From a virus, in IMG/VR virus record IMGVR_UViG_2030936005_000025, positions 44,451 through 108,450 of that record: a DNA stretch of 64,000 nucleotides; one strand, written 5' to 3'. The translations under genes were made by a program, and so were the position numbers. The notes under the pieces were generated by a model. That model was not told the DNA's origin. It saw nothing but the letters and a program-made list of their open reading frames with translations, and made no database searches. Of the stretch, positions 1-64,000 are shown in pieces; positions within the stretch are counted from its first letter, which is position 1; every line of letters begins with the position of its first letter.

Positions 1-1
1 C

Positions 2-3000
2 GTTAAGTTAGATTCAGGTCAATGGCTCTGCTACAGTGTACGTTCTGCGGATACTCAAATCCAAGTTACGTTCACGTATCAGCTCACTTACAAAGGCAAC
101 TTGCTCACCATGAAGCAAGATGTTCCGTTTGTGATTAAGCCGTTCACTGGTCAACCTACCGTTAGTGATGTTCAGGTTGTTAATGGGAAAGTATGGGATA
201 TCGGAAGTAAGATTCCGTTCACCATCAATATCAATGGCAATCCAGTACCGAGCACTTGGATCACAGCACTGACAGGAACCTCTGCCAATAACCGTGTTCA
301 AGTTACCAGTCTGGCAGAACCTTGGTATATCGTAGCGGGTAGTAAGGATGCTGCTGTTTCTGATACCGTGAGCTACGTAGCAACAGTCACCGATGGAACC
401 AATACCTGGACAGTTAAACAGGATGTGGTCTTCAACATCGCGAAATACGATGGAGTGGAACTCTCAGCCCGTATTCTGACGTCAGGTGGTGGTAACGCTG
501 AATTGCAAACGGTGTTCTATCCGTACAACGCAACCAGCATTGTGGGGATTATCTTCAATCTCTACTCTAAAGGTAGGTTGGTCGCTAATACGGGGATTGC
601 GAGTCTCAATGTAGGTAAAGGGCTCGTTGCTTCAGGAACAAGTGCATCTGGAGCCAATGCAACATGCAACATCAAAGGTAATAACACTGTTAGTGGAAAT
701 ACTGAAACGTCCATGACAGTTCAGTTGACCATTCGTGGATCCGCTGCAACAACAGAGGGTATCGACATTCTGACAGTGACCATTCCGGTGTTTATGGTTC
801 AGGGTACGGGTCAGTTGTTGGTTCACCCAAGAACAACGAAAGCCATGACAGGCAAATACGGCACGCCGGTTTCTCTTGACGCTTATCTCATTAAGTATGT
901 CAGTGAAGCAGGAAGTCGATTCGTTGATCTAACAACCGGTAACACTACTATTACGTTTGCCCCATCAGACGTTATTACCTTGGTCCCTGGTTCTATTACA
1001 GCTCAAGGCTATAAGGTCAACTTCGCATCTCGTCTGTACGCGGACACGGTGAAGGATGTCGTGGTAACGGTAACCAATGGCGGTGTTTCGAAAACTTACA
1101 CCTTGAACACAACGCAGTTGGCTTCTCCTGCTGATCAACCGGATGTGAAGGATAATAACGGTCAAACAGCAAGTGTCAACCAGTCTGGTGCAATGCCATT
1201 CAAGTTAGTTGATCCTGATACTCAGGAAGACGTAACCTCAAAAGCGACTATCTCTTCTATTGCTAGCAACGATTACATCGAGCTGGTTAACGGTAAGTGG
1301 TACGCTAAGAAGGACGTGGCAACTGACACCCACACCAACGTGACCTTTACCTTAACTTTGAATTATCGCGACAAAGATATCGGTATGGACGTTGTGGTTG
1401 ATTTCTTGATCAAACCGTTTGATGGGAAGTTTACTGTCACGGACAAGAAAGATATCACCGCTAAGGTGTGGGATAGAGGAACAGTTCCTCCATTTGGTCT
1501 CAGTGTAAACGGCAACCCAGTTCCAACTTCTTGGATTACAAGCTGGGAAACCTCGCCTACTGACACCTACGTAGCAGTTGCTGCAAATGGTTCATGGCAG
1601 GTTATTGCAGGCGATCAAACCAAAGGCGTCACTGTTACTGTTGGATATGCTGCGAACATTACTGTTCCGGGTGGGAATACCACTAAGAACGTAACGCAGG
1701 TTACTTTCAACATTAGTCAGTATGACGGTATTGAGTTCAAACTCAACCTGGCTAACCTTCAGGCAGGTAATAAAGAACTGCAAGCTATCTTCCTCACCTA
1801 TAATGCCAGCAGTACCAATGGCATTTATTTCGAAGGTCGATACCGCGGAGATCTTGTACCGAGTCCTATTGGTGTGTCGTTGAGTGGGGGTTATCTGAGA
1901 ATCGGTAACGGACCTATTAATGGTGCGTCTTCCGTTGCTTGGGCAGTTCAACCTTCCGGTGCTCCGGCTAGAGGCACAGCTGCCTGGACGGCGAGAATTA
2001 AGCGTGCAAGTAGTGCTGGTAACATTGAGAACTCAGATGTTGCTTCATTACCGATCCCAGCTTATTTCGTAGTAGGTGCTGGCGATATGTTCGTTCACAC
2101 TGGTACAACAAAAACAGCTTCGGGCAAGAAAGGTGATCAACTTGATCTTGTACTGAATATGTTCCGTTATTCCGGTACGCCGACGACCACAACCCTGACA
2201 GATTTGACCGCTGGCAGTACAACAGTTGAGTTCTCCCCTGCAAATGTGATTGAACTGGTTCCTGGTTCTATTACAGCGCATGGGTATAAGGTGCGTTTCA
2301 TCAACACCCTGTATCAAGACACAAATACCCAAGTTACCGCTACTGTGAAAACAGCATCAGGTAATGTAAGTTATGTGATTGATGTGACTCAGTTGGCTTC
2401 TCCTGCTGCACAGCCTGATGTGGTTGGTAATAACACACAGACTGCTGGCATCAACCAGACTGGCACCATGCCGTTTAAACTGGTAGATCCAGACACCCAA
2501 GAAGACGTCACTTCTGCCGCCACCGTTACTTCTGTCGACAGTAATCCTTATGTCGAGTGGGTTGACGGTAAATGGCGAGTGAAATCAGATGTTTCAGCGG
2601 ATACCCATTCCGATGTAACATTTAATCTGACGATCACTTACCGCGGCATCACCAGTGACATGCATGTTACCACGGACTTCCTGATTAAACCATTCGACGG
2701 TGTATTCACGTTTGGTAATGTCGAGCCGATCTCTGGTAACGTGTGGGATCGTGGTACTGCTATTGACATGGGTATTAAAGTCAACGGCAACGCGATCCCG
2801 GTAGATTGGATCACAGGTTATCTGGCGACTCCAGAAAGCAACTACGTTACTGTTGGAGCTAACGGTGTATGGCAGATTGTTGCGGGCAGTAAAGACGAAG
2901 CAATCACCGAAACTGTAGGTTACACAGCGACTGTTGCTGTTCCAGGAACCACCTCTTATCCAGCCACTGTTCAAGTGACATACAACATCGGTAAGTACGA

Positions 3001-4099
3001 TGGGGTTGAATTCAAACTTCGACTCACTAATCTGAACGCGGATGATGTGTTGTTTGGTCAGGCAGGATTGGCGGCTCGTGGTTATCTGGAAGGCAGGTAT
3101 CGTAATGATCTGATTGGTGGAACTTCAGGATATGGATGGACAGTAATCACTCGCGTGAACTTACATCCGACGACGCCGATTTCAGGTGTTAACCTCAGTG
3201 GGTCTTCTAAGATCTATGACTTTAATACTGTTGACGCGCCGGCTGCTCGGGCACAGAACGTGGTTCGTTTCGTTCGCCCTGGTGGTAAAGATCCTAAGAC
3301 TGATAACACTGCTGTTAAAGATGTTGACTACGTTGATATGGTTATTCCGATCACCACCTGGAAATCCGACACACTCGTAGCTGGTCAGACCCCAGATAAG
3401 TTTGAAGGTAAACTGGGTGATGTACTGGATGTGAGAGCCAACGCTTACTACAGTAGCACCAGACTCAGTCTTGACTCCAGTGTACTTCAAATCACGCCTG
3501 ACGCCTCCCTGGGTATTGAGATCGTTCCTGACTCTATCACCGCGGATGGTTTCAAAGTGAGATTCGTTGCTGACGTAACAGAACAGACAACTGTCGCATC
3601 TGTTATCACGTACAAGTACACGAATGGATCTACTACTGGAACGGCTACCCCAGCGTTTACAGTGGTTCAGAATCCAGGAGATGTCAGTCCTGATGTTAAC
3701 GCCACCGGCACCATGGCACCTATGAAATACGGCGAGACTGGTAACATCGTCTTGACGGGCACTGTAGGTTCTGATGCACTGGCTGGTAAAGTCACCTTCG
3801 TTCCTGAAAGCAGTGACAATAAGGGACTGGTCACGTTCGGTGATCCTGTTAACAATGAAGACGGTACAGTTTCTATTCCTGTTACCGCTGACAAAGTTGG
3901 TAAAGATAACCTGACTATCCATATTACGGTAAATGGTGCAACCGGAAATGTCTCTGGCAAGGATTATTTGGATGTCATCGTCGCAGCTGAAGTTACCTAT
4001 GGTGATCTCGGTGAAGGTGATGGCTTTGAAACCAATGCCACAGGCACGAGCGGTGAACCTGTAACTGTTATTCAATGGACGTACATGCCAGAAGAGTAA
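2..4099 (+). CDS. Giant Ig-like repeat virion fibre/decoration protein (5'-truncated by window)
   Basis: Frame is open from base 2 (VKLDSGQW...), so the 101 start is not real. T/V/G/N/S-rich beta protein with an internal repeat of about 425 aa (1275 bp; e.g. cagttggcttctcctgctg at ~1115 and ~2390, xFxIKPFxG three times). Confidence 0.75.
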   Translation, partial: VKLDSGQWLCYSVRSADTQIQVTFTYQLTYKGNLLTMKQDVPFVIKPFTGQPTVSDVQVVNGKVWDIGSKIPFTININGNPVPSTWITALTGTSANNRVQVTSLAEPWYIVAGSKDAAVSDTVSYVATVTDGTNTWTVKQDVVFNIAKYDGVELSARILTSGGGNAELQTVFYPYNATSIVGIIFNLYSKGRLVANTGIASLNVGKGLVASGTSASGANATCNIKGNNTVSGNTETSMTVQLTIRGSAATTEGIDILTVTIPVFMVQGTGQLLVHPRTTKAMTGKYGTPVSLDAYLIKYVSEAGSRFVDLTTGNTTITFAPSDVITLVPGSITAQGYKVNFASRLYADTVKDVVVTVTNGGVSKTYTLNTTQLASPADQPDVKDNNGQTASVNQSGAMPFKLVDPDTQEDVTSKATISSIASNDYIELVNGKWYAKKDVATDTHTNVTFTLTLNYRDKDIGMDVVVDFLIKPFDGKFTVTDKKDITAKVWDRGTVPPFGLSVNGNPVPTSWITSWETSPTDTYVAVAANGSWQVIAGDQTKGVTVTVGYAANITVPGGNTTKNVTQVTFNISQYDGIEFKLNLANLQAGNKELQAIFLTYNASSTNGIYFEGRYRGDLVPSPIGVSLSGGYLRIGNGPINGASSVAWAVQPSGAPARGTAAWTARIKRASSAGNIENSDVASLPIPAYFVVGAGDMFVHTGTTKTASGKKGDQLDLVLNMFRYSGTPTTTTLTDLTAGSTTVEFSPANVIELVPGSITAHGYKVRFINTLYQDTNTQVTATVKTASGNVSYVIDVTQLASPAAQPDVVGNNTQTAGINQTGTMPFKLVDPDTQEDVTSAATVTSVDSNPYVEWVDGKWRVKSDVSADTHSDVTFNLTITYRGITSDMHVTTDFLIKPFDGVFTFGNVEPISGNVWDRGTAIDMGIKVNGNAIPVDWITGYLATPESNYVTVGANGVWQIVAGSKDEAITETVGYTATVAVPGTTSYPATVQVTYNIGKYDGVEFKLRLTNLNADDVLFGQAGLAARGYLEGRYRNDLIGGTSGYGWTVITRVNLHPTTPISGVNLSGSSKIYDFNTVDAPAARAQNVVRFVRPGGKDPKTDNTAVKDVDYVDMVIPITTWKSDTLVAGQTPDKFEGKLGDVLDVRANAYYSSTRLSLDSSVLQITPDASLGIEIVPDSITADGFKVRFVADVTEQTTVASVITYKYTNGSTTGTATPAFTVVQNPGDVSPDVNATGTMAPMKYGETGNIVLTGTVGSDALAGKVTFVPESSDNKGLVTFGDPVNNEDGTVSIPVTADKVGKDNLTIHITVNGATGNVSGKDYLDVIVAAEVTYGDLGEGDGFETNATGTSGEPVTVIQWTYMPEE

Positions 4100-4131
4100 T
4101 AGATCGTATCCCTTAATAAAGGACTTTATGA

Positions 4132-5703
4132 ATGACCACCGCTAACCAAGTGTTAAGCGTTAACGGTCAGAAGTTAAGTAATAAGGATCCTGATTTGACA
4201 ATCACTCTGGACGATCATCCGGTCGTCCAGATTTCTTCTATTCAAGAGGAGTCCATTACGTACTCCTTCTTGACGAATGTCGAAGCAGAAATCTCTTACA
4301 ACCTTAACCTGACATTTACGTACAAGAACAAATATCGCCTTGTTGTTCCGATGACCTTTGTTCACAAAGTGTTCACGGAGAACTTCGTGATTGCACCTGA
4401 GTTGTCAGAACTCTCGACAACCACTGATCATGACTTCACCCTTCTGTTTGATGCAACGCTAAACGGAACTGGGAATGCTCGTGACATCTCACTGGACACC
4501 GCTAACTCGACATTGAGTGCAGGCATCAGTGTGGTTTCTCAAGCAGCACAGAGTGACACGCAATACCAGGTTGTCCTGAATGCGCAGTCACCGGTTGAAG
4601 CCGATAACACCTTCTTGTTCTTAAGAGAAGGGAAAACCGCCGATGGTAAAGAAGGCAGTGACTTTGCGAAAGCTGTGATTAAACTGGATATCAAGAATGG
4701 TATCAACACAGCCACGTGGGATCCTAACTTCAAAGCCGTGGGTGCAGATCGAAACTACATCCCAATTACCGTTGTTGATAAAGACGGTAATCCGCTGGAA
4801 GGTGTCACCATTTCTTCACTGAACATTACTGCTAATCCGCGTAATGGGGTGTTGAATGGATACAGTAACACGCTCTTAGCAGGGGATGACGGTCAACCGG
4901 GTAGTTACAAAATCCGTGTTGATTTGGATCATTTGCCAGGAACAATTACTGTTAAGTTGGCACTCTCCTTTAACGGGACTACTTTCACTATTCCTGATGA
5001 AGTCTTTACGGTCCCAGCCGGTCCTTATACCGTGACCGTGGATCCAGCTTCTGTTGTTCAAGATCAAACGGTTGATCTGAGTCTGAACATTATTCAAGCA
5101 CGTTATGGTGACAGTAACCACAAGTTCACTGGTCGCATTACTGCAATTGAATCAACTGAAGATTCGATTACTGTTAACACTCCAACGCCTATCACGATTA
5201 CCGATGGTGTGGCTTCTATTAATGTCACCGGTAAGAATCCTGCTGAAAGTACCATTGCGGCCACTGCACAGGAATATGATAGCAATATGGATGTGTGGCG
5301 TGAAGCCGGTGAAATTCACATTTATGTGAAGACTATCGCTGCGCCTGATGTTGAACCAGAAATCCAAGATGGCACCACAGACATGACTCTGAATCTGTGG
5401 GATACACAAGCTATCAATTATAAAGTAATGGCAGGTGAAACGGATATCACGTCTAGCGTTACGAATGTCACGGATCAAACTGATCCTAACGACGCGATCG
5501 AGCTGGTTAAAGTCGACGATACCCACTGGGGCTTCCAAGCCGTTAAAGCACGCACTGATGAGGATCTGGTTATCGATGCTATGGTAGATGTTCACGTTAT
5601 GTATCAAGGTACCGAGCGTGTCATCCCAATGACTATCGATGTGGTAGTGAAAGCCAATACTACTGGCATTCCTGAAAACCGCTTCAACGTCGAAATGCTT
5701 TAA
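4132..5703 (+). CDS. Ig-like repeat virion structural protein (fibre adaptor candidate)
   Basis: 523 aa, acidic and beta-rich, SD-like aaagga upstream. Last domain is homologous to the last domain of 5755-6999; ends IPENRFNVEML. Confidence 0.7.
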   Translation: MTTANQVLSVNGQKLSNKDPDLTITLDDHPVVQISSIQEESITYSFLTNVEAEISYNLNLTFTYKNKYRLVVPMTFVHKVFTENFVIAPELSELSTTTDHDFTLLFDATLNGTGNARDISLDTANSTLSAGISVVSQAAQSDTQYQVVLNAQSPVEADNTFLFLREGKTADGKEGSDFAKAVIKLDIKNGINTATWDPNFKAVGADRNYIPITVVDKDGNPLEGVTISSLNITANPRNGVLNGYSNTLLAGDDGQPGSYKIRVDLDHLPGTITVKLALSFNGTTFTIPDEVFTVPAGPYTVTVDPASVVQDQTVDLSLNIIQARYGDSNHKFTGRITAIESTEDSITVNTPTPITITDGVASINVTGKNPAESTIAATAQEYDSNMDVWREAGEIHIYVKTIAAPDVEPEIQDGTTDMTLNLWDTQAINYKVMAGETDITSSVTNVTDQTDPNDAIELVKVDDTHWGFQAVKARTDEDLVIDAMVDVHVMYQGTERVIPMTIDVVVKANTTGIPENRFNVEML

Positions 5704-5712
5704 TTTTAAATA

Positions 5713-5740
5713 GAACCTCTTCGGGGGTTCATTCTTTATT
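5713..5740 (+). terminator. UUCG hairpin / possible intrinsic terminator
   Basis: gaacctc-ttcg-ggggttc followed by attctttatt. Confidence 0.55.
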
Positions 5741-5754
5741 ACATAGAGGTAAAA

Positions 5755-6999
5755 ATGGATAAGCAACTTACATTGCTTGAAGGTCAGAGTGGTAGCATCA
5801 AAGTCAAACCTACTTTCGAAGGCAAGGCAGCTGCAGATAAGGTTGAACTGTCGCAGTCACTGAGTAACGCGGATATTCTCCAACTGACCTCGGCACCTGT
5901 TGCCAGTGAGAACAACACTGTTGCTACTGTCGCCGTCAAAGTGGGTGCGATTGCTGATCTGACCGGTAACCTGGTGTTTAAATACACCGGCAATGAATCT
6001 GAAGTCGAAAACATCGGCATCAGTACCAAAGAGATCGGCATTAAAGTTAATGCTGCTCAACTGGCGACCCAAGAAGCTCCCTCACCAACCAAGTTCAAGT
6101 ACACGCCGGGTGCCCAGCTTGTTATCAACGTTCTGTATAAGAATGGCGATGAGAATCTGGAAAACACCGATCCACATCTGAATCTGTCTGTGGGTGACTC
6201 TGTGTTGGAACTGGTGAGTCGTGATGCGACTGGCGTGACTTTGAAAATCAAAGACGACGCTGATCCAGCCACTGCTCCAGGTGTTCTGCAACTTCTGGCA
6301 ACTTACTACTCCGGTAGTTCAAGCACTGACTTGACTCTGGTTGCTAAACCAAACCTGACTATCGAGACCACTCCACTGAGTCTGACCAATGGTGAAAACC
6401 ATGCGTTCCCAGTTGTGGTTAAGAAGGGTGATGACGATATTACTTCTTCTATCACCAACATTCAGGCCACCGCGGATGAATACTTCACTGTTGATGCCAA
6501 CGGTAACATCACTGTTATCAAAGCAGATACCGCTGAAGTTCAACGTACCATCCACTACACCTTCGACTACACCGAAGATGGTCTGACCTGGACCTACACT
6601 GCTGACGTTACTGCGACTATCGCAGCGACCGAAACTCCTGACCAGTTCTCGCTGACCGATGTGTCAACGCCACTGACGATGGATCTGTGGGCTAAACAGA
6701 CCCTGAGCTACAAAGTGATGGACGGCGAAACTGATGTTACTTCAAGCGTGACCTCTGTGACTGTTAGCAATGCTGACGCGATCAAAGACAAGTTCGAAGT
6801 TACTCAGGACGGCGTTACCACGACCTTCCAGTCTGTTAGTTCTAGCAGCACTGAGCAGGTTACCGCGACAGCTAACGTTGTTATCGCTGGTACCTACAAC
6901 GGTCAAGAGTTCAGCCTCCCTGCTGACATCAATCTGGTTACTAACGTTAACGACGGTAGCATCCCTACCAACCGTTTCGACGTTCAGATGGATCAGTAA
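5755..6999 (+). CDS. Ig-like repeat virion structural protein (major fibre subunit candidate)
   Basis: 414 aa with about four beta domains, SD agaggt, codon usage typical of high expression (ctg/act/gct/aac). Ends IPTNRFDVQMDQ. Confidence 0.7.
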   Translation: MDKQLTLLEGQSGSIKVKPTFEGKAAADKVELSQSLSNADILQLTSAPVASENNTVATVAVKVGAIADLTGNLVFKYTGNESEVENIGISTKEIGIKVNAAQLATQEAPSPTKFKYTPGAQLVINVLYKNGDENLENTDPHLNLSVGDSVLELVSRDATGVTLKIKDDADPATAPGVLQLLATYYSGSSSTDLTLVAKPNLTIETTPLSLTNGENHAFPVVVKKGDDDITSSITNIQATADEYFTVDANGNITVIKADTAEVQRTIHYTFDYTEDGLTWTYTADVTATIAATETPDQFSLTDVSTPLTMDLWAKQTLSYKVMDGETDVTSSVTSVTVSNADAIKDKFEVTQDGVTTTFQSVSSSSTEQVTATANVVIAGTYNGQEFSLPADINLVTNVNDGSIPTNRFDVQMDQ

Positions 7000-7009
7000 T
7001 TTAACGAGC

Positions 7010-7042
7010 GAGAGGGTTCCGAAAGGAGCCTTCTCCTCTTTA
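7010..7042 (+). terminator. GAAA hairpin / partial terminator
   Basis: gagagggttcc-gaaa-ggagccttctc followed by ctcttt. Confidence 0.55.
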
Positions 7043-7057
7043 ACATAAGGAGGTAAT

Positions 7058-7948
7058 GTGAACGCTAAAGTCAATATTCTAGAAGGACAGACCGGACATG
7101 TAAAAGTGACCCCTACGTTTGAAGGAAAGTCTGCACTTGGTAAAGTAGAAATTGATTGGAGTAACACAGATATGCGAGGGATGGTGATATTGAATAAATC
7201 AATGTTGCCGATAGACAATGCCAATGCGTATTTGGTCTTGACTGCATTAGCTACTTCTCAAGGCACGGGAAAGGTGGTGTTTAAGTACGTGGGAAGTAAA
7301 TCAGATGTAGAGAATGTAGGGACCGCCACTAAGACGGTTGACATTACGGTTTCTCCTGCGGTATTAAATGTAGTGAGTGTTTCTCCTACTTATATTAAAT
7401 GGATTCCAGGACAGGAAACCGATATAGCAATAACCTGGGTTAATGGAACGCAACCTGTATTAGCAACTAACCCATTACTCGACCTATCCACAACCGGAGA
7501 CAACATTACGATTGTTTCCCGTAGTGAAACAGGAATAAGAGTGAAGGTTAATAGTAATGCTAATGCAACGGCACTTCCGTTAAAAGAACAAGTCATTGTG
7601 GCCAAGTATTATTCTGGTCAGGCAAAGACGGTTTTGAACTACGCATTGAAACCTGCTTTAACCATTACGTTGAATGGAACCATTAACTTGAAAGGTGTGG
7701 GTGCTAAGAGCCCGTTCCCGTTTAAGATTATGGACGGAACCAAAGACGTTACCAAGCTTGTTAAAAATATCAAAGCCTCTGACAGTTATCTTAAGTTTAA
7801 TGATGATGGGAGTTTCGTTGTCATTAAGGTGGATCTATTGGCTGTGGTCAGAACGGTGACTTACACGTTCGATTACGAAGTGAATGGATTAGTGTGGAGC
7901 TATACCACCAAAGCAACTGTTACTATAGGCAACCTCATTAATCTTTGA
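7058..7948 (+). CDS. Ig-like structural protein, truncated paralog of 5755-6999
   Basis: GTG start with SD aggagg. Aligns by eye with the first ~290 aa of 5755-6999 (LEGQxGxxKVxPTFEGK, VFKY, YYSG, YTFDY...GLxWxYT) and lacks its last domain. Confidence 0.7.
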   Translation: MNAKVNILEGQTGHVKVTPTFEGKSALGKVEIDWSNTDMRGMVILNKSMLPIDNANAYLVLTALATSQGTGKVVFKYVGSKSDVENVGTATKTVDITVSPAVLNVVSVSPTYIKWIPGQETDIAITWVNGTQPVLATNPLLDLSTTGDNITIVSRSETGIRVKVNSNANATALPLKEQVIVAKYYSGQAKTVLNYALKPALTITLNGTINLKGVGAKSPFPFKIMDGTKDVTKLVKNIKASDSYLKFNDDGSFVVIKVDLLAVVRTVTYTFDYEVNGLVWSYTTKATVTIGNLINL

Positions 7949-7999
7949 TTGGTGATTGTTTACGGGTTCTGATAGTCACGATCAGGTAATCCCTTTAAA

Positions 8000-8051
8000 C
8001 AAAAAAAATAAAGACTAAACTAGAGAACCTACCCATTGGGTAGGTTCTCTA
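8000..8051. terminator. Terminator at convergent junction
   Basis: 14-bp stem tagagaacctaccc-att-gggtaggttctcta with a CA8TAAAG tract (U-tract on the - strand). Confidence 0.75.
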
Positions 8052-8061
8052 TTATGTTTGT

Positions 8062-8580
8062 TTAATCGAACTTGTAGTACGGTGAGGATAGAGATTCTTT
8101 CGAACCTATTATGAAGTTATAACACTCGGTGCTTTTGTTAAACTTCAATGCAATAGGAAGAATCGGTTTCGCCACTCGGGTATCGACATACGTCAACAAT
8201 TCCCCTTTGAAGGTTTCGACTTTATATCGACCCTCATCACCTGACACATGCTCTTTAGGATGGTCGTACCATTTAGGATACGTGTCCTCCAGTAGCAACT
8301 CACATCCAGATAACGAATCGATGTCGTCCAGAAGTTCGCGCGCTTCGAGCATGTTCATCCCCATATCACAACCAGAGACTTTCAGATATGGATCACCTTT
8401 CTCTGGCGTAACTCGATAGATGAAAGGGTCTTTACTGAAAGACAATGGCTTAACGTCTGGGCTGTGGATCGCTTCAACCAACCAGATTGACAAAGCCGTC
8501 AGATAGAACTTATCCAGACTACGTGTTTGAAGTGGACCACCGATCTGAATTTCAAACAGAGTAATAACTTTAATTCCCAC
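8062..8580 (-). CDS. Hypothetical protein, tandem paralog family A
   Basis: SD aggag. Shares a hydrophobic helix and LPxALxx...YKF motifs with 9514-9996. Confidence 0.7.
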   Translation of the reverse strand: MGIKVITLFEIQIGGPLQTRSLDKFYLTALSIWLVEAIHSPDVKPLSFSKDPFIYRVTPEKGDPYLKVSGCDMGMNMLEARELLDDIDSLSGCELLLEDTYPKWYDHPKEHVSGDEGRYKVETFKGELLTYVDTRVAKPILPIALKFNKSTECYNFIIGSKESLSSPYYKFD

Positions 8581-8589
8581 AACTGCTCC

Positions 8590-8937
8590 TTATTGGGTGA
8601 TCTCGCCACCATTCAAATAACGTTCTCCCACAGACGTTCCCCAGTCATTACTACAATGGGTAAATCCGTTGGCTGTTTGACATTCCAGATAAACCATACG
8701 ACCTATCTGAACATCACCGATAATCTTCCCTGCATGGCGTGTGCCGTTTGTTTCGACCACACCAAGGCAAGTAGACGAGACTCGAGTCGCGCTGCTGTAG
8801 CACGATTCTAGCGCCGCAATTTTGCCTTTAACGAAATGCTGACCAGTCGTGTTCTCAGCCATGGCATGAGGAGTATCCATCATTACGCCCATACCGATCA
8901 TGCCCAAAGCCACAATAAGAACAACTGCACGTTTCAT
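8590..8937 (-). CDS. Small exported Cys-containing protein
   Basis: N-terminal signal-like peptide (MKRAVVLIVALGMIGMGV...AMA) and four Cys in two pairs. Confidence 0.65.
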   Translation of the reverse strand: MKRAVVLIVALGMIGMGVMMDTPHAMAENTTGQHFVKGKIAALESCYSSATRVSSTCLGVVETNGTRHAGKIIGDVQIGRMVYLECQTANGFTHCSNDWGTSVGERYLNGGEITQ

Positions 8938-8968
8938 TTTCTTTCCTCTGTAGGAGAACTGCGATTAA

Positions 8969-9517
8969 TTAAATAGCTTGTTGAATTTTGTCGAACTCAT
9001 AAACCCATGACGGGTCTTGGAATCCTTTCGACGGTGTTCCAATCGCGCCAAAGTAAACGGGAGCTTGTTCACTTGGAATCATGGCAATATCCCAGGCGAT
9101 CTCACGATGATCGGGGATCCCCACAACCCACATACCGTCTTTGGTTTGAGTCAAGGTTCCGGATCGGACAACACCTTCACCTTTAGGATCCAACGTCTTG
9201 ATAGGAGGATGAATACTCTTACCATAGATGTTGATTTCAGTAAGAAGTTCTTCCACTTCGTCACGACTCAGATCAATCAGGGCGTTACACTCCACCGATG
9301 ACTTTGTCGTAAAGACACATTTCTCTTCGCCATTAACTTCTCTTAATTCAACACCAACTAAATCGCAATAGTCGTTAAAATAGAGAGTCTTTGGCTTATG
9401 ACCTAAAAGGTAACAAGCAAGGAAGATAGATAATAACGTTAACTGCTCGTCATTAAGATTTGCACGATAGTTACTTGTCTCTAACACATGAAGAGTTCTG
9501 GTCCAAATGGTATTCAT
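8969..9517 (-). CDS. Hypothetical protein, tandem paralog family A
   Basis: EQLTLLSIFLACYLLGHKPKTLYFN resembles EQLIAFIIWSVLAYHEKPPSLVFN of the neighbouring gene. Confidence 0.7.
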   Translation of the reverse strand: MNTIWTRTLHVLETSNYRANLNDEQLTLLSIFLACYLLGHKPKTLYFNDYCDLVGVELREVNGEEKCVFTTKSSVECNALIDLSRDEVEELLTEINIYGKSIHPPIKTLDPKGEGVVRSGTLTQTKDGMWVVGIPDHREIAWDIAMIPSEQAPVYFGAIGTPSKGFQDPSWVYEFDKIQQAI

Positions 9518-9996
9518 ACTTGACCTCTGTGGAGTGCTTTGAACTTATAACGAGAGAAGTTACTCTTACCCATAAACTTCTCACCGCAAATAACGTAGAA
9601 CTCGTTTTCCTTTTTATCCAGCTGTAACGCCACAGGAAGCAAGCTCTCGTTGTTTTTGTCGAAGTAACCCAATGTGTTATTGACATAACGAACGCTGTTT
9701 ACAGCGTGTTCTGGGGTACTCATTTCCGATGGGAATGTGAAGTAAGGCATGAGTGTGTGCATTTCAGATGTTAACTCGATTACACGACTCACATTTAAGC
9801 AACCTTCACAGTCACCGATACGAATCACTTCACCCTCACGCCAAATGCGGAACTGATTGAAAACCAGACTCGGTGGCTTTTCATGGTAAGCGAGAACAGA
9901 CCAGATGATAAACGCAATCAACTGTTCCATGGTGAATTCGACTTTCTCATCACGAGGCATGTCCAATTCATATTTGGTAATACGGGAAAGTAACAT
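9514..9996 (-). CDS. Hypothetical protein, tandem paralog family A
   Basis: 4-nt overlap with the next gene; shares the family motifs. Confidence 0.7.
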   Translation of the reverse strand: MLLSRITKYELDMPRDEKVEFTMEQLIAFIIWSVLAYHEKPPSLVFNQFRIWREGEVIRIGDCEGCLNVSRVIELTSEMHTLMPYFTFPSEMSTPEHAVNSVRYVNNTLGYFDKNNESLLPVALQLDKKENEFYVICGEKFMGKSNFSRYKFKALHRGQV

Positions 9997-10015
9997 AAAA
10001 AATATCTCTAATAAA

Positions 10016-10043
10016 GGTTAGGTATCCATATGGATACCTAACC
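10016..10043. repeat. Perfect 28-bp palindrome
   Basis: ggttaggtatccatatggatacctaacc, intergenic. Confidence 0.9.
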
Positions 10044-10049
10044 GAGTTA

Positions 10050-10814
10050 TTAAGCAGGAGAGTTAGCAGAGATCTCTACCATATCGTGAAGACGCTGTTC
10101 GAACACCTGAGGAACCGCCAACTGGAAGACTTCAGGACGATCAGGGTAATCAGTACCCCAACCGATATAGGCCTGGATGTTCTGATTTTTGAACACACGA
10201 ATACCCAGCTTCCCGATCTTGCCTTCCATGTAGATATTACCAACGGCATGAACGACGTTGAATTCAATATCTTCATCAGAAGAAGTTTTCCCTTCGAACA
10301 CTCTCACGCCCTGACCTGCAGGATCCCAAGCATCCTGATAAAACATGAATTGTACCAGGTCAAGGATTGCCTGGCTGGGTTTCTGTTCATCGTCCAGGCT
10401 CAGTCTGCCCGTGCTAAGACCTACCGCCAGATTAGCGATACCGATTGACTGAGAGACCGCGTTATTACCGTTGACTTCATCGAAGCCATTGATAATGTCC
10501 TCATTCATGCGGGTCAGATCACAGTCACCCATTTCTTCATACTGATGCGCCATCTTCAAACGAAGATCAGAATCAATGTCGAAACGGAAGATCGGTTTGA
10601 GATCAACCGGACCCCTGATGATCTGATCGCGAATCGGTGCCGGTGCAGTAACCAGTTCACACGCCAGGAAGCCGATGGTCTCCCAGATGTTCTGGTTGAT
10701 CGTAATAGCTTTCAGTGTATGAAGACCACTGGTCATGGAAATCGCGATCTCTGGTTGATTGGACTGAACATCGATAGCGGTCAGCGTAATCAAATCTTTA
10801 GTTCTTGACTTCAT
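10050..10814 (-). CDS. Hypothetical protein (possible distant family A member)
   Basis: Likely start MKSRTK at 10814 with SD aggag; the longer 10937 start overlaps the upstream gene extensively. Confidence 0.65.
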   Translation of the reverse strand: MKSRTKDLITLTAIDVQSNQPEIAISMTSGLHTLKAITINQNIWETIGFLACELVTAPAPIRDQIIRGPVDLKPIFRFDIDSDLRLKMAHQYEEMGDCDLTRMNEDIINGFDEVNGNNAVSQSIGIANLAVGLSTGRLSLDDEQKPSQAILDLVQFMFYQDAWDPAGQGVRVFEGKTSSDEDIEFNVVHAVGNIYMEGKIGKLGIRVFKNQNIQAYIGWGTDYPDRPEVFQLAVPQVFEQRLHDMVEISANSPA

Positions 10815-11292
10815 GGTCGTACTCCTGAAATTGGTGGTTAACAATAGACGCTTTGAGTTTCTGATGTTTTTCATGCTTTTCGTTACTGGCTCGAATTTCC
10901 TGATTACATTCAAAGACCTTGTCATTGACAGTGGCAACGATGTCGTGAGGAATTCGACCTAAAGGATGAGCGGTTTCATCAGTACACTGCGTACCTGAAT
11001 ATTTCTTCCGATAAGCAAAAGGAAGATTACGACGTTTCCAGCGATAAACAATATCTCGAACACGTGTCTGAGTATGTTTACCCTGAATATATTCCCAATC
11101 CTTATCAACAGATACCGTGATGACAACCAGTTCACCTAAGAACTGGTCTTTGAAGTGGCGCTTATAAGTCCACCACTTCATATTCCAAACCGCCACCTGA
11201 GCTTTCCACAATACAGGAAGTTTAGAATGCATAACTAAAGCGACTAACCAGTTTACTGGACTGTTCCAGAAACTCGTCTTCATTTTATTCAT
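10798..11292 (-). CDS. Hypothetical protein
   Basis: 164-aa ORF in a tightly packed operon. Confidence 0.6.
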   Translation of the reverse strand: MNKMKTSFWNSPVNWLVALVMHSKLPVLWKAQVAVWNMKWWTYKRHFKDQFLGELVVITVSVDKDWEYIQGKHTQTRVRDIVYRWKRRNLPFAYRKKYSGTQCTDETAHPLGRIPHDIVATVNDKVFECNQEIRASNEKHEKHQKLKASIVNHQFQEYDHEVKN

Positions 11293-11785
11293 GTTTCTTT
11301 TCTCGAAGTTTAATGCGTTTCTCTATGCCCCAGAAATAGAAATCAAATACACGATCAATGTCTGCGTTAACAGCAGCTTCCGGAATGTAAGTTCCATAAT
11401 CCCTGCAACGAGGTTGGCCCTTGTACATCCCGTAGTTATCAACGACACATTCACAGTAGCGTTTGATTTCAAAAACCTCTTGATCTTCCGGGTCATGACA
11501 TTTGAATATATCAGCCATGAATGCATGAAAGAGAGGTTCCGAGCAATCTCTTACCCGAGGCATAATAAGTAACCAGCCACCTGGAGCACTCCAAGTCACT
11601 GGAACGAGATACTGGGAATCAGGATAGCTTCTAGAGAGCATGGCCTCATTGAGATTAGCCAGTAACCCTCTTAAGAAACTGTTCCACTTTTTCCAGTTAG
11701 GAACTTTGATAACGAACGTATCAAAGATAAAGACGATACGGGTACTCCCATACCGCCTCTTCACTGGAAAGCCAAACACTACCAA
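11285..11785 (-). CDS. Minimal protein-kinase-like fold protein
   Basis: GSTRIVF (P-loop strand), VIKVP (catalytic Lys), NLNE (alphaC Glu), LLIMPR hinge, ECVVDNYG and RDYG. Confidence 0.55.
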   Translation of the reverse strand: MVVFGFPVKRRYGSTRIVFIFDTFVIKVPNWKKWNSFLRGLLANLNEAMLSRSYPDSQYLVPVTWSAPGGWLLIMPRVRDCSEPLFHAFMADIFKCHDPEDQEVFEIKRYCECVVDNYGMYKGQPRCRDYGTYIPEAAVNADIDRVFDFYFWGIEKRIKLREKKHE

Positions 11786-12132
11786 ATACCCAACAGCAGG
11801 ATTTCAACATTACGACACGACTTATAAACGTCGTTGGTGAAACCCACAGTCTGGCGCAGATACAACATGGACAGTTTGTCCTGCAGTGTCATACCAGACA
11901 GGTTGATGTTCATCAGGCCTTTTTCCAGAGCCACGCGGAGTGCTTGGTCAACAACATCTTCCACCATGATGCGGAAGTGTTTGTCGAGCACTGAATCAAC
12001 TGCCTTGTTTTGAGAAATGGTTGGAGAGAACCCGTTTAACTTCTCTCCTTCAAACTCGGCTTCTAACTTGAGTTCAACACTGAACTCGTCGTGGTGTTCT
12101 TCATAACGGGTAAACTTTAATACGTGTAACAT
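11779..12132 (-). CDS. Hypothetical protein
   Basis: Coupled start/stop with neighbours. Confidence 0.6.
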   Translation of the reverse strand: MLHVLKFTRYEEHHDEFSVELKLEAEFEGEKLNGFSPTISQNKAVDSVLDKHFRIMVEDVVDQALRVALEKGLMNINLSGMTLQDKLSMLYLRQTVGFTNDVYKSCRNVEILLLGIW

Positions 12133-12764
12133 TAGACGGTCTCCTCGATCATATTAGTTTTAAGTGCTTTACTATTGACCAGTGAGAATTTCTCACCAGC
12201 GATAGCACGCAGGATTTTCTCGGCGGTGCAGGTGCATACTTCAGGGTTAATTGCTGCAAAGTCATTATTGACCTTGAACAAAGAACTTATTATGTCATCT
12301 TCCATCAGGTCCATACGGAGACCATCTCCGTAATTAATGTAATACCCATAGAAGACATAATTCTCTTCCGTTAAACCTTCATCTGTGCCGATGATCGAGT
12401 TCTTTAGAAGTTGAATATTTTCTTCTGCTGCATCCCCAACTTCATTTAAGAGTGCGTCGGGAATTTGCATAATAGATGGAACCACTTCCATCTTTCCATC
12501 TACATCAAAGAAATGATACACAGCGAACACCCAATCACGGCGCTCGCCATAAAAGAATTTGGTCATCTCTTGCAGGCCAACATTTAAGGCACTGCCTCTC
12601 AGCATCATGTTGACTTCACTGAGGTGGAACGACATCGGGTCGTGGTTCATATCCCCGATCATATAAAACTTGTTGATCGCAGTATTCAGTACATGTGCAA
12701 CTTGTTTGGTCATTGCTTTTACTGGACTGTACTTCTTATTGCGTGGTGCTTTAGTCTTTGCCAT
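12132..12764 (-). CDS. Hypothetical protein with basic N-terminus
   Basis: Likely ATG start MAKTKAPRNKKY at 12764 after aagga. Confidence 0.65.
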   Translation of the reverse strand: MAKTKAPRNKKYSPVKAMTKQVAHVLNTAINKFYMIGDMNHDPMSFHLSEVNMMLRGSALNVGLQEMTKFFYGERRDWVFAVYHFFDVDGKMEVVPSIMQIPDALLNEVGDAAEENIQLLKNSIIGTDEGLTEENYVFYGYYINYGDGLRMDLMEDDIISSLFKVNNDFAAINPEVCTCTAEKILRAIAGEKFSLVNSKALKTNMIEETV

Positions 12765-12814
12765 TTTACTACTTTCCTTCTTTGTCAATTTTAATATGAG
12801 GTCGTCCAGAAAAA

Positions 12815-13060
12815 TTAATCTTTCCGAACACCTGCTTTTGGTTTGGTGACTTCATAACCCAACCAACGAGTCAGGAGATCAATTTTACCTTTCACTGCAG
12901 CGATCTGCATTTCAGGAGCTTTCTTAGCAACCAGCTTCTCCAGCTGCTTTTCCAGCCTTTTGATTTTGATCTTTCTGTCACAATCGGACATGTACTGTGC
13001 TTCGATAATGTCAGGGTGATGCTTCAGGCTGTTTATTGTACTGATAGAAATTTGTTCCAT
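12815..13060 (-). CDS. Hypothetical protein
   Basis: 81 aa with SD ggag; basic and helical. Confidence 0.6.
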   Translation of the reverse strand: MEQISISTINSLKHHPDIIEAQYMSDCDRKIKIKRLEKQLEKLVAKKAPEMQIAAVKGKIDLLTRWLGYEVTKPKAGVRKD

Positions 13061-13076
13061 GGTTTACTCCAGGGAC

Positions 13077-13301
13077 TTATTTAGTGGATTGTTCTTTGTG
13101 GTTAAGTTCAGCGAGTGCCTCAATTCGGGATGCGAACATAGCGACATCGGTGTACATACCAGCAAGCAACGCTCGACGGATGTCACCCATATGGTAACCG
13201 ATCATGGTATCACGCTGTGTGGTAGTCATGTTCTTTGGATCAACACCGACAACACGTCGTGCTACGCGACGACCAATTGGTAATACTTCCTTTCTAGCCA
13301 T
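13077..13301 (-). CDS. Hypothetical protein
   Basis: 74 aa in operon. Confidence 0.6.
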   Translation of the reverse strand: MARKEVLPIGRRVARRVVGVDPKNMTTTQRDTMIGYHMGDIRRALLAGMYTDVAMFASRIEALAELNHKEQSTK

Positions 13302-13304
13302 AAC

Positions 13305-13508
13305 TTATCCTTTATACATTTCGTTCAGATCACGGTGAGTGCGACGTGGATTGTTGTAAGCAACGGTGCCATTGTTCTCTGCTTTAACACGAGCCAGGAT
13401 GCGCAGCTGTTCTTCGATGGTCACTTCGGTTACTTTAATGGTAGAAGTGGTTTTAGCATCTTGACGAGCCAGAACGCGTTTCAGTACTGCAGCGAAATTA
13501 TTTTTCAT
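13305..13508 (-). CDS. Hypothetical protein
   Basis: 67 aa in operon. Confidence 0.6.
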   Translation of the reverse strand: MKNNFAAVLKRVLARQDAKTTSTIKVTEVTIEEQLRILARVKAENNGTVAYNNPRRTHRDLNEMYKG

Positions 13509-13728
13509 TTGAATCTTCCTCTATATAACAGTCAATACAATAGTCCTCCCACTGTCCGTAGACTTCCGTGGAAGATAAGGGGCGACCACAATCCGAACAT
13601 TTGCTGTAAGGCTTGTTGTCAATAAGTGAACGCTTTACGGTCTCGTTCATTTGACCTGCTGACAATCGAAGATTATTGATCCTGCGAGTTACAGCACTTT
13701 CCAATACACTACCAAAGAGTTTAGCCAT
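13498..13728 (-). CDS. Small C4 zinc-finger protein
   Basis: CSDCGRPLSSTEVYGQWEDYCIDC; likely start MAKLFG at 13728. Confidence 0.6.
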   Translation of the reverse strand: MAKLFGSVLESAVTRRINNLRLSAGQMNETVKRSLIDNKPYSKCSDCGRPLSSTEVYGQWEDYCIDCYIEEDSNEK

Positions 13729-13729
13729 G

Positions 13730-13948
13730 TTAGTACCACGGCTTTTTGGTAGGTTTAACATCCAGGTTTGGTGTCATTCGTTTGAAATAAACAGGAACGA
13801 AGAACACCACTGCAACTGTACCAACGGCAAGCCAGCCCAAGATATCATGGTCACGGATATTAAACCCTGACGCGATATAACTTGCGATGACCATTCCAAT
13901 ACAAATAGATGCAACCAACCACACTAATACCAACAATACTGTTTTCAT
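13730..13948 (-). CDS. Small two-TM membrane protein
   Basis: Two hydrophobic stretches and a basic tail. Confidence 0.6.
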   Translation of the reverse strand: MKTVLLVLVWLVASICIGMVIASYIASGFNIRDHDILGWLAVGTVAVVFFVPVYFKRMTPNLDVKPTKKPWY

Positions 13949-14157
13949 TTACTTATCTTCCCAGATTGAATACCAGAGATGACAGAATGAGAACCGTACA
14001 TTTTACTAACACGAATATACGCCTCATACTCTTCATCTTTTACTTTCTCGAGGTCATAAATCTCAAGAATGATTTCGTTTGCTTTAAGACGATCTCCATA
14101 AGCACGCGCTTTACGAAGATCCGTATTTAACTGATCAAGATGTTCCTGTCTTGTCAT
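13945..14157 (-). CDS. Hypothetical protein
   Basis: 4-nt overlaps with both neighbours. Confidence 0.6.
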   Translation of the reverse strand: MTRQEHLDQLNTDLRKARAYGDRLKANEIILEIYDLEKVKDEEYEAYIRVSKMYGSHSVISGIQSGKISK

Positions 14158-14741
14158 TCCTCTTTCTTTCCTGGATTAAATATGTCACGTTGTTTAGGTT
14201 CGCACCCAGGTTGCGACTGCTGATGTATGGCTTCAGAACCCATTCTGTCAAGTAGGATATGGTGTTCTATAGCCGCTTGTGTTTTAAACATATCGACCCT
14301 AGCTTCGCCATCTGGATAAGTCGTAGTAAGAGTTGGGATAGGTGTCCGTCTAGCACGTTCTTGGTTAAACCGTTTAATCAATTTAACAAGACGATTTTTA
14401 ACATTATCAATATCGTCTTCATTGATGATAACAGTAGTATTGTCCCGGATGTTTGGGAACACTTTGATGATGTAGACATCGCGATGAGTTGCTTTTTGTT
14501 TTTCAACAAAAGAAATTGTTATTTTAGAGACTGTCTTTTCACAGTTCCGACTTTCATTGCCGGCGGATTGTTTTTCTACATCCAGCTCTAACTCTGGATT
14601 TTTAGGACCCACTTGATCTAAACCGTGATTGAGTAGTTCCAGAACTTTGATTGCCTGATCGATACTAGCAACGCGCAAACGAAGTTTACGGTCATCGGTG
14701 ATGTGAATCTCACGGACATGATGATCAAAAATGTTTTTCAT
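14154..14741 (-). CDS. Hypothetical protein
   Basis: 195 aa in operon. Confidence 0.6.
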   Translation of the reverse strand: MKNIFDHHVREIHITDDRKLRLRVASIDQAIKVLELLNHGLDQVGPKNPELELDVEKQSAGNESRNCEKTVSKITISFVEKQKATHRDVYIIKVFPNIRDNTTVIINEDDIDNVKNRLVKLIKRFNQERARRTPIPTLTTTYPDGEARVDMFKTQAAIEHHILLDRMGSEAIHQQSQPGCEPKQRDIFNPGKKEE

Positions 14742-14870
14742 TTACTCTTCCTCAGTTTCAATTGTTTTACCGATACGATGCCAACAGCTGTAACACCAAA
14801 CATCATAGATGCCGAAAGTCTCATCGTCACAAAGTTTACAACCACATGCCCTGCAATTTTTATAGATCAT
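14742..14870 (-). CDS. 42-aa C4 zinc-finger microprotein (absent from ORF track)
   Basis: Translated by hand: MIYKNCRACGCKLCDDETFGIYDVWCYSCWHRIGKTIETEEE; SD gaggt; fills the operon gap exactly. Confidence 0.7.
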   Translation of the reverse strand: MIYKNCRACGCKLCDDETFGIYDVWCYSCWHRIGKTIETEEE

Positions 14871-14914
14871 GACAACCTCTTAATGAGGGAGTTTCCTCCC
14901 TCCATCAGAATAGC

Positions 14915-15430
14915 TTATTTGTTACCGTCAACATCAGGTTGATAATTCTGACGATGGTTCAGGTCAGTTTTACCTACCGGAGAAGATTTAGTTGGTTTCC
15001 TGATATCAGCAAAAGCAACATCTGGATGAAGACCAGGATGACCGTTACCTTTAAGGTTAACGCGACCATCAGGAGAATGTTTCTGATGACGATTACCTTG
15101 CTTGGTAATTGACATCTGTTCAGCCCATGATGGGTTAACAACCGGACGCGGACTAACAACGACGTTCCGTTCTTTCACTGGCAGGCCCAGGGATTTGCTC
15201 AGCAGGTCGATCTTGTCCTGCACTTCATCAATCTGAGCACACAGCTCAGCCCACTGCTGACCAGAACCCTTTACACCTTTCAGTGCTTGGCGTTGTTCGC
15301 GCAGAGCTTTGACCTTGGTAATCAAACTAAAGCGTTGCTCTTTGAGCTGGTCTTTCAAAACGTTCATACGTGGAGCAGGAGTAAATGGTTTCTTAGCGGC
15401 TACGTTCATACTGGTCTTTCCTTCTATCAA
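14915..15430 (-). CDS. Basic coiled-coil hypothetical protein
   Basis: 171 aa, Lys/Arg-rich; the start may be the ATG at 15409. Confidence 0.6.
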   Translation of the reverse strand: MIEGKTSMNVAAKKPFTPAPRMNVLKDQLKEQRFSLITKVKALREQRQALKGVKGSGQQWAELCAQIDEVQDKIDLLSKSLGLPVKERNVVVSPRPVVNPSWAEQMSITKQGNRHQKHSPDGRVNLKGNGHPGLHPDVAFADIRKPTKSSPVGKTDLNHRQNYQPDVDGNK

Positions 15431-15446
15431 TAAGTGGTTGGGTTAA

Positions 15447-15605
15447 TTAAACGAGTGATTCTAAATCTTTGCGCACTACACGGGCTATTTCCATTAGCCT
15501 GTCATGTTCTTCTCCTTCAGCTTCTTTGAGTTTCAGCTGCAGAGTACCCAGACGGTCAGCGAGTTCAATCATAATGGCATTGACTTCTGCTGTTTTACTA
15601 TCCAT
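15447..15605 (-). CDS. 52-aa helical microprotein (absent from ORF track)
   Basis: MDSKTAEVNAIMIELADRLGTLQLKLKEAEGEEHDRLMEIARVVRKDLESLV; SD aagga; first gene after the promoter motif. Confidence 0.65.
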   Translation of the reverse strand: MDSKTAEVNAIMIELADRLGTLQLKLKEAEGEEHDRLMEIARVVRKDLESLV

Positions 15606-15632
15606 AACAAATCCTTAAATATTTGGTTTACT

Positions 15633-15655
15633 TACACTTTAATAATATCGAACTA
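15633..15655 (-). promoter_or_regulatory. Putative phage early promoter (GATATTA-N5-GTGTA)
   Basis: Motif recurs with identical spacing at four sites, each just upstream of a - strand gene. Confidence 0.65.
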
Positions 15656-15675
15656 AAAAATAATGTAAGTGAAAA

Positions 15676-15700
15676 GGGACGAGAGCTTTCGCCCCCGTCC
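15676..15700 (-). terminator. Hairpin terminator candidate
   Basis: ggacgagagc-tttc-gcccccgtcc (GAAA loop and G-U pairs on the - strand) after the 15708 stop. Confidence 0.55.
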
Positions 15701-15707
15701 TTTTTAA

Positions 15708-16415
15708 TTAATGAATTGAGTAATCTTCCTTGGGGAGAACCACATACATCCCGCTTTCTTCATCCTTAACCAGGTAGTCACCTTTCTCAGGTGCCCAGTA
15801 GATTTTGTTGCGGAAGTAGATGAGTTTCTCCAACTCTACTTCATATTCCTTACCGTTAGCTACAACGAAACATGACTTAACCTTGGGTTGGTCAAAGTCA
15901 TCAATCTGCCCCAGGAATGTGTACTTGTTGGCTGCGATAAACTCGCCGGCGACAAATTCATTGCAAAGAGGTTTCAGTGTAACTACGATAACAGGAATGT
16001 CAGAACCTTCCAGTTTAAGCTCAAACGTGTACTGTTTCTTGTAGTGAGTGTCGACCAGGTTTTTCATTTCCTTTTCGATACCGTCTACGAACTCTTTCCA
16101 CTGTACACTATCAGGAACATGTTCCTCATTGATACTGCTGTTGAGATGCGGAGCACAGTCCAGGTTATACAGGAAGTCCAGCGCACTATCCAAAGCACAA
16201 GTTGGATAGGATTCATAAGGGCGCAGGCAACCTACATCACCAGAAACAATTGTACTCGTCATCCCTACCCAGGCGTTGCTTTGTCCCAATGCACGTCGGA
16301 AGTCAACCTTGGCTTCACCAGATACATGGACTTGAAGGTTACCGAAAGTACTCATGAGCTTCAACAACTCAGCGGAGATATTACGGTTATAGACTTCCGT
16401 ATCAAAGTCTGACAT
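15708..16415 (-). CDS. Hypothetical protein
   Basis: 235 aa, SD aggag. Confidence 0.7.
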   Translation of the reverse strand: MSDFDTEVYNRNISAELLKLMSTFGNLQVHVSGEAKVDFRRALGQSNAWVGMTSTIVSGDVGCLRPYESYPTCALDSALDFLYNLDCAPHLNSSINEEHVPDSVQWKEFVDGIEKEMKNLVDTHYKKQYTFELKLEGSDIPVIVVTLKPLCNEFVAGEFIAANKYTFLGQIDDFDQPKVKSCFVVANGKEYEVELEKLIYFRNKIYWAPEKGDYLVKDEESGMYVVLPKEDYSIH

Positions 16416-16431
16416 GATGACAGCTCCTTTA

Positions 16432-17802
16432 TTAGTTTAGTGTGGAGATCTCCGCATAGATGTTAATGCGGGACCGGATTTGATCAAGCAGGGAATTGAC
16501 AATGGTTTCACCCACTTTACCAATCACTGCTTTCTCTTTCTCAAATGCAATTGACGCTGCTTTCTTCCACAACGCACTGCTTCGAGAATACTGGCCACCG
16601 AATGGAGCAATCGGGAATGATGGTGGAGTATAGCCCCAACCGCCAGGACGCTGCTCAGTTTCCAATTTCGGTGGTTCTTGTTCAGTCACCAGCTCAGGGA
16701 AGAATTCCTTGATGCTGAAAATTTGATCGCCGACCATAATGTCACACTGGTTGACGCGAACAAATGGAACGGGTTTGGTTGCCGCGAACATACCGTAGTC
16801 AATACGACGTTCAACCGTCAACATCCACTCACCTTCATAGTAGCCGGCGTAATCGGATACAGGTTCATACCCTTTACCGATTTTACCATATCCGTGAGCG
16901 ACATACGGATGCAAATACTGGTTAGCCGCTTTGAAGGAGAACTGGTTATTGTTAGGCATGCTGTGCATTGAAATAGTGAAATCATTTCCACCCGATGCAC
17001 GATCCATGTTGATTGACTTCACGCCGGTAATAGACGCGCCAGTGATATCAGTATCAGTAATCGTTACAGAGTACTGAGCATGCAGGTAAACGCCGTAAAG
17101 ATGAGTGTCATCAATCGTTGAGTACTGATGAGAACCGCAGATTGTTGAGAACTCGATACTTGAGTCAATCAGGGTCAACATTCCGTCACCGGTTACAGAG
17201 GCATTTTTCAGAGAGACATCACCCGCTACAACCAGAGATTTAGCAGAGAGCTCACTCGCCACAATAACCAGTTTTGGAGCTTGTTTGACGTGTGGAGTTT
17301 CTTCCCAACCTAAGTCCGCATTCATGCGCTGAGAAATGGTAAGCTTGGAGCCATTAGTGATGTAAATGTCAACACCAGCAATGTGGTAATGTTTAAACTT
17401 AACATCTTTGGAAAGAAGCTCGGCATGCGGGTTGGCATGATAAGACTGGTTGGTGTATCTTTTATGGTAAGAACGACCAACAAGAATATTCTCTTTACTA
17501 AACTTACTCCAGGTTGCCAGTCCCAGTTTACTCACTTCCTCAGGAGTGACGTCACGACCTGTGAAAGTTTTACCTGCCACCTCGACGATACCGTCAGCCA
17601 AAAGTTCTGTGCGATAAGGACGAGAAACAGAATAGTCTCCTGCTGGCTTCAGGAATGGGATACCTTGGTTGTCCATGTCAAACGAAGCAGCTGGTAGTTC
17701 TTCTCCAACTTCTTCTTGAGCAGCGACTACTGAATCGAGAACTTTCTCGACAACTTCAACCGGCTTTAATTCAACAGTGGTTTCTTTTGATTTCTTGGTC
17801 AT
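16432..17802 (-). CDS. Hypothetical protein with beta-solenoid-like central region
   Basis: 456 aa; central short-period repeats (TIDDTHLYG, TITDTDITGASITG). Confidence 0.65.
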   Translation of the reverse strand: MTKKSKETTVELKPVEVVEKVLDSVVAAQEEVGEELPAASFDMDNQGIPFLKPAGDYSVSRPYRTELLADGIVEVAGKTFTGRDVTPEEVSKLGLATWSKFSKENILVGRSYHKRYTNQSYHANPHAELLSKDVKFKHYHIAGVDIYITNGSKLTISQRMNADLGWEETPHVKQAPKLVIVASELSAKSLVVAGDVSLKNASVTGDGMLTLIDSSIEFSTICGSHQYSTIDDTHLYGVYLHAQYSVTITDTDITGASITGVKSINMDRASGGNDFTISMHSMPNNNQFSFKAANQYLHPYVAHGYGKIGKGYEPVSDYAGYYEGEWMLTVERRIDYGMFAATKPVPFVRVNQCDIMVGDQIFSIKEFFPELVTEQEPPKLETEQRPGGWGYTPPSFPIAPFGGQYSRSSALWKKAASIAFEKEKAVIGKVGETIVNSLLDQIRSRINIYAEISTLN

Positions 17803-17861
17803 GATTATACCTTTTTAAGAAGGTGAATTTTAGTCCACCTTATGGAGAGGGTTGTTATTTA

Positions 17862-18314
17862 TTATTCTACGATTGAGTTCTTACGCAGCAATTCTTCTGT
17901 GTCATGCACCAATTCAGCCTGATACATATTCATGGCGTAATTGATGACCTGAATCAGACGAGGGTCAAACACAACGTCATTACCCTGTCTAACGGTGCGT
18001 TGGAATCCGCAGTTACTCAGGATGAACTCTTTGTGTGACATATCAATCGAAGACGGCATCCACAAATCTTTCTTTGCAGATTCGATGGTGTCCGATTCAC
18101 TGCTCGTCATGGTGGCTGTTTTCTTCAGCTTCACCATACGGTCGTGAGTGTCTTTGAGTGGAGAGCTTCCGATTTCTGGTTTACCGTAAACCTTTACCGG
18201 TGGTTCTACCTCTGCTTTAATATGAGAGAACCCGTGCTTACGAGAAATCTTGTTGTGAGTTTTCTCTTTAACAGAGAAGAACCACTTGATGCCTTCCCAA
18301 ATAGATCTGAACAT
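17862..18314 (-). CDS. Hypothetical protein
   Basis: 150 aa with an amphipathic N-terminus. Confidence 0.6.
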   Translation of the reverse strand: MFRSIWEGIKWFFSVKEKTHNKISRKHGFSHIKAEVEPPVKVYGKPEIGSSPLKDTHDRMVKLKKTATMTSSESDTIESAKKDLWMPSSIDMSHKEFILSNCGFQRTVRQGNDVVFDPRLIQVINYAMNMYQAELVHDTEELLRKNSIVE

Positions 18315-18607
18315 TAGTTATACCTCACGTTCCATGAACCTAAAAACAAACCGTTTTTACACATCACTCCTTGAACGTCTTTACCTCGTTCATTCTTACC
18401 TTTGAAGTGATACCCATACTGCTTATCAGGACAACCCCAGAAAGCCAGTGTAGAGATTTCCGCTGACTCGATGCCGTTAGATTCCAGGACACGTTTCTCT
18501 TCATCGCCAGGATTCCACACACTGAGGACACAGAAAGCCGCAATCAACCCGAAGAACAACCAGACGATGATTTTGGCTTGTAAAGAGATAGGACGACCTT
18601 TTGACAT
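18314..18607 (-). CDS. Single-TM protein with small Cys-pair extracytoplasmic domain
   Basis: IIVWLFFGLIAAFCVLSVW TM segment, then WGC...GVMC. Confidence 0.65.
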   Translation of the reverse strand: MSKGRPISLQAKIIVWLFFGLIAAFCVLSVWNPGDEEKRVLESNGIESAEISTLAFWGCPDKQYGYHFKGKNERGKDVQGVMCKNGLFLGSWNVRYN

Positions 18608-18616
18608 GATGACCTC

Positions 18617-18994
18617 TTACAGTGAGTCAGTTGCTTTACCGGCACGTAACATATAGACCGTACCTTTGTGATGTTTGCTATTCTCAGTTACGAAACAAAG
18701 AACGAAGTATTCATCATGCTGCCAAAACCAGAAGTAGCCATCACCTTTGGTATCCTTGGTAGGATCAAGTCTCTTAGCAGCTTTGTCACCGATTAAGAAA
18801 GTATCAGGTTTGGTATCCAATACTTCTTTGCTGAGAACACGATCTAACTCGGATGGTTGATTTGGATCAATCTTTATTTTATCCGCGCCGGTATAAATGA
18901 AAACCTTACCTTCGCGGACATAAAAGATTCCTTTCTTGTCCTTTAACAACTTCAAATTAAAGAAATCCATTTCTTCTAATTGATGTACAGCCAT
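18617..18994 (-). CDS. Hypothetical protein, paralog family B
   Basis: YVREGKVFIY versus YVRKGKCFIY in the neighbour. Confidence 0.65.
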   Translation of the reverse strand: MAVHQLEEMDFFNLKLLKDKKGIFYVREGKVFIYTGADKIKIDPNQPSELDRVLSKEVLDTKPDTFLIGDKAAKRLDPTKDTKGDGYFWFWQHDEYFVLCFVTENSKHHKGTVYMLRAGKATDSL

Positions 18995-19001
18995 AATGAC
19001 C

Positions 19002-19340
19002 TTAGTTGATTGTTGGACGAGGTGCGATACGCAATACGACCAGAGGGTTAGAACGAATGGCAGGATTCATGATACCGAGAATCCAACCCTGTGCGTTTTG
19101 GTTGAAGTAGATCTGACCTTCGTAGGTAAAGTCTTTAGAGAAATCCAGACTCGCTGTCTTCACATTCTCAGAAAGGTCTTCATCCTGCCACTGATCTTCT
19201 TTACGAAGAGGGACAACTTCATAACGCTTTTCAGCGATATAGATGAAACATTTACCTTTACGAACATAAACCTTTGCAGGTTCTCTGTTCAATGCCTGAC
19301 ACTGATACATGTCAAGCGATTTCAATTCAACACGATCCAT
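19002..19340 (-). CDS. Hypothetical protein, paralog family B
   Basis: Shares the family motif; C-terminal VVLRIA versus VYMLRA. Confidence 0.65.
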   Translation of the reverse strand: MDRVELKSLDMYQCQALNREPAKVYVRKGKCFIYIAEKRYEVVPLRKEDQWQDEDLSENVKTASLDFSKDFTYEGQIYFNQNAQGWILGIMNPAIRSNPLVVLRIAPRPTIN

Positions 19341-19633
19341 TAACGCACTCCCTTACGTTTAGCAACAGGATACTGGTTACCTGCTTTACCTGTCACCACT
19401 TTCTTGTGACCACGGCCATTGGTAGAAATATCATGACCTAAGTCAGCTGACTTAGGATCCTCTTTAGCAGGATTAAGAACTGATTCAACGGCATTGCACA
19501 GTAAATGTGTCTGGACATCTTTGAACGCACTCTCAGGAGGGATAGATCCCTGCTCACCTTTGATCAATTTGTTTCTTTCCAGCTGTTCGGGTAACAGGAG
19601 AGAATCTACTAAAGTTTTCTTTTCTTGAGACAT
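19340..19633 (-). CDS. Hypothetical protein with basic C-terminal tail
   Basis: Ends GRGHKKVVTGKAGNQYPVAKRKGVR; SD aggag. Confidence 0.6.
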   Translation of the reverse strand: MSQEKKTLVDSLLLPEQLERNKLIKGEQGSIPPESAFKDVQTHLLCNAVESVLNPAKEDPKSADLGHDISTNGRGHKKVVTGKAGNQYPVAKRKGVR

Positions 19634-19648
19634 AACAAACTCCTATAA

Positions 19649-19676
19649 GCGTATCTAGGGATATCCCTAGATACGC
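19649..19676. repeat. Perfect 28-bp palindrome
   Basis: gcgtatctagggatatccctagatacgc, intergenic. Confidence 0.9.
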
Positions 19677-19685
19677 CCTGTAGTA

Positions 19686-19826
19686 TTATTTCTTTTTGTC
19701 TTTGGCTTTGTCAGCATCGTTATATTCTTTACCGACAGATTGAGGAACCCCAACCTTTTTAGCAAACTCTGGTGAGTGTGCTACAGCCGCCATAAACTTC
19801 TTTTGTTTCTCAGATACACTGGGCAT
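19686..19826 (-). CDS. 46-aa basic microprotein (absent from ORF track)
   Basis: MPSVSEKQKKFMAAVAHSPEFAKKVGVPQSVGKEYNDADKAKDKKK; SD ggag. Confidence 0.75.
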   Translation of the reverse strand: MPSVSEKQKKFMAAVAHSPEFAKKVGVPQSVGKEYNDADKAKDKKK

Positions 19827-19857
19827 GACATTCTCCAACGTTAAGTCAAAGAATTAA

Positions 19858-20226
19858 TTATGCTTTCAGTAGTTCACCAATCCAGGCTTCCATCATGTTG
19901 TTCATAGGACGCGACACTGTTTCAGCACAGTGATGAACAATTGGAATATGACGGTAAGGTCCAGAGCCAGAGCCTGTACGAAGATACTTAAAAACATCGA
20001 CCAACTTACCAGTCTGTGGGTTCCAGTGCCAACCAAAGCGAGAGAGAAGTTTCTTCTGGTTGCGTTTGGAAAGAGATTTAATTTTACCTTTATTTACTTC
20101 GGCGTGTTTTAGAAGTTGGGTGATCTTCTCACTATGTGAACTTTTTGAACGAAGTACTTTGAGCAGGTATTGAGTATCAGCTGGAACTTCTTTACCAACC
20201 TCAACACCATTAGAGATATTGGTCAT
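19858..20226 (-). CDS. Basic hypothetical protein
   Basis: 122 aa in operon. Confidence 0.55.
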   Translation of the reverse strand: MTNISNGVEVGKEVPADTQYLLKVLRSKSSHSEKITQLLKHAEVNKGKIKSLSKRNQKKLLSRFGWHWNPQTGKLVDVFKYLRTGSGSGPYRHIPIVHHCAETVSRPMNNMMEAWIGELLKA

Positions 20227-20238
20227 AAATACTCTTCT

Positions 20239-20598
20239 TTATTTATATTTGTGATAGTGGACCAGAAGCGGCTTACCTTCTATCAGTTTAGCGGATTCTG
20301 AGAGATATTCATAAGGGGTAATATACAACCAGCACTCACCACCAATCTGCCAAGCCAGGAAACGACCGTCAATAATCGTATCTTTATCAAGGCTGATTAG
20401 ATCGTGATCAATAAACATGTTGCTTTCAGTGTCATTACAAGAGGGTGCCGCGGCAGGGTATTCACCAACAATGCCTCGCCACTGTCCGTCCATGGTAAAT
20501 GGAATCAACTCACCTTTATGAATGATAACCGAACCCAACTGACCGTTCATCATTTTGTACTGACCAGCAGTAAGTTTAGGAAGACCTTTAACTGACAT
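20239..20598 (-). CDS. Hypothetical protein (distant family B)
   Basis: N-terminus parallels 18617 and 19002 (L..L...Q.....G.V.I.KG). Confidence 0.55.
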   Translation of the reverse strand: MSVKGLPKLTAGQYKMMNGQLGSVIIHKGELIPFTMDGQWRGIVGEYPAAAPSCNDTESNMFIDHDLISLDKDTIIDGRFLAWQIGGECWLYITPYEYLSESAKLIEGKPLLVHYHKYK

Positions 20599-20603
20599 TT
20601 ATT

Positions 20604-20819
20604 TTACCACCATTTGCGATCATCGCCACCGAAGAGATAACGGCGAACAGTGTTTGGAATAAAGAAATGTAACGTGCTGAATAACGAAATGGCCAACAAC
20701 ACGCTACAGATGACAATAGCAGGGTTTTTATCCAGCTCCTGATTGTATCCCATATAAGAGATGAAACCGGTGATCACCCAACACAACACCATAATGATAA
20801 ACTCTAGGAATCTTTCCAT
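20604..20819 (-). CDS. Small two-TM membrane protein
   Basis: Two hydrophobic helices. Confidence 0.6.
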   Translation of the reverse strand: MERFLEFIIMVLCWVITGFISYMGYNQELDKNPAIVICSVLLAISLFSTLHFFIPNTVRRYLFGGDDRKWW

Positions 20820-21127
20820 TAACGATGTCCTTTACGTGTTTTAGATACTGGCCAGGAGTGACGTTTACCTTTAACGATTTCCTGACGACTGTTACCTTTA
20901 ACAGTGATCGGATTGTCTTTCGGTTCTTCCTTAATGATGTAATCGTATTCGAGCATTGCCTGGGTACCTTTAACAACCTGAAACCCAGCTGCTTCCAGTT
21001 CGTGAAGCCAGGAAGGTTCCATGGGATTACCGCCATGAACAATAACCTTTCTTGGTTCAGAATTAACGAAGTTATTACGACCCGTTATTTGGATCGCACC
21101 AATGTTCTTTGACGTTCTTCCTTCCAT
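20819..21127 (-). CDS. Hypothetical protein with GNSRQ...HSWP basic tail
   Basis: C-terminus shared with 21127-21309. Confidence 0.65.
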   Translation of the reverse strand: MEGRTSKNIGAIQITGRNNFVNSEPRKVIVHGGNPMEPSWLHELEAAGFQVVKGTQAMLEYDYIIKEEPKDNPITVKGNSRQEIVKGKRHSWPVSKTRKGHR

Positions 21128-21309
21128 TATCGCTTACCTCGACGTTTGGGTTCAGGCCAGGAGTGTTTACCGCCGACAATACGTTTCTGACGGGAATTAC
21201 CTGCTACCGTTTCCGGTTCATAATTCCGGTACTGTTTCATATTGGCTGTTGATGCTGCAACAAGTGAGAGTACTTTGATCAACTCACCCGTTATAAAGTT
21301 CTTTGACAT
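21127..21309 (-). CDS. Hypothetical protein with GNSRQ...HSWP basic tail
   Basis: 60 aa; SD aagga. Confidence 0.6.
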   Translation of the reverse strand: MSKNFITGELIKVLSLVAASTANMKQYRNYEPETVAGNSRQKRIVGGKHSWPEPKRRGKR

Positions 21310-21349
21310 ACATATCCTTAATAGAGGGGGAGCAATCCCCCTCTATTTA

Positions 21350-21943
21350 TTAGGAGAGCAGTAGCGAAGGTTTAAGTCTTTCAATAAAACGAAGACTGGT
21401 TGTAATCTCACCTTTCTCAACCAACTCACGAGCCACTTGACACAGTGAACGTTCGGTAGTGAAAACAAGGCGGTTGCAATGACTGTCGTCAACATGGGAG
21501 AACGTATCAACAAAGTTGTCGATCTCTTCTGAATATTCAACGGTATTACGAAATGCGAACAAAGGTTCTGCTGTGATTTTCAGGTTATAATGATATACGG
21601 CCTGATAAAGGAAAACACGAACCTGATGCTGGTAGATCTTATCCGCAGACTTGGTGTCGAAGATAAGTTCAATCCAGTTGCCACCGTTGCCCTTTAGTGT
21701 CGCTGTTAGCTCGTCAGCATACATATCCAAAGTGTAACCACGGTTGGCCATAACCTTGGCTGCACCTTTCAGCTTGATGCGCTGAATGATATCTTCATGA
21801 ATACTTGGGTATGCTTTCAATGCAGCACGCACAGGACAACCACTCAGACGGTCCATCTGAACTAAGCTCAGACCAGCCTGGATGTTTGATTTGTGGTGAT
21901 GCATTTCACGAGCCAGCGTATTAGAAGGGTCTAAATTTAACAT
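21350..21943 (-). CDS. Hypothetical protein
   Basis: 197 aa followed by a hairpin at ~21322-21345. Confidence 0.65.
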   Translation of the reverse strand: MLNLDPSNTLAREMHHHKSNIQAGLSLVQMDRLSGCPVRAALKAYPSIHEDIIQRIKLKGAAKVMANRGYTLDMYADELTATLKGNGGNWIELIFDTKSADKIYQHQVRVFLYQAVYHYNLKITAEPLFAFRNTVEYSEEIDNFVDTFSHVDDSHCNRLVFTTERSLCQVARELVEKGEITTSLRFIERLKPSLLLS

Positions 21944-22007
21944 GGGGGTAAATCCTTAAGCAAAGTAAAGTAAAAGTGTTATAGTCTTACATCGCTTCCG
22001 TATTAAG

Positions 22008-22958
22008 TTAATCCTTTTTATATCCCGACCTTCTTATGGTGAAGGCTTTCTTACCGAAAAGTAAGTTGGTATATTCTAAAGGAGAAAGAATAAAATCAGA
22101 TAAAGTACACCAGTCGTTATTATCGACCTTGTTTTTGAGCGGTGCTCTGCCGCCGTTAATGAACCTTGACATTACATTTGTTTTTACATTATCTTTTAAA
22201 TACGGATTGCCCGTATTAAAGACAACTGGATTCTCACGCAGCATAGCCGCATAGAGATCTTCATTGGCAAGAAAAAGTCTCAGATGATAGGGAAATGCTG
22301 GGACGTATTTTAACTCATCAATTCCCACATCTTCGAACAACTTAATGAGTCGTTGAGATTCCTTTTCTTTGTGGATCAACGTCTTATTGAATCTAGCTAA
22401 CTGGTAGATAGAGAACATGATTTCATCGTTGGATAAAACAGAACTGTTCGGATCCAACCAGAAGGCAGGATGATTCACATACTGTTGAATGTCCTCTACC
22501 GCCCCGTAGTACTTAACTGTAGGGTCTTTATGTTTAACGATCTTTGCTTGAGCAACAAAGATAGTCGGAACAGCAAGCTTGTCCTTCTTATCCTTATACG
22601 CGTAAAGACTTACTGGAACAGCAGTGTGACCTGCGGGGACTTCATCAGGATAAAGGAAGCCGTATTCCTCACCGCACCACATCGGGTAATCTTTACCGAA
22701 GTAATCGATATCCCGTGCAATACGCCAACCACCCGTCATGGTTTCAACTTTACTTTCACCAGTTCCAGACAAACGAACATAAACGACATTCGCATCTTCA
22801 ATAATACCACTACGAAGACACCAACCACCGCCGTTAGGCATGGCGTCGTGAATCTCGCCACTGTCATCAGTAATGAAGTACGGGTTCTTGAAACGTTGCC
22901 CATTGAAGGGAACAGTCATCCCAAATACAAATGGGTTATGGTTAAAATGCTTTTTCAT
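22008..22958 (-). CDS. Hypothetical protein
   Basis: 316 aa. Confidence 0.65.
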   Translation of the reverse strand: MKKHFNHNPFVFGMTVPFNGQRFKNPYFITDDSGEIHDAMPNGGGWCLRSGIIEDANVVYVRLSGTGESKVETMTGGWRIARDIDYFGKDYPMWCGEEYGFLYPDEVPAGHTAVPVSLYAYKDKKDKLAVPTIFVAQAKIVKHKDPTVKYYGAVEDIQQYVNHPAFWLDPNSSVLSNDEIMFSIYQLARFNKTLIHKEKESQRLIKLFEDVGIDELKYVPAFPYHLRLFLANEDLYAAMLRENPVVFNTGNPYLKDNVKTNVMSRFINGGRAPLKNKVDNNDWCTLSDFILSPLEYTNLLFGKKAFTIRRSGYKKD

Positions 22959-23428
22959 TTTTTATCCTTAGGAAGTTCCTGACCATAAAAGGTACATGTT
23001 TTACCATCGATGATCTTGGTTTCCCGATACCGATACCCAACTTTCGAGTCAGATAGTTTCAAGAGAACACTCACGGGGTTGAAGTCTTTAGGATCTGCAG
23101 ACTTACCATATGTTAACCCAACCTCAGTAATTGATGCATCATCAAGAGGTTGAAGAGGAGCGTTTTCTAGAAAACGCTTGGCCATTGCTTTAGCTCGAGC
23201 AGTGTCATAGGGTTGATGAGAAGTAAATTCAATGCGCCCAGAAGAAGTTATATTCAGTAATAAGGATGAACGGAAGGCGTCTTTCTGTTCTTGGGTCATG
23301 AAATGTTCAAAATCAAAACCAACAAGATGACCATCGTCATTGTAGATATGATACAGCTGAAATAATTTTAAAAGATGAGGTGCTTGTTCGACATCTTCTT
23401 TACTTGGAGTAAAGTACTCTACGGTCAT
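22955..23428 (-). CDS. Hypothetical protein
   Basis: 157 aa; SD aggag. Confidence 0.65.
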   Translation of the reverse strand: MTVEYFTPSKEDVEQAPHLLKLFQLYHIYNDDGHLVGFDFEHFMTQEQKDAFRSSLLLNITSSGRIEFTSHQPYDTARAKAMAKRFLENAPLQPLDDASITEVGLTYGKSADPKDFNPVSVLLKLSDSKVGYRYRETKIIDGKTCTFYGQELPKDKK

Positions 23429-23463
23429 GATAACTCCTAAGGGAATCCCTTCCCTCTTTTAAA

Positions 23464-23820
23464 TTAAGCGGATGGACGAGTCTTACCACTATTAGTCAAA
23501 GTGTGATTGTGGTTCAGGGAACGAACACGAGAAGATTCGATATCTTCCATTTGTACCTGAACATCACAACGACCTTTACCGGTGTGAGACATCGTGATGG
23601 TATAACGAACGTCAAGACGTTCTGCAGCGACGAGAACAGCATCGAAGCTAATTCCCTTAGTAATGTTATTACGGAGCTTAGAGATGATCCCAGGTGACAT
23701 ACGGATACTCTCTGCCAATTCACGGCCTGTAGTTCTCTGCAGGCGGAGACCGACCAGATAGCTCATACGAGAGATCAACATTTTCTTTGCTTTGATAACT
23801 GTTTCATTACTATAACGCAT
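23464..23820 (-). CDS. XRE/Cro-like HTH DNA-binding protein
   Basis: TGRELAESIRMSPGIISKLRNN...ISFDAVLVAAERL. True start is likely the ATG at 23820 (SD gaggt), since the promoter motif lies inside the longer ORF call. Confidence 0.65.
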   Translation of the reverse strand: MRYSNETVIKAKKMLISRMSYLVGLRLQRTTGRELAESIRMSPGIISKLRNNITKGISFDAVLVAAERLDVRYTITMSHTGKGRCDVQVQMEDIESSRVRSLNHNHTLTNSGKTRPSA

Positions 23821-23862
23821 GATGAATACCTCTAAATAGAATGGATTAAATATCTGTGATTG

Positions 23863-23885
23863 TACACTCTGATAATATCTGTCTG
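23863..23885 (-). promoter_or_regulatory. Putative phage early promoter
   Basis: Minus strand reads AGACAGATATTA-tcaga-GTGTA. Confidence 0.65.
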
Positions 23886-23949
23886 TATCCTTATGGGTTA
23901 AAGAAAACAACGATAAACTGAATACCCTCATCGAGGGTATTCAGAATGT

Positions 23950-25257
23950 TTATGCGAACATTTTAAACCAAGTCTGTTTGATACGAGAAACCAGACTCAC
24001 CGTGGGGCTTTCCAATACCACGACGTTATCTTTACTGCTGTTGATTAGACCATTAAGAACAAAGAAGTGATCGAAGATAAAGATGTTATCTCCTGCCACA
24101 CATTCAATGGAATAATACGGTTTACCATTGGTCCACGATACACAACGTACTCGTACACCTTTCTCATCAAAGTTAGAGAAGGTCAACTGCCCTTTTGCAA
24201 CGCGACCTTTGATATTGTCCACGATATCCTGATAGCAGGTCTTACCAATAAAGAAACTGCTGGAGAACACATCTGGCGTGATCTCAATCGTCTCTACATT
24301 GTGACCCGACATTTCCTGATAGTCGTTACCGTATTCCTGACGAAGCAACGCCAAGCCATTGATCAGCGTTCCGATCAGAATCCGATCTTCATTCAGGGTA
24401 ATGGCATCCATCGTTTTGTTGTTAGTCTCGATGAACTTAACACCACCCAGTTGAGGATCATTGATCCCGACAAGTTTGATCGCACGATCTTTGGTCTGTA
24501 GTGTCACACGGATCTCAGTCTTGCTGTCCTGACGAGCTAACAGACAGCCGGCTACCTTTTCGACCATGTTCAGTGTGATCGTACCAGATCCGTTGTTCTT
24601 GATCTGATTCACCAGGGTCTTCACTTCGTTCAAGCAGGTGATCTTTGGCGTGTACTTATTGACCAGAGCTTCTGTCTTGATAAAGAAGGGAAGATTGACT
24701 TTGGTAGAATGAATAATGGCATCATTCTGGATGATATTGAAACCGATTACCGGTTCGCCTTTTACATAAGTAATAGTGTCGATCATGACACTGGCGATTA
24801 ATTTTTGGGCTGCATGATGATTAATGTAGATCGGGTTATCCGATCCAAAACGGAACCAGTTGTAGACACGTTTCATCACGCTTGCATAGATCTTAGCGTT
24901 TAACAGTGCTTTGCTGTTTTCTGTGAAGTACAACGTTTCAGGATAGGAACCCTCACCAAAGAACAGATCGGTATAAGGAATGTTCCCGTAAGTGTCTTCA
25001 AGACGACTGAACTCATTCAGTGCTTTGTTCAGATCCTGAGTTTGGAAAAGACCGTCGTCGTTTAATACGATCTTGGTCTGGCTGACTTTGGTTACCAGGA
25101 AAGGCAAACTGTTGTAAGTAAAGCTTGCGTTCTTGTTTTCTTCCGTGATTAATTCAGCTGTTTTCAACATCAGTTTAATAAACTGGACGTTATCACCAAC
25201 AGTGGTTAACGGGAAAGTTTTACCCAAAAAGATACGAATGTCAGAATGTCGTGCCAT
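23950..25257 (-). CDS. Hypothetical protein
   Basis: 435 aa, followed by hairpin tgaataccctc-atc-gagggtattca. Confidence 0.7.
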   Translation of the reverse strand: MARHSDIRIFLGKTFPLTTVGDNVQFIKLMLKTAELITEENKNASFTYNSLPFLVTKVSQTKIVLNDDGLFQTQDLNKALNEFSRLEDTYGNIPYTDLFFGEGSYPETLYFTENSKALLNAKIYASVMKRVYNWFRFGSDNPIYINHHAAQKLIASVMIDTITYVKGEPVIGFNIIQNDAIIHSTKVNLPFFIKTEALVNKYTPKITCLNEVKTLVNQIKNNGSGTITLNMVEKVAGCLLARQDSKTEIRVTLQTKDRAIKLVGINDPQLGGVKFIETNNKTMDAITLNEDRILIGTLINGLALLRQEYGNDYQEMSGHNVETIEITPDVFSSSFFIGKTCYQDIVDNIKGRVAKGQLTFSNFDEKGVRVRCVSWTNGKPYYSIECVAGDNIFIFDHFFVLNGLINSSKDNVVVLESPTVSLVSRIKQTWFKMFA

Positions 25258-25358
25258 GTGTTACCCTTATTATATTAGACCAGTATTTTACCAACTAGCG
25301 TAACGAACAAACAAAAAGAATAGATGAGGTTTCCCCCATCTATTTCTTATTGGTGTTT

Positions 25359-27635
25359 TTATTTAACGGATTTTAGTACCCACTGTTCCAAGAACTTCAG
25401 GATATTCAACATTTTATCCTGATACGCCTTCTCCAGTTTGACCAGTTCATCGGTAGCATATTCCCAAGAACACGCATCGATAGTTGAACCAGCAAGATCA
25501 CTGGAAAGGTGTTTGTCCCAGAACTTGCTCTTATAGAAGTCATCTTCTTCAAGAGTACTTGCACTGAGTTTACCAGTGCGTTCAGCCATATCAGAAACTT
25601 GTTCAAGAATGGCGTAAACAAGATCACCCACTTCCTTGATCTTATCTTTATTCAGCACCGGGACTTCAACCGCTTTGGTCTTCACATCCAGGCTGTCCAA
25701 TCCTGCATCACTGATAACCCCAGTAATGAGTTCTGGTTTGATCGGATAAGAGGAATCGCCTTCAGAGATTGGCGTGTCTTCAGGAGAGTTCTTGAACTTG
25801 TTAAAGACTTTAACGCCGTTAGCAATACGCTCTTTAGCATTGCCGTGGGCTTTCTTGTAGGTTGCCTCTACACGAGAAGTCACCAGGTTCAAGATAGTCT
25901 TGGCATCAGCAGGTGAGTCGATGCTTTCCAACAGACCAGGAACAGAGAGCTTGACTTTACCAACGTTGATAAACTTCTGCTCTGCTTGCCACTTCTCAGA
26001 GGTATAGAGGTTAAACGCACCCCAACCTTCGCCAGTGTCTTTCTTGATCTTGGACAGTTCATGAGAGGCTGGTTTCTTCTTGAGCAAAGCAGCGATGTTA
26101 TTAAAACCACTCTTAACTTGCTCCAGGAAACCTTCCATGCCCGCGATAGTCGGTTCGATCTCAGTACCGTAACGCTGCTTGATATCTTCAGCTGCCGCAG
26201 TTAGTAACTCGCTACCATCAGCGAACTGTTCCAGACCGGCAGACTCAGGTTCTGCATCACGGTAACCAGTAATTACAGTTTCCAGCGTTTCGATATCATT
26301 CTGCATATCAAACTGAGCTTCGATCAGTTCAGCACGACCAGGTTCGGCTGGTTCAATAGCTTCCACGAAGTCAGGATCAACCATTGGGTTGCGTTCAGCA
26401 GCTTCGGTGCTAACTTCAGGACCTGGCTCTGCGATCGTCGCAGCATCAACGGCAGCAACACCACCTTCTGGCGCTTCAGCGGTCAGCGTGGCTTGTTCGA
26501 TACCTTCTGGGGTATCCAGTACAGCGGGTTCTGGATTATCCGTTGGTAGGGTTTGCTGATCAGTGACTTCGGGACCGGCGTTGACATCAACAATGGTCGC
26601 AGTGATCAGGGTATTGGGTTTCTCTTCCAACACGACATTACAAGCGGCTTTATACTGATCGTGCCAGCCAGGCTGTGCCATATCGATAGTAGTGCCGTTT
26701 GGAGCGTGAAGGATGTCACCCAGGGATTCACCACCCATGATTTCGATTGGTATATAAGAAACGTCAGCATCTGGGTTTTCAGCCAGATAAGCTTGCCATT
26801 CATTATTATAGCGAACGATCGCAACTTGATCGCTACCATCACCAGTGCTACCATCAGGGAAGTTTAGAATTGGAAAATCGGACATAACAACTTTCTCCTC
26901 TTCGATTCCCAGCGGATCTCGGCGATCATTCATACGCGCGAGTCGTGCTTCGAAATCGATAGGGTTGGATTCAGCTTTACCACCATTGGCGATAGCTGAT
27001 TTCAAAGATTCATGAAACTCATCAGGACTACCTAACTCCTTAGCCCACTCTTTGATCCCTTGTTTCAATGACTTATTAAACCAGTCGGGATCATCGTTCA
27101 TGTTTTCCATACCGGCAAGTGTAAAGAGATCTCCGGCCAAATAATCCTGACCTAAGAACTCACCTTCACCCAGAACGATCTTCTTGCTAGCAGGGTCTGC
27201 TTCACAAGAATCGATGAAATCATTCCACGCGCCTTTCATCATACCGATGAAACCTTCCGTATTACCACGGGAGATGTAGCGTTGAATGTATTCTTCTTTC
27301 AATTCACGTTCTGGATATGCCAGCACATAATCGATACCTTGATCACGGAGCATCTCACGAACTGCTTCATGACTCGATACCAGAATAATCACATCGTCTA
27401 AACGCTCAAGGGTATCTTTGATGTGTTTGACGTAGTTACCAGGGAAGAACTCTTTATCGAATTTAGAGCTATCAGAGTCGAATACAGGGATCCCATCACC
27501 AGCCGGTACTTGGATCTCATATTCTTTAGTAAAGTCGTTAAAGAAGACGTGAGCGGGTTTTAGACCACGTTCATCTGCTTCCTTAAAGATTGTGCTTTTA
27601 CCCACCGCTGGGAAAGCAGAAAGAACAAGCTTCAT
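25359..27635 (-). CDS. Putative processed internal head protein with N-terminal P-loop kinase-like domain
   Basis: SAFPAVGKS Walker-A-like motif, DSDSS and VSSH motifs, an acidic linker and AG(M/L)E sites resembling phiKZ-group prohead protease sites. Confidence 0.55.
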   Translation of the reverse strand: MKLVLSAFPAVGKSTIFKEADERGLKPAHVFFNDFTKEYEIQVPAGDGIPVFDSDSSKFDKEFFPGNYVKHIKDTLERLDDVIILVSSHEAVREMLRDQGIDYVLAYPERELKEEYIQRYISRGNTEGFIGMMKGAWNDFIDSCEADPASKKIVLGEGEFLGQDYLAGDLFTLAGMENMNDDPDWFNKSLKQGIKEWAKELGSPDEFHESLKSAIANGGKAESNPIDFEARLARMNDRRDPLGIEEEKVVMSDFPILNFPDGSTGDGSDQVAIVRYNNEWQAYLAENPDADVSYIPIEIMGGESLGDILHAPNGTTIDMAQPGWHDQYKAACNVVLEEKPNTLITATIVDVNAGPEVTDQQTLPTDNPEPAVLDTPEGIEQATLTAEAPEGGVAAVDAATIAEPGPEVSTEAAERNPMVDPDFVEAIEPAEPGRAELIEAQFDMQNDIETLETVITGYRDAEPESAGLEQFADGSELLTAAAEDIKQRYGTEIEPTIAGMEGFLEQVKSGFNNIAALLKKKPASHELSKIKKDTGEGWGAFNLYTSEKWQAEQKFINVGKVKLSVPGLLESIDSPADAKTILNLVTSRVEATYKKAHGNAKERIANGVKVFNKFKNSPEDTPISEGDSSYPIKPELITGVISDAGLDSLDVKTKAVEVPVLNKDKIKEVGDLVYAILEQVSDMAERTGKLSASTLEEDDFYKSKFWDKHLSSDLAGSTIDACSWEYATDELVKLEKAYQDKMLNILKFLEQWVLKSVK

Positions 27636-27665
27636 TATCTAACCTCAGGTTATATGACATAAAAT

Positions 27666-27715
27666 CAAAAAAAAATAAAGAGATAAACAAGGTACTGGAG
27701 ATTCTCCAGTACCTG
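27666..27715 (-). terminator. Intrinsic terminator
   Basis: ggtactggag-att-ctccagtacc plus a CA9TAAAG tract. Confidence 0.65.
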
Positions 27716-27722
27716 TCTATTA

Positions 27723-28256
27723 TTATTTACCCTTAAAACGGTTCCACGGTTTGTACGGGGTCTTCTGGCTAGGAGGTGTTGGTGTGAACCCCTCATCTAT
27801 TTCAGAAGGCTCTGCAGCCGCTGCTTTTGCTAATACGTCACAAAGTTCATTATCAGGAATACCTGAGTGAGCTTTGACTTTAATGAACTCGACCTTATGA
27901 AAGAGGGTGAGTGCATGGAGACGCTTAAACAAGTCAGCATTTTTCACATCTTCAAATACACCAGGCTGCGGTTGTCTTTTCCATCCATTTTTAATCCAAC
28001 CCCACACCCACTTTGTAGCACCATCAATAGTGTATTGACTATCAGTATGAATCTTTACAACAGAACGTTCTTGAATCTGGGAAAGAGCATCGATAACTGC
28101 CATGATCTCCATCCGGTTGTTAGTGGTCTTGAAATAACCCTTAGAGTGTTCTGTTTTCAGATCGCCGTAAGTCGCTACCCAAGCGTACCCACCGGGGGCA
28201 CCATCCGCACTACCATTCCCTAACGCAGATCCATCAGTATAAATTATGTACTCCAA
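27723..28256 (-). CDS. rnhA: Ribonuclease HI
   Basis: IYTDGS, TTNNRME, TDSQY, W..NGWK, VKNADL and VKAHSG..NE..D motifs. Confidence 0.95.
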   Translation of the reverse strand: MEYIIYTDGSALGNGSADGAPGGYAWVATYGDLKTEHSKGYFKTTNNRMEIMAVIDALSQIQERSVVKIHTDSQYTIDGATKWVWGWIKNGWKRQPQPGVFEDVKNADLFKRLHALTLFHKVEFIKVKAHSGIPDNELCDVLAKAAAAEPSEIDEGFTPTPPSQKTPYKPWNRFKGK

Positions 28257-28338
28257 GGTACACCTCCAATTTTTGTACTCCTATTATGGTGGGTTAACTG
28301 AAATAAAACTCCTGAGTTTTACCCCAGGAGTAAATGGA

Positions 28339-28950
28339 CTAACTAAAGAGACGAGGAATTTCTTTCTCGAAATCAAACGGTTCAGCAAAGGTAGAAGTAT
28401 ACTCTACTACTTCGCGACGTTTAATGACGTTACCTTCTGGCACACCATCACGGAAAGGATGTTCATAACAGTCCAGTACGCGTACCACTTTGGTCGTATA
28501 GTAACTGTCGTATTTACGGAACACCTGATAAAGTGCACCATCACTTAGACGACGGAACTCCCAGATTTGTTTTCCATTAAGGAACACAGGGATCTGTTTG
28601 AAGTCACTGACATCAGCACGAGTTGATGTCTCACCCAGGCGATGAAGAACAGCCCAGAGACGATCTGTTTCAGTGTGATGCGGGGCACTGACTTTGCCAA
28701 AAGTACCCAACTGTATCTGACGGGCATGTTCCATCAGGATGTAGAACAGAGAAGATTCACAGTTAGGATGTTTACGATCGGTGATAGTGATCTCGGTTTC
28801 GTTATTATTCAAAGAAACGATAGAACCAAACTCTTCGGTTTTACCCATCGGTATTCCACGATCGATTTCACGGTGTGTGACCGTAACATCGATAACCAGT
28901 GAATTACCTTCGGTGATCTTCCACTCACGATAGCCCGTTACGATATTCAT
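28339..28950 (-). CDS. Hypothetical protein
   Basis: 203 aa. Confidence 0.65.
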   Translation of the reverse strand: MNIVTGYREWKITEGNSLVIDVTVTHREIDRGIPMGKTEEFGSIVSLNNNETEITITDRKHPNCESSLFYILMEHARQIQLGTFGKVSAPHHTETDRLWAVLHRLGETSTRADVSDFKQIPVFLNGKQIWEFRRLSDGALYQVFRKYDSYYTTKVVRVLDCYEHPFRDGVPEGNVIKRREVVEYTSTFAEPFDFEKEIPRLFS

Positions 28951-29270
28951 TTAAACAGTCCTTGTGCCTGACCCTGCATTGCTTTCATTACACCACCATC
29001 CTGCAACTTACCCATAACCATCACGAAAGTATCGCGATTGCTACCCAGGTAGTTGTTTTTGATAAGGGAGAGATTGAAGGCCCCCTGGATACGTGAAACC
29101 AAAGGACCGATCTGATCGTGATCCATGATCATTTCGATCGAGTGGGTTTTGATATCAGAAACAAAGAAGTTATCTTGCTCGCCAAGATCAGAGATGACGT
29201 CTTCAATCTTCTCTTTCATCTTTTCAAGAATACCACCACGAACAACAAGAATAAACTTAAACATAACCAA
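28947..29270 (-). CDS. Hypothetical protein
   Basis: 107 aa; overlap-coupled to the next gene. Confidence 0.6.
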   Translation of the reverse strand: MVMFKFILVVRGGILEKMKEKIEDVISDLGEQDNFFVSDIKTHSIEMIMDHDQIGPLVSRIQGAFNLSLIKNNYLGSNRDTFVMVMGKLQDGGVMKAMQGQAQGLFK

Positions 29271-29273
29271 TCC

Positions 29274-29726
29274 TTAATTAGTCTTAGTAAAGTTAAAGGA
29301 TGCACCGAAAATACAGCTGATTAGATTTAATCTGTCATCCATCCACGCAAGACGATGAGTAAATCCAGCCGCATTGATTTCGACCGACATGCAGAATGAG
29401 AATACTTCTGGCAATGGAAGACCAAGAGCTTTGTAGTCAATCTCAGGAAGTTTGAACTTCGAGATAGTTTCTTCACTCATGACCAACAAGTAAGGGACTT
29501 CAAAAGACACCTCTACTCTATTACGATCATCAGAGCTGATATCACACTGCATATAAGGAGCCAGTGCATCACTACCGACTAAGACAACGCTGTTATCTTT
29601 GTCTCTTATCTCAAATGCGATTTGATTGAGATGAACGCGAAGGTCTCTGCGCCGGAGTCCAATGAAAACATTGTTCTCAAGGTAATCCACATTAACCTTT
29701 TCATTGTCACTCATTTCTTTCCCCAC
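29274..29726 (-). CDS. Hypothetical protein
   Basis: 150 aa. Confidence 0.6.
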   Translation of the reverse strand: MGKEMSDNEKVNVDYLENNVFIGLRRRDLRVHLNQIAFEIRDKDNSVVLVGSDALAPYMQCDISSDDRNRVEVSFEVPYLLVMSEETISKFKLPEIDYKALGLPLPEVFSFCMSVEINAAGFTHRLAWMDDRLNLISCIFGASFNFTKTN

Positions 29727-29760
29727 AAAAGAAAACCGACCCTTTCGAGTCGGTGTGATG

Positions 29761-31728
29761 TTAGTTAGACAAGACCGCGATCATGCCTTTGAGATTATCC
29801 AGAGAACGGATATCAATCACCGGGATGTTGTACTTCTTCGCTTTCTCGATTTTGCTGGCAGAAGGTTTCTCACCGATCATCAGGACTTTACAACTTTTGG
29901 TGACTTTATCGCTGAGTACGAAACCGGCTTCTCCCAACTTGTCAGTCAGCATGTTTCTCGGCATCGCCACCCAACCACCGGAGATCGCAACTGGAATACC
30001 ATCCAGGGACGGTGTCCGTTCAAGAGTAAAGTCATAGTGACTCAGGAAATTGGTGATCTCATCCTGATTCTTGAGAACATGATTCCCAATCACTAAACCA
30101 TCCAGTCCAAACAGATCGCTCAGGAACGTTGCATCAGACATCAGTGCAATCAGTTCTTCTAAGTTATAGAAGTGGGTCCCTTCGTTGTTACGATTGGTGC
30201 CAGCATGGTTACTGATCTCAATCGCACGGACTTTACCCAGGCCTGGAATACCGAGTGCGCATAACCAACGATGCAGATCAAAGCTGTTGAGGTCTTTAAT
30301 CTGAGCAATGATGGATTCTGCCACACCACGATGGATACCTGAATTAATCAGATCGTCTTCTGTCAGTTTGAACAGGTCAGATGGATTAGAGAGGAAACCG
30401 TTATCCAGCAGACTTTGAATCCCTGCTTCACCCAGCCCTTTAATATCCAATCCGTCTTTACGATCAACCAAACGAATAAGCTGACGCACTAACTGACCAT
30501 CACAAGCTTGGTTATTACAGAAGGCCGTACCGGCTTCTTGATCCAGCGTGACCATTTCCTGACAGAAAGGACATTGGTCAGGATACTTCAGACGCTCGCC
30601 ATTACCCGCAGAGATCAGACCCACCATGCGTGGAATAATCTCGTTGGCTTTAATGACTTGAATCTTCGAGCCAATTGCCAGACCTTTATCAAAGTAACTC
30701 TGTGCATAATCGAGCTTAGCACGAGATAAGCTGGTTCCGTTATACTTCACCGGTTTAAACAGAAGAGTGCCGATTAACTGACCAATCATAGACAACGACC
30801 AATCAATACCGGTGACTTCGGTTTCCATGTGAATACTTGGGAACTTATAACACGTTGCATAAGTCCAGTACTCACCACCCTGAGGAACGTCCCAGGCACG
30901 CAGGTCATTGTTCTTTGCAACCAGACCATCAATCGGGTATTCAAGTTTAGGCGCACTTGGTAAATCCAAGAACTCCTGAAGCATCCCACCATCAACCAGC
31001 ATCGGTACGTCGAAGCCGATATCGGTGAAGTGATTGCGCAGTTCCAGATACGTGGCAAAATCTGCACGCACATTTGCGCTCGCACTGTAGACTTTGAAAT
31101 AGATCGGGAGATCCTTATCGCGGTCTGTGGCTTGGTGACGCTTCATTAAACCTGATACAGTAGAACGTGGATCAGTTTCTTCTTTATCCAGCTCATGCTT
31201 GGCGACATAACTGTCAAAGTCTTTGAACAAACAGAATGCTTCACCTGTGTATTCAGTACGACCTTTGTTTACATCACCAGGAATATGGTCTGGAACATTA
31301 TGTAGCAGGTGTCGGCGATGTGAGAGATCGGCACCATTGGTACGATCACCCCGAGTATGAATCCGAGCAAGATCCCCATCCACATAGATAATGCGGAGCG
31401 CCATGCCATCGAGTTTGTCCTCATGAACCGCGTTAGATTCGGTTTTCTCTTTTACCCAATCCAAGTAGTCGTCCTTTTTCTTCTTCTTACTGACAGAAAG
31501 CATCGGTTCAACTATTGGGACCAATTCCATTGAGGGATCAGGTGCAACGAAACCCTGTCCGTAAGTTGTGGTGTACTCAGGACGCGCTTCACGAAGTCTA
31601 CGGTACTCGCTAGAGAGTTCTTCGTATTGATCGTCACTAATCTGTGGCTTGTCCATCTCGAAATAAAGATAGTCATGATATTTCAATTGACCTTCTAATT
31701 CAAGAAGGCGCTTGATTACATCTGGCAT
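29761..31728 (-). CDS. ligA: NAD-dependent DNA ligase
   Basis: N-terminal Y...PQISDDQY, PMLS, KLDG adenylation motif, TRGD, YPIDG, C4 zinc finger (CPFC...C...C), HhH repeats (IKGLGE, IPGLG) and BRCT. Confidence 0.93.
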   Translation of the reverse strand: MPDVIKRLLELEGQLKYHDYLYFEMDKPQISDDQYEELSSEYRRLREARPEYTTTYGQGFVAPDPSMELVPIVEPMLSVSKKKKKDDYLDWVKEKTESNAVHEDKLDGMALRIIYVDGDLARIHTRGDRTNGADLSHRRHLLHNVPDHIPGDVNKGRTEYTGEAFCLFKDFDSYVAKHELDKEETDPRSTVSGLMKRHQATDRDKDLPIYFKVYSASANVRADFATYLELRNHFTDIGFDVPMLVDGGMLQEFLDLPSAPKLEYPIDGLVAKNNDLRAWDVPQGGEYWTYATCYKFPSIHMETEVTGIDWSLSMIGQLIGTLLFKPVKYNGTSLSRAKLDYAQSYFDKGLAIGSKIQVIKANEIIPRMVGLISAGNGERLKYPDQCPFCQEMVTLDQEAGTAFCNNQACDGQLVRQLIRLVDRKDGLDIKGLGEAGIQSLLDNGFLSNPSDLFKLTEDDLINSGIHRGVAESIIAQIKDLNSFDLHRWLCALGIPGLGKVRAIEISNHAGTNRNNEGTHFYNLEELIALMSDATFLSDLFGLDGLVIGNHVLKNQDEITNFLSHYDFTLERTPSLDGIPVAISGGWVAMPRNMLTDKLGEAGFVLSDKVTKSCKVLMIGEKPSASKIEKAKKYNIPVIDIRSLDNLKGMIAVLSN

Positions 31729-31800
31729 AATTACCTCTGGTTAAAATAGAGTGTCTTAATATAAGACATTCCCTGATTTATTAATAAACGGCAAAGGACT

Positions 31801-31830
31801 AACTTGAGATGGCGTTACCCATCTCAAGTT
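31801..31830 (-). terminator. Hairpin terminator candidate
   Basis: aacttgagatgg-cgttac-ccatctcaagtt. Confidence 0.6.
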
Positions 31831-31838
31831 AAGTTAAG

Positions 31839-32114
31839 TTACATAGCAGCCAAAATGTTTGCAACCGAAGTCTCAGTAGATACATTGTTATCCGTCAGAG
31901 TATAACCGATCAAACTACCATCGTCTCCGAAAGTCAGAAACGCTTTAACTGCACCAGCAAAGCTGATTGTGCCAGTACGACCGCCAACTGGGTCATTCTG
32001 AATATCAACAATTGCATTGACGCCGCCGATAGATTGATCGAAACCCATAGATGGAGTCAGAACAAGAGACAGCGGGTCGCAGATACAAGGGATACTGCGG
32101 GGGTTCATAAACAT
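31839..32114 (-). CDS. Hypothetical protein
   Basis: 91 aa; SD gagga. Confidence 0.55.
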   Translation of the reverse strand: MFMNPRSIPCICDPLSLVLTPSMGFDQSIGGVNAIVDIQNDPVGGRTGTISFAGAVKAFLTFGDDGSLIGYTLTDNNVSTETSVANILAAM

Positions 32115-32180
32115 GAGTTCTTCCTCAAATTAAAAATGTGTTCCTTTCAAAACATCAATGCGTGCGTCAAAATTAACTTT

Positions 32181-32963
32181 TTAAGATCCCCAACCGACAA
32201 ATTGTGCGGTGTTGGCTTGTGCTGCAATCAGCTTCTCATCACCATTAAAGTAATCAGGTTGAGTTACTTTTGGTTGTTGGGCTGTCTTATAGCTTTTAAT
32301 CTGATCAACGTAAGCTGCTCGCTCTCGTTCGACGATGGTGTTCATATAGGTACGGAATTCGCGAGCCGTTCGGACTTTGCCGTTAGGTTTGACGAAGAGT
32401 CCCCAGTTACCTTTAGAAATCTTCACAAGTCGATTCATTGGCGTGTTGCTGTTACTGTTGATAACCCTGACGGCCATATCACGCCCTAGGAAGTGGGTCA
32501 TGTATTGGTCACCAAGTTTAACTTGGGATTCGGTTAAGTGAGTGCGTTCAACAAGATATCGTTTAGAATCTAGAAGACTGGCGGCACCAATGAGTAGACT
32601 GGCTCGTGCATTCATTCGTGATGCGTTCGAGGAAAGTCCGACTTGACTATGGTAGGCTTTGCGGTCTGCTGCCCAAGTACCTTTGGTATGTCCTAACATA
32701 CCGGAGGCTGATGAGTGTTTACTTTGTGCACCCGATTTTAAATCTGATTCGATACTCGCAATGGCGGTTAAATCGCCCATGTCCATACCGGTTGTTTTAG
32801 AAGCATAATAGAGATCAGCTTTAACCTTGTTAAAACGCTCCGACATTACTTTCTTTGTGTAGTCAGTTGGATTAGCGCCAACTGAAGCATGCGCAACGGA
32901 AAGACTTCCTACAAAGACCAGCACCATTGCCAGCATAATAGAAAGGATATTTGTGGATTTCAT
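32181..32963 (-). CDS. Lytic transglycosylase (SLT / phiKZ gp144-like catalytic domain) with Sec signal peptide
   Basis: IASIES catalytic Glu, SSASG...GTW, YMTHFLG and N..LF...G..RT motifs; N-terminal MKSTNILSIMLAMVLVFVGSLSVAHA. Confidence 0.8.
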   Translation of the reverse strand: MKSTNILSIMLAMVLVFVGSLSVAHASVGANPTDYTKKVMSERFNKVKADLYYASKTTGMDMGDLTAIASIESDLKSGAQSKHSSASGMLGHTKGTWAADRKAYHSQVGLSSNASRMNARASLLIGAASLLDSKRYLVERTHLTESQVKLGDQYMTHFLGRDMAVRVINSNSNTPMNRLVKISKGNWGLFVKPNGKVRTAREFRTYMNTIVERERAAYVDQIKSYKTAQQPKVTQPDYFNGDEKLIAAQANTAQFVGWGS

Positions 32964-33013
32964 TTTAGTACCTATTGGTTTAAAGTGTAGTGAAAAGAAT
33001 ATTATTTTTCTTT

Positions 33014-33036
33014 TACATTTCGATAATATCTGCCTA
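33014..33036 (-). promoter_or_regulatory. Putative phage early promoter
   Basis: Minus strand reads AGGCAGATATTA-tcgaa-ATGTA. Confidence 0.6.
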
Positions 33037-33154
33037 AAAAGATATACGTTGATAATTTCTATACATCGGTATTATCCGATATATAAATGCCGTGTTTAGC
33101 AAAGGATTAAAAGTCCCCTAGAGTTTCCTCTAAGAGACTCATCCATTTTTATTA

Positions 33155-33766
33155 TTATGCTACGATTTCACGGCGATAGGTCTGTACCACTTCCTGTGGT
33201 TTATTTTTGAACAGGGACACAGTAGAACGAGAGTCTTTGTGTTTCATGTCCAGTGTGATGCCCAGAATCTGCGGTTTATCATTGTCGTAATTCCCCACGG
33301 TGGAGAATTCTAAACAACGTGTACCGCGAGCATAATTCAACTTCAATTCAATCTCTAAGAGATCAGGGTAGTTAGGACCGAGACCCTTGGTACCCGTTTG
33401 AGTATGGATGATGGAACGAGAAGGAATGCTTAATGTCCCGTTGAAGCCCCAGTTCGCTGCATCCAGTTTCTCAAGCTTGATACGATGATAAACACGGAAC
33501 TGATCCCAATACCCTTCATAGTGCATGTGGAACAGGATGTCGTCCAGGTAGAAGTGATCCAGATCGATCTCTTCCGTTACCGACATATAACGTTCTTTAG
33601 GGCGGCACAACTCAACCAGGTTAGGAACCTTTCCTGGTTTGATGTATCCAGAAGAATAACCGCCAGCGGTGTAGTCAGGATCGATGATGTGCCAGGTATC
33701 AAAGATGGCCGGATCTACAAACAGGTGACGTGATTCTGCTGACGCGATTGGATAAAGTGCTTCCAT
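33155..33766 (-). CDS. Hypothetical protein
   Basis: 203 aa; SD aaggt. Confidence 0.65.
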   Translation of the reverse strand: MEALYPIASAESRHLFVDPAIFDTWHIIDPDYTAGGYSSGYIKPGKVPNLVELCRPKERYMSVTEEIDLDHFYLDDILFHMHYEGYWDQFRVYHRIKLEKLDAANWGFNGTLSIPSRSIIHTQTGTKGLGPNYPDLLEIELKLNYARGTRCLEFSTVGNYDNDKPQILGITLDMKHKDSRSTVSLFKNKPQEVVQTYRREIVA

Positions 33767-33812
33767 TGTAATACCTTTGAGTAAAGTAAAGAGGGGAGAA
33801 CTCTCCCCTAAA

Positions 33813-36302
33813 TTAACGAATTACGCTGTTCTCGTTGACAGCAAATCCAACACGAATACCTTCGATGTTCAACGCGATGATGTTGGCAGCAAAGTTACCC
33901 GCATACTCTTTGTAGTTATGGGAGATCATAAAGGTCTGCGGTAATTTATCCAGTCGAGTCTGTTCTGCGATATACGCAAAGAACCGACCACGGTGAAGTT
34001 CATCAAACGCAACCCCTACCTCGTCCATCATCAATGGCAATGGACAACGTTCACCCAAATAACGACGTAAGACCAAACGGAAAGCAAAGTTAATAATCTC
34101 ACGTTCACCACCAGAGCCATCGCCAATATCTTTACTGGCTTTGTTTTCAGACCCGGAGATAAGTGGGAAGTTATAACTTAATTCAACATCTTCCTCAGAC
34201 TTACTGGTTGAGCAGTTCAATACTGACAAACGGTTAGTCCAGATAGGTTGAATAATCGCATTCACGTTTGCGACCACTGATTTCAAGAAGTCATTCATTA
34301 GATAACCAATCAACCCTTTTACCGGTGACAGACCGTCTAATAAAAGCTGTGTGTGTTTCTCACGTTTCTCTAAATCAGCGATGTTGTCTTTGATAGATTG
34401 AATAACTGAATGCAAAGACTCAGCACGGATTAAGTTCGAGATAAGTTGTTCTTTACGTGGCGTCAGATCGTTAATGATATCTTCCACGCGAAGCTTAATC
34501 TTGAATTGCCCGTTACGATGCAAACGGTCAGATAATTCTTCCATCAGAATAGCGAGACGATCACGTCGTTGTTCATCTTCCACAATGGCTTCCATTTGAA
34601 CACGGATACCACTGAGTTTATCAAGAACACGGCGAACAGATCGTTGTGTAGCTGCTAACTCACGTTCAACGTACTCCGCACGTTTAAACAGTGTTTCGAC
34701 GTCAGAGCTTTCCAAGAAAGTGATTTGCTTTTCAACAGATTCTTTTTCTTCATCCAGAACAGCTAATGTCTCTTTTACATTGCTGTATTCCATGGTGTCC
34801 TGCACCAGACTGATCAACACGTTAATATCACGTTTACCAATTCCATAGTTACGAATCAACGTGTTATAGATCTGTGGAATATCTGACGCTTGTGAGAAAC
34901 GCAACATATCCATCATCGAATCATACCAACCCTGGTTGTCCTCGATGTAACTGGTGTACTCGGCAATCTTACTCTTCAGGTCTTGGCGTCTTACTGTGAA
35001 GTCCTGAGCCTGTTGGGTAAGTTGGTTAACATTGATTTCAGTGAAACCCGGTTTAAATCGAGTTTGGCATTTAGGACAGTCCACGGCATCGGCACGATTA
35101 TAGTGTTCTAGCGTGTGATCGATCTCAGTGATCTTTCTTTTGAGGTTATCCGACTCATGAGTGACGGATACTAACTTCTGCTGAACTTCTTTAAACTTAG
35201 CCGACGTAATCTCTGGATCCACTGCACGGTTCACAGAACGAATCTGATAGATGAAGTTACTGGCACGGTTAACGAAGTAAGCAAAGTCTCTGACGTCACT
35301 TGGTTGTGGGACAAAGTCAGGATGATCAGCGAAACGTTTGGTGAGATAATCAAAACGGGTTTGGTTATCTTCGCGTTGAGTTAACAAGTTAGTTAAACGT
35401 AACTTGTAACTATCCAAGTTAGACCCTGTTTCACCTAAGCCTGCTAGTTGACCTGCGAACTCTGTTAACATCGTGGAGAAACGAATCTCACGCGCTTTGT
35501 GATAATCCAATGTTCCTGTCAGGTTCTCTTTCTGTTGAAGCAGAACAGACATCGGTTGTTTCACCACACTCGAGCTACCGATCAAGAATGAGGTAATGTT
35601 GCCAATCTCATCTTTGAGTGGAGCAATACTTTCGTGGTTGATGTGTTGCAGTTCACCGTGAATGATTAACGCGTTCTTAATCTGTCCATCCAGCGTTCTG
35701 ATTTCATCTTGCAGTTTAGCAGCATCCAAAGCAGCTAATTGTGCTAAACGACCTTCCTCAACCACCAAACGTTGACGCTGTGTCTTCAACCCACCTTTAA
35801 TCGCGTTGTGGTTCGATTTAAGCTTATCAAACATCTTCAAGGCGTAACTGGTGTCATTTGGGTTGATTGCCATCAGAAGCTCTTTACGGCGTGCTGATGA
35901 GAGAGTGGTAAATAAATCCCTGACATCCAAACCGGTCACAAAGTTTTTGATGTTTTGTGTAATGCCGAAATGCAGCTTCACTAACTCACGTTGAGATAAG
36001 AGTGTATTTCCTTCATTCAGGTTTTTACCGTTGTGAATGAAATGATGCTCTGATGATTTCCCCGTGGATGATTTGAGGATATAAGTATCTTTGCCCGTGA
36101 CAATATGGACTTCCTTATATCCGCCCGGTTCATAATCCGCGTTGTCTGGCGGAAATGGTGTAAGCTCACGCATTAGTGAGGTCTTACCAAATCCATTACG
36201 CCCCAGAATAATGTTGAACATATCTTTAGTCGTTAATTCGACATAAGTAACATTCTTCTTAAACAGCGGGGTATAATTCTTTAGAATCAATTTGGTTATC
36301 AT
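33813..36302 (-). CDS. sbcC: SbcC/Rad50-like SMC ATPase
   Basis: Walker A GRNGFGKTS, long coiled coils, central CPKC zinc hook, GSGGE signature and Walker B LMMDE...ISH. Confidence 0.88.
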   Translation of the reverse strand: MITKLILKNYTPLFKKNVTYVELTTKDMFNIILGRNGFGKTSLMRELTPFPPDNADYEPGGYKEVHIVTGKDTYILKSSTGKSSEHHFIHNGKNLNEGNTLLSQRELVKLHFGITQNIKNFVTGLDVRDLFTTLSSARRKELLMAINPNDTSYALKMFDKLKSNHNAIKGGLKTQRQRLVVEEGRLAQLAALDAAKLQDEIRTLDGQIKNALIIHGELQHINHESIAPLKDEIGNITSFLIGSSSVVKQPMSVLLQQKENLTGTLDYHKAREIRFSTMLTEFAGQLAGLGETGSNLDSYKLRLTNLLTQREDNQTRFDYLTKRFADHPDFVPQPSDVRDFAYFVNRASNFIYQIRSVNRAVDPEITSAKFKEVQQKLVSVTHESDNLKRKITEIDHTLEHYNRADAVDCPKCQTRFKPGFTEINVNQLTQQAQDFTVRRQDLKSKIAEYTSYIEDNQGWYDSMMDMLRFSQASDIPQIYNTLIRNYGIGKRDINVLISLVQDTMEYSNVKETLAVLDEEKESVEKQITFLESSDVETLFKRAEYVERELAATQRSVRRVLDKLSGIRVQMEAIVEDEQRRDRLAILMEELSDRLHRNGQFKIKLRVEDIINDLTPRKEQLISNLIRAESLHSVIQSIKDNIADLEKREKHTQLLLDGLSPVKGLIGYLMNDFLKSVVANVNAIIQPIWTNRLSVLNCSTSKSEEDVELSYNFPLISGSENKASKDIGDGSGGEREIINFAFRLVLRRYLGERCPLPLMMDEVGVAFDELHRGRFFAYIAEQTRLDKLPQTFMISHNYKEYAGNFAANIIALNIEGIRVGFAVNENSVIR

Positions 36303-36322
36303 AATACCCTCAAAGGTCTAAT

Positions 36323-37303
36323 ATGAATATTCTTGAGTGCTTCGGGGTTGGTACTGTCGCTATGGACAAAGAGACCAACTCCGATGAAATACAGGTACAC
36401 GTTAAGTCACTGTTTCCTGAAACGGATGGTGAAGTTCAAACCACAGCAGAAACTAAAACTGTAACTACACAAACACCCACAGGTGATACTAACTCCAGTA
36501 CTACTTTACAAACTAACACCATCTCAGCGAAATGGATGGGGGTTAACACCAATCGTATCACGCCACCTGATGTGCGCGTCGGTAGTAAAGTAGTAATCTA
36601 TAAATTCCAGGGTCAGAATACTTATCGTTGGACATACTTCGGGATGGACGGAACTTTACGTCTGGAAACGATAATCTGGGCGTTCTCTGCTTCTCCTAAT
36701 GTCAATGAAAACTCTCCGGTTAACAAAGACAACTATTACATGTTCTTCCTCAGCACCCATCAGAAAAAGATTCAGCTGATTACAGGACAAGGTAATGGTG
36801 AACCAACCAGTTATGTCCTGGAGTTGAATACAGGCACTGGGCAGTTCAGTATTGTGGATGGTGAGGAGAATGTGATTTCATTGAACTCGATGGAGCATGC
36901 TTTCTCTTACTTGAATGCCGAGAAGACATACTTTAACTTCATGAAGAAGAACATCACGCTGTCTTGTGAAGATACCTTGATCTTGAAAGCTGCTGAGAAG
37001 ATTCTGATGCAGTGTAAAGAACTGGTGTTGAAAGCCACTACGTCGATCAACGTGGAAACACAAACCACAACGTGGAAGTCACCGAAGTTTAATCTTGAGG
37101 GTGATGTTACCCACAAAGGTAACTATACTCAGACGGGCAACTATACCCAAACGGGTAACACTGAAATTACCGGCGCATTCAGTCAGTCTGGCGGTGCAGG
37201 TAATGTATCTGGTGGTTGGAAAATTGACAACGTCACTTACATTGGACACTTCCATAAAGGTGTTCAGAGTGGTGGTGCTCAAACAGACGGTCTTGCTGGA
37301 TAA
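36323..37303 (+). CDS. Baseplate central spike (OB-fold, beta-helix, HxH apex)
   Basis: PPDVRVGSKV OB region, GNYTQT repeats and C-terminal GHFHKGVQSGG like P2 gpV/phi92 gp138 tips. Confidence 0.8.
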   Translation: MNILECFGVGTVAMDKETNSDEIQVHVKSLFPETDGEVQTTAETKTVTTQTPTGDTNSSTTLQTNTISAKWMGVNTNRITPPDVRVGSKVVIYKFQGQNTYRWTYFGMDGTLRLETIIWAFSASPNVNENSPVNKDNYYMFFLSTHQKKIQLITGQGNGEPTSYVLELNTGTGQFSIVDGEENVISLNSMEHAFSYLNAEKTYFNFMKKNITLSCEDTLILKAAEKILMQCKELVLKATTSINVETQTTTWKSPKFNLEGDVTHKGNYTQTGNYTQTGNTEITGAFSQSGGAGNVSGGWKIDNVTYIGHFHKGVQSGGAQTDGLAG

Positions 37304-37312
37304 CAAATATAA

Positions 37313-37342
37313 CTCCTACTTCCCCAATTGGGGAAGTAGGAG
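37313..37342. terminator. Bidirectional terminator (perfect 30-bp palindrome)
   Basis: ctcctacttccccaattggggaagtaggag between convergent genes. Confidence 0.75.
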
Positions 37343-37350
37343 AGTATGAC

Positions 37351-40300
37351 TTAGTTAACGAAATTCGGTTTCGCTGCAGTCCATTGAGGAGTATCGTCAC
37401 TGAAATAGAGGTGAGCGGTTACTTTGTTCACATTCCATTTCGACAAGTCCTGGTTGAACCCACGACAACTGGTAAACATGCTTGTCATGTTAGTGACCGA
37501 GGTCGTGTCCCAGTTTCCAATATTACTATTGAATGCAGGAGTCAGACCAAACATCGCTGCCATGCTGGTTACGCTACTTGTCACCCAGGTAGTGATATCC
37601 TGGTTAAACAGCTGGGCACTATAGAACATACCGTTCATCAGTTTAGCAGAACGTGTATTCCACTTGTTGATCAAGCCGTTAAATACTTTCGCATTGTTAA
37701 ACATGTCAGAGAAGTCAGTAACGCTTGATACATCCCACAGATTAAGCGTGCGATCAAACTTACCGGTGTTACGGAACATCTGACGCATCGTTGTCGCGAA
37801 GGAAGTATCCCAACCACCGATATTGGCATTGAAGTTAGTTGCACCGAAGAACATGTCACTGAACTTGCTGACGTTCCCGGTATCCCAAGTATCAATCCCT
37901 TTACCAGTGAAGAAGGTTGCGTTCTCGAACATTGAGTCGAACGAGATCCCAACAACATCACTGAACTTCCACCCAGAGACAGAACCGTTGAACGTAGAGT
38001 TCAAGAACATCTCAGAGAAGTCGGTACAGTTATTGAAGGTTACATTCGGAATGTCGATCTGGAACTTGGTCGTATTAGCGAACATACGGTTCACCTGCAA
38101 CACGTTGCTACCATCCCAGCTCTCGAGGCTCTGATTAAAGTTCAGGGTTGATTCAAACATACTGGTCTGAATCGCCTGTGGACCAAAGCTCCAACCTTCT
38201 ACTGGACAGTTAAAACCAGACAACATGAACATACGTGTCATGTCGGTGACTTTAGCAGGCTTCCAGTTGTTCAAGTTGAATGAACCATCTGCACCAAACA
38301 AGGTAGTGTTGTAGAACATCTCGAACATGGTGGTTGCATTGCTAACAACCCAAGCACCCAGATTACGCGCAAACTTCACAGCGTTATAGAACATACCAGA
38401 GAAGTCTGTAACACCAGACACATCCCATGATGCCAAGTTGGCGTTGAACGACGTTGCGTTAGCAAACATACGTTTCATGAACTGCGCTGCGGTGGTGACC
38501 CAGCTACTGATGTCAATGTTGAATGCAGTTGCATTCTCAAACATCGAGGTGTAATCATTACCTGAGGTGACTTTCCACTTACTGATGTTGCCGTTAAACG
38601 CTGTAGCATTCATGAACATCTGTGCGAAGTTACTCACACGGATAACATCCCAGGTGCTCAAGTCTTGACTAAAGATCGAACAACCATAGAACATGTTCTT
38701 CATGTTGCGACAGTTACTGAGTTTCCATGTTCCCATCGGTTGGTTGTACTTAACACAGCCACTGAATGCACCTTCAAGTGTTTCCACTGAAGTGGTGTTC
38801 CATGCAGTCAGGTTCTGGTTAAAGTTAACCGCACCTTTAAAGATGTTGGACATGTCAGTTACACCGCTCACATTCCAGGTGTCTAACCCGGTATAGGAAG
38901 CAGCCGTACTATTAGCAAACATTCCCGCCAATGAAGTAAAGCGAGTAGGCAGTGGAGCCGAGATAGCAAACGCAGAAGACCCAGCAAAGTTCATGGCAGT
39001 GATACTGTTACCAATTTGTTTCAGCTCACTTAAACCATTCGCCCATACCAGAGACTTCATCCCTGTGATGGCAACCGTTACTACACCGGTATAAGAACTC
39101 GGGATAGTAAAGGTACCACCACCGGTATAAGTCTGTGCAACGTTGTTTACTGTGATCTTGATGTTGGTGCCATCACTCACAGGAACTGCACGACTCTTCG
39201 CTGTATCCCACGTCATGATCGTTGGTTTAGCGGTTAAGAAGAATCGGTTAATCGGCACACCTGAACCGTACACACCCATGAACGCTGGGAAAGATGAACC
39301 GTACCCATAGAAGTTCATGCGCTTGCCATCAACGACAGGCAACAGGTCATTACGCCAACCATCTGGGTCATAGTGGTAGAAGATTTGATCCTTCAAGAAA
39401 CCACATGGAACAATACCGGAGTTCGGTTCTGTTTCATAACCTTGCGGATTGTATTTGTGACCGTAAAGCACAGCACCGTCCGACATCGTACTGGTACCGC
39501 TTGACGTTGACTCGTAGAGCTTGATGAAGAGTTCATCACTACCCTGGAAGTTCTTCGCCGGTGCACTGATTGGTCCTTTAACGTAAACGCTGGAACCACC
39601 TGCGGTGATCACCGACCCAACAGGATAGATAGGTGTGCCCTCTATACTGTTCATCAACCCACCGTGAACAATCACCGTACCGATAGACTGGGAATAAAGC
39701 GCATACTCACCGGGTGTCTTACGGAAACTCCACATTGACTTCTTCAGCATCACTGGCGTCTGATAGTTGATATGGAATTGTTGCGGTGTCTTAGTTCCGT
39801 ACATGGTCAGTGCGTCATAATCGATCGCATAACCGTTGTTAGCGGAATAAGGGAACACAGGGTTGACTGCGTTTGTCTTCGGTCCAAAGGTTACTGTTCC
39901 TGTTGAACTGTCGATACTCAGATCAAATTCGAAATAGAAGTTATTGAACGGAGCCAAGTTTAACATCGCTTGATACGTGTTCTTGGTGCCGGTCTTATCC
40001 ATCAACATCAGGTAAACGTCGGTAGCTTTGAATTCATCCCATCCAACGATGTTGAGGTTACTCACATTCAAACTTGCTGCTTTGTTCACTTTAAGTGGGA
40101 ACGCCGCACCACTGTCAGCCACATTACCTGTGATCTTAACTGTGCGAGTATCGCCTTGAACGTCGATGTACGCATTCTTGATATAACCGTAATACGCATC
40201 GGTACCATCAGCTTTAATCTCTTTCGCTGAGATGGTCTGAGAAACCCAGAAAATCACCCCTTTAAAATAGAAGAACTGACGATGGTTCTGCACCCAACCA

Positions 40301-42420
40301 CCACCGTTCTGCGCAACGTACGCAGTGATGGACTGATCCAGGGTAGTGGGATCCAAGAACTGCAAAGGCGTTTGGATGTTACTGGTGTCGTAGGCATAAC
40401 GACCGTACCCTTTGAAACTGTTTTGGTTGTTAAACACCAAACAGGAGTTTTCAAAGTTAGTGGCATCTGCATCATTACTGATAACAAATGACGGTACATT
40501 AACTGTGGTATCTTCGATCCAGGTTGTGCCTTGACGCCATGGTCCATGATGATGACCAGTCGGTGTTAACAGTTCTGGCGCGTCATCCAACTCACAGCGG
40601 GCCACCGCCCAACGATAAGCATGCGTCCAGTCACGAGACAGTGTCAGGTAATCAATCTGATTTCCGATTACGTTCAGTGGGATATGACGAAGGTGATCCC
40701 CATACAGTCCATCTTGGTTCAAGTTAGACATTTGGGTGTACTGGTATTTCACCAACACAGGTTTGATCGTATCACCATCGGCTAACCAATCATCCACACC
40801 AGTAACGTTGTGCTGATAGTAACCCACATACTGACGGTTATAGAAGGTGTACGTTTTAATGTGACCACCTTGTGCATCAAAGATCCCATCAAACACCATT
40901 GGGTGGAAGATATCGTCTTTAACGTTTCCGCCATACTGAACGAAGCGCCCTGCTTTATCCAAATCCAGATTGTCATTTAACGTCTGGATGTTACTGGTGA
41001 TGTCACGCAGAGAGCTCACAGTGATGTTCACAGACTTCGCTGTATCATTTTCAGCTACCAGGAACGACAAGTCCATGTAGTAGTTGTTGTAATGTGCGTT
41101 GTCTTTGGTCCAGAATCCTAACCCTACACGCAGTGCGAAATCACCCTTCAGACGGTTACGCCAAGTAAAGGCAACTTTACTAACACGATCAGCATTGAAC
41201 GCAGTACGAAGCGATGCAAGCTGAGCATCCGTGTAGTTGAGGATATCGCGCAGACGAATCATGATAGCGTTAGGTTTACCATCACGTTTCAACGCTTTAA
41301 CTTTCGCTGACCCACTTACGGTGAAGTTTAAGGTCGGATAGTTATCCTCAATGTAGGCTGTAGTTTCTGCACGGTTACCTGGACCTTTCTTAGCGTCAAT
41401 TCCCGCCTCACTGAAGCTGTAAACGTTTAACTCGATCACCAGGTATAAGTCAGCGCCTTTACCTTCCAGGTCCGCATACACGCCTGTGGTGATGATATTG
41501 TAAACGTACTTCTCGCGTACCTCGACAATACCCTTCCAGTTGTTCGTCCACTTCCCACTGTTTGACAAGACATCAAACGGTAAACGATAGCGGTTGTATC
41601 CACGCACCCCGACCATGTTACTTTCAACATAACCTACGGAGTGTTTATCGAACATGTGAGAAGAACCTTTTACCAGAATGTTCTCTGGTTCAAAGTTACT
41701 TTCCCCACGCAGATGTGAAGGTCGAGAACGACGCACATCAATGTTCTTGTTATAGATACGCACGTTGGTACCACCGAACTGGGTACTCGCGCGTTTAGCA
41801 CGACCCGCATCCGCAGTAACCTGAGTTAACACGTCGCTGCCGTTCATAGAGGGCAGGATAAATGTCCCGCTGTCTGAACGGAACTGCCACGGTGTTTCGC
41901 TAAGGTAATAAAGAGGATCTTTGAACGACTGAATGACTTCGCCTTCACGCCAGTCAAATGGCCATTGTGGAATACTCCCCAACGTACCGCCTGATGCGAT
42001 AGGAATTAAACGACCTTTGATGTACTTACTCGGGTCGATAGTCAGTCGTGCTTCGATCATGGCTTTCAAGCCAGCGGGATTCGCATAAACATCTTGCAGA
42101 ACGCCTGCGACATGTTCATCTAGCGTACCCATGCGCCAGTTGTTTACCAAATCCAATCCAACGGTCTTTTTAGTCTCGCCGTGGATAGCGCCTTTCTTAC
42201 TGGTGTGAGCCAGTAAGGCAGCATCCATATCCATGACGTACTGATCCAACATTTGGTTAATGTTGTCCGTTGCCGTATCAACCTTTTCCTGTATGTCCGA
42301 AATCTCACCGCGATTTTCAATACGAGCATTATGAATGCCGATCATCGCGTTCAATACGGATCCCAGGTAATCCTCACGTTCATCCGGATTCGGTAATGCT
42401 TTACTCGGATCTACGTACAT
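37351..42420 (-). CDS. Tail fibre-type protein with C-terminal BspA/DUF285 repeats
   Basis: N-terminal H...HGETKKTVGL..VNN fibre motif; about 20 repeats of ~25 aa (W.TS.VT.M..MF....FN..I). Confidence 0.75.
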   Translation of the reverse strand: MYVDPSKALPNPDEREDYLGSVLNAMIGIHNARIENRGEISDIQEKVDTATDNINQMLDQYVMDMDAALLAHTSKKGAIHGETKKTVGLDLVNNWRMGTLDEHVAGVLQDVYANPAGLKAMIEARLTIDPSKYIKGRLIPIASGGTLGSIPQWPFDWREGEVIQSFKDPLYYLSETPWQFRSDSGTFILPSMNGSDVLTQVTADAGRAKRASTQFGGTNVRIYNKNIDVRRSRPSHLRGESNFEPENILVKGSSHMFDKHSVGYVESNMVGVRGYNRYRLPFDVLSNSGKWTNNWKGIVEVREKYVYNIITTGVYADLEGKGADLYLVIELNVYSFSEAGIDAKKGPGNRAETTAYIEDNYPTLNFTVSGSAKVKALKRDGKPNAIMIRLRDILNYTDAQLASLRTAFNADRVSKVAFTWRNRLKGDFALRVGLGFWTKDNAHYNNYYMDLSFLVAENDTAKSVNITVSSLRDITSNIQTLNDNLDLDKAGRFVQYGGNVKDDIFHPMVFDGIFDAQGGHIKTYTFYNRQYVGYYQHNVTGVDDWLADGDTIKPVLVKYQYTQMSNLNQDGLYGDHLRHIPLNVIGNQIDYLTLSRDWTHAYRWAVARCELDDAPELLTPTGHHHGPWRQGTTWIEDTTVNVPSFVISNDADATNFENSCLVFNNQNSFKGYGRYAYDTSNIQTPLQFLDPTTLDQSITAYVAQNGGGWVQNHRQFFYFKGVIFWVSQTISAKEIKADGTDAYYGYIKNAYIDVQGDTRTVKITGNVADSGAAFPLKVNKAASLNVSNLNIVGWDEFKATDVYLMLMDKTGTKNTYQAMLNLAPFNNFYFEFDLSIDSSTGTVTFGPKTNAVNPVFPYSANNGYAIDYDALTMYGTKTPQQFHINYQTPVMLKKSMWSFRKTPGEYALYSQSIGTVIVHGGLMNSIEGTPIYPVGSVITAGGSSVYVKGPISAPAKNFQGSDELFIKLYESTSSGTSTMSDGAVLYGHKYNPQGYETEPNSGIVPCGFLKDQIFYHYDPDGWRNDLLPVVDGKRMNFYGYGSSFPAFMGVYGSGVPINRFFLTAKPTIMTWDTAKSRAVPVSDGTNIKITVNNVAQTYTGGGTFTIPSSYTGVVTVAITGMKSLVWANGLSELKQIGNSITAMNFAGSSAFAISAPLPTRFTSLAGMFANSTAASYTGLDTWNVSGVTDMSNIFKGAVNFNQNLTAWNTTSVETLEGAFSGCVKYNQPMGTWKLSNCRNMKNMFYGCSIFSQDLSTWDVIRVSNFAQMFMNATAFNGNISKWKVTSGNDYTSMFENATAFNIDISSWVTTAAQFMKRMFANATSFNANLASWDVSGVTDFSGMFYNAVKFARNLGAWVVSNATTMFEMFYNTTLFGADGSFNLNNWKPAKVTDMTRMFMLSGFNCPVEGWSFGPQAIQTSMFESTLNFNQSLESWDGSNVLQVNRMFANTTKFQIDIPNVTFNNCTDFSEMFLNSTFNGSVSGWKFSDVVGISFDSMFENATFFTGKGIDTWDTGNVSKFSDMFFGATNFNANIGGWDTSFATTMRQMFRNTGKFDRTLNLWDVSSVTDFSDMFNNAKVFNGLINKWNTRSAKLMNGMFYSAQLFNQDITTWVTSSVTSMAAMFGLTPAFNSNIGNWDTTSVTNMTSMFTSCRGFNQDLSKWNVNKVTAHLYFSDDTPQWTAAKPNFVN

Positions 42421-42463
42421 GAACTACTCCTGAAAATAAAGGGGAGAAGTTCTCCCCTTCTTA

Positions 42464-45400
42464 TTAATTATCGTAAAGCTCACTACGAGACAGGAACTTA
42501 TACGTACCCTGTTCAGTAATGGATCCAGATGATACCGGGACACCCATATCACGCGTACGTGTTAATGGGAAACCTGAGATACTGAAGCTTTGACGACGAT
42601 CGATGGTAACAATGCCGAAATCATCAGTGGTAATGATCGCAACAAGAACATGTCCAGCATTGTGATTACGTAAGATCTTGGTAATCTCATAGATCGCCAT
42701 TGAACCGTTCATAACACAGTACATGTAGAACTTCTGGTTACGATACACATCGGTAAGGTCACGCAGATCCCAGTTGGTTGCTTTCGCAATCATGTTCTGA
42801 CCGTTAAAGGTAACGGAGATATCGGCGTTAACAAACAGTGACCAGTTACCCTCAACATACGTTGCACCGTACATAACTAACCAAGGTGCAGGAATCGTTG
42901 TCGGCTGATAAATGTCTGTACGACCATCCCAAGGCATCTGCAAGTTCATTGCAGCACCTGACCAGTTCGCACCCACACCGGCAAGCCAACCCAACTGAGC
43001 ATTGGCACACAGCTGCCAAGAATACTCATAGTTAAATGCTTGACCTTGTCGTGTTCCCACAGTGGCTTCAGTGATTCCATTCTTACGACGGCGGAAGATC
43101 ACGCGGTTAGTTGTACCGTTACCCGAGATCTGTAACTGTAAGCCAGAGAACCAGGCGATCTCCATGTTCTGGGCTCCCTCACTTTCGAAGTCTAATACTT
43201 CTGTGTGACGGAACTTGGTTTGGAGTCCACCGGTATACGTGATGTTCCATTGGTTATTGATATCAAGCGTAGCCCAGTTATTGGCCAGAATGTTTGAATC
43301 GTTACCAGGGTTCAGTTTAGAGTTGACAAACTGAGTAGTGGTAAATGGATATTGCATCCCCACCACTTTCAGAACACGGATACCATCAGCACCAGTTGAA
43401 GCCACATCCCAAGTAAACGTACCAACGATCATGCGGATAGACGAAGGGCTACCCGTGAGGTGATATGTCGCTGACCAGAAGGAGAAGACCTGATCACCAC
43501 CTGTACCCGGTTGTCCACCAATATAGAAGTCAACGCAAAGGTCAATCAGGCTATTGGCATGTGAGCCCAATGCGGACATCACCATGTCAAGATAAACAGA
43601 ACGTGGAATACGAACTTGTTTAGCTTTATTAGGGCGGGCATTCAAGAACTTACCAACGGTATCGAGAGTGTAGTCCATATCAAGGTTGATGATGATACTG
43701 TTATCTGACTCGGTGGTAATGTCTTTCATGATCCCATTGGCATCGGCTTGTTGTGTCCAGTTAAACGGAGCACCTGGGCTACGATGGATACCTTTACGCC
43801 ACCAACTGAATCCTGTACCTGCTTTACTCTGTGCGGTCTTACGACCTGGTCGGTTGGTAAAGAATGTGTTCACATTCATACCGGTACACTGACCAAAGTT
43901 GGAGTTCGTCTTACGACCACGGATAGGGAAAGGAATGTAATCAGATTGCAGAGAAGAACGCTGATCATAACCATCGTCCGTTCCACCTTCAGTAATACGA
44001 TAGAAGGTCTGCTGAGTCTGTGCTTCATTTTCAGCGGTAAAGATTTCAATCGGATACTGACGCACACCGGTGGTCAATGCATACAAATCAGAGAACGCAC
44101 GTGGGAATCCTGCCACACCAAACGGTGACTTCATTCGGAATGGAACCTGCCACAGTGATCTTAAACCGGCATCACTGGTCCAGTGGTTAGGATAGAACAT
44201 GTATTCATAGTCCCTGTCCTTATTCCCATCACGGTTAATCTGCCAAGTACGGAAGTTATACGGTGGTGTGCCTGTCTGGTCACTTCGCATAGCGATCGCA
44301 CCAAAACCAGCAAGATAGGTGATACAGGTATTAACATACCCAATCCACATCCCATCAATGTCACCAGCGACAATGTAGTCACTCTGTTGCTGAGTTAATC
44401 CAACGTACTTACCGGTGCCACCTGTGGTGTCAACCATGTCACCCGTTGGCATACTCCATGTACTTGCCAGTGTCAAGATGTTATTCTCGACATCCCAATC
44501 ATAGTTAATGATGATATAGAAACCTGCTGAACGCTGGTCTGGGGTATTCGCATACGGAGAGATCATCAACTTGAGACGTGCAAGTTTCGGGTTGTTCGGG
44601 TTAGGAACAATGATCCAACCTTTCTTACGGTTCAGGTAACATTGTTTAACCGGGGAGTTGAACTTTATCCCATATTCAGTAGCCAGCGTTTTTGTTGCGT
44701 CAGTAAACTGCATACGCTGAGGAATAAAGGTGTTCTTGCCAGTACGACGTTCACGCCACAGTGTGTCGTAAGTCACGTTAACACGGGTAAAGGTGATAGA
44801 CGTTTTACTGTCATCGTTTAAGTCCGCATATGGGAAGCGGAACATCACGGTCTGCCAGTGGTCAGCGGCGAAACTGTTTGAGTAGTTAGCTTCATCATCA
44901 CCTTGGAAGGAAGAGGCGTCAGCAAACAGATAAACCCAGTTACCCACTTTAGAGATCTTGTACGTACCTGGACGCATCAAGCTACCGGTCAGGGATTGAA
45001 CCTGATTAAGAACCGCTGTCATATTGACAGGCTTCATGGTGTGACTTGAAGGGTCAAAGGTTGAGTTAGCCGCACAGATCCACCAGTTACCGTCACCCAG
45101 GATAGCAGGACCCGTTGGGTCAGGAACGTTGCCCACCATGAGGACAGTACCGTCAGAACCATCAATCACGTAGTTCGGTGTCTTACCGGCTGCGGTGATA
45201 ACAGGGTGCTGATACTGAACATAAGTATCTTGCCACGGTGTACGGTTTGGATCACGGTCAGTCATGTCAGTCTTGTAGGCATAATACAAGTTCTTAACAC
45301 GACCATCAAAAGCACGGAACAAACACACCAACCAACCATTACCTTCCAGGTTCATGGCAGAGTTTTCTGAGTCACCACCCAGTCCTTCAAAGGAACCGGT

Positions 45401-46261
45401 AATCGGAGGAGGAAGATAAATTCCTGAACCGTAATAGGTGAACGGCAGTTCTGCTTGAACCACAAAGTTTTCTGTCACAGGCTGTGTTTCAGAAATCAGA
45501 CGGTTAAGACCTTTAGGAGTAGAATACAGATCGCTACGAGTTGCTTCTGCATCTTGCTGAGGAGTCGCCAGGAAATAGTTGGAGAGTTTATCTGCATCAA
45601 CATCTGCCGGCACAACACCGTGTGGGTTGTTGTAATCACGAACGTGTTTCATGATCGCACCCCACTTCAGTTTCTGAATATAGTCTAAACGGTTATACAT
45701 CTCCGTCTGGACTTTTTCCAGTAACTCAACAGCACGACCACTGTCAGTAATCTGCGTATTGGTGAACAGGGTAAAGAGTTCGACCAGTCCACCAAAACCT
45801 ACCAGCTCATTCGGGTTCTGAATGTCGTGAGAGTGCAGAGCAGGCCAAACACTACCCGGCTTGTTTCCTACCTGGGTATCCCAATCCACAGGTTTACCCG
45901 AGATGACCATGTCTTCAAGCATCTGAAGTAATGTCTTAACAGAAATAACAGGTTTACCGACTTGCTGGTAAATAACAGTTACTTCTCCTTTACTTGCAAG
46001 AATGTCATCAGCAAGTTCAACATACAGACAGACGGCACGGCCGGTTAGCTTTGTTAAATCAGTAACATCGGATACAGCTTTAAACTTGTCAGAATCAATA
46101 TCCAACCCACCTTTAAGCACTCGAAGAGAGTCCTTATAGAAAGGTCCTTCTTCAGGGACAATCCAAGGTGAGGAGATTTTGGATAAATCGACATCGTCTT
46201 CTTTCTTATACTCAGCGTTCTTCCCCGAGTAATCGATATCGATTAATTGAATATCTTTCAT
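42464..46261 (-). CDS. Tail fibre/baseplate-associated virion protein
   Basis: GPFY, WPALHSHD, NPHGV and PP.ITGSFEGLGG motifs shared with 46321-50040. Confidence 0.7.
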   Translation of the reverse strand: MKDIQLIDIDYSGKNAEYKKEDDVDLSKISSPWIVPEEGPFYKDSLRVLKGGLDIDSDKFKAVSDVTDLTKLTGRAVCLYVELADDILASKGEVTVIYQQVGKPVISVKTLLQMLEDMVISGKPVDWDTQVGNKPGSVWPALHSHDIQNPNELVGFGGLVELFTLFTNTQITDSGRAVELLEKVQTEMYNRLDYIQKLKWGAIMKHVRDYNNPHGVVPADVDADKLSNYFLATPQQDAEATRSDLYSTPKGLNRLISETQPVTENFVVQAELPFTYYGSGIYLPPPITGSFEGLGGDSENSAMNLEGNGWLVCLFRAFDGRVKNLYYAYKTDMTDRDPNRTPWQDTYVQYQHPVITAAGKTPNYVIDGSDGTVLMVGNVPDPTGPAILGDGNWWICAANSTFDPSSHTMKPVNMTAVLNQVQSLTGSLMRPGTYKISKVGNWVYLFADASSFQGDDEANYSNSFAADHWQTVMFRFPYADLNDDSKTSITFTRVNVTYDTLWRERRTGKNTFIPQRMQFTDATKTLATEYGIKFNSPVKQCYLNRKKGWIIVPNPNNPKLARLKLMISPYANTPDQRSAGFYIIINYDWDVENNILTLASTWSMPTGDMVDTTGGTGKYVGLTQQQSDYIVAGDIDGMWIGYVNTCITYLAGFGAIAMRSDQTGTPPYNFRTWQINRDGNKDRDYEYMFYPNHWTSDAGLRSLWQVPFRMKSPFGVAGFPRAFSDLYALTTGVRQYPIEIFTAENEAQTQQTFYRITEGGTDDGYDQRSSLQSDYIPFPIRGRKTNSNFGQCTGMNVNTFFTNRPGRKTAQSKAGTGFSWWRKGIHRSPGAPFNWTQQADANGIMKDITTESDNSIIINLDMDYTLDTVGKFLNARPNKAKQVRIPRSVYLDMVMSALGSHANSLIDLCVDFYIGGQPGTGGDQVFSFWSATYHLTGSPSSIRMIVGTFTWDVASTGADGIRVLKVVGMQYPFTTTQFVNSKLNPGNDSNILANNWATLDINNQWNITYTGGLQTKFRHTEVLDFESEGAQNMEIAWFSGLQLQISGNGTTNRVIFRRRKNGITEATVGTRQGQAFNYEYSWQLCANAQLGWLAGVGANWSGAAMNLQMPWDGRTDIYQPTTIPAPWLVMYGATYVEGNWSLFVNADISVTFNGQNMIAKATNWDLRDLTDVYRNQKFYMYCVMNGSMAIYEITKILRNHNAGHVLVAIITTDDFGIVTIDRRQSFSISGFPLTRTRDMGVPVSSGSITEQGTYKFLSRSELYDN

Positions 46262-46320
46262 CTAAACCTCGATAAATAAATAATAGAGCGATCAAAAGAT
46301 CGCTCTATTAGTTTTTATTG

Positions 46321-49300
46321 TTATGAAATGAAATCAGTGTCAAGCAGAATGGTTGAAGTGTCACCGATATCAAACAGAGAACCTGAAGATGCCAGAATAG
46401 CAGAACCTTCACGCTTCGCTGATATTTGTGCTCCGTCCATTGTGAAACGATTATACGGCTCAATACGATCGATCTGAGTCGGGCCGCAATAAACAGTACC
46501 AATCAATGCCTGGGAACTGGATTCAGGACGAACATCCTTGGTGATGTTATAAACACCTTGCCCACCTGAGTATTGCAAATAGATGTAGTACTTCTTGTTT
46601 GCAGGACTGCTATCAAGCGTCAAGATATCAATATAGGTTGCAGGAATGTCATACATTTTTCCGGCAATCAATACATCGTTCGCATTCTGGAAGTACACCG
46701 TGTATTGTGGTGTCAGAATGTTACTCATCCCAATGGCACTGGTTCCGTTGTATGTGTTGCCCGCAAACTTATCATAGATATTGCCCGTGGTATCGAAGAT
46801 ATCGGAAGCTAATGCCGCACCTTCAAAGATATAAGCATTAGGAAGTGCTGCACCGACACCGTTGTACGGGTTAACAACCATGAAGTTATCTGGACCCCAC
46901 ACTGCTGCATCACGGAAATCAAGCTTGGTCATTTCTGTACCAGCGGCATTGATTTCAAAGTGCACCTGCATCGGTCGACTGTTGCCTTGATACATATGCT
47001 GCGCAATGCCCTGCATGAATCCATAGTAACCCGTGTTGTCGTAAGTAGATCCACGATCCCACGCTTTGTATGGAATCCCGATACCATTAGCGTACGCGTT
47101 ACCAGAAGTAGCACCATAATAAGTGTGAGTGATCGTATTGGTATTGGTTGCATTAACCTTACGGGTGATCTTAACAGGCGAGAGAACAGTGATCTCGCAA
47201 TCAGCATAATACTGATAACCGTCTTTTGTCACCGCAGTTCCTTTGGGAGCGACTGTGGTAACAATGCCTGCATAATACAAGTCAGGCATACGAGGTGAGA
47301 GGAAAGTCCATACTGCATGCCAAGTTCCGTTCGGTGCTTGATAATGGTGAACTTGATAAGTTTCCAATACCTGCTCTTGGGTAAATCCTTGAGCAACCAA
47401 CAATGGAACCAAGGTACGGATGATCGCAGGAATCACGTTGTATGCAGTCACCACCTGAATGGTAGGAACATTATCAACAATCTTCATCTGAGAGTCATAC
47501 GGCCAGATTCCATCACCACGACGTTTGCCTACTCCATTTGGATCAGTAGGATTAGTAGGTGCTTTTCCGTCAATACGCGTGTCACTGTTACAACCCAACA
47601 TTCTGCGGAAGACGTCTTTGGCATTTACGCCAGCGCGGGGATAATGCGTTCCCAACATGTACCATTGACCAATATCAGTAAGTACTCCGGATGGAGTAAA
47701 CGGATAGTTCTGGAAACTCTTTCCTTGGAACGTGGATTGCTGAGACGGTTTAACATGCTGGAAGTTACTGTCCAGGAACGGCGTGTAACGGAAGTACCAA
47801 CGCAGACCGACACCAGGGATACCCTGTGTTCCGATGATACACGCTTTGGTGTAGTCATCACTGTCAGCACAAACTAAACGCTGGTTAGCCCACAATGTTC
47901 CCATCCCCAATGGGTTCGTCTCATTAAACATCAGGCGGTCGTAAACAACATCCCAAGGACCTGACTGAGGTGATTCTAACATCTTCTCAGCAGACTCTAA
48001 ATAACGAGCACGGACAATAGCATAAGCAGGTGGGAAGGCGGTATTACCAAATCCTTGAGTAAAGGAAATGTAAGCACCGGTCAGAGCAGCAGAACCCGTG
48101 TTATCCAAAGCAGACGGATAATAGGTAGATGCGTTCATGACATAACGGTTGTAGTTATCCCATTCCTTCTTACCACTGACTTGACCACCCACTGTGGTAT
48201 CGACTGTATAAATTTTATCAAAACCCGGTGCCGGTGTGACATCGATTGTGAAGTCCGCACCATTACGGGTAATCTTAAAGGAACCTGCCCAGGTACTCCA
48301 GCCTTGGAAGTTTACTGTATTGTATCCAATGTTGTTATTCGCCACTTCAATACGAACAGCGAACTCACCCAATGTCCCCTTACCTAACCAATAAGCATTA
48401 GGGTCTCGGAATGCCCAGCAACCATCAATGGGAGGATCATACACTGCGAAGTGAGAGGTACAAACACGTTTACCATTAATGTTCTCATACTTCGGCGCAT
48501 ACGGCATAAAGTAACTGTCGTTAGCATTACCCCAAAGCGGATGATTGAAGTTAATGTGAGCACGTTTGATTGTGCCTGACTTCCCGGCCACGATGTTGAT
48601 GCTGTACGCAATACGCTGTAGCGGGTAGTTGTTCCAGGCACCGTAACCTAATGTCTTCCATTCAGGGAAAGCTGACGGACGGCGTTCTGCAAATTCAGGC
48701 GCACGATAAGCCTGAACGATACCCCAGTAGTCAGCGTAGTTTGCATCCGCAATAACGTTTGCACCATCCACGTTGTTATAAATATCGGCTGGGTTAATGT
48801 TCCCCACGATATCCTGGGTTACCCATTCACCGGAAAGTGGAATCAGAACGTGACGATCTGGGTTAAAGGTTCCTTTGGTTTCACACCACCACCACAGATT
48901 TTTGATGCTGTCACCCACAACCATAACGTATTTGTTAGAACCATTAATAATGGAGTCCAACGTAGCACCGGCTGCGGTTGCAGTAGGATGCTGATACAGG
49001 TAGGAAGTGAAGTCATAGACCGCATCTTTAGCTTGCCAGTTACGGCAGCGGATGAAATACAGACCACGATACTTACCGTTGTTACGGTGATTCAGAATCA
49101 ACAACGTACCATCAGTTTCGATGATCGCCCCACCACGACGTGATGACCCACCTAACCCTTCAAAGCTTCCTGCAATTGTCGGTGGGATAAAGGTATCCGA
49201 ACCGTAACGCAGAATAGGAAGTGAACCCGATGGGAACAGTTTATCGTTACGCCCTGAGGACGCCTCAGCCGCTTTAGCAGCGTTGTAAACTGTGATACGT

Positions 49301-50040
49301 AAATCGTCACGGGTTCCGTCTAAAGTCTCTTCTAAGGTAGCTACAGAGACGTTAGCAACATTACCTAAACCGATCGCTGCTTTATTGACACCATGCGCAT
49401 CTTGTTTGTTGGCAATATGACGATCCAGCATCTTGGTTAAGATGTCTTTATACCCATCAATATAAACTGCAAGATGATCTTGGAAACTTTCCAGCATGAA
49501 GTCAGTGGCTGAACTTGTCAATGCCACATAACTCGCAATACGATTCAGTTCTCTGACCAAGTCAGTAAAACCGAAGATATCGTAAGCCAGATCGTGTTGA
49601 TGGATATCTGGAATATACCACAACGGTTTGTTGTCGATATTATCCCACATCACGAAACGGTCATCCTGATAGATACTCTGAAGCATGTTCAGAATCTCAT
49701 TGGTAATCGCGTTGAAGTTACCCACAACTTGATAATCCATTTTCCATTCAACAATGGAGTCTTTCAGGAGACGAACGAACAGACCCACAGGTTTACCGGT
49801 ATACTGAGTTAGCTTACCCATGATACCGTAGAACTCGTAATCTGTACCTTCCACCATAAGTTTACCAGAGGTGTCGTACATCTTAAATGACTTCTGGTAG
49901 AAAGGACCTTTTGGCGGAATAAAGATATGGTTGTTAACAACCTCGGTTCTGGATTTTGATTCTTGTAACACCAGGTTGTATTTCGAACTCCCGGTGAGAT
50001 CAAGCTTATATAAAGGAATATCTTCTTTGATCATTGTCAA
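46321..50040 (-). CDS. Tail fibre/baseplate-associated virion protein
   Basis: GPFY, IHQHD, DAHGVNKAAIGLGNVAN and PPTIAGSFEGLGG motifs. Confidence 0.7.
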   Translation of the reverse strand: MTMIKEDIPLYKLDLTGSSKYNLVLQESKSRTEVVNNHIFIPPKGPFYQKSFKMYDTSGKLMVEGTDYEFYGIMGKLTQYTGKPVGLFVRLLKDSIVEWKMDYQVVGNFNAITNEILNMLQSIYQDDRFVMWDNIDNKPLWYIPDIHQHDLAYDIFGFTDLVRELNRIASYVALTSSATDFMLESFQDHLAVYIDGYKDILTKMLDRHIANKQDAHGVNKAAIGLGNVANVSVATLEETLDGTRDDLRITVYNAAKAAEASSGRNDKLFPSGSLPILRYGSDTFIPPTIAGSFEGLGGSSRRGGAIIETDGTLLILNHRNNGKYRGLYFIRCRNWQAKDAVYDFTSYLYQHPTATAAGATLDSIINGSNKYVMVVGDSIKNLWWWCETKGTFNPDRHVLIPLSGEWVTQDIVGNINPADIYNNVDGANVIADANYADYWGIVQAYRAPEFAERRPSAFPEWKTLGYGAWNNYPLQRIAYSINIVAGKSGTIKRAHINFNHPLWGNANDSYFMPYAPKYENINGKRVCTSHFAVYDPPIDGCWAFRDPNAYWLGKGTLGEFAVRIEVANNNIGYNTVNFQGWSTWAGSFKITRNGADFTIDVTPAPGFDKIYTVDTTVGGQVSGKKEWDNYNRYVMNASTYYPSALDNTGSAALTGAYISFTQGFGNTAFPPAYAIVRARYLESAEKMLESPQSGPWDVVYDRLMFNETNPLGMGTLWANQRLVCADSDDYTKACIIGTQGIPGVGLRWYFRYTPFLDSNFQHVKPSQQSTFQGKSFQNYPFTPSGVLTDIGQWYMLGTHYPRAGVNAKDVFRRMLGCNSDTRIDGKAPTNPTDPNGVGKRRGDGIWPYDSQMKIVDNVPTIQVVTAYNVIPAIIRTLVPLLVAQGFTQEQVLETYQVHHYQAPNGTWHAVWTFLSPRMPDLYYAGIVTTVAPKGTAVTKDGYQYYADCEITVLSPVKITRKVNATNTNTITHTYYGATSGNAYANGIGIPYKAWDRGSTYDNTGYYGFMQGIAQHMYQGNSRPMQVHFEINAAGTEMTKLDFRDAAVWGPDNFMVVNPYNGVGAALPNAYIFEGAALASDIFDTTGNIYDKFAGNTYNGTSAIGMSNILTPQYTVYFQNANDVLIAGKMYDIPATYIDILTLDSSPANKKYYIYLQYSGGQGVYNITKDVRPESSSQALIGTVYCGPTQIDRIEPYNRFTMDGAQISAKREGSAILASSGSLFDIGDTSTILLDTDFIS

Positions 50041-50088
50041 AAGACCTTGTGATACTTAACTGGGATTGTCTCCCAGTTAAGATAATGG

Positions 50089-50850
50089 TTATTGCCATTC
50101 ACCAGTTTGATAACCACGGATCATTGCTTTCATGAAAGCAACATTAACCAGCAGGTTCTCAGCGTTACCCGACATGTCAGCAGGGTACTGTGCCATTGCC
50201 CAGTCTTCCAGGTTATTAACACCCAGCATTGAGAGAGTAGCTTTGTGGGCTTTCTGAAGATCATCTTTAAGATGCTGTTCAAAACGACTCATCCACGTTG
50301 CATCTGGGTTCTGAGTGATCGCGTCCATATAGGACTTCATCCAGACAATCAGGTCACCGTAGTTCATGGTGTCTGAAGCAGGATGTTGATGCGGGTCAGC
50401 AGGCCACGTCAACGGCAGATTAACGATGTTGTTCCAGTCAGTGGTACGTGGAGACGTCAACTGGTTAGCAACTGCTTCTGCATAGGCCAGATCGCTTAAT
50501 ACGAAGTCACCACCAATGGTGTCGTAAGAGATCAGGAAGTCAGCAGGTGAAGTCACCCCTTTAACCTGAATTGCACCCCAAGCTAAACGATTGTAGCGTT
50601 CGTTGAAAGCACCGAATGGATAAAGGAAAGAATAGTCGCCGGCTTCAAAGCTCAGTACACGACCTGAGTCTTTTAATTTGATGGTGAAGTCACGACTAAA
50701 GAATGGACCACAGCGTGGAACAATAATTCCTGCACCATTTGAATCAGCCTGTTGTTCTTCATCAGTGATGCGGTTAGCCGGGTTATCTTGGAAGGGATTC
50801 CAAGCATAGGTGATCTTACCGAGCACCTGGAGTTTTGCATCATTTGACAT
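50089..50850 (-). CDS. Short paralog of the fibre N-terminal (baseplate-attachment) domain
   Basis: GPFF, WPADPHQH and AHKATLSMLGVNNL match the N-termini of the three large neighbours. Confidence 0.65.
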   Translation of the reverse strand: MSNDAKLQVLGKITYAWNPFQDNPANRITDEEQQADSNGAGIIVPRCGPFFSRDFTIKLKDSGRVLSFEAGDYSFLYPFGAFNERYNRLAWGAIQVKGVTSPADFLISYDTIGGDFVLSDLAYAEAVANQLTSPRTTDWNNIVNLPLTWPADPHQHPASDTMNYGDLIVWMKSYMDAITQNPDATWMSRFEQHLKDDLQKAHKATLSMLGVNNLEDWAMAQYPADMSGNAENLLVNVAFMKAMIRGYQTGEWQ

Positions 50851-50885
50851 TAACTTTGTTCCTCTGAAAAAGGGTTTTTTAACGC

Positions 50886-52109
50886 ATGTACACTTATAAA
50901 TATTCGGTGGGGCGATATAAAAACTATAGACCGGGATACCACATCGTGGATATCAAGGACTACAGTGTAGCTGATCTAGAGAAACTGTTTGACATTCTTT
51001 ATATCGTCATCAACGATGGCTTTTATAAAGTTGACATGAGTATCTCTCTTGAAGACTATCGCTTTTCTTTCGCCGCCAATCCGACAATGGATATCGGAGA
51101 GTGGTTAACATCCCAAAATGGAAATAACCTTAAGTCAGCAGGGATCTTCCCAGGTGACACATACCAGTATGTAAAACTGGAAAGGATATTTACTTATGGG
51201 TATTTCCATTATCCAGCTGATTTAAATCTTGCAAATGATAGACAGGCCGACCTGTTTTCTGACATGGCTCCTGACGTTCGTATTGCCCACTACATGTATG
51301 ACAATGTGGACTATGGCAAGATCAATGATTACTCGCTGTTCACTGTGAACGGTGTCTTTATGAGAAGTGTTTCTCGAAGCGACGGTATCTTCTTAAAAGG
51401 TGCTGGACTCGATTACATTAAACACCGTAATGACCTTCGCATCGGTGCGCTCAACTTTGAGAAATTGGGTAAAGTAAAAACAGTTCCCATCACTGAAGAT
51501 ATTCTTTTAGAAGAAGAATTCGATGGTGGCAAACGTCTGTCATGTCAATTGGACGATATCGTTAACAAAACGATCTACATTGTCGTGAACGGTCAGTTGA
51601 TGGTCGATACCAATATCGTTTATCGTGTTGCTGAGAATCGTGTGGCGATTAACTTAGCCTCTTTTGATGTAGCACATCACTACCTCAATTATAAGGAGTA
51701 TACACGTACTCCGAAGTTAACTGTCCTCAGTAAGTTTGAAACTTATAAACGTCAGGCATTATTGGCGCACAACAGTTTCTTTGTTATTGTTGACAATCCA
51801 AGCTTAGGGATCGATGTTGTACCATTGACTACCTTCCACTATCCTAACGCCTTGCATACCAGCGATCGCTTCCAGCATCCAGTTGTGCTAGACAATGGGA
51901 TGTTCCCAACGCCGTATATACGGACGTATGGGATTAAACAACGTTTGTTAAACCACGACCTGCGAGTCTATAAAAAATATCCATTTATGACAGCGGGTGC
52001 TTTGGGGGGTAACGTCTTGTTAGACGATGCAATCAACCAAGGCGATCCAGGGTCATTATCAAAAGGATGGATGTTTAAGATTCACGGTGTCACATTGAAG
52101 GCTTCATAA
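50886..52109 (+). CDS. Probable virion structural protein
   Basis: 407 aa within the structural module; function inferred from context only. Confidence 0.5.
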   Translation: MYTYKYSVGRYKNYRPGYHIVDIKDYSVADLEKLFDILYIVINDGFYKVDMSISLEDYRFSFAANPTMDIGEWLTSQNGNNLKSAGIFPGDTYQYVKLERIFTYGYFHYPADLNLANDRQADLFSDMAPDVRIAHYMYDNVDYGKINDYSLFTVNGVFMRSVSRSDGIFLKGAGLDYIKHRNDLRIGALNFEKLGKVKTVPITEDILLEEEFDGGKRLSCQLDDIVNKTIYIVVNGQLMVDTNIVYRVAENRVAINLASFDVAHHYLNYKEYTRTPKLTVLSKFETYKRQALLAHNSFFVIVDNPSLGIDVVPLTTFHYPNALHTSDRFQHPVVLDNGMFPTPYIRTYGIKQRLLNHDLRVYKKYPFMTAGALGGNVLLDDAINQGDPGSLSKGWMFKIHGVTLKAS

Positions 52110-52564
52110 TGGAAAGTAAATTAAAAGCACTGAATACAATAGCACTCTGGTTAATTGTGTTTTTTGTAGGTGGTTATCTTATTTTCAAACCAAGCAGTAA
52201 TCTCGATAAAGAAACCGTAACGCGTTTGACTGCGGTTGTTGACAAACTGGGTGTTGCGTCAGAGAACATGACCAAGCTTGCTGACTCTCAGCGAGATTGG
52301 TTTAATAATCTACAACAGCAAGCGTCCCAAGGTGAAGTACTTCGTAATAACAATTATGGGACTCTCTATGAAAAGTATGGTTACAAAAATGCAGCGGATA
52401 CTCTTGGGAATGGGTCTCCTTCTCTTGATGACCTTTACCATCAGCGGGTGCTCGAGCAAACCGACGATCTCAACGGCCAACACTTACGTGGAGTCGAAAA
52501 CCCAGATCGAAAAGATGGAGCTGTACAAAAGCCAAATAGCAAACCTAAAGAACAGTCTCATTAG
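52109..52564 (+). CDS. Putative i-spanin (Rz-like)
   Basis: Single N-terminal TM (IALWLIVFFVGGYLIF) followed by a helical region; overlaps a lipoprotein gene in another frame. Confidence 0.6.
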   Translation: MESKLKALNTIALWLIVFFVGGYLIFKPSSNLDKETVTRLTAVVDKLGVASENMTKLADSQRDWFNNLQQQASQGEVLRNNNYGTLYEKYGYKNAADTLGNGSPSLDDLYHQRVLEQTDDLNGQHLRGVENPDRKDGAVQKPNSKPKEQSH

Positions 52565-52898
52565 CATTCCGTCTAACGTTTATACGAAAGACTGGAAGGT
52601 AAGAGAGTCAAACGTTGGGAAGTTGGATTACTATCTTTCTAACAACGACTGTCAAGCACAGGCTGACTTCAAGGGATGTTATCGTGAAACCCGTCTTGTC
52701 CTGATTACCACGACAAAAGAACTTGATGCTGCGAATGAACAGATCAACCTTTTGAATCAGGTTGTTGATCGATTATCAGGGAATGTTGAAGCTGTCATTG
52801 ATAACCTTGATGACGCTAAAGCAGAACAAATAAACCTTAAAGATAAGGTGGTTGCCAAAGTAACGGATAACGCCAAGGCACTGCTCGATAAAAAATAA
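52389..52898 (+). CDS. Putative o-spanin (Rz1-like lipoprotein)
   Basis: MQRILLGMGLLLLMTFTISG-C-SS lipoprotein signal; starts inside the upstream gene; coiled-coil C-terminus. Confidence 0.65.
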   Translation: MQRILLGMGLLLLMTFTISGCSSKPTISTANTYVESKTQIEKMELYKSQIANLKNSLISIPSNVYTKDWKVRESNVGKLDYYLSNNDCQAQADFKGCYRETRLVLITTTKELDAANEQINLLNQVVDRLSGNVEAVIDNLDDAKAEQINLKDKVVAKVTDNAKALLDKK

Positions 52899-52911
52899 AA
52901 CAAGCATACTA

Positions 52912-52940
52912 CTCTACTCTCCCGTAATGGGAGAGTAGAG
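52912..52940. terminator. Bidirectional terminator
   Basis: ctctactctccc-gtaat-gggagagtagag between convergent genes. Confidence 0.75.
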
Positions 52941-52945
52941 GTATG

Positions 52946-53620
52946 TTAACTTTTTGTTGAAAGCATACTTGCCAGTCGATCACGCCAAACATTGATAGCA
53001 CTCGTTCCTTTAATAACGGCGTTCAGTGTAGCGTTAGCACGTACGAAGTTCCAAGACGTGATGATAGGTCCGATTACGATCATGAACAGTTGTCCATCAC
53101 CAGGAAGCGGGTGTCCACCAATCATTGAGTCATGGATAGTCCATGTAAACAACAAGCTACAGAAACAGATAACATGAGTAGAGATCGTTCCTGCAATTGC
53201 ACGAAGCAATACAGTAGTCGGTCCAACTATTTCACGCTCAAAAGCAATATCGTGTTGTGAGACAATACCGGGAGCAGGAGCCACCACTACAGAAGGTTGT
53301 GCAGGTAATACGGCACCATCTCCAGCAGGTCGTCCTTCCACTTCATCGGTCACACCAACGATCGTTGATATAATAGATTTTGCATTAACAAAGTTGATCG
53401 TGATAATGATAGGACCAATGATCATTAACAACCCGGTCATAAACTCTGGCCAGGAAGCTTTACCGGTTGTCACACTTAAGTGAACAGACCAGATAAAGAC
53501 CACACTCATCACGGACACTGTTAAGCACGAATTAAACCCGGAGATCGCCCGGAGTACAACCGGAATACGATCCCAAGGTTTAACTTCGTATTTGGTTCTA
53601 ACTTTTAAGGCTGGTGCCAT
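52946..53620 (-). CDS. Four-TM membrane protein with internal duplication (holin candidate)
   Basis: Two copies of V.LRAI.G...F.W..H.S...G...P...L.MI.GPII...NFV.A; adjacent to the spanin pair. Confidence 0.5.
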   Translation of the reverse strand: MAPALKVRTKYEVKPWDRIPVVLRAISGFNSCLTVSVMSVVFIWSVHLSVTTGKASWPEFMTGLLMIIGPIIITINFVNAKSIISTIVGVTDEVEGRPAGDGAVLPAQPSVVVAPAPGIVSQHDIAFEREIVGPTTVLLRAIAGTISTHVICFCSLLFTWTIHDSMIGGHPLPGDGQLFMIVIGPIITSWNFVRANATLNAVIKGTSAINVWRDRLASMLSTKS

Positions 53621-54173
53621 CGAACACATCCCAACCTAAGTCTTTGTAATACTGCACTGCAATGTACAACGCAATGAGGATTCCGTCGCATGCATCCCAG
53701 GTCAACTTATCCAGATCAAAACCATTGAGATCCAGGAAAGGACATTTCTTTAATCCTTCCCGTACATCGTCTTTGGTGGATCCGGTAAAATCCGCATCTA
53801 CAATCTTTTTGGCTAAACGCGGCAATACTAATTTGAAAGGGGTATCTGCTTTATTCGTCACCGTATAGATGTTCAAATAAGAGACCACTTCGATGAGTCG
53901 CTTAAAACTCGCTGGGTTAGGTCCTAAGAAGTTATCTTCGCAACCCACTACATCTGGGTCGATCATATCAAACACATGCCCATATGCCCTTGTGAGACCT
54001 TTGGCACGCACTTGAGCCTGACTATCAGCGCGAACCCCAAACTCATTGTATTCACCGTTTAAGGTATCCACATAAATCAGTTTGAATTTCTTACGCTCAT
54101 AACAGTCTAATTCTAAAGCCCCTGCGCCCAGCTGACCTGTCGCTGGATCTATCCCTAAAATTTTAACACTCAT
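53598..54173 (-). CDS. ruvC: RuvC-like Holliday junction resolvase
   Basis: ILGIDP, CED, KDDV and DACDGI acidic catalytic motifs. Confidence 0.82.
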   Translation of the reverse strand: MSVKILGIDPATGQLGAGALELDCYERKKFKLIYVDTLNGEYNEFGVRADSQAQVRAKGLTRAYGHVFDMIDPDVVGCEDNFLGPNPASFKRLIEVVSYLNIYTVTNKADTPFKLVLPRLAKKIVDADFTGSTKDDVREGLKKCPFLDLNGFDLDKLTWDACDGILIALYIAVQYYKDLGWDVFDGTSLKS

Positions 54174-54177
54174 AGTC

Positions 54178-54801
54178 TTATCTCACAACAAGTGCATGGA
54201 GACGAGATTCTCCATACATCATTAACTCCACCACAGCTAAACATTTAGCCTGGGTATTGAAGTTATAAACGCCCGGAGCATCCGCACCTTTACCGAAGTA
54301 TCTGAGTACGAAATACGCCGTCGTGCATCCCTGACTTGGATTCGAGGTAAAACCATCACCGATAGTGTAGTTGTTTAACAAGGTCATCAATTTGTATGCC
54401 TTGTCACCACCTACCAGACCTGAGTCATAACGTACGTCTAAACGCACATCTTTTAAGAACTCAAGTTCTTTTTCGCTATTTATTACAATCCCAAAATTCT
54501 TGATGACTTCATCAAAAATAAATGCCTTGGGATGATCAACAGTTTCATTGATCGAAGAAACCACTTTACCGCTTTGTGAATCAATGACGGCCCAAGCTAA
54601 TTCCCCTGTGTTCACATCGACAATGTCGAGTGCCAGCAATCCATCGCTGTTTGTAAATGCTAAACGATCCTCATAACGATTGGGATCGAGTGCCAACCCG
54701 TATTTATCGTTAATGCTGGCGATAATTGCCTTAACGGTTGACCATTTACTCAGAGTAATATCCAAAGGGGATTCAGGTTGGGACTTATCAACATCGGCCA
54801 T
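54178..54801 (-). CDS. Hypothetical protein
   Basis: 207 aa. Confidence 0.6.
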   Translation of the reverse strand: MADVDKSQPESPLDITLSKWSTVKAIIASINDKYGLALDPNRYEDRLAFTNSDGLLALDIVDVNTGELAWAVIDSQSGKVVSSINETVDHPKAFIFDEVIKNFGIVINSEKELEFLKDVRLDVRYDSGLVGGDKAYKLMTLLNNYTIGDGFTSNPSQGCTTAYFVLRYFGKGADAPGVYNFNTQAKCLAVVELMMYGESRLHALVVR

Positions 54802-54818
54802 AATAAGTCCCTTCCTTA

Positions 54819-55751
54819 TTAGCTACCGGTATTAGCTGCAGCGATAGCGTCAGCACCAACCAGAAGCGGAATCGAGTTACCGTACCAGAAGAACCATGGC
54901 ATCTTGTTATTTGCGTTAGCATCGCGTGCATATGCTTCAGTGATCTGATAAGCCACTGTACAAGAAGAAAGTTCTTTGTAGTCTACTGATGCGCCGCTAT
55001 CAACCTGACCATCGTTGGTCGTTTCGATACCGTAGCACATGTAAACTTCGTTGATCGCTGCTTTACCTTCGTCGTTAAACAGAATACGACAGACGTTACG
55101 CAGTTCTTCCAGATCGTTGCTGTCCAGAGACAAATCGATCTTACCAGTACCGTTGATATAGGTATTGGTGATTGGTACGTTGTTGCTTGAGCTAAGCTGA
55201 TACGGCACTGGACTCAAATCGACTTCACGTGGTACATATTCACGTTCGGTTTCATTACCAGTAGCTGGATCGCGTTCACCCACCTTCATGGTTGGATCAA
55301 ACTCAGTGAAGCCAGCCAGTTTCAGCCAGTACAGAATGTAGATGTCATCACCGATCTTACGGACTTCGCGAATACGATAGTTATCGCGAACAGTAGGATC
55401 CAGATCATTACCCAACTTACGAGCAACCATCGGGATACCATAAAACGGAGCAAAGTCAACTGCTTTGTGTTGGTAGACCTGACGGCCTTCAAGACCAAAG
55501 CTATCTTGACCAATAGCGCGTGAACCACCGATGCCCACACCAAAGTAACCCAGTTGGAAATCACGACCTTTCTTACGGCCCAGTGATTCATCTGCCAGAA
55601 TGTTGAACTTCTCATTCAGCGTGGTGTTCTTTAGAATGTTAACGGTTTGGTTGCAAGATAATGCCGCATTGATAATCAGACCCATACCGGTTGCAGATAC
55701 CAACTGGTTAGGTAACTTCTGGCTATCACGACCTGAGGAATCAGCCATCAT
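54819..55751 (-). CDS. Probable virion structural protein
   Basis: Likely start MMADSS at 55751 (SD aaagga); structural context. Confidence 0.55.
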   Translation of the reverse strand: MMADSSGRDSQKLPNQLVSATGMGLIINAALSCNQTVNILKNTTLNEKFNILADESLGRKKGRDFQLGYFGVGIGGSRAIGQDSFGLEGRQVYQHKAVDFAPFYGIPMVARKLGNDLDPTVRDNYRIREVRKIGDDIYILYWLKLAGFTEFDPTMKVGERDPATGNETEREYVPREVDLSPVPYQLSSSNNVPITNTYINGTGKIDLSLDSNDLEELRNVCRILFNDEGKAAINEVYMCYGIETTNDGQVDSGASVDYKELSSCTVAYQITEAYARDANANNKMPWFFWYGNSIPLLVGADAIAAANTGS

Positions 55752-55758
55752 ATTTCCT

Positions 55759-56016
55759 TTAATTAATGTACTTACGATATTTAATTTTAAATTGACCGCA
55801 GTAAATCGGGCAGTCTGGACAGATACAAATAAGGTATCCGCCAGGAACTGATTTAATCGATTCAATATCAGTGGAATAGAGTTCGGTTCCTATAAAAGAA
55901 CGAACAAGTCTCACAACATCCGAAGGGGTAATTTCCTCTATAGATGTCTTGAGACTGTGTTTCGTAATATAGGCCAAATTCTTTTTAGTGGGGGAGGGTG
56001 TTCTCCACTTCGCCAT
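55759..56016 (-). CDS. Small hypothetical protein (C-x-C-x2-C)
   Basis: Fills the operon gap; likely start MAKW. Confidence 0.5.
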   Translation of the reverse strand: MAKWRTPSPTKKNLAYITKHSLKTSIEEITPSDVVRLVRSFIGTELYSTDIESIKSVPGGYLICICPDCPIYCGQFKIKYRKYIN

Positions 56017-58129
56017 TATCGACAACTTCTTTTAATGTCATACTGTTATTGAGATAAACGTTGTTGACACCAGGTTCATAGTCAATAGGCTTAAGGGTCA
56101 TCGCGTTACTCAGTCTTGCATGGCCGATGGATTCAGCCACAAACTGGAACGGTACATCACCACCCACAGCAAAGGTTAGCTCTCGTGCTTCAAGATCAGC
56201 CTGTGGCTTCACGGTCATCGCATTAGAGAGGAACTCAGCGCTGGTATACTCCAACCCAGTCTCGCCATTTTTGTGCCAATAATCCCCATCCATCAACATC
56301 ATGTATGGAAGGTTAAATTGACCCTCAGCCGTTACAGTACTTCCGATGTATTGAACAGTATAACTGGTGAGATCTTTCATCAGGTTGATCAGGAGACGTT
56401 GTTGTTCCCCCACACTGACAATGCTGTTATCTTCCCAGCCGGTGACTTTACTCCAGATTGACCATGCATAATCCAGACATTCATCTGGTGTGTAGTCAAG
56501 GAAATCAATATCCATCTTGGTCAGGAATTCATCGTACGTCGTGTAGTTGCCAATCTTAGCAAGACCATCGGCATAACACGCACTAACTGCGTTCTGACGA
56601 CGTGAACTGATGAAGAGGTTATTCACCTGCGAATATAACTTCTTGTGTTTCCACATCGCAGTTTGAACTTCCTGACATTTCTGGAAGAAGGTATCTGGAG
56701 AAATTAATGTAGGGAAATCCACATGCACTTTCAGAATGTTTTCACACACTTCTTTGGTGAGGATTTCATAACCACCCAATGTCTGGAGTTCTGCAAGGGT
56801 TGGATCAACCAACTTACGAACATGCCAGTAATTGTATTCAGGGATATTTCCTGGACGAGTAATACCTCGTGCACGATCAATGAGATAATGCCAGAGGATA
56901 ACACTCTCTGTGGTAGTCATACGTGTTGCCTTCCCAGTACGGGAGTCAACCACGTCTACATTAATATTGTACAGTCCTTCAGAAGTTAAATAAATCCATT
57001 CGTTATGCAGAACACGCATAATACGATCAGGATCTCGGTTCGTGGTATCAGTAAGATTCGATTCCAATACCTTGGTCGGTACATCTGAATGAAGGGAGTA
57101 CTTGATCGCAGATTCTGCATCAACGGTTGTTAGAGCTGCAGCTTGTTCGTTATCCAATGCCAAAGGAAGTTCTTTAGCGATCAATTCAGGAACAGTCCAG
57201 AGCTTGGTATCCACGCCATACGTTTCGGTCAAGTTAATAGGACGACTTAACACATACGGCGCAGGTTCCAGGTTTTCCGTCATGTCTTCGGTTGACTGGA
57301 TAACTTCATAACGAATCAGTGGAATGTTGCGATCGGTCAATACCTTTTTAAGTACCAGATCAAAAGCTTTCCGACGCCCCAGAATACGAAGTACGTATTC
57401 AAGATTGTGATAAAGCCACATTGTCTGATCTCGGTTAATGACATTCTTATAAACGTCAGAAAGACCGAGCGAACGCAACCGGCTCCAGATGTAGAATTCG
57501 TGCGCATAGCGAGTTCCGTCAGCTTCTTTACGAATCATCAGAATAGCACTAACCAACATCCCGTATAACTGAGCAAGTAAAGCTGGCAACATAAGGTTGT
57601 CAGTATAAACATACTCTGTCTTAAATGATCCGTTCACATTGGCATTGATCTGATCTTGCAAATAAGGAATCAATTGATATTCATTCCACAATACGTAGTC
57701 AGTATTATATCGCAGGATTTGGTAATCATTTGCCGAGACTGATTCACTAGGCGGTATAGGGTTTAGAATGCCATTGATTAAAATCGATTGGCCGGGGTAT
57801 TCACTCACAAGTCTTGTGTAGTAATAACTCCCTAAACGGTAAGCGCGTTTGGTTGCAGTATGAATGGCCAGGTTAGCTTTAGTGAAATCAATTGTCTCAC
57901 CATTATCCAACGACTGAACAGTCATCATCTGATCCATGACTTGATGGTATTCGCCATTCAAGTTTAGATAATACTTCCATTTGCTTTTATCAGTACCCGC
58001 ATCAATGTTGTAGTACTGTTTAAGCTGCTGATTATCTAATATGGCGAGTGCTTCACACTTTATGATTATCGTTCGAGCGAACGCTATCGTATTCAGTATG
58101 TAAGCTTTAAACTCGGTATTATTAAGCAT
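55985..58129 (-). CDS. Probable virion (baseplate-related) structural protein
   Basis: WKYYLNLNGEYH...M.V.SLD..E.I.FTK motif recalled from phiKZ-group structural proteins; likely start MLNNTE at 58129. Confidence 0.55.
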   Translation of the reverse strand: MLNNTEFKAYILNTIAFARTIIIKCEALAILDNQQLKQYYNIDAGTDKSKWKYYLNLNGEYHQVMDQMMTVQSLDNGETIDFTKANLAIHTATKRAYRLGSYYYTRLVSEYPGQSILINGILNPIPPSESVSANDYQILRYNTDYVLWNEYQLIPYLQDQINANVNGSFKTEYVYTDNLMLPALLAQLYGMLVSAILMIRKEADGTRYAHEFYIWSRLRSLGLSDVYKNVINRDQTMWLYHNLEYVLRILGRRKAFDLVLKKVLTDRNIPLIRYEVIQSTEDMTENLEPAPYVLSRPINLTETYGVDTKLWTVPELIAKELPLALDNEQAAALTTVDAESAIKYSLHSDVPTKVLESNLTDTTNRDPDRIMRVLHNEWIYLTSEGLYNINVDVVDSRTGKATRMTTTESVILWHYLIDRARGITRPGNIPEYNYWHVRKLVDPTLAELQTLGGYEILTKEVCENILKVHVDFPTLISPDTFFQKCQEVQTAMWKHKKLYSQVNNLFISSRRQNAVSACYADGLAKIGNYTTYDEFLTKMDIDFLDYTPDECLDYAWSIWSKVTGWEDNSIVSVGEQQRLLINLMKDLTSYTVQYIGSTVTAEGQFNLPYMMLMDGDYWHKNGETGLEYTSAEFLSNAMTVKPQADLEARELTFAVGGDVPFQFVAESIGHARLSNAMTLKPIDYEPGVNNVYLNNSMTLKEVVDNGEVENTLPH

Positions 58130-58157
58130 AAAGGTTCCTGTAAGGAGAATCCTGTCA

Positions 58158-61019
58158 ATGACCACCAATACTCAACAGTTACCTAATGGGTATAAACCTG
58201 TTGACAAAACGAAGATAAAAGGAAGGCTTAAGAATCTCTCTCCTTTAGATCAAGGTTTACGTTCTTTATTAGTGAAAGATCCTGAAACTAAAAGCGAACG
58301 TCAGATCGAGGAAAAGAGTAAGCCTCCCCTTTCGAAAGTCAAGAGTATCTCTGACATAATCAGTAATAATATCCAGGCCACTACTGACCTGCGCACAATT
58401 ACTCATTATATCAAACGCGCGGAACAGATCTGGACGACTCTGTTGATGAAGCCGAATGGGGATCAGCGTCAGTTATTGATTTATGACACTGAGAGTTCTG
58501 AGGTAAAGAACGGTAAACTGCACGAACTGTTATTACAGAAAGTGGAGAACTACTTTACAACAAAATTCCCCTTCGAAGAGATGGCTCCTCAAATTATTAA
58601 AGATGTCCTTTTCCGTACCGGTTCATACGTTTATGTGAACATGAGCCACGCGGTTTTGGACCACTTGATCAACGGTATGGAGATCGTTGGGACAGAGTCA
58701 TTTAAGCAAAACACTGACTATATCTTGGGTCAGCATTTTGTTGAAAAGAACTGGAAGAAGGCACGTAACATTGGTTTCATTCGTGAGAAGAAGAAAGAAA
58801 CTCATGCAATGGAAGGTTTGGAATCTCTCTACGGTGGAGCGATTCAACGTGACCCTGAATACAATCTGGTTCATGCTGATTTAAACTGGACCTTTACTGA
58901 TAACCCAGTAGTACTGAAGGTTGGTGAACTTGCCCAGGTTATGCGTGAAGAACGCCTGAAGAATGCAGCGGGTATGGAGGGTCTTAACTCTGCCATTAAC
59001 AATGTGTTCAAAAAGGAAAAGGGTAAACGTCACAAGGCTAACAACAACCACATTAATGCACCAGACCGTAAAGGGTTATCGGAAGCATTGGCTGAGTTGT
59101 ATCCCAACCGCAACTATAACCAAATGGAATCTCTGTCTGTTCGTAAAGGCAAGTTCTATACGGGTAATGGTCGCGGTATTGGTATCGGACAACACTGGCC
59201 TTCTGAGTCGTGCATCACGGTTAACTTGAACGGTGAAATTGGTAAACCTTTCGGTGTGATTCTGTTAACGGATCCTGACACTGGTTCTCCATTGAAAACC
59301 GTCAGTGATGTTAAGTTCTATCAGACCGCCAAAGAGAACGGCGTTCAGAAAGGTCCTGCCGTTAACTCTATCAACGACGTTATCCAGCATATCCGTACGG
59401 TTGCCTCAGGCGGTGAATGTACTGAAGACATGGCCTGGATGGCTGAGTTTGCTTCTGCTACATTAGAGAAAGAATTCATCCAGGGTTTCCTCAACGGTGA
59501 TCTTCAAAAGGATGTTTCTATCTCACTGACTGAAGAGAACAAGAAGCTGTTCTTGTCTCGTGCTCTGAAGTCTCAAGGTGTGCGTGCAATCTTCGTTCCT
59601 TATGAATATGTGACTTACGTCGCAACAGACTTTAACCGTTTAGGTTCTGGTCGTTCATTGGTTGATGAAGCGAAACTCCACATCACTCGTTTGGCGGTAT
59701 TGGACACAGCAAGTGCATTGGCACAGGTTGAGAACTCTATCTCTCATACTCTCTTGGAGATTACCCCGGAAGAGGAAGATGTAGACATTCGTAACACGGT
59801 CTCCTTGATTCGTGATGAATGGTTCTCAGGCAACCCAACCTTGCATGATATCCTGGGTTACAACAACGTTTCTATCGATGCGATCTTGGACCGTTTTAAA
59901 GAACAGTCCGTGACCGTTAAAGTCAATGCCTCGAATAACCCTCATACGGTTAACACAGAGGTTACCGCTTCTCAAATGGAGCGTGAACCATTGAAGTCTA
60001 TCGACCCAGAATCACGTGAAACCTTATTGAATACCGTTGCTGGTTTCTTTGGTTTAAAACGTAGCTGGTTAGAGGACACCGGTGAAGGTAATGACTTTGC
60101 GATTGAAGCATTAGCCGATCAGGAACTGCTTCGTAACCAGACCAACGAATACTCTCGTCAGTTCTCTGGCTTCTTTACTGATATCATGCGCAAACACATG
60201 CGTGTCAATGAGCCATTAATTGGTGAATTGGTCGACATCATTAAAGAGAACAAAACACTTTATGAGAAACCTGACCAGACAGGTAACTTAGAAGTGAAAG
60301 AAGATACTGCTGAGAAGATCAATAAGTCTGGCGATGACGATACCGAAGTTGATGATCTTGAACAGATTGAATTGGTCTTGAAAGACTTCTTGAATACGTT
60401 CTATGTTCTTCTGCCTACTCCAGCTATTACCGATTCACTGGTGAAACTGGAAGACAAGATTGAAGCCGTTGAGAAACTGGTTGAGTCTTGGGTGAACTTG
60501 GGTGGCGGTTCTAAGATGCTGAAACGTCGTGCAGAGGAAGCAGGTCTTGTTGGAGACGATATCGTTGAGAACATGAAAGCTATCCTTCTGAATGAAGCCT
60601 TTGAACGCTTCAACTTACCAATGCCATTCGAAGCTATCTTGAACAAAGGTAAGACTGGCGGTATGATGACGTACATCAACAAGGCTGTTGATTTGGATAG
60701 TAACGTGTTGGCGTTCTTGACTGAGTGGGCTAAGGGCATTGAGAAGAATAGCAATAAAGCCACTAAGCTTAAAGAGCGTGTTGACAAAGCTAACTCACCG
60801 GATGACTTAGATGCTCTGCCAGCAGGTGATCCTGACCTTACCGGTGATGCTTCATTGACCCCTGAAAACGAGGAGATCATTGAAGAACCTAATGGTAGTG
60901 AAGAGGTTAAGAGTTTCGATGAGAATGATGAGGCAGCGCAAGCTCAGCAATCAGAACTCAATGACGAAACTAAACCTGAAGGTGGTGACGACATCTGGGC
61001 TGAACCACCTACAGAGTAA
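58158..61019 (+). CDS. Probable portal protein (phiKZ gp129-like)
   Basis: 953 aa with an acidic tail and GxE processing-like sites (VGTE, EGLE, AGME); position divergent from the structural gene matches recalled phiKZ-group synteny. Confidence 0.55.
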   Translation: MTTNTQQLPNGYKPVDKTKIKGRLKNLSPLDQGLRSLLVKDPETKSERQIEEKSKPPLSKVKSISDIISNNIQATTDLRTITHYIKRAEQIWTTLLMKPNGDQRQLLIYDTESSEVKNGKLHELLLQKVENYFTTKFPFEEMAPQIIKDVLFRTGSYVYVNMSHAVLDHLINGMEIVGTESFKQNTDYILGQHFVEKNWKKARNIGFIREKKKETHAMEGLESLYGGAIQRDPEYNLVHADLNWTFTDNPVVLKVGELAQVMREERLKNAAGMEGLNSAINNVFKKEKGKRHKANNNHINAPDRKGLSEALAELYPNRNYNQMESLSVRKGKFYTGNGRGIGIGQHWPSESCITVNLNGEIGKPFGVILLTDPDTGSPLKTVSDVKFYQTAKENGVQKGPAVNSINDVIQHIRTVASGGECTEDMAWMAEFASATLEKEFIQGFLNGDLQKDVSISLTEENKKLFLSRALKSQGVRAIFVPYEYVTYVATDFNRLGSGRSLVDEAKLHITRLAVLDTASALAQVENSISHTLLEITPEEEDVDIRNTVSLIRDEWFSGNPTLHDILGYNNVSIDAILDRFKEQSVTVKVNASNNPHTVNTEVTASQMEREPLKSIDPESRETLLNTVAGFFGLKRSWLEDTGEGNDFAIEALADQELLRNQTNEYSRQFSGFFTDIMRKHMRVNEPLIGELVDIIKENKTLYEKPDQTGNLEVKEDTAEKINKSGDDDTEVDDLEQIELVLKDFLNTFYVLLPTPAITDSLVKLEDKIEAVEKLVESWVNLGGGSKMLKRRAEEAGLVGDDIVENMKAILLNEAFERFNLPMPFEAILNKGKTGGMMTYINKAVDLDSNVLAFLTEWAKGIEKNSNKATKLKERVDKANSPDDLDALPAGDPDLTGDASLTPENEEIIEEPNGSEEVKSFDENDEAAQAQQSELNDETKPEGGDDIWAEPPTE

Positions 61020-61020
61020 A

Positions 61021-61072
61021 CAAAAAAAATAAAGTATAGTGAAACCCTACTCACCCATTTGGGTGAGTAGGG
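61021..61072. terminator. Terminator at convergent junction
   Basis: CA8TAAAG tract plus ccctactcaccc-attt-gggtgagtaggg. Confidence 0.75.
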
Positions 61073-61078
61073 AATTAC

Positions 61079-61609
61079 TTATGCTTCTTCAGCCAGCACT
61101 TCAACGTCAACTGTTGCCAGTTTACCTTTGATGGTGTTCAGGATGCTGTCGCGCGCAAAGGCAGAACCAACGAATGCTACGTTTGCAGACAGGCTGGTTG
61201 CAACCAGTGCGACACCTTCGTGACCGTTAACCTGAGGAACATAGTCAACAGCAGCGCGTACACCAGAACCTACTACAGCAGCTGCCAGACCCACGCCTGC
61301 GATTTCCAGAACAGAATACTGTTTGGCATCGTCACCATGAACGCTTTTCTCCAGCAGGTTGTTTACCACCATGTCGCCAGTTGACATGATCGCAGACATT
61401 GCGCCAGCAGCAGCGATATTGATCCAATCACGTTTGCCAGCTGCTTTCTTCGCAGCGTTCAGTTTGTCACCTTTGATAACTTCCTGAACCAGCGCGTCAG
61501 CTTCTGCTTCTACAGCAGCTTTCTGTTCTGCAGTCAGTACAACTTCTGCACCTTCGATTGCAGTGATTTCTTCAGCGGTGTTCTGAGCAGCAGTGTTTAC
61601 GTTTTTCAT
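61079..61609 (-). CDS. Ala/Gly-rich membrane-associated early protein
   Basis: High-expression codon usage, three weakly hydrophobic Ala/Gly helices, own promoter motif and terminator. Confidence 0.6.
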   Translation of the reverse strand: MKNVNTAAQNTAEEITAIEGAEVVLTAEQKAAVEAEADALVQEVIKGDKLNAAKKAAGKRDWINIAAAGAMSAIMSTGDMVVNNLLEKSVHGDDAKQYSVLEIAGVGLAAAVVGSGVRAAVDYVPQVNGHEGVALVATSLSANVAFVGSAFARDSILNTIKGKLATVDVEVLAEEA

Positions 61610-61669
61610 AATTTAATCCTTACTAAGTTTAGGAGAGTTCAAGCATTAGGAATTAATACTTGTTGTTTA

Positions 61670-61692
61670 TACACTTAAATTATATATGTCTG
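61670..61692 (-). promoter_or_regulatory. Putative phage early promoter
   Basis: Minus strand reads AGACATATATAA-tttaa-GTGTA. Confidence 0.55.
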
Positions 61693-61719
61693 AAATTTCT
61701 TGTAACTGAAATCTGAGCC

Positions 61720-62475
61720 TTATTTCATACCGTCAATAGGCGTAGGTAAATCATACTGAGGTTTGTTATGGTTAATAATGGAGTTCATCAACCGGATAAC
61801 AGAGATGGTATAACCACGGAAAACGTGCCAGTAACCATCCTGAAGGAATAATGCAATTCCCCAGTTACTGCTGAACATGGTTTTTTCGATGTTCTCTACC
61901 GCATCGACATATGTGCTGTAGAGGTAATCGCTTTCATCTCGCAACTTGATTTGGCTGCTACCTTGACGTTTGGCGACGATATCGAAGATACGGCTAAGTT
62001 CTCGGATATCGGTATTCTCCATACCTTCAATCTCTAAGTTAGCTTGTTCCAGTAAAGAAGGACGAGAATGAAGATACTTCTGCTCAAACTCTTTGGCAGA
62101 GAAACCTTCTAGTTTCATTCCTTCTTTTAATGGAATAGCTGCATTGAGAATCTCAAGCAGAAACGGTATAGATTTATTCCCACCAAACGCCGCCAACATT
62201 CCGGCTTCTTCAACCCAAGTGAATGGATGTTTTCCATCGTTGATGCGAATGGATTCCATAAGTTGTTCTACCGCACATTTTGCCGTAGTGTTTAACTTTG
62301 AACCCTTAAGTATCACACCTTTAATTTCAACTGGAGGGAATTGTTTACACCGTTCAATCTGTGCCTGAGTTGGTTGATTGAAATCATGGGGTTGTTGGGT
62401 GCGAGTAGAAACAAAGCTTTCGCTGAACTTAGGAAAGTTGCGGTTCCACGCATAAGCACGAGGGCGTTTAGACAT
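61720..62475 (-). CDS. Hypothetical protein
   Basis: 251 aa; SD aagga. Confidence 0.65.
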   Translation of the reverse strand: MSKRPRAYAWNRNFPKFSESFVSTRTQQPHDFNQPTQAQIERCKQFPPVEIKGVILKGSKLNTTAKCAVEQLMESIRINDGKHPFTWVEEAGMLAAFGGNKSIPFLLEILNAAIPLKEGMKLEGFSAKEFEQKYLHSRPSLLEQANLEIEGMENTDIRELSRIFDIVAKRQGSSQIKLRDESDYLYSTYVDAVENIEKTMFSSNWGIALFLQDGYWHVFRGYTISVIRLMNSIINHNKPQYDLPTPIDGMK

Positions 62476-62484
62476 TTTTTATCC

Positions 62485-62916
62485 TTAACGATAAGTAACC
62501 AGTGAACGTTCTTGATTAGAGAACGCGTGTCGAATTAAACGACGCAGATCGTCGGTTGTGAAATTACGCAGCTGTAAGGTCTTTCCTTTATTAGAAGACA
62601 TTAACTTACTACGGTCCAACCGCCATTCCAGAAAACGTTGTACTTCGGGTGAGGAGGTATCCTGCACCATAAGACGAACTTTCCCACCTACCTTGTTAAT
62701 TCCTTTCAACAGGATGTGATGTTTCTCACATTCCCCATTCACCACCAACTCAAACACCTCCTCTTCTTTTATGTCATCCAGCGCGCCCAACCCCAAGTCC
62801 TTGCTTAACGCAACACGTGCGATGTTCAGCTTTGCTGTCATCTGCAACATCTCACTCAGTGGCAGTTCAGATTTGGTTTTAGCCGGAACGAAGATAGAAG
62901 TAGTGATCTTTTTCAT
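62485..62916 (-). CDS. Hypothetical protein
   Basis: 143 aa. Confidence 0.6.
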   Translation of the reverse strand: MKKITTSIFVPAKTKSELPLSEMLQMTAKLNIARVALSKDLGLGALDDIKEEEVFELVVNGECEKHHILLKGINKVGGKVRLMVQDTSSPEVQRFLEWRLDRSKLMSSNKGKTLQLRNFTTDDLRRLIRHAFSNQERSLVTYR

Positions 62917-63104
62917 TAATGCTTTTCCTAAGGTATAATTAGACTGTGTGTAAAAGCCTGTAAGCGGCTTTTGCTATATAAAGGATACATATTCCTTCTA
63001 TATAATAAAAGGCGCTCTGTGAGCGATACAGCAGCAAAGAGAGTCCACCCGAAGGCAGACTCTCTAGGTTAACTTAATTCATGAATTAACTTAGTTGCTA
63101 CTGA

Positions 63105-63998
63105 TTACTCACAGACAGGGACTGGGTGAACATAGTCCTCAAATGTTGATACTGCGCGTAATACGAATACGCCTTCAGGATCAAATCCAGAACGAGTCAG
63201 AGCCCAAACCTTGTTGCCTTCATCTTTACGGAATTTCACCAACACCTGCGGATACTCTTTGAAGTGACGTGCGCCAACTTCAATAGCTTTCCGAACTATC
63301 GCGAATAGTTTAGGGTCGATTGATTCTTTAATATACACTGCTTCAAGAGCATGAGGACCATTCTCTTTAATCAGGTTGATGAATACACTGTCACGCTTGA
63401 AAATGATCTTGCGTTTAGCATCGTTCATCATGACGGCACGAGAAACTTCATCTTCATTCTTGTACAGTTCTTCAAACTCTTTACGAGTCTCTTCTTTATC
63501 TACGATGATTTCAATACCGTTACGGATAAAGTCGTTAGAACCATAGTTCATGAAAGCACGCAGAGTTGGGTGATCACGATCGCTCATCCACTGTACGAGT
63601 TCTTCCAGATCTTCAAAGATGTTGCGTACACGAAGATATTCGGCAGACAGGTCATCTTTGTCTTCTGCATAACCACGAACTTCAACCAACCAACGGTTGA
63701 CCAGGTTAGTCAGATAAGACTGAACGAAAGAAGTAAACTCTTCATCGTTGTGTTCACGACATACACCACGCAGGTGACGGATGACTTGTGCAGTATCAGT
63801 CTTGTCCTGAGTATTGCCACGAACCATCAGCTTGAACTGAGAATAGAACTGATCAACATCAGTCGCTTCATCCAGGGTCCACTGACGCGTATTTGCCATC
63901 GGTAATACAAATGCATCTAACTGAGACTTTGGATCGTGCGCAGCTGTGTGAGCATTGATACGATTCAGAGTGTTTTCGTTACCCAGGTTAGCTTTCAT
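63105..63998 (-). CDS. Hypothetical protein (possibly 5'-truncated by window end)
   Basis: At least 297 aa; the ORF reaches the window edge. Confidence 0.6.
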   Translation of the reverse strand: MKANLGNENTLNRINAHTAAHDPKSQLDAFVLPMANTRQWTLDEATDVDQFYSQFKLMVRGNTQDKTDTAQVIRHLRGVCREHNDEEFTSFVQSYLTNLVNRWLVEVRGYAEDKDDLSAEYLRVRNIFEDLEELVQWMSDRDHPTLRAFMNYGSNDFIRNGIEIIVDKEETRKEFEELYKNEDEVSRAVMMNDAKRKIIFKRDSVFINLIKENGPHALEAVYIKESIDPKLFAIVRKAIEVGARHFKEYPQVLVKFRKDEGNKVWALTRSGFDPEGVFVLRAVSTFEDYVHPVPVCE

Positions 63999-64000
63999 CG

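Follow-up and report, generated by a model that had tools for sequence, protein, structure and literature searches.

Candidate tail-to-head strand donation between separately encoded pieces of a jumbo phage fibre

Introduction

The window analysed here, a stretch of 64,000 nucleotides (positions 44,451 to 108,450 of IMG/VR virus record IMGVR_UViG_2030936005_000025), opens on the 3′ end of a giant fibre gene that is followed by three smaller genes (4132, 5755 and 7058), and this locus of an uncultured giant phage raises the question of how such separately encoded products might be held together. Our argument starts from direct observations, namely the homologies among these proteins, their terminal tails and heads, the conservation of these termini and the gene order across relatives. 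Based on these observations and on structural models, we put the probability at roughly 0.6 that the giant protein and the products of the three following genes line up as consecutive parts of a single thin fibre made of Ig-like beads, in which the tail of each part plugs into the head of the next.

Layout of the fibre locus

The fibre operon and its boundaries comprise the following features (window coordinates):

2..4099, + strand: C-terminal 1,365 codons of the giant fibre gene (full extent G000:C1:34555-48549; product of 4,664 aa), with tandem Ig-like beads and a head-profile match in the last domain
4132..5703, + strand: adaptor 4132, an ORF of 523 aa
5713..5730, + strand: terminator-like hairpin between 4132 and 5755 (–12.3 kcal/mol, z –2.55)
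5755..6999, + strand: middle subunit 5755, an ORF of 414 aa, modelled by AlphaFold2 as four beta domains with the head at one end and the tail at the other
7006..7038, + strand: strong hairpin located before the GTG start of 7058 and its Shine-Dalgarno sequence (–24.5 kcal/mol, z –4.65)
7058..7948, + strand: head-only protein 7058 (putative "cap"), 296 aa, GTG start, without a tail and homologous to aa 1-290 of 5755
8021..8051, no strand assigned: bidirectional terminator with a 14-pair stem, closing the fibre operon

The three complete ORFs, including the GTG start of 7058, are as the initial annotation had described them, and its remarks on their properties held up as well. The contrast between a basic 7058 and an acidic 5755 corresponds to pI values of 9.2 and 4.2 (4.3 for 4132), and 7058 indeed lies behind a hairpin. 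The high-expression codons attributed to 5755 were recovered as a codon index of 0.66, which ranks 15th among 270 ORFs, alongside proteins of the nuclear shell and the head and PhuZ, versus ranks of 169 for 4132 and 260 for 7058.

A shared C-terminal domain ending in a conserved tail

As had been proposed, the C-terminal domain and short tail of 4132 recur in 5755: the last ~135 aa are common to both (36% identity, E 9e-13), and both proteins end in IP.NRF.V.M. The corresponding segments, together with a second type of tail found on the giant protein, are:

5356..5700, + strand: putative donor domain of 4132, with the tail TTGIPENRFNVEML (5659-5700) at its end; C-domain profile iE 1.2e-21, the match ending 1 aa from the C-terminus
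6646..6942, + strand: putative donor domain of 5755 (aa 298-396), delimited by the AlphaFold2 model and the C-domain profile
6943..6996, + strand: tail of 5755, NVNDGSIPTNRFDVQMDQ (aa 397-414), conserved and modelled as coil
4001..4096, + strand: second tail type, GF.T..G....PVT.IQ....P.., at the C-terminus of the giant protein (pLDDT 52-68)

The tail G.IP.NRF.V is near-invariant and located 3-4 residues before the stop codon. It is the best conserved segment of 5755 (at least 90% conservation at 9 of the 14 positions of aa 397-410), yet it appears as a low-confidence coil in the monomer AlphaFold2 model (pLDDT 61, then 44). All 20 strong matches to the C-domain profile end at most 2 aa from the C-terminus, and an exhaustive search of 1.84 billion representatives with this domain returned 32 matches, the 30 real ones all carrying it at their extreme C-terminal end. 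Across all loci, a regular expression for the tail matched 27 times, comprising 20 true tails (each 3-4 aa before the stop) and seven loose matches in other contexts. The second tail type is kept at the C-terminal end of the upstream protein in the ORFs of 10 relatives.

Free heads and their in-chain counterparts

The first domain that 5755 and 7058 had been said to share reflects a real homology, but one whose extent had been understated, as it covers 290 aa and thereby the whole of 7058 (38% identity, E 4e-56). No significant similarity was found between 4132 and 7058 (best E 0.15). These pairwise homologies confirm that 4132 has a tail only, 5755 a head and a tail, and 7058 a head only. The head and its in-chain counterparts are located as follows:

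5755..6054, + strand: head of 5755 (aa 1-100), the putative acceptor; begins with the A′ strand and contains the motif PTFEGK (pLDDT 52-85 versus 88-96 for the other domains)
3695..3715, + strand: in-chain leading strand VNATGTM before the last domain of the giant protein; a DSSP strand at residues 117-123 of the AlphaFold2 model of its last 250 aa
3725..3967, + strand: final domain of the giant protein, a homologue of the free heads (head profile iE 1.4e-10; pLDDT 89-95)
4372..4695, + strand: leading strand FTENFVIA of 4132 with the internal head-like domain (aa 107-188; head profile iE 7e-5)

The head proteins begin with MDKQLTLLEG or MNAKVNILEG, right at the A′ strand and without a hydrophobic leader, and free heads start 4-8 residues ahead of the L.EGQ.G strand. 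The head profile matches two internal domains, domain 2 of 4132 and the last one of the giant protein, and each is preceded by a leading segment that is absent from the free heads. This agrees with the earlier remark that free heads lack the leading strand of their internal homologues, the profile matches starting only after it and VNATGTM being modelled as a strand. In the alignment, VNATGTM takes the position of the trans tail. Moreover, OBP_205 carries IPPVNFDV directly ahead of an internal head-like domain; in this single chain, which reads VNVIPPVNFDVIGNSKVNLRVGEQ, tail and head occur together naturally, as judged by sequence. Modelled alone, the head of 5755 (D1) still forms a sandwich (pLDDT 52-85), so the head may fold without a partner. 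In the adaptor 4132, aa 1-82 form a conserved N-terminal domain, which is followed by Ig-like beads that vary and then by the C-terminal domain with its tail.

Gene order in related phages

The logic of tail and head modules is kept in 12 genomes (the window phage and 11 others), and this recurrence in 11 other genomes shows that the pattern is not due to chance. The order tail-only, head plus tail, head-only recurs in AH04, OBP and three uncultured genomes. No middle gene is present in 3 of the 12 genomes (Survivor, Sureiya and N1M2), and no cap gene in SXP01, pEt-SU and Kc263, where the conserved tail is nevertheless retained and the head profile detected no free head other than that of their own middle protein. 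Relatives also possess a short middle form of 224-230 aa. Throughout the 12 genomes, the tail gene precedes the head gene unless a head-plus-tail gene ends the operon, and every free head has a tail standing before it. The relatives' genes are all annotated as hypothetical. DNA scans for further genomic contexts yielded only three additional uncultured genomes, the remainder being chance matches. With regard to virion morphology, no tail fibres were visible according to the N1M2 paper, and the Kc263 paper mentions "visible fibers" and nothing more.

Covarying residues of tails and heads

Covariation between tails and heads was assessed over 18 junctions (14 alignment rows plus 4 rows read separately). 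Tail residue –1 and the residue following PTF in the head form an R/E pair in 17 of these junctions and an E/R pair in the remaining one, with no mismatched pairs. The E/R junction is that of Serratia phage Sureiya, in which the tail PKPEFDVEII is followed by the head PTFRN of the next gene; this charge swap is a single lineage event. PEF tails were found in three separate 50%-identity clusters. No genomic context was found for P0039 and P0040, two proteins with PEF tails, and the PKPEF DNA pattern gave one chance match in a polymerase-like ORF.

At the adaptor-to-middle joints, Glu at tail position +3 accompanies Lys or Arg at head position 18 in 11 of the 12 first joints, and at the middle-to-cap joints Gln at +3 accompanies Thr or Val at position 18 in all six. 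These E/K and Q/T pairings go with classes of orthologous junctions and so represent few independent events.

Proposed joint and chain

In the joint that we propose, the free tail G.IP.NRF.V of an upstream protein would provide the missing first β-strand of the N-terminal head of the next protein. The tail would run antiparallel along the end of head strand B, with its Arg beside the Glu of PTFEG and its Phe packed on the Phe of the same motif. Since the tail would supply the strand that the next head is missing, the fibre pieces are likely joined end to end, presumably in the order giant protein, 4132, 5755, 7058, with the tail-less 7058 ending the chain. The fibre itself is assumed to be a virion appendage for adhesion. 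Such strand donation is likely, as it fits the synteny, the terminal position of the tails, the cis equivalents, the disordered tail and the one charge swap. The initial annotation had combined strand donation with a logic of initiator, homopolymer and cap; the tail-to-head part of this proposal fits every indirect test applied here, whereas the initiator/homopolymer/cap part is only one of two readings.

If these joints are real, nucleus-forming jumbo phages of this family assemble an adhesion fibre of great length from interchangeable parts that are encoded separately, the connection being a plug of ten residues and an Ig socket that lacks a strand. Such joints would account for the swapping, between phages, of adaptors, middle pieces and caps that differ widely in length (62 to 4,123 aa) without redesign of the fibre. 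They would also amount to a small, portable protein connector with a specificity code, consisting of the R/E and E/K pairs, that can be tested.

Copy number of the middle piece and other explanations

As 5755 has both a head and a tail, it could add repeatedly, and its addition more than once before 7058 is a tentative possibility that forms the least supported part of the model. Its extended version, in which 5755 would be the major subunit of a chaperone-free and usher-free cytoplasmic homopolymer of four-bead units, growing from the tip of the giant fibre until 7058 caps it, seems unlikely to us. Were 5755 to add to itself, donor-strand polymerisation would reach viruses, beyond bacterial and archaeal pili, and a true homopolymer would mean hair-like virion fibres of variable length and, to our knowledge, would be without precedent among viruses as a donor-strand polymer.

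The same joints might instead build a defined chain with one copy each of the giant protein, 4132, 5755 and 7058, each tail being tuned to the next head and 5755 not polymerising, which we regard as doubtful. The joint-specific residue pairs (Glu with Lys/Arg18, Gln with Thr/Val18) speak for such single copies and against repetition, as do the three genomes that manage without a middle gene and the codon bias of the middle gene, which among seven relatives recurs in AH04 only and is not raised in OBP, SXP01, pEt-SU or Kc263. The codon rank of 5755 in the window phage, far ahead of its neighbours, points the other way, as does the tail kept in the three capless phages, where their own head is the only free partner. 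The heads of 5755 and 7058 being close paralogues likewise sits poorly with single copies, and the hairpin ahead of the cap gene favours repetition.

More improbable is that tails and heads make no contact at all, the genes being mosaic paralogues produced by domain shuffling and the protein tail docking elsewhere, for instance on the capsid, the phage tail, another fibre or an assembly factor. Modular exchange is evident at this locus, 5755 consisting of a 7058-like part (aa 1-290) plus the C-domain, and the short middle form of relatives is in line with it. However, shuffling without contact leaves unexplained the swap from R/E to E/R between two polypeptides, the strict placement of tail genes before head genes in 12 genomes and the tail-like in-chain strand before internal head-like domains. 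Finally, although 4132 and 5755 are in the same frame and only 51 nt apart, bypass of the stop codon by readthrough or frameshifting to give one polypeptide was rejected as extremely improbable, given the two in-frame stops in the spacer (TAA, and TAA again two codons on), the separate Shine-Dalgarno sequence and start of each downstream gene (5755 and 7058), the different frames of 5755 and 7058 and of AH04 gp196 and gp195, and the lack of any tail-head fusion among 30 family representatives or in a search for longer homologues.

Relation to known systems

In chaperone-usher pili (Fim, Pap), which form a series of adaptor, major subunit and terminator, another subunit completes an Ig fold that lacks its C-terminal G strand. 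The donated strand belongs to an N-terminal extension, and assembly depends on a chaperone in the periplasm and on an usher. Unlike in these pilins, the conserved peptide of the proposed joint lies at the C-terminus, and profile alignment and DSSP identify the absent strand as the first (A) one; no fimbrial Pfam family matched at E up to 1. The genes scanned at the locus were those of the fibre and two lying upstream. In the type V pili of Bacteroidia (FimA/Mfa1), which follow a logic of anchor, stalk and tip, a C-terminal donor strand replaces the missing N-terminal strand of the next subunit; these subunits are lipoproteins whose N-terminal strand is cut off by a protease outside the cell. 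As for a C-terminal strand inserted into the next subunit, which is predicted for the fibre proteins, the observations are a free and conserved tail at the C-terminus and a single charge swap covarying between tail and head. Unlike type V pilins, they have no lipoprotein or other signal peptide and encode no N-terminal strand to be proteolysed, and their assembly would be cytoplasmic.

The initial statement that nothing of the kind had been described in phages is too strong, because in Lactococcus phage Tuc2009 the C-terminal hairpin of BppU completes the β-sheet of BppA domain 2 in a crystal structure, according to passages of the structural report (PMC4742702). There, as in our proposal, the C-terminal extension of one adhesion-device protein completes the β-sandwich of its partner, giving a composite titin-like Ig domain, but the same passages describe a 25-residue hairpin that docks on the C-terminal domain of its partner, in a baseplate where this joint has one fixed place (PMC4742702). 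The joint proposed here would involve a single strand of ~10 residues on an N-terminal domain, in serial joints and with plug and socket in one protein. The TasA fibres of Bacillus subtilis, the subject of a paper on donor-strand exchange (PMC9674648), likewise use strand donation between globular subunits without an usher. TasA differs in being a non-viral, single-domain secreted matrix protein with an N-terminal donor.

Searches of the four fibre proteins against Pfam and PHROGs gave nothing above threshold; no PHROG family matched at E up to 0.01, and no homology to BppU or BppA was detected. A PDB sequence search with profile A1 gave no matches, and no paper listed in literature searches described such a phage fibre in its title or the opening of its abstract. 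The Pfam Big families stayed below the gathering score (Big_1, 16.7 bits versus a cut-off of 34.9), and Big_3_5 matched 2 of 13 heads (best E 0.0013). In the AlphaFold2 models, the bead strings are made of beta-sandwich domains, the top Foldseek matches of bead pairs being cadherin strings, intimin D00-D0, InvE and titin Z1Z2; the tandem Ig-like proteins of the intimin/invasin type are single polypeptides, unlike the separately encoded pieces of this fibre.

Terminal modules of the three fibre ORFs

The adaptor (4132), middle (5755) and cap (7058) ORFs were present as described in the initial annotation, and the gene upstream of 4132 was found to be one 4,664-aa ORF (referred to as the giant). 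The C-terminal domain and tail ascribed to both 4132 and 5755 were recovered: over the last ~135 residues, up to and including the closing IP.NRF.V.M, the two proteins are 36% identical (E 9e-13). Homology between the N-terminal parts of 5755 and 7058 was likewise borne out, although it was not restricted to the first domain: the alignment took in residues 1–290 of 5755 and all of 7058 (38% identity, E 4e-56), and 5755 therefore corresponds to a 7058-like body followed by a C-terminal module. Comparison of 4132 with 7058 revealed no significant similarity, and within its own genome 5755 matched only these three places. The acidic and basic character noted for 5755 and 7058, respectively, agreed with predicted pI values of 4.3, 4.2 and 9.2 for 4132, 5755 and 7058. 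The GTG start of 7058 was indeed preceded by a Shine-Dalgarno sequence and a hairpin (–24.5 kcal/mol, z –4.65), and a weaker terminator-like hairpin is located 3′ of 4132.

An AlphaFold2 model of 5755 (15-row alignment) contained four beta domains with a mean pLDDT of 86, and its Foldseek matches were tandem Ig-like strings only, such as cadherins.

Predicted domains of 5755 (pLDDT read per 10-residue block; one common range for D2–D4)
Residues 1–100: D1 (head), pLDDT 52–85
Residues 103–197: D2, pLDDT 88–96
Residues 200–290: D3, pLDDT 88–96
Residues 298–396: D4, pLDDT 88–96
Residues 397–414: tail, coil, pLDDT 61 then 44

The tail was the best conserved part of the protein, with at least 90% conservation at 9 of 14 positions in 397–410 (alignment A1), against 28 of 104 positions for D4 and 11 of 292 for D1–D3, a comparison that is rough because short homologues are partly misaligned across D1–D3.

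Free heads lack a leading segment

A profile of the free heads matched the last domain of the giant (iE 1.4e-10), domain 2 of 4132 (iE 7e-5) and, more weakly, internal domains of the giants of relatives. Every internal match started after a leading segment, which upheld the earlier observation that this segment is absent from free heads, where only M and 3–7 residues precede L.EGQ.G. These leading segments are tail-like (e.g. WDGVTFIADS, SVRFKVT, FTENFVIA); in OBP_205, a protein of the relative OBP, the segment reads VNVIPPVNFDVIGNSKVNLRVGEQ, versus the trans form NDGSIPTNRFDVQ...stop / M..K..L.EGQ. Around aa 505–530 of the same protein, the internal stretch VNVIPPVNFDVIGNSKVNLRVGEQKTLNFYPTINGEG has the look of a tail-head joint that occurs naturally within a single chain.

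Modelling of the last 250 aa of the giant (AlphaFold2, only 3 rows) placed the in-chain head-like domain at pLDDT 89–95, with intimin D00–D0 as best fold match. In this domain, VNATGTM (model residues 117–123) formed an additional first strand and strand B (131–140) was unbroken, whereas strand B of 5755 D1 was interrupted at K18–P19. Going by Ig topology rather than by model coordinates, we infer pairing of the first strand with the terminal part of strand B. The interpretation that fits best is a putative plug-and-socket joint linking one fibre protein to the next, with a probability of roughly 0.6.

Conservation and gene order of the module

The virus record holding the window (positions 44451–108450 of 264,203 bp; rated complete) has Erwinia phage AH04 as its closest cultured relative (~80% DNA identity, 12% of query covered), while the same module is found in the more distant OBP, Survivor, Sureiya/Yubaba, N1M2, SXP01, pEt-SU and Kc263. 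Across 12 genomes, including uncultured virus genomes (UViG), the genes were arranged as follows.

Gene arrangements
Adaptor (tail), middle (head and tail), cap (head): the window, AH04, OBP, UViG_3300045943
Giant with its own C-terminal donor domain and tail, middle, cap: UViG_3300010002_000006, UViG_3300031419_000002
Adaptor, cap, without a middle gene: Survivor, Sureiya, N1M2
Adaptor, middle, without a cap: SXP01, pEt-SU, Kc263

In N1M2, the ORF 3′ of the adaptor tail (gp159, L008 7658–7846) has only 62 aa, covering little beyond the beginning of a head domain, and may be a minimal cap.

Strong matches to a profile of the C-domain (the C-terminal donor domain) ended at most 2 residues from the C-terminus in 20 of 20 cases. 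A phmmer search with this domain against 1.84 billion representatives yielded 32 proteins, two of which (P0050 and P0058) were rejected as unrelated repeat proteins. The other 30 ranged from 95 to 4,123 aa, and all carried the module at the extreme C-terminal end. P0041 (201 aa) consists of an adaptor N-domain and a donor domain, and middle forms of 224–230 aa of a head and a donor domain; such minimal forms show a system made up of connector modules with optional beads.

Covariation between tails and heads

The residue preceding the invariant Phe of the tail (position –1) was compared with the one following Phe in the head motif PTF-x. The pair was R/E in 17 of 18 tail-to-next-head junctions from 12 genomes (four rows read by eye; Yubaba left out, being identical to Sureiya over the domain) and E/R in the remaining one, with no R/R or E/E pairs among them. 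The E/R junction belongs to Sureiya, in which the tail PKPEFDVEII is followed by PTFRN in the head of the next gene. PEF tails also occur in P0039 and P0040, from separate 50%-identity clusters, whose neighbouring genes were looked for and not found. By in-chain alignment, one covarying position lies where the first strand starts and the other where strand B ends, so that antiparallel pairing would bring the two side by side.

Another residue pair was correlated by class of junction: tail +3 Glu was accompanied by Lys/Arg18 of the head at 11 of the 12 first joints (the exception being one Thr/Lys), and tail +3 Gln by Thr/Val18 of the head at all six middle-to-cap joints. Because these classes are also orthologous groups, the covariation amounts to perhaps three independent events; it is suggestive, short of statistical proof.

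Does the middle protein repeat?

If the joint is real, repeated addition of 5755, as initially proposed, stands at somewhat below even odds. Plug and socket both lie on this one protein, and its high-expression codons were confirmed: by an index contrasting C with T as third base in six codon pairs that end in a pyrimidine, 5755 ranked 15th among 270 crude ORFs, like the most abundant proteins, whereas its operon neighbours were average or low (giant 101, 4132 169, 7058 260). The most codon-biased genes matched the following PHROG families.

Codon-biased genes outside the window (positions on the source virus record)
112898–115054: major head protein
126313–127557: internal head protein
172160–174088: nuclear shell protein
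180747–181697: PhuZ tubulin

The source is therefore a nucleus-forming jumbo phage; this gene set marks it as a chimallivirus. However, the codon signal of the middle gene was found again only in AH04 (0.56 vs 0.36 and 0.34), being weak in UViG_3300010002 and absent in OBP, SXP01, pEt-SU and Kc263.

The strong hairpin ahead of the cap gene also fits repeated addition, as do the capless phages, which retain the tail: the head profile (A4) revealed no further free head in SXP01, pEt-SU or Kc263, retrieving nothing beyond the head of the middle protein itself and internal domains of giant ORFs, so that for the tail this head is the sole free partner. In Kc263, moreover, the tail of the middle protein has Glu, the type that matches its own Lys18 head. 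Against this, the adaptor-to-middle and middle-to-cap joints retain distinct residue pairs, and three genomes dispense with the middle gene.

Relation to known systems

Type V pili, in which a C-terminal donor meets a vacant N-terminal strand, appear to be the mechanistically nearest pilus system, although the phage module encodes neither a pro-strand nor a signal peptide, and no protease step; chaperone-usher pili differ from it in donor end and in missing strand. Among the papers listed for donor-strand and strand-complementation phage fibres, no title or abstract opening described such a fibre. To say that phages offer no precedent goes too far, as the principle has been solved in one case, Tuc2009 BppU-BppA, where a 25-residue C-terminal BppU hairpin "completes one of the beta-sheets" of BppA domain 2, yielding a composite titin-like domain (PMC4742702).

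Second junction type and flanking genes

A second junction type connects the giant to 4132 (window 4001–4386) and recurs at L001, L005 (OBP), L008 (N1M2), L009, L011 and L017. Its upstream side ends in a conserved GF.T.G.G...PVTLTQ..LP.; on the other side, an alignment of 8 adaptors gives the N-terminal pattern M.TLKQ...VNGQ.LSN.DP.LVITLD. The giant ORF of N1M2 contains both motifs, fused within a single chain (GFQTTGTGNYYELPTLIQSVLLGSTALANTDENLIIQIVD). The N-terminus of the adaptor appears to have a TL.Q strand of its own, so strand duplication or swap, rather than gap filling, may underlie this joint.

An internal GEIPTNRFNI in an unrelated family of ~280-aa ORFs from small viral and metagenome contigs (L020, L026, L030, L031) was taken as chance or convergence.

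Three adjacent minus-strand ORFs of 160–182 aa (window 8062–8580, 8969–9517 and 9514–9996) appear to be mutually paralogous, with the N-terminal pattern ...L..L.I.L..A.H.KP... in common and same-sized neighbours in AH04 (gp189–193). Directly upstream of the giant, after the RNR small-subunit gene, lies a 716-aa gene (L012 6284–8434; 32283–34433 of the source record) without a Pfam or PHROG match; AH04 has kept it as well (gp198), and it may be part of the fibre module.
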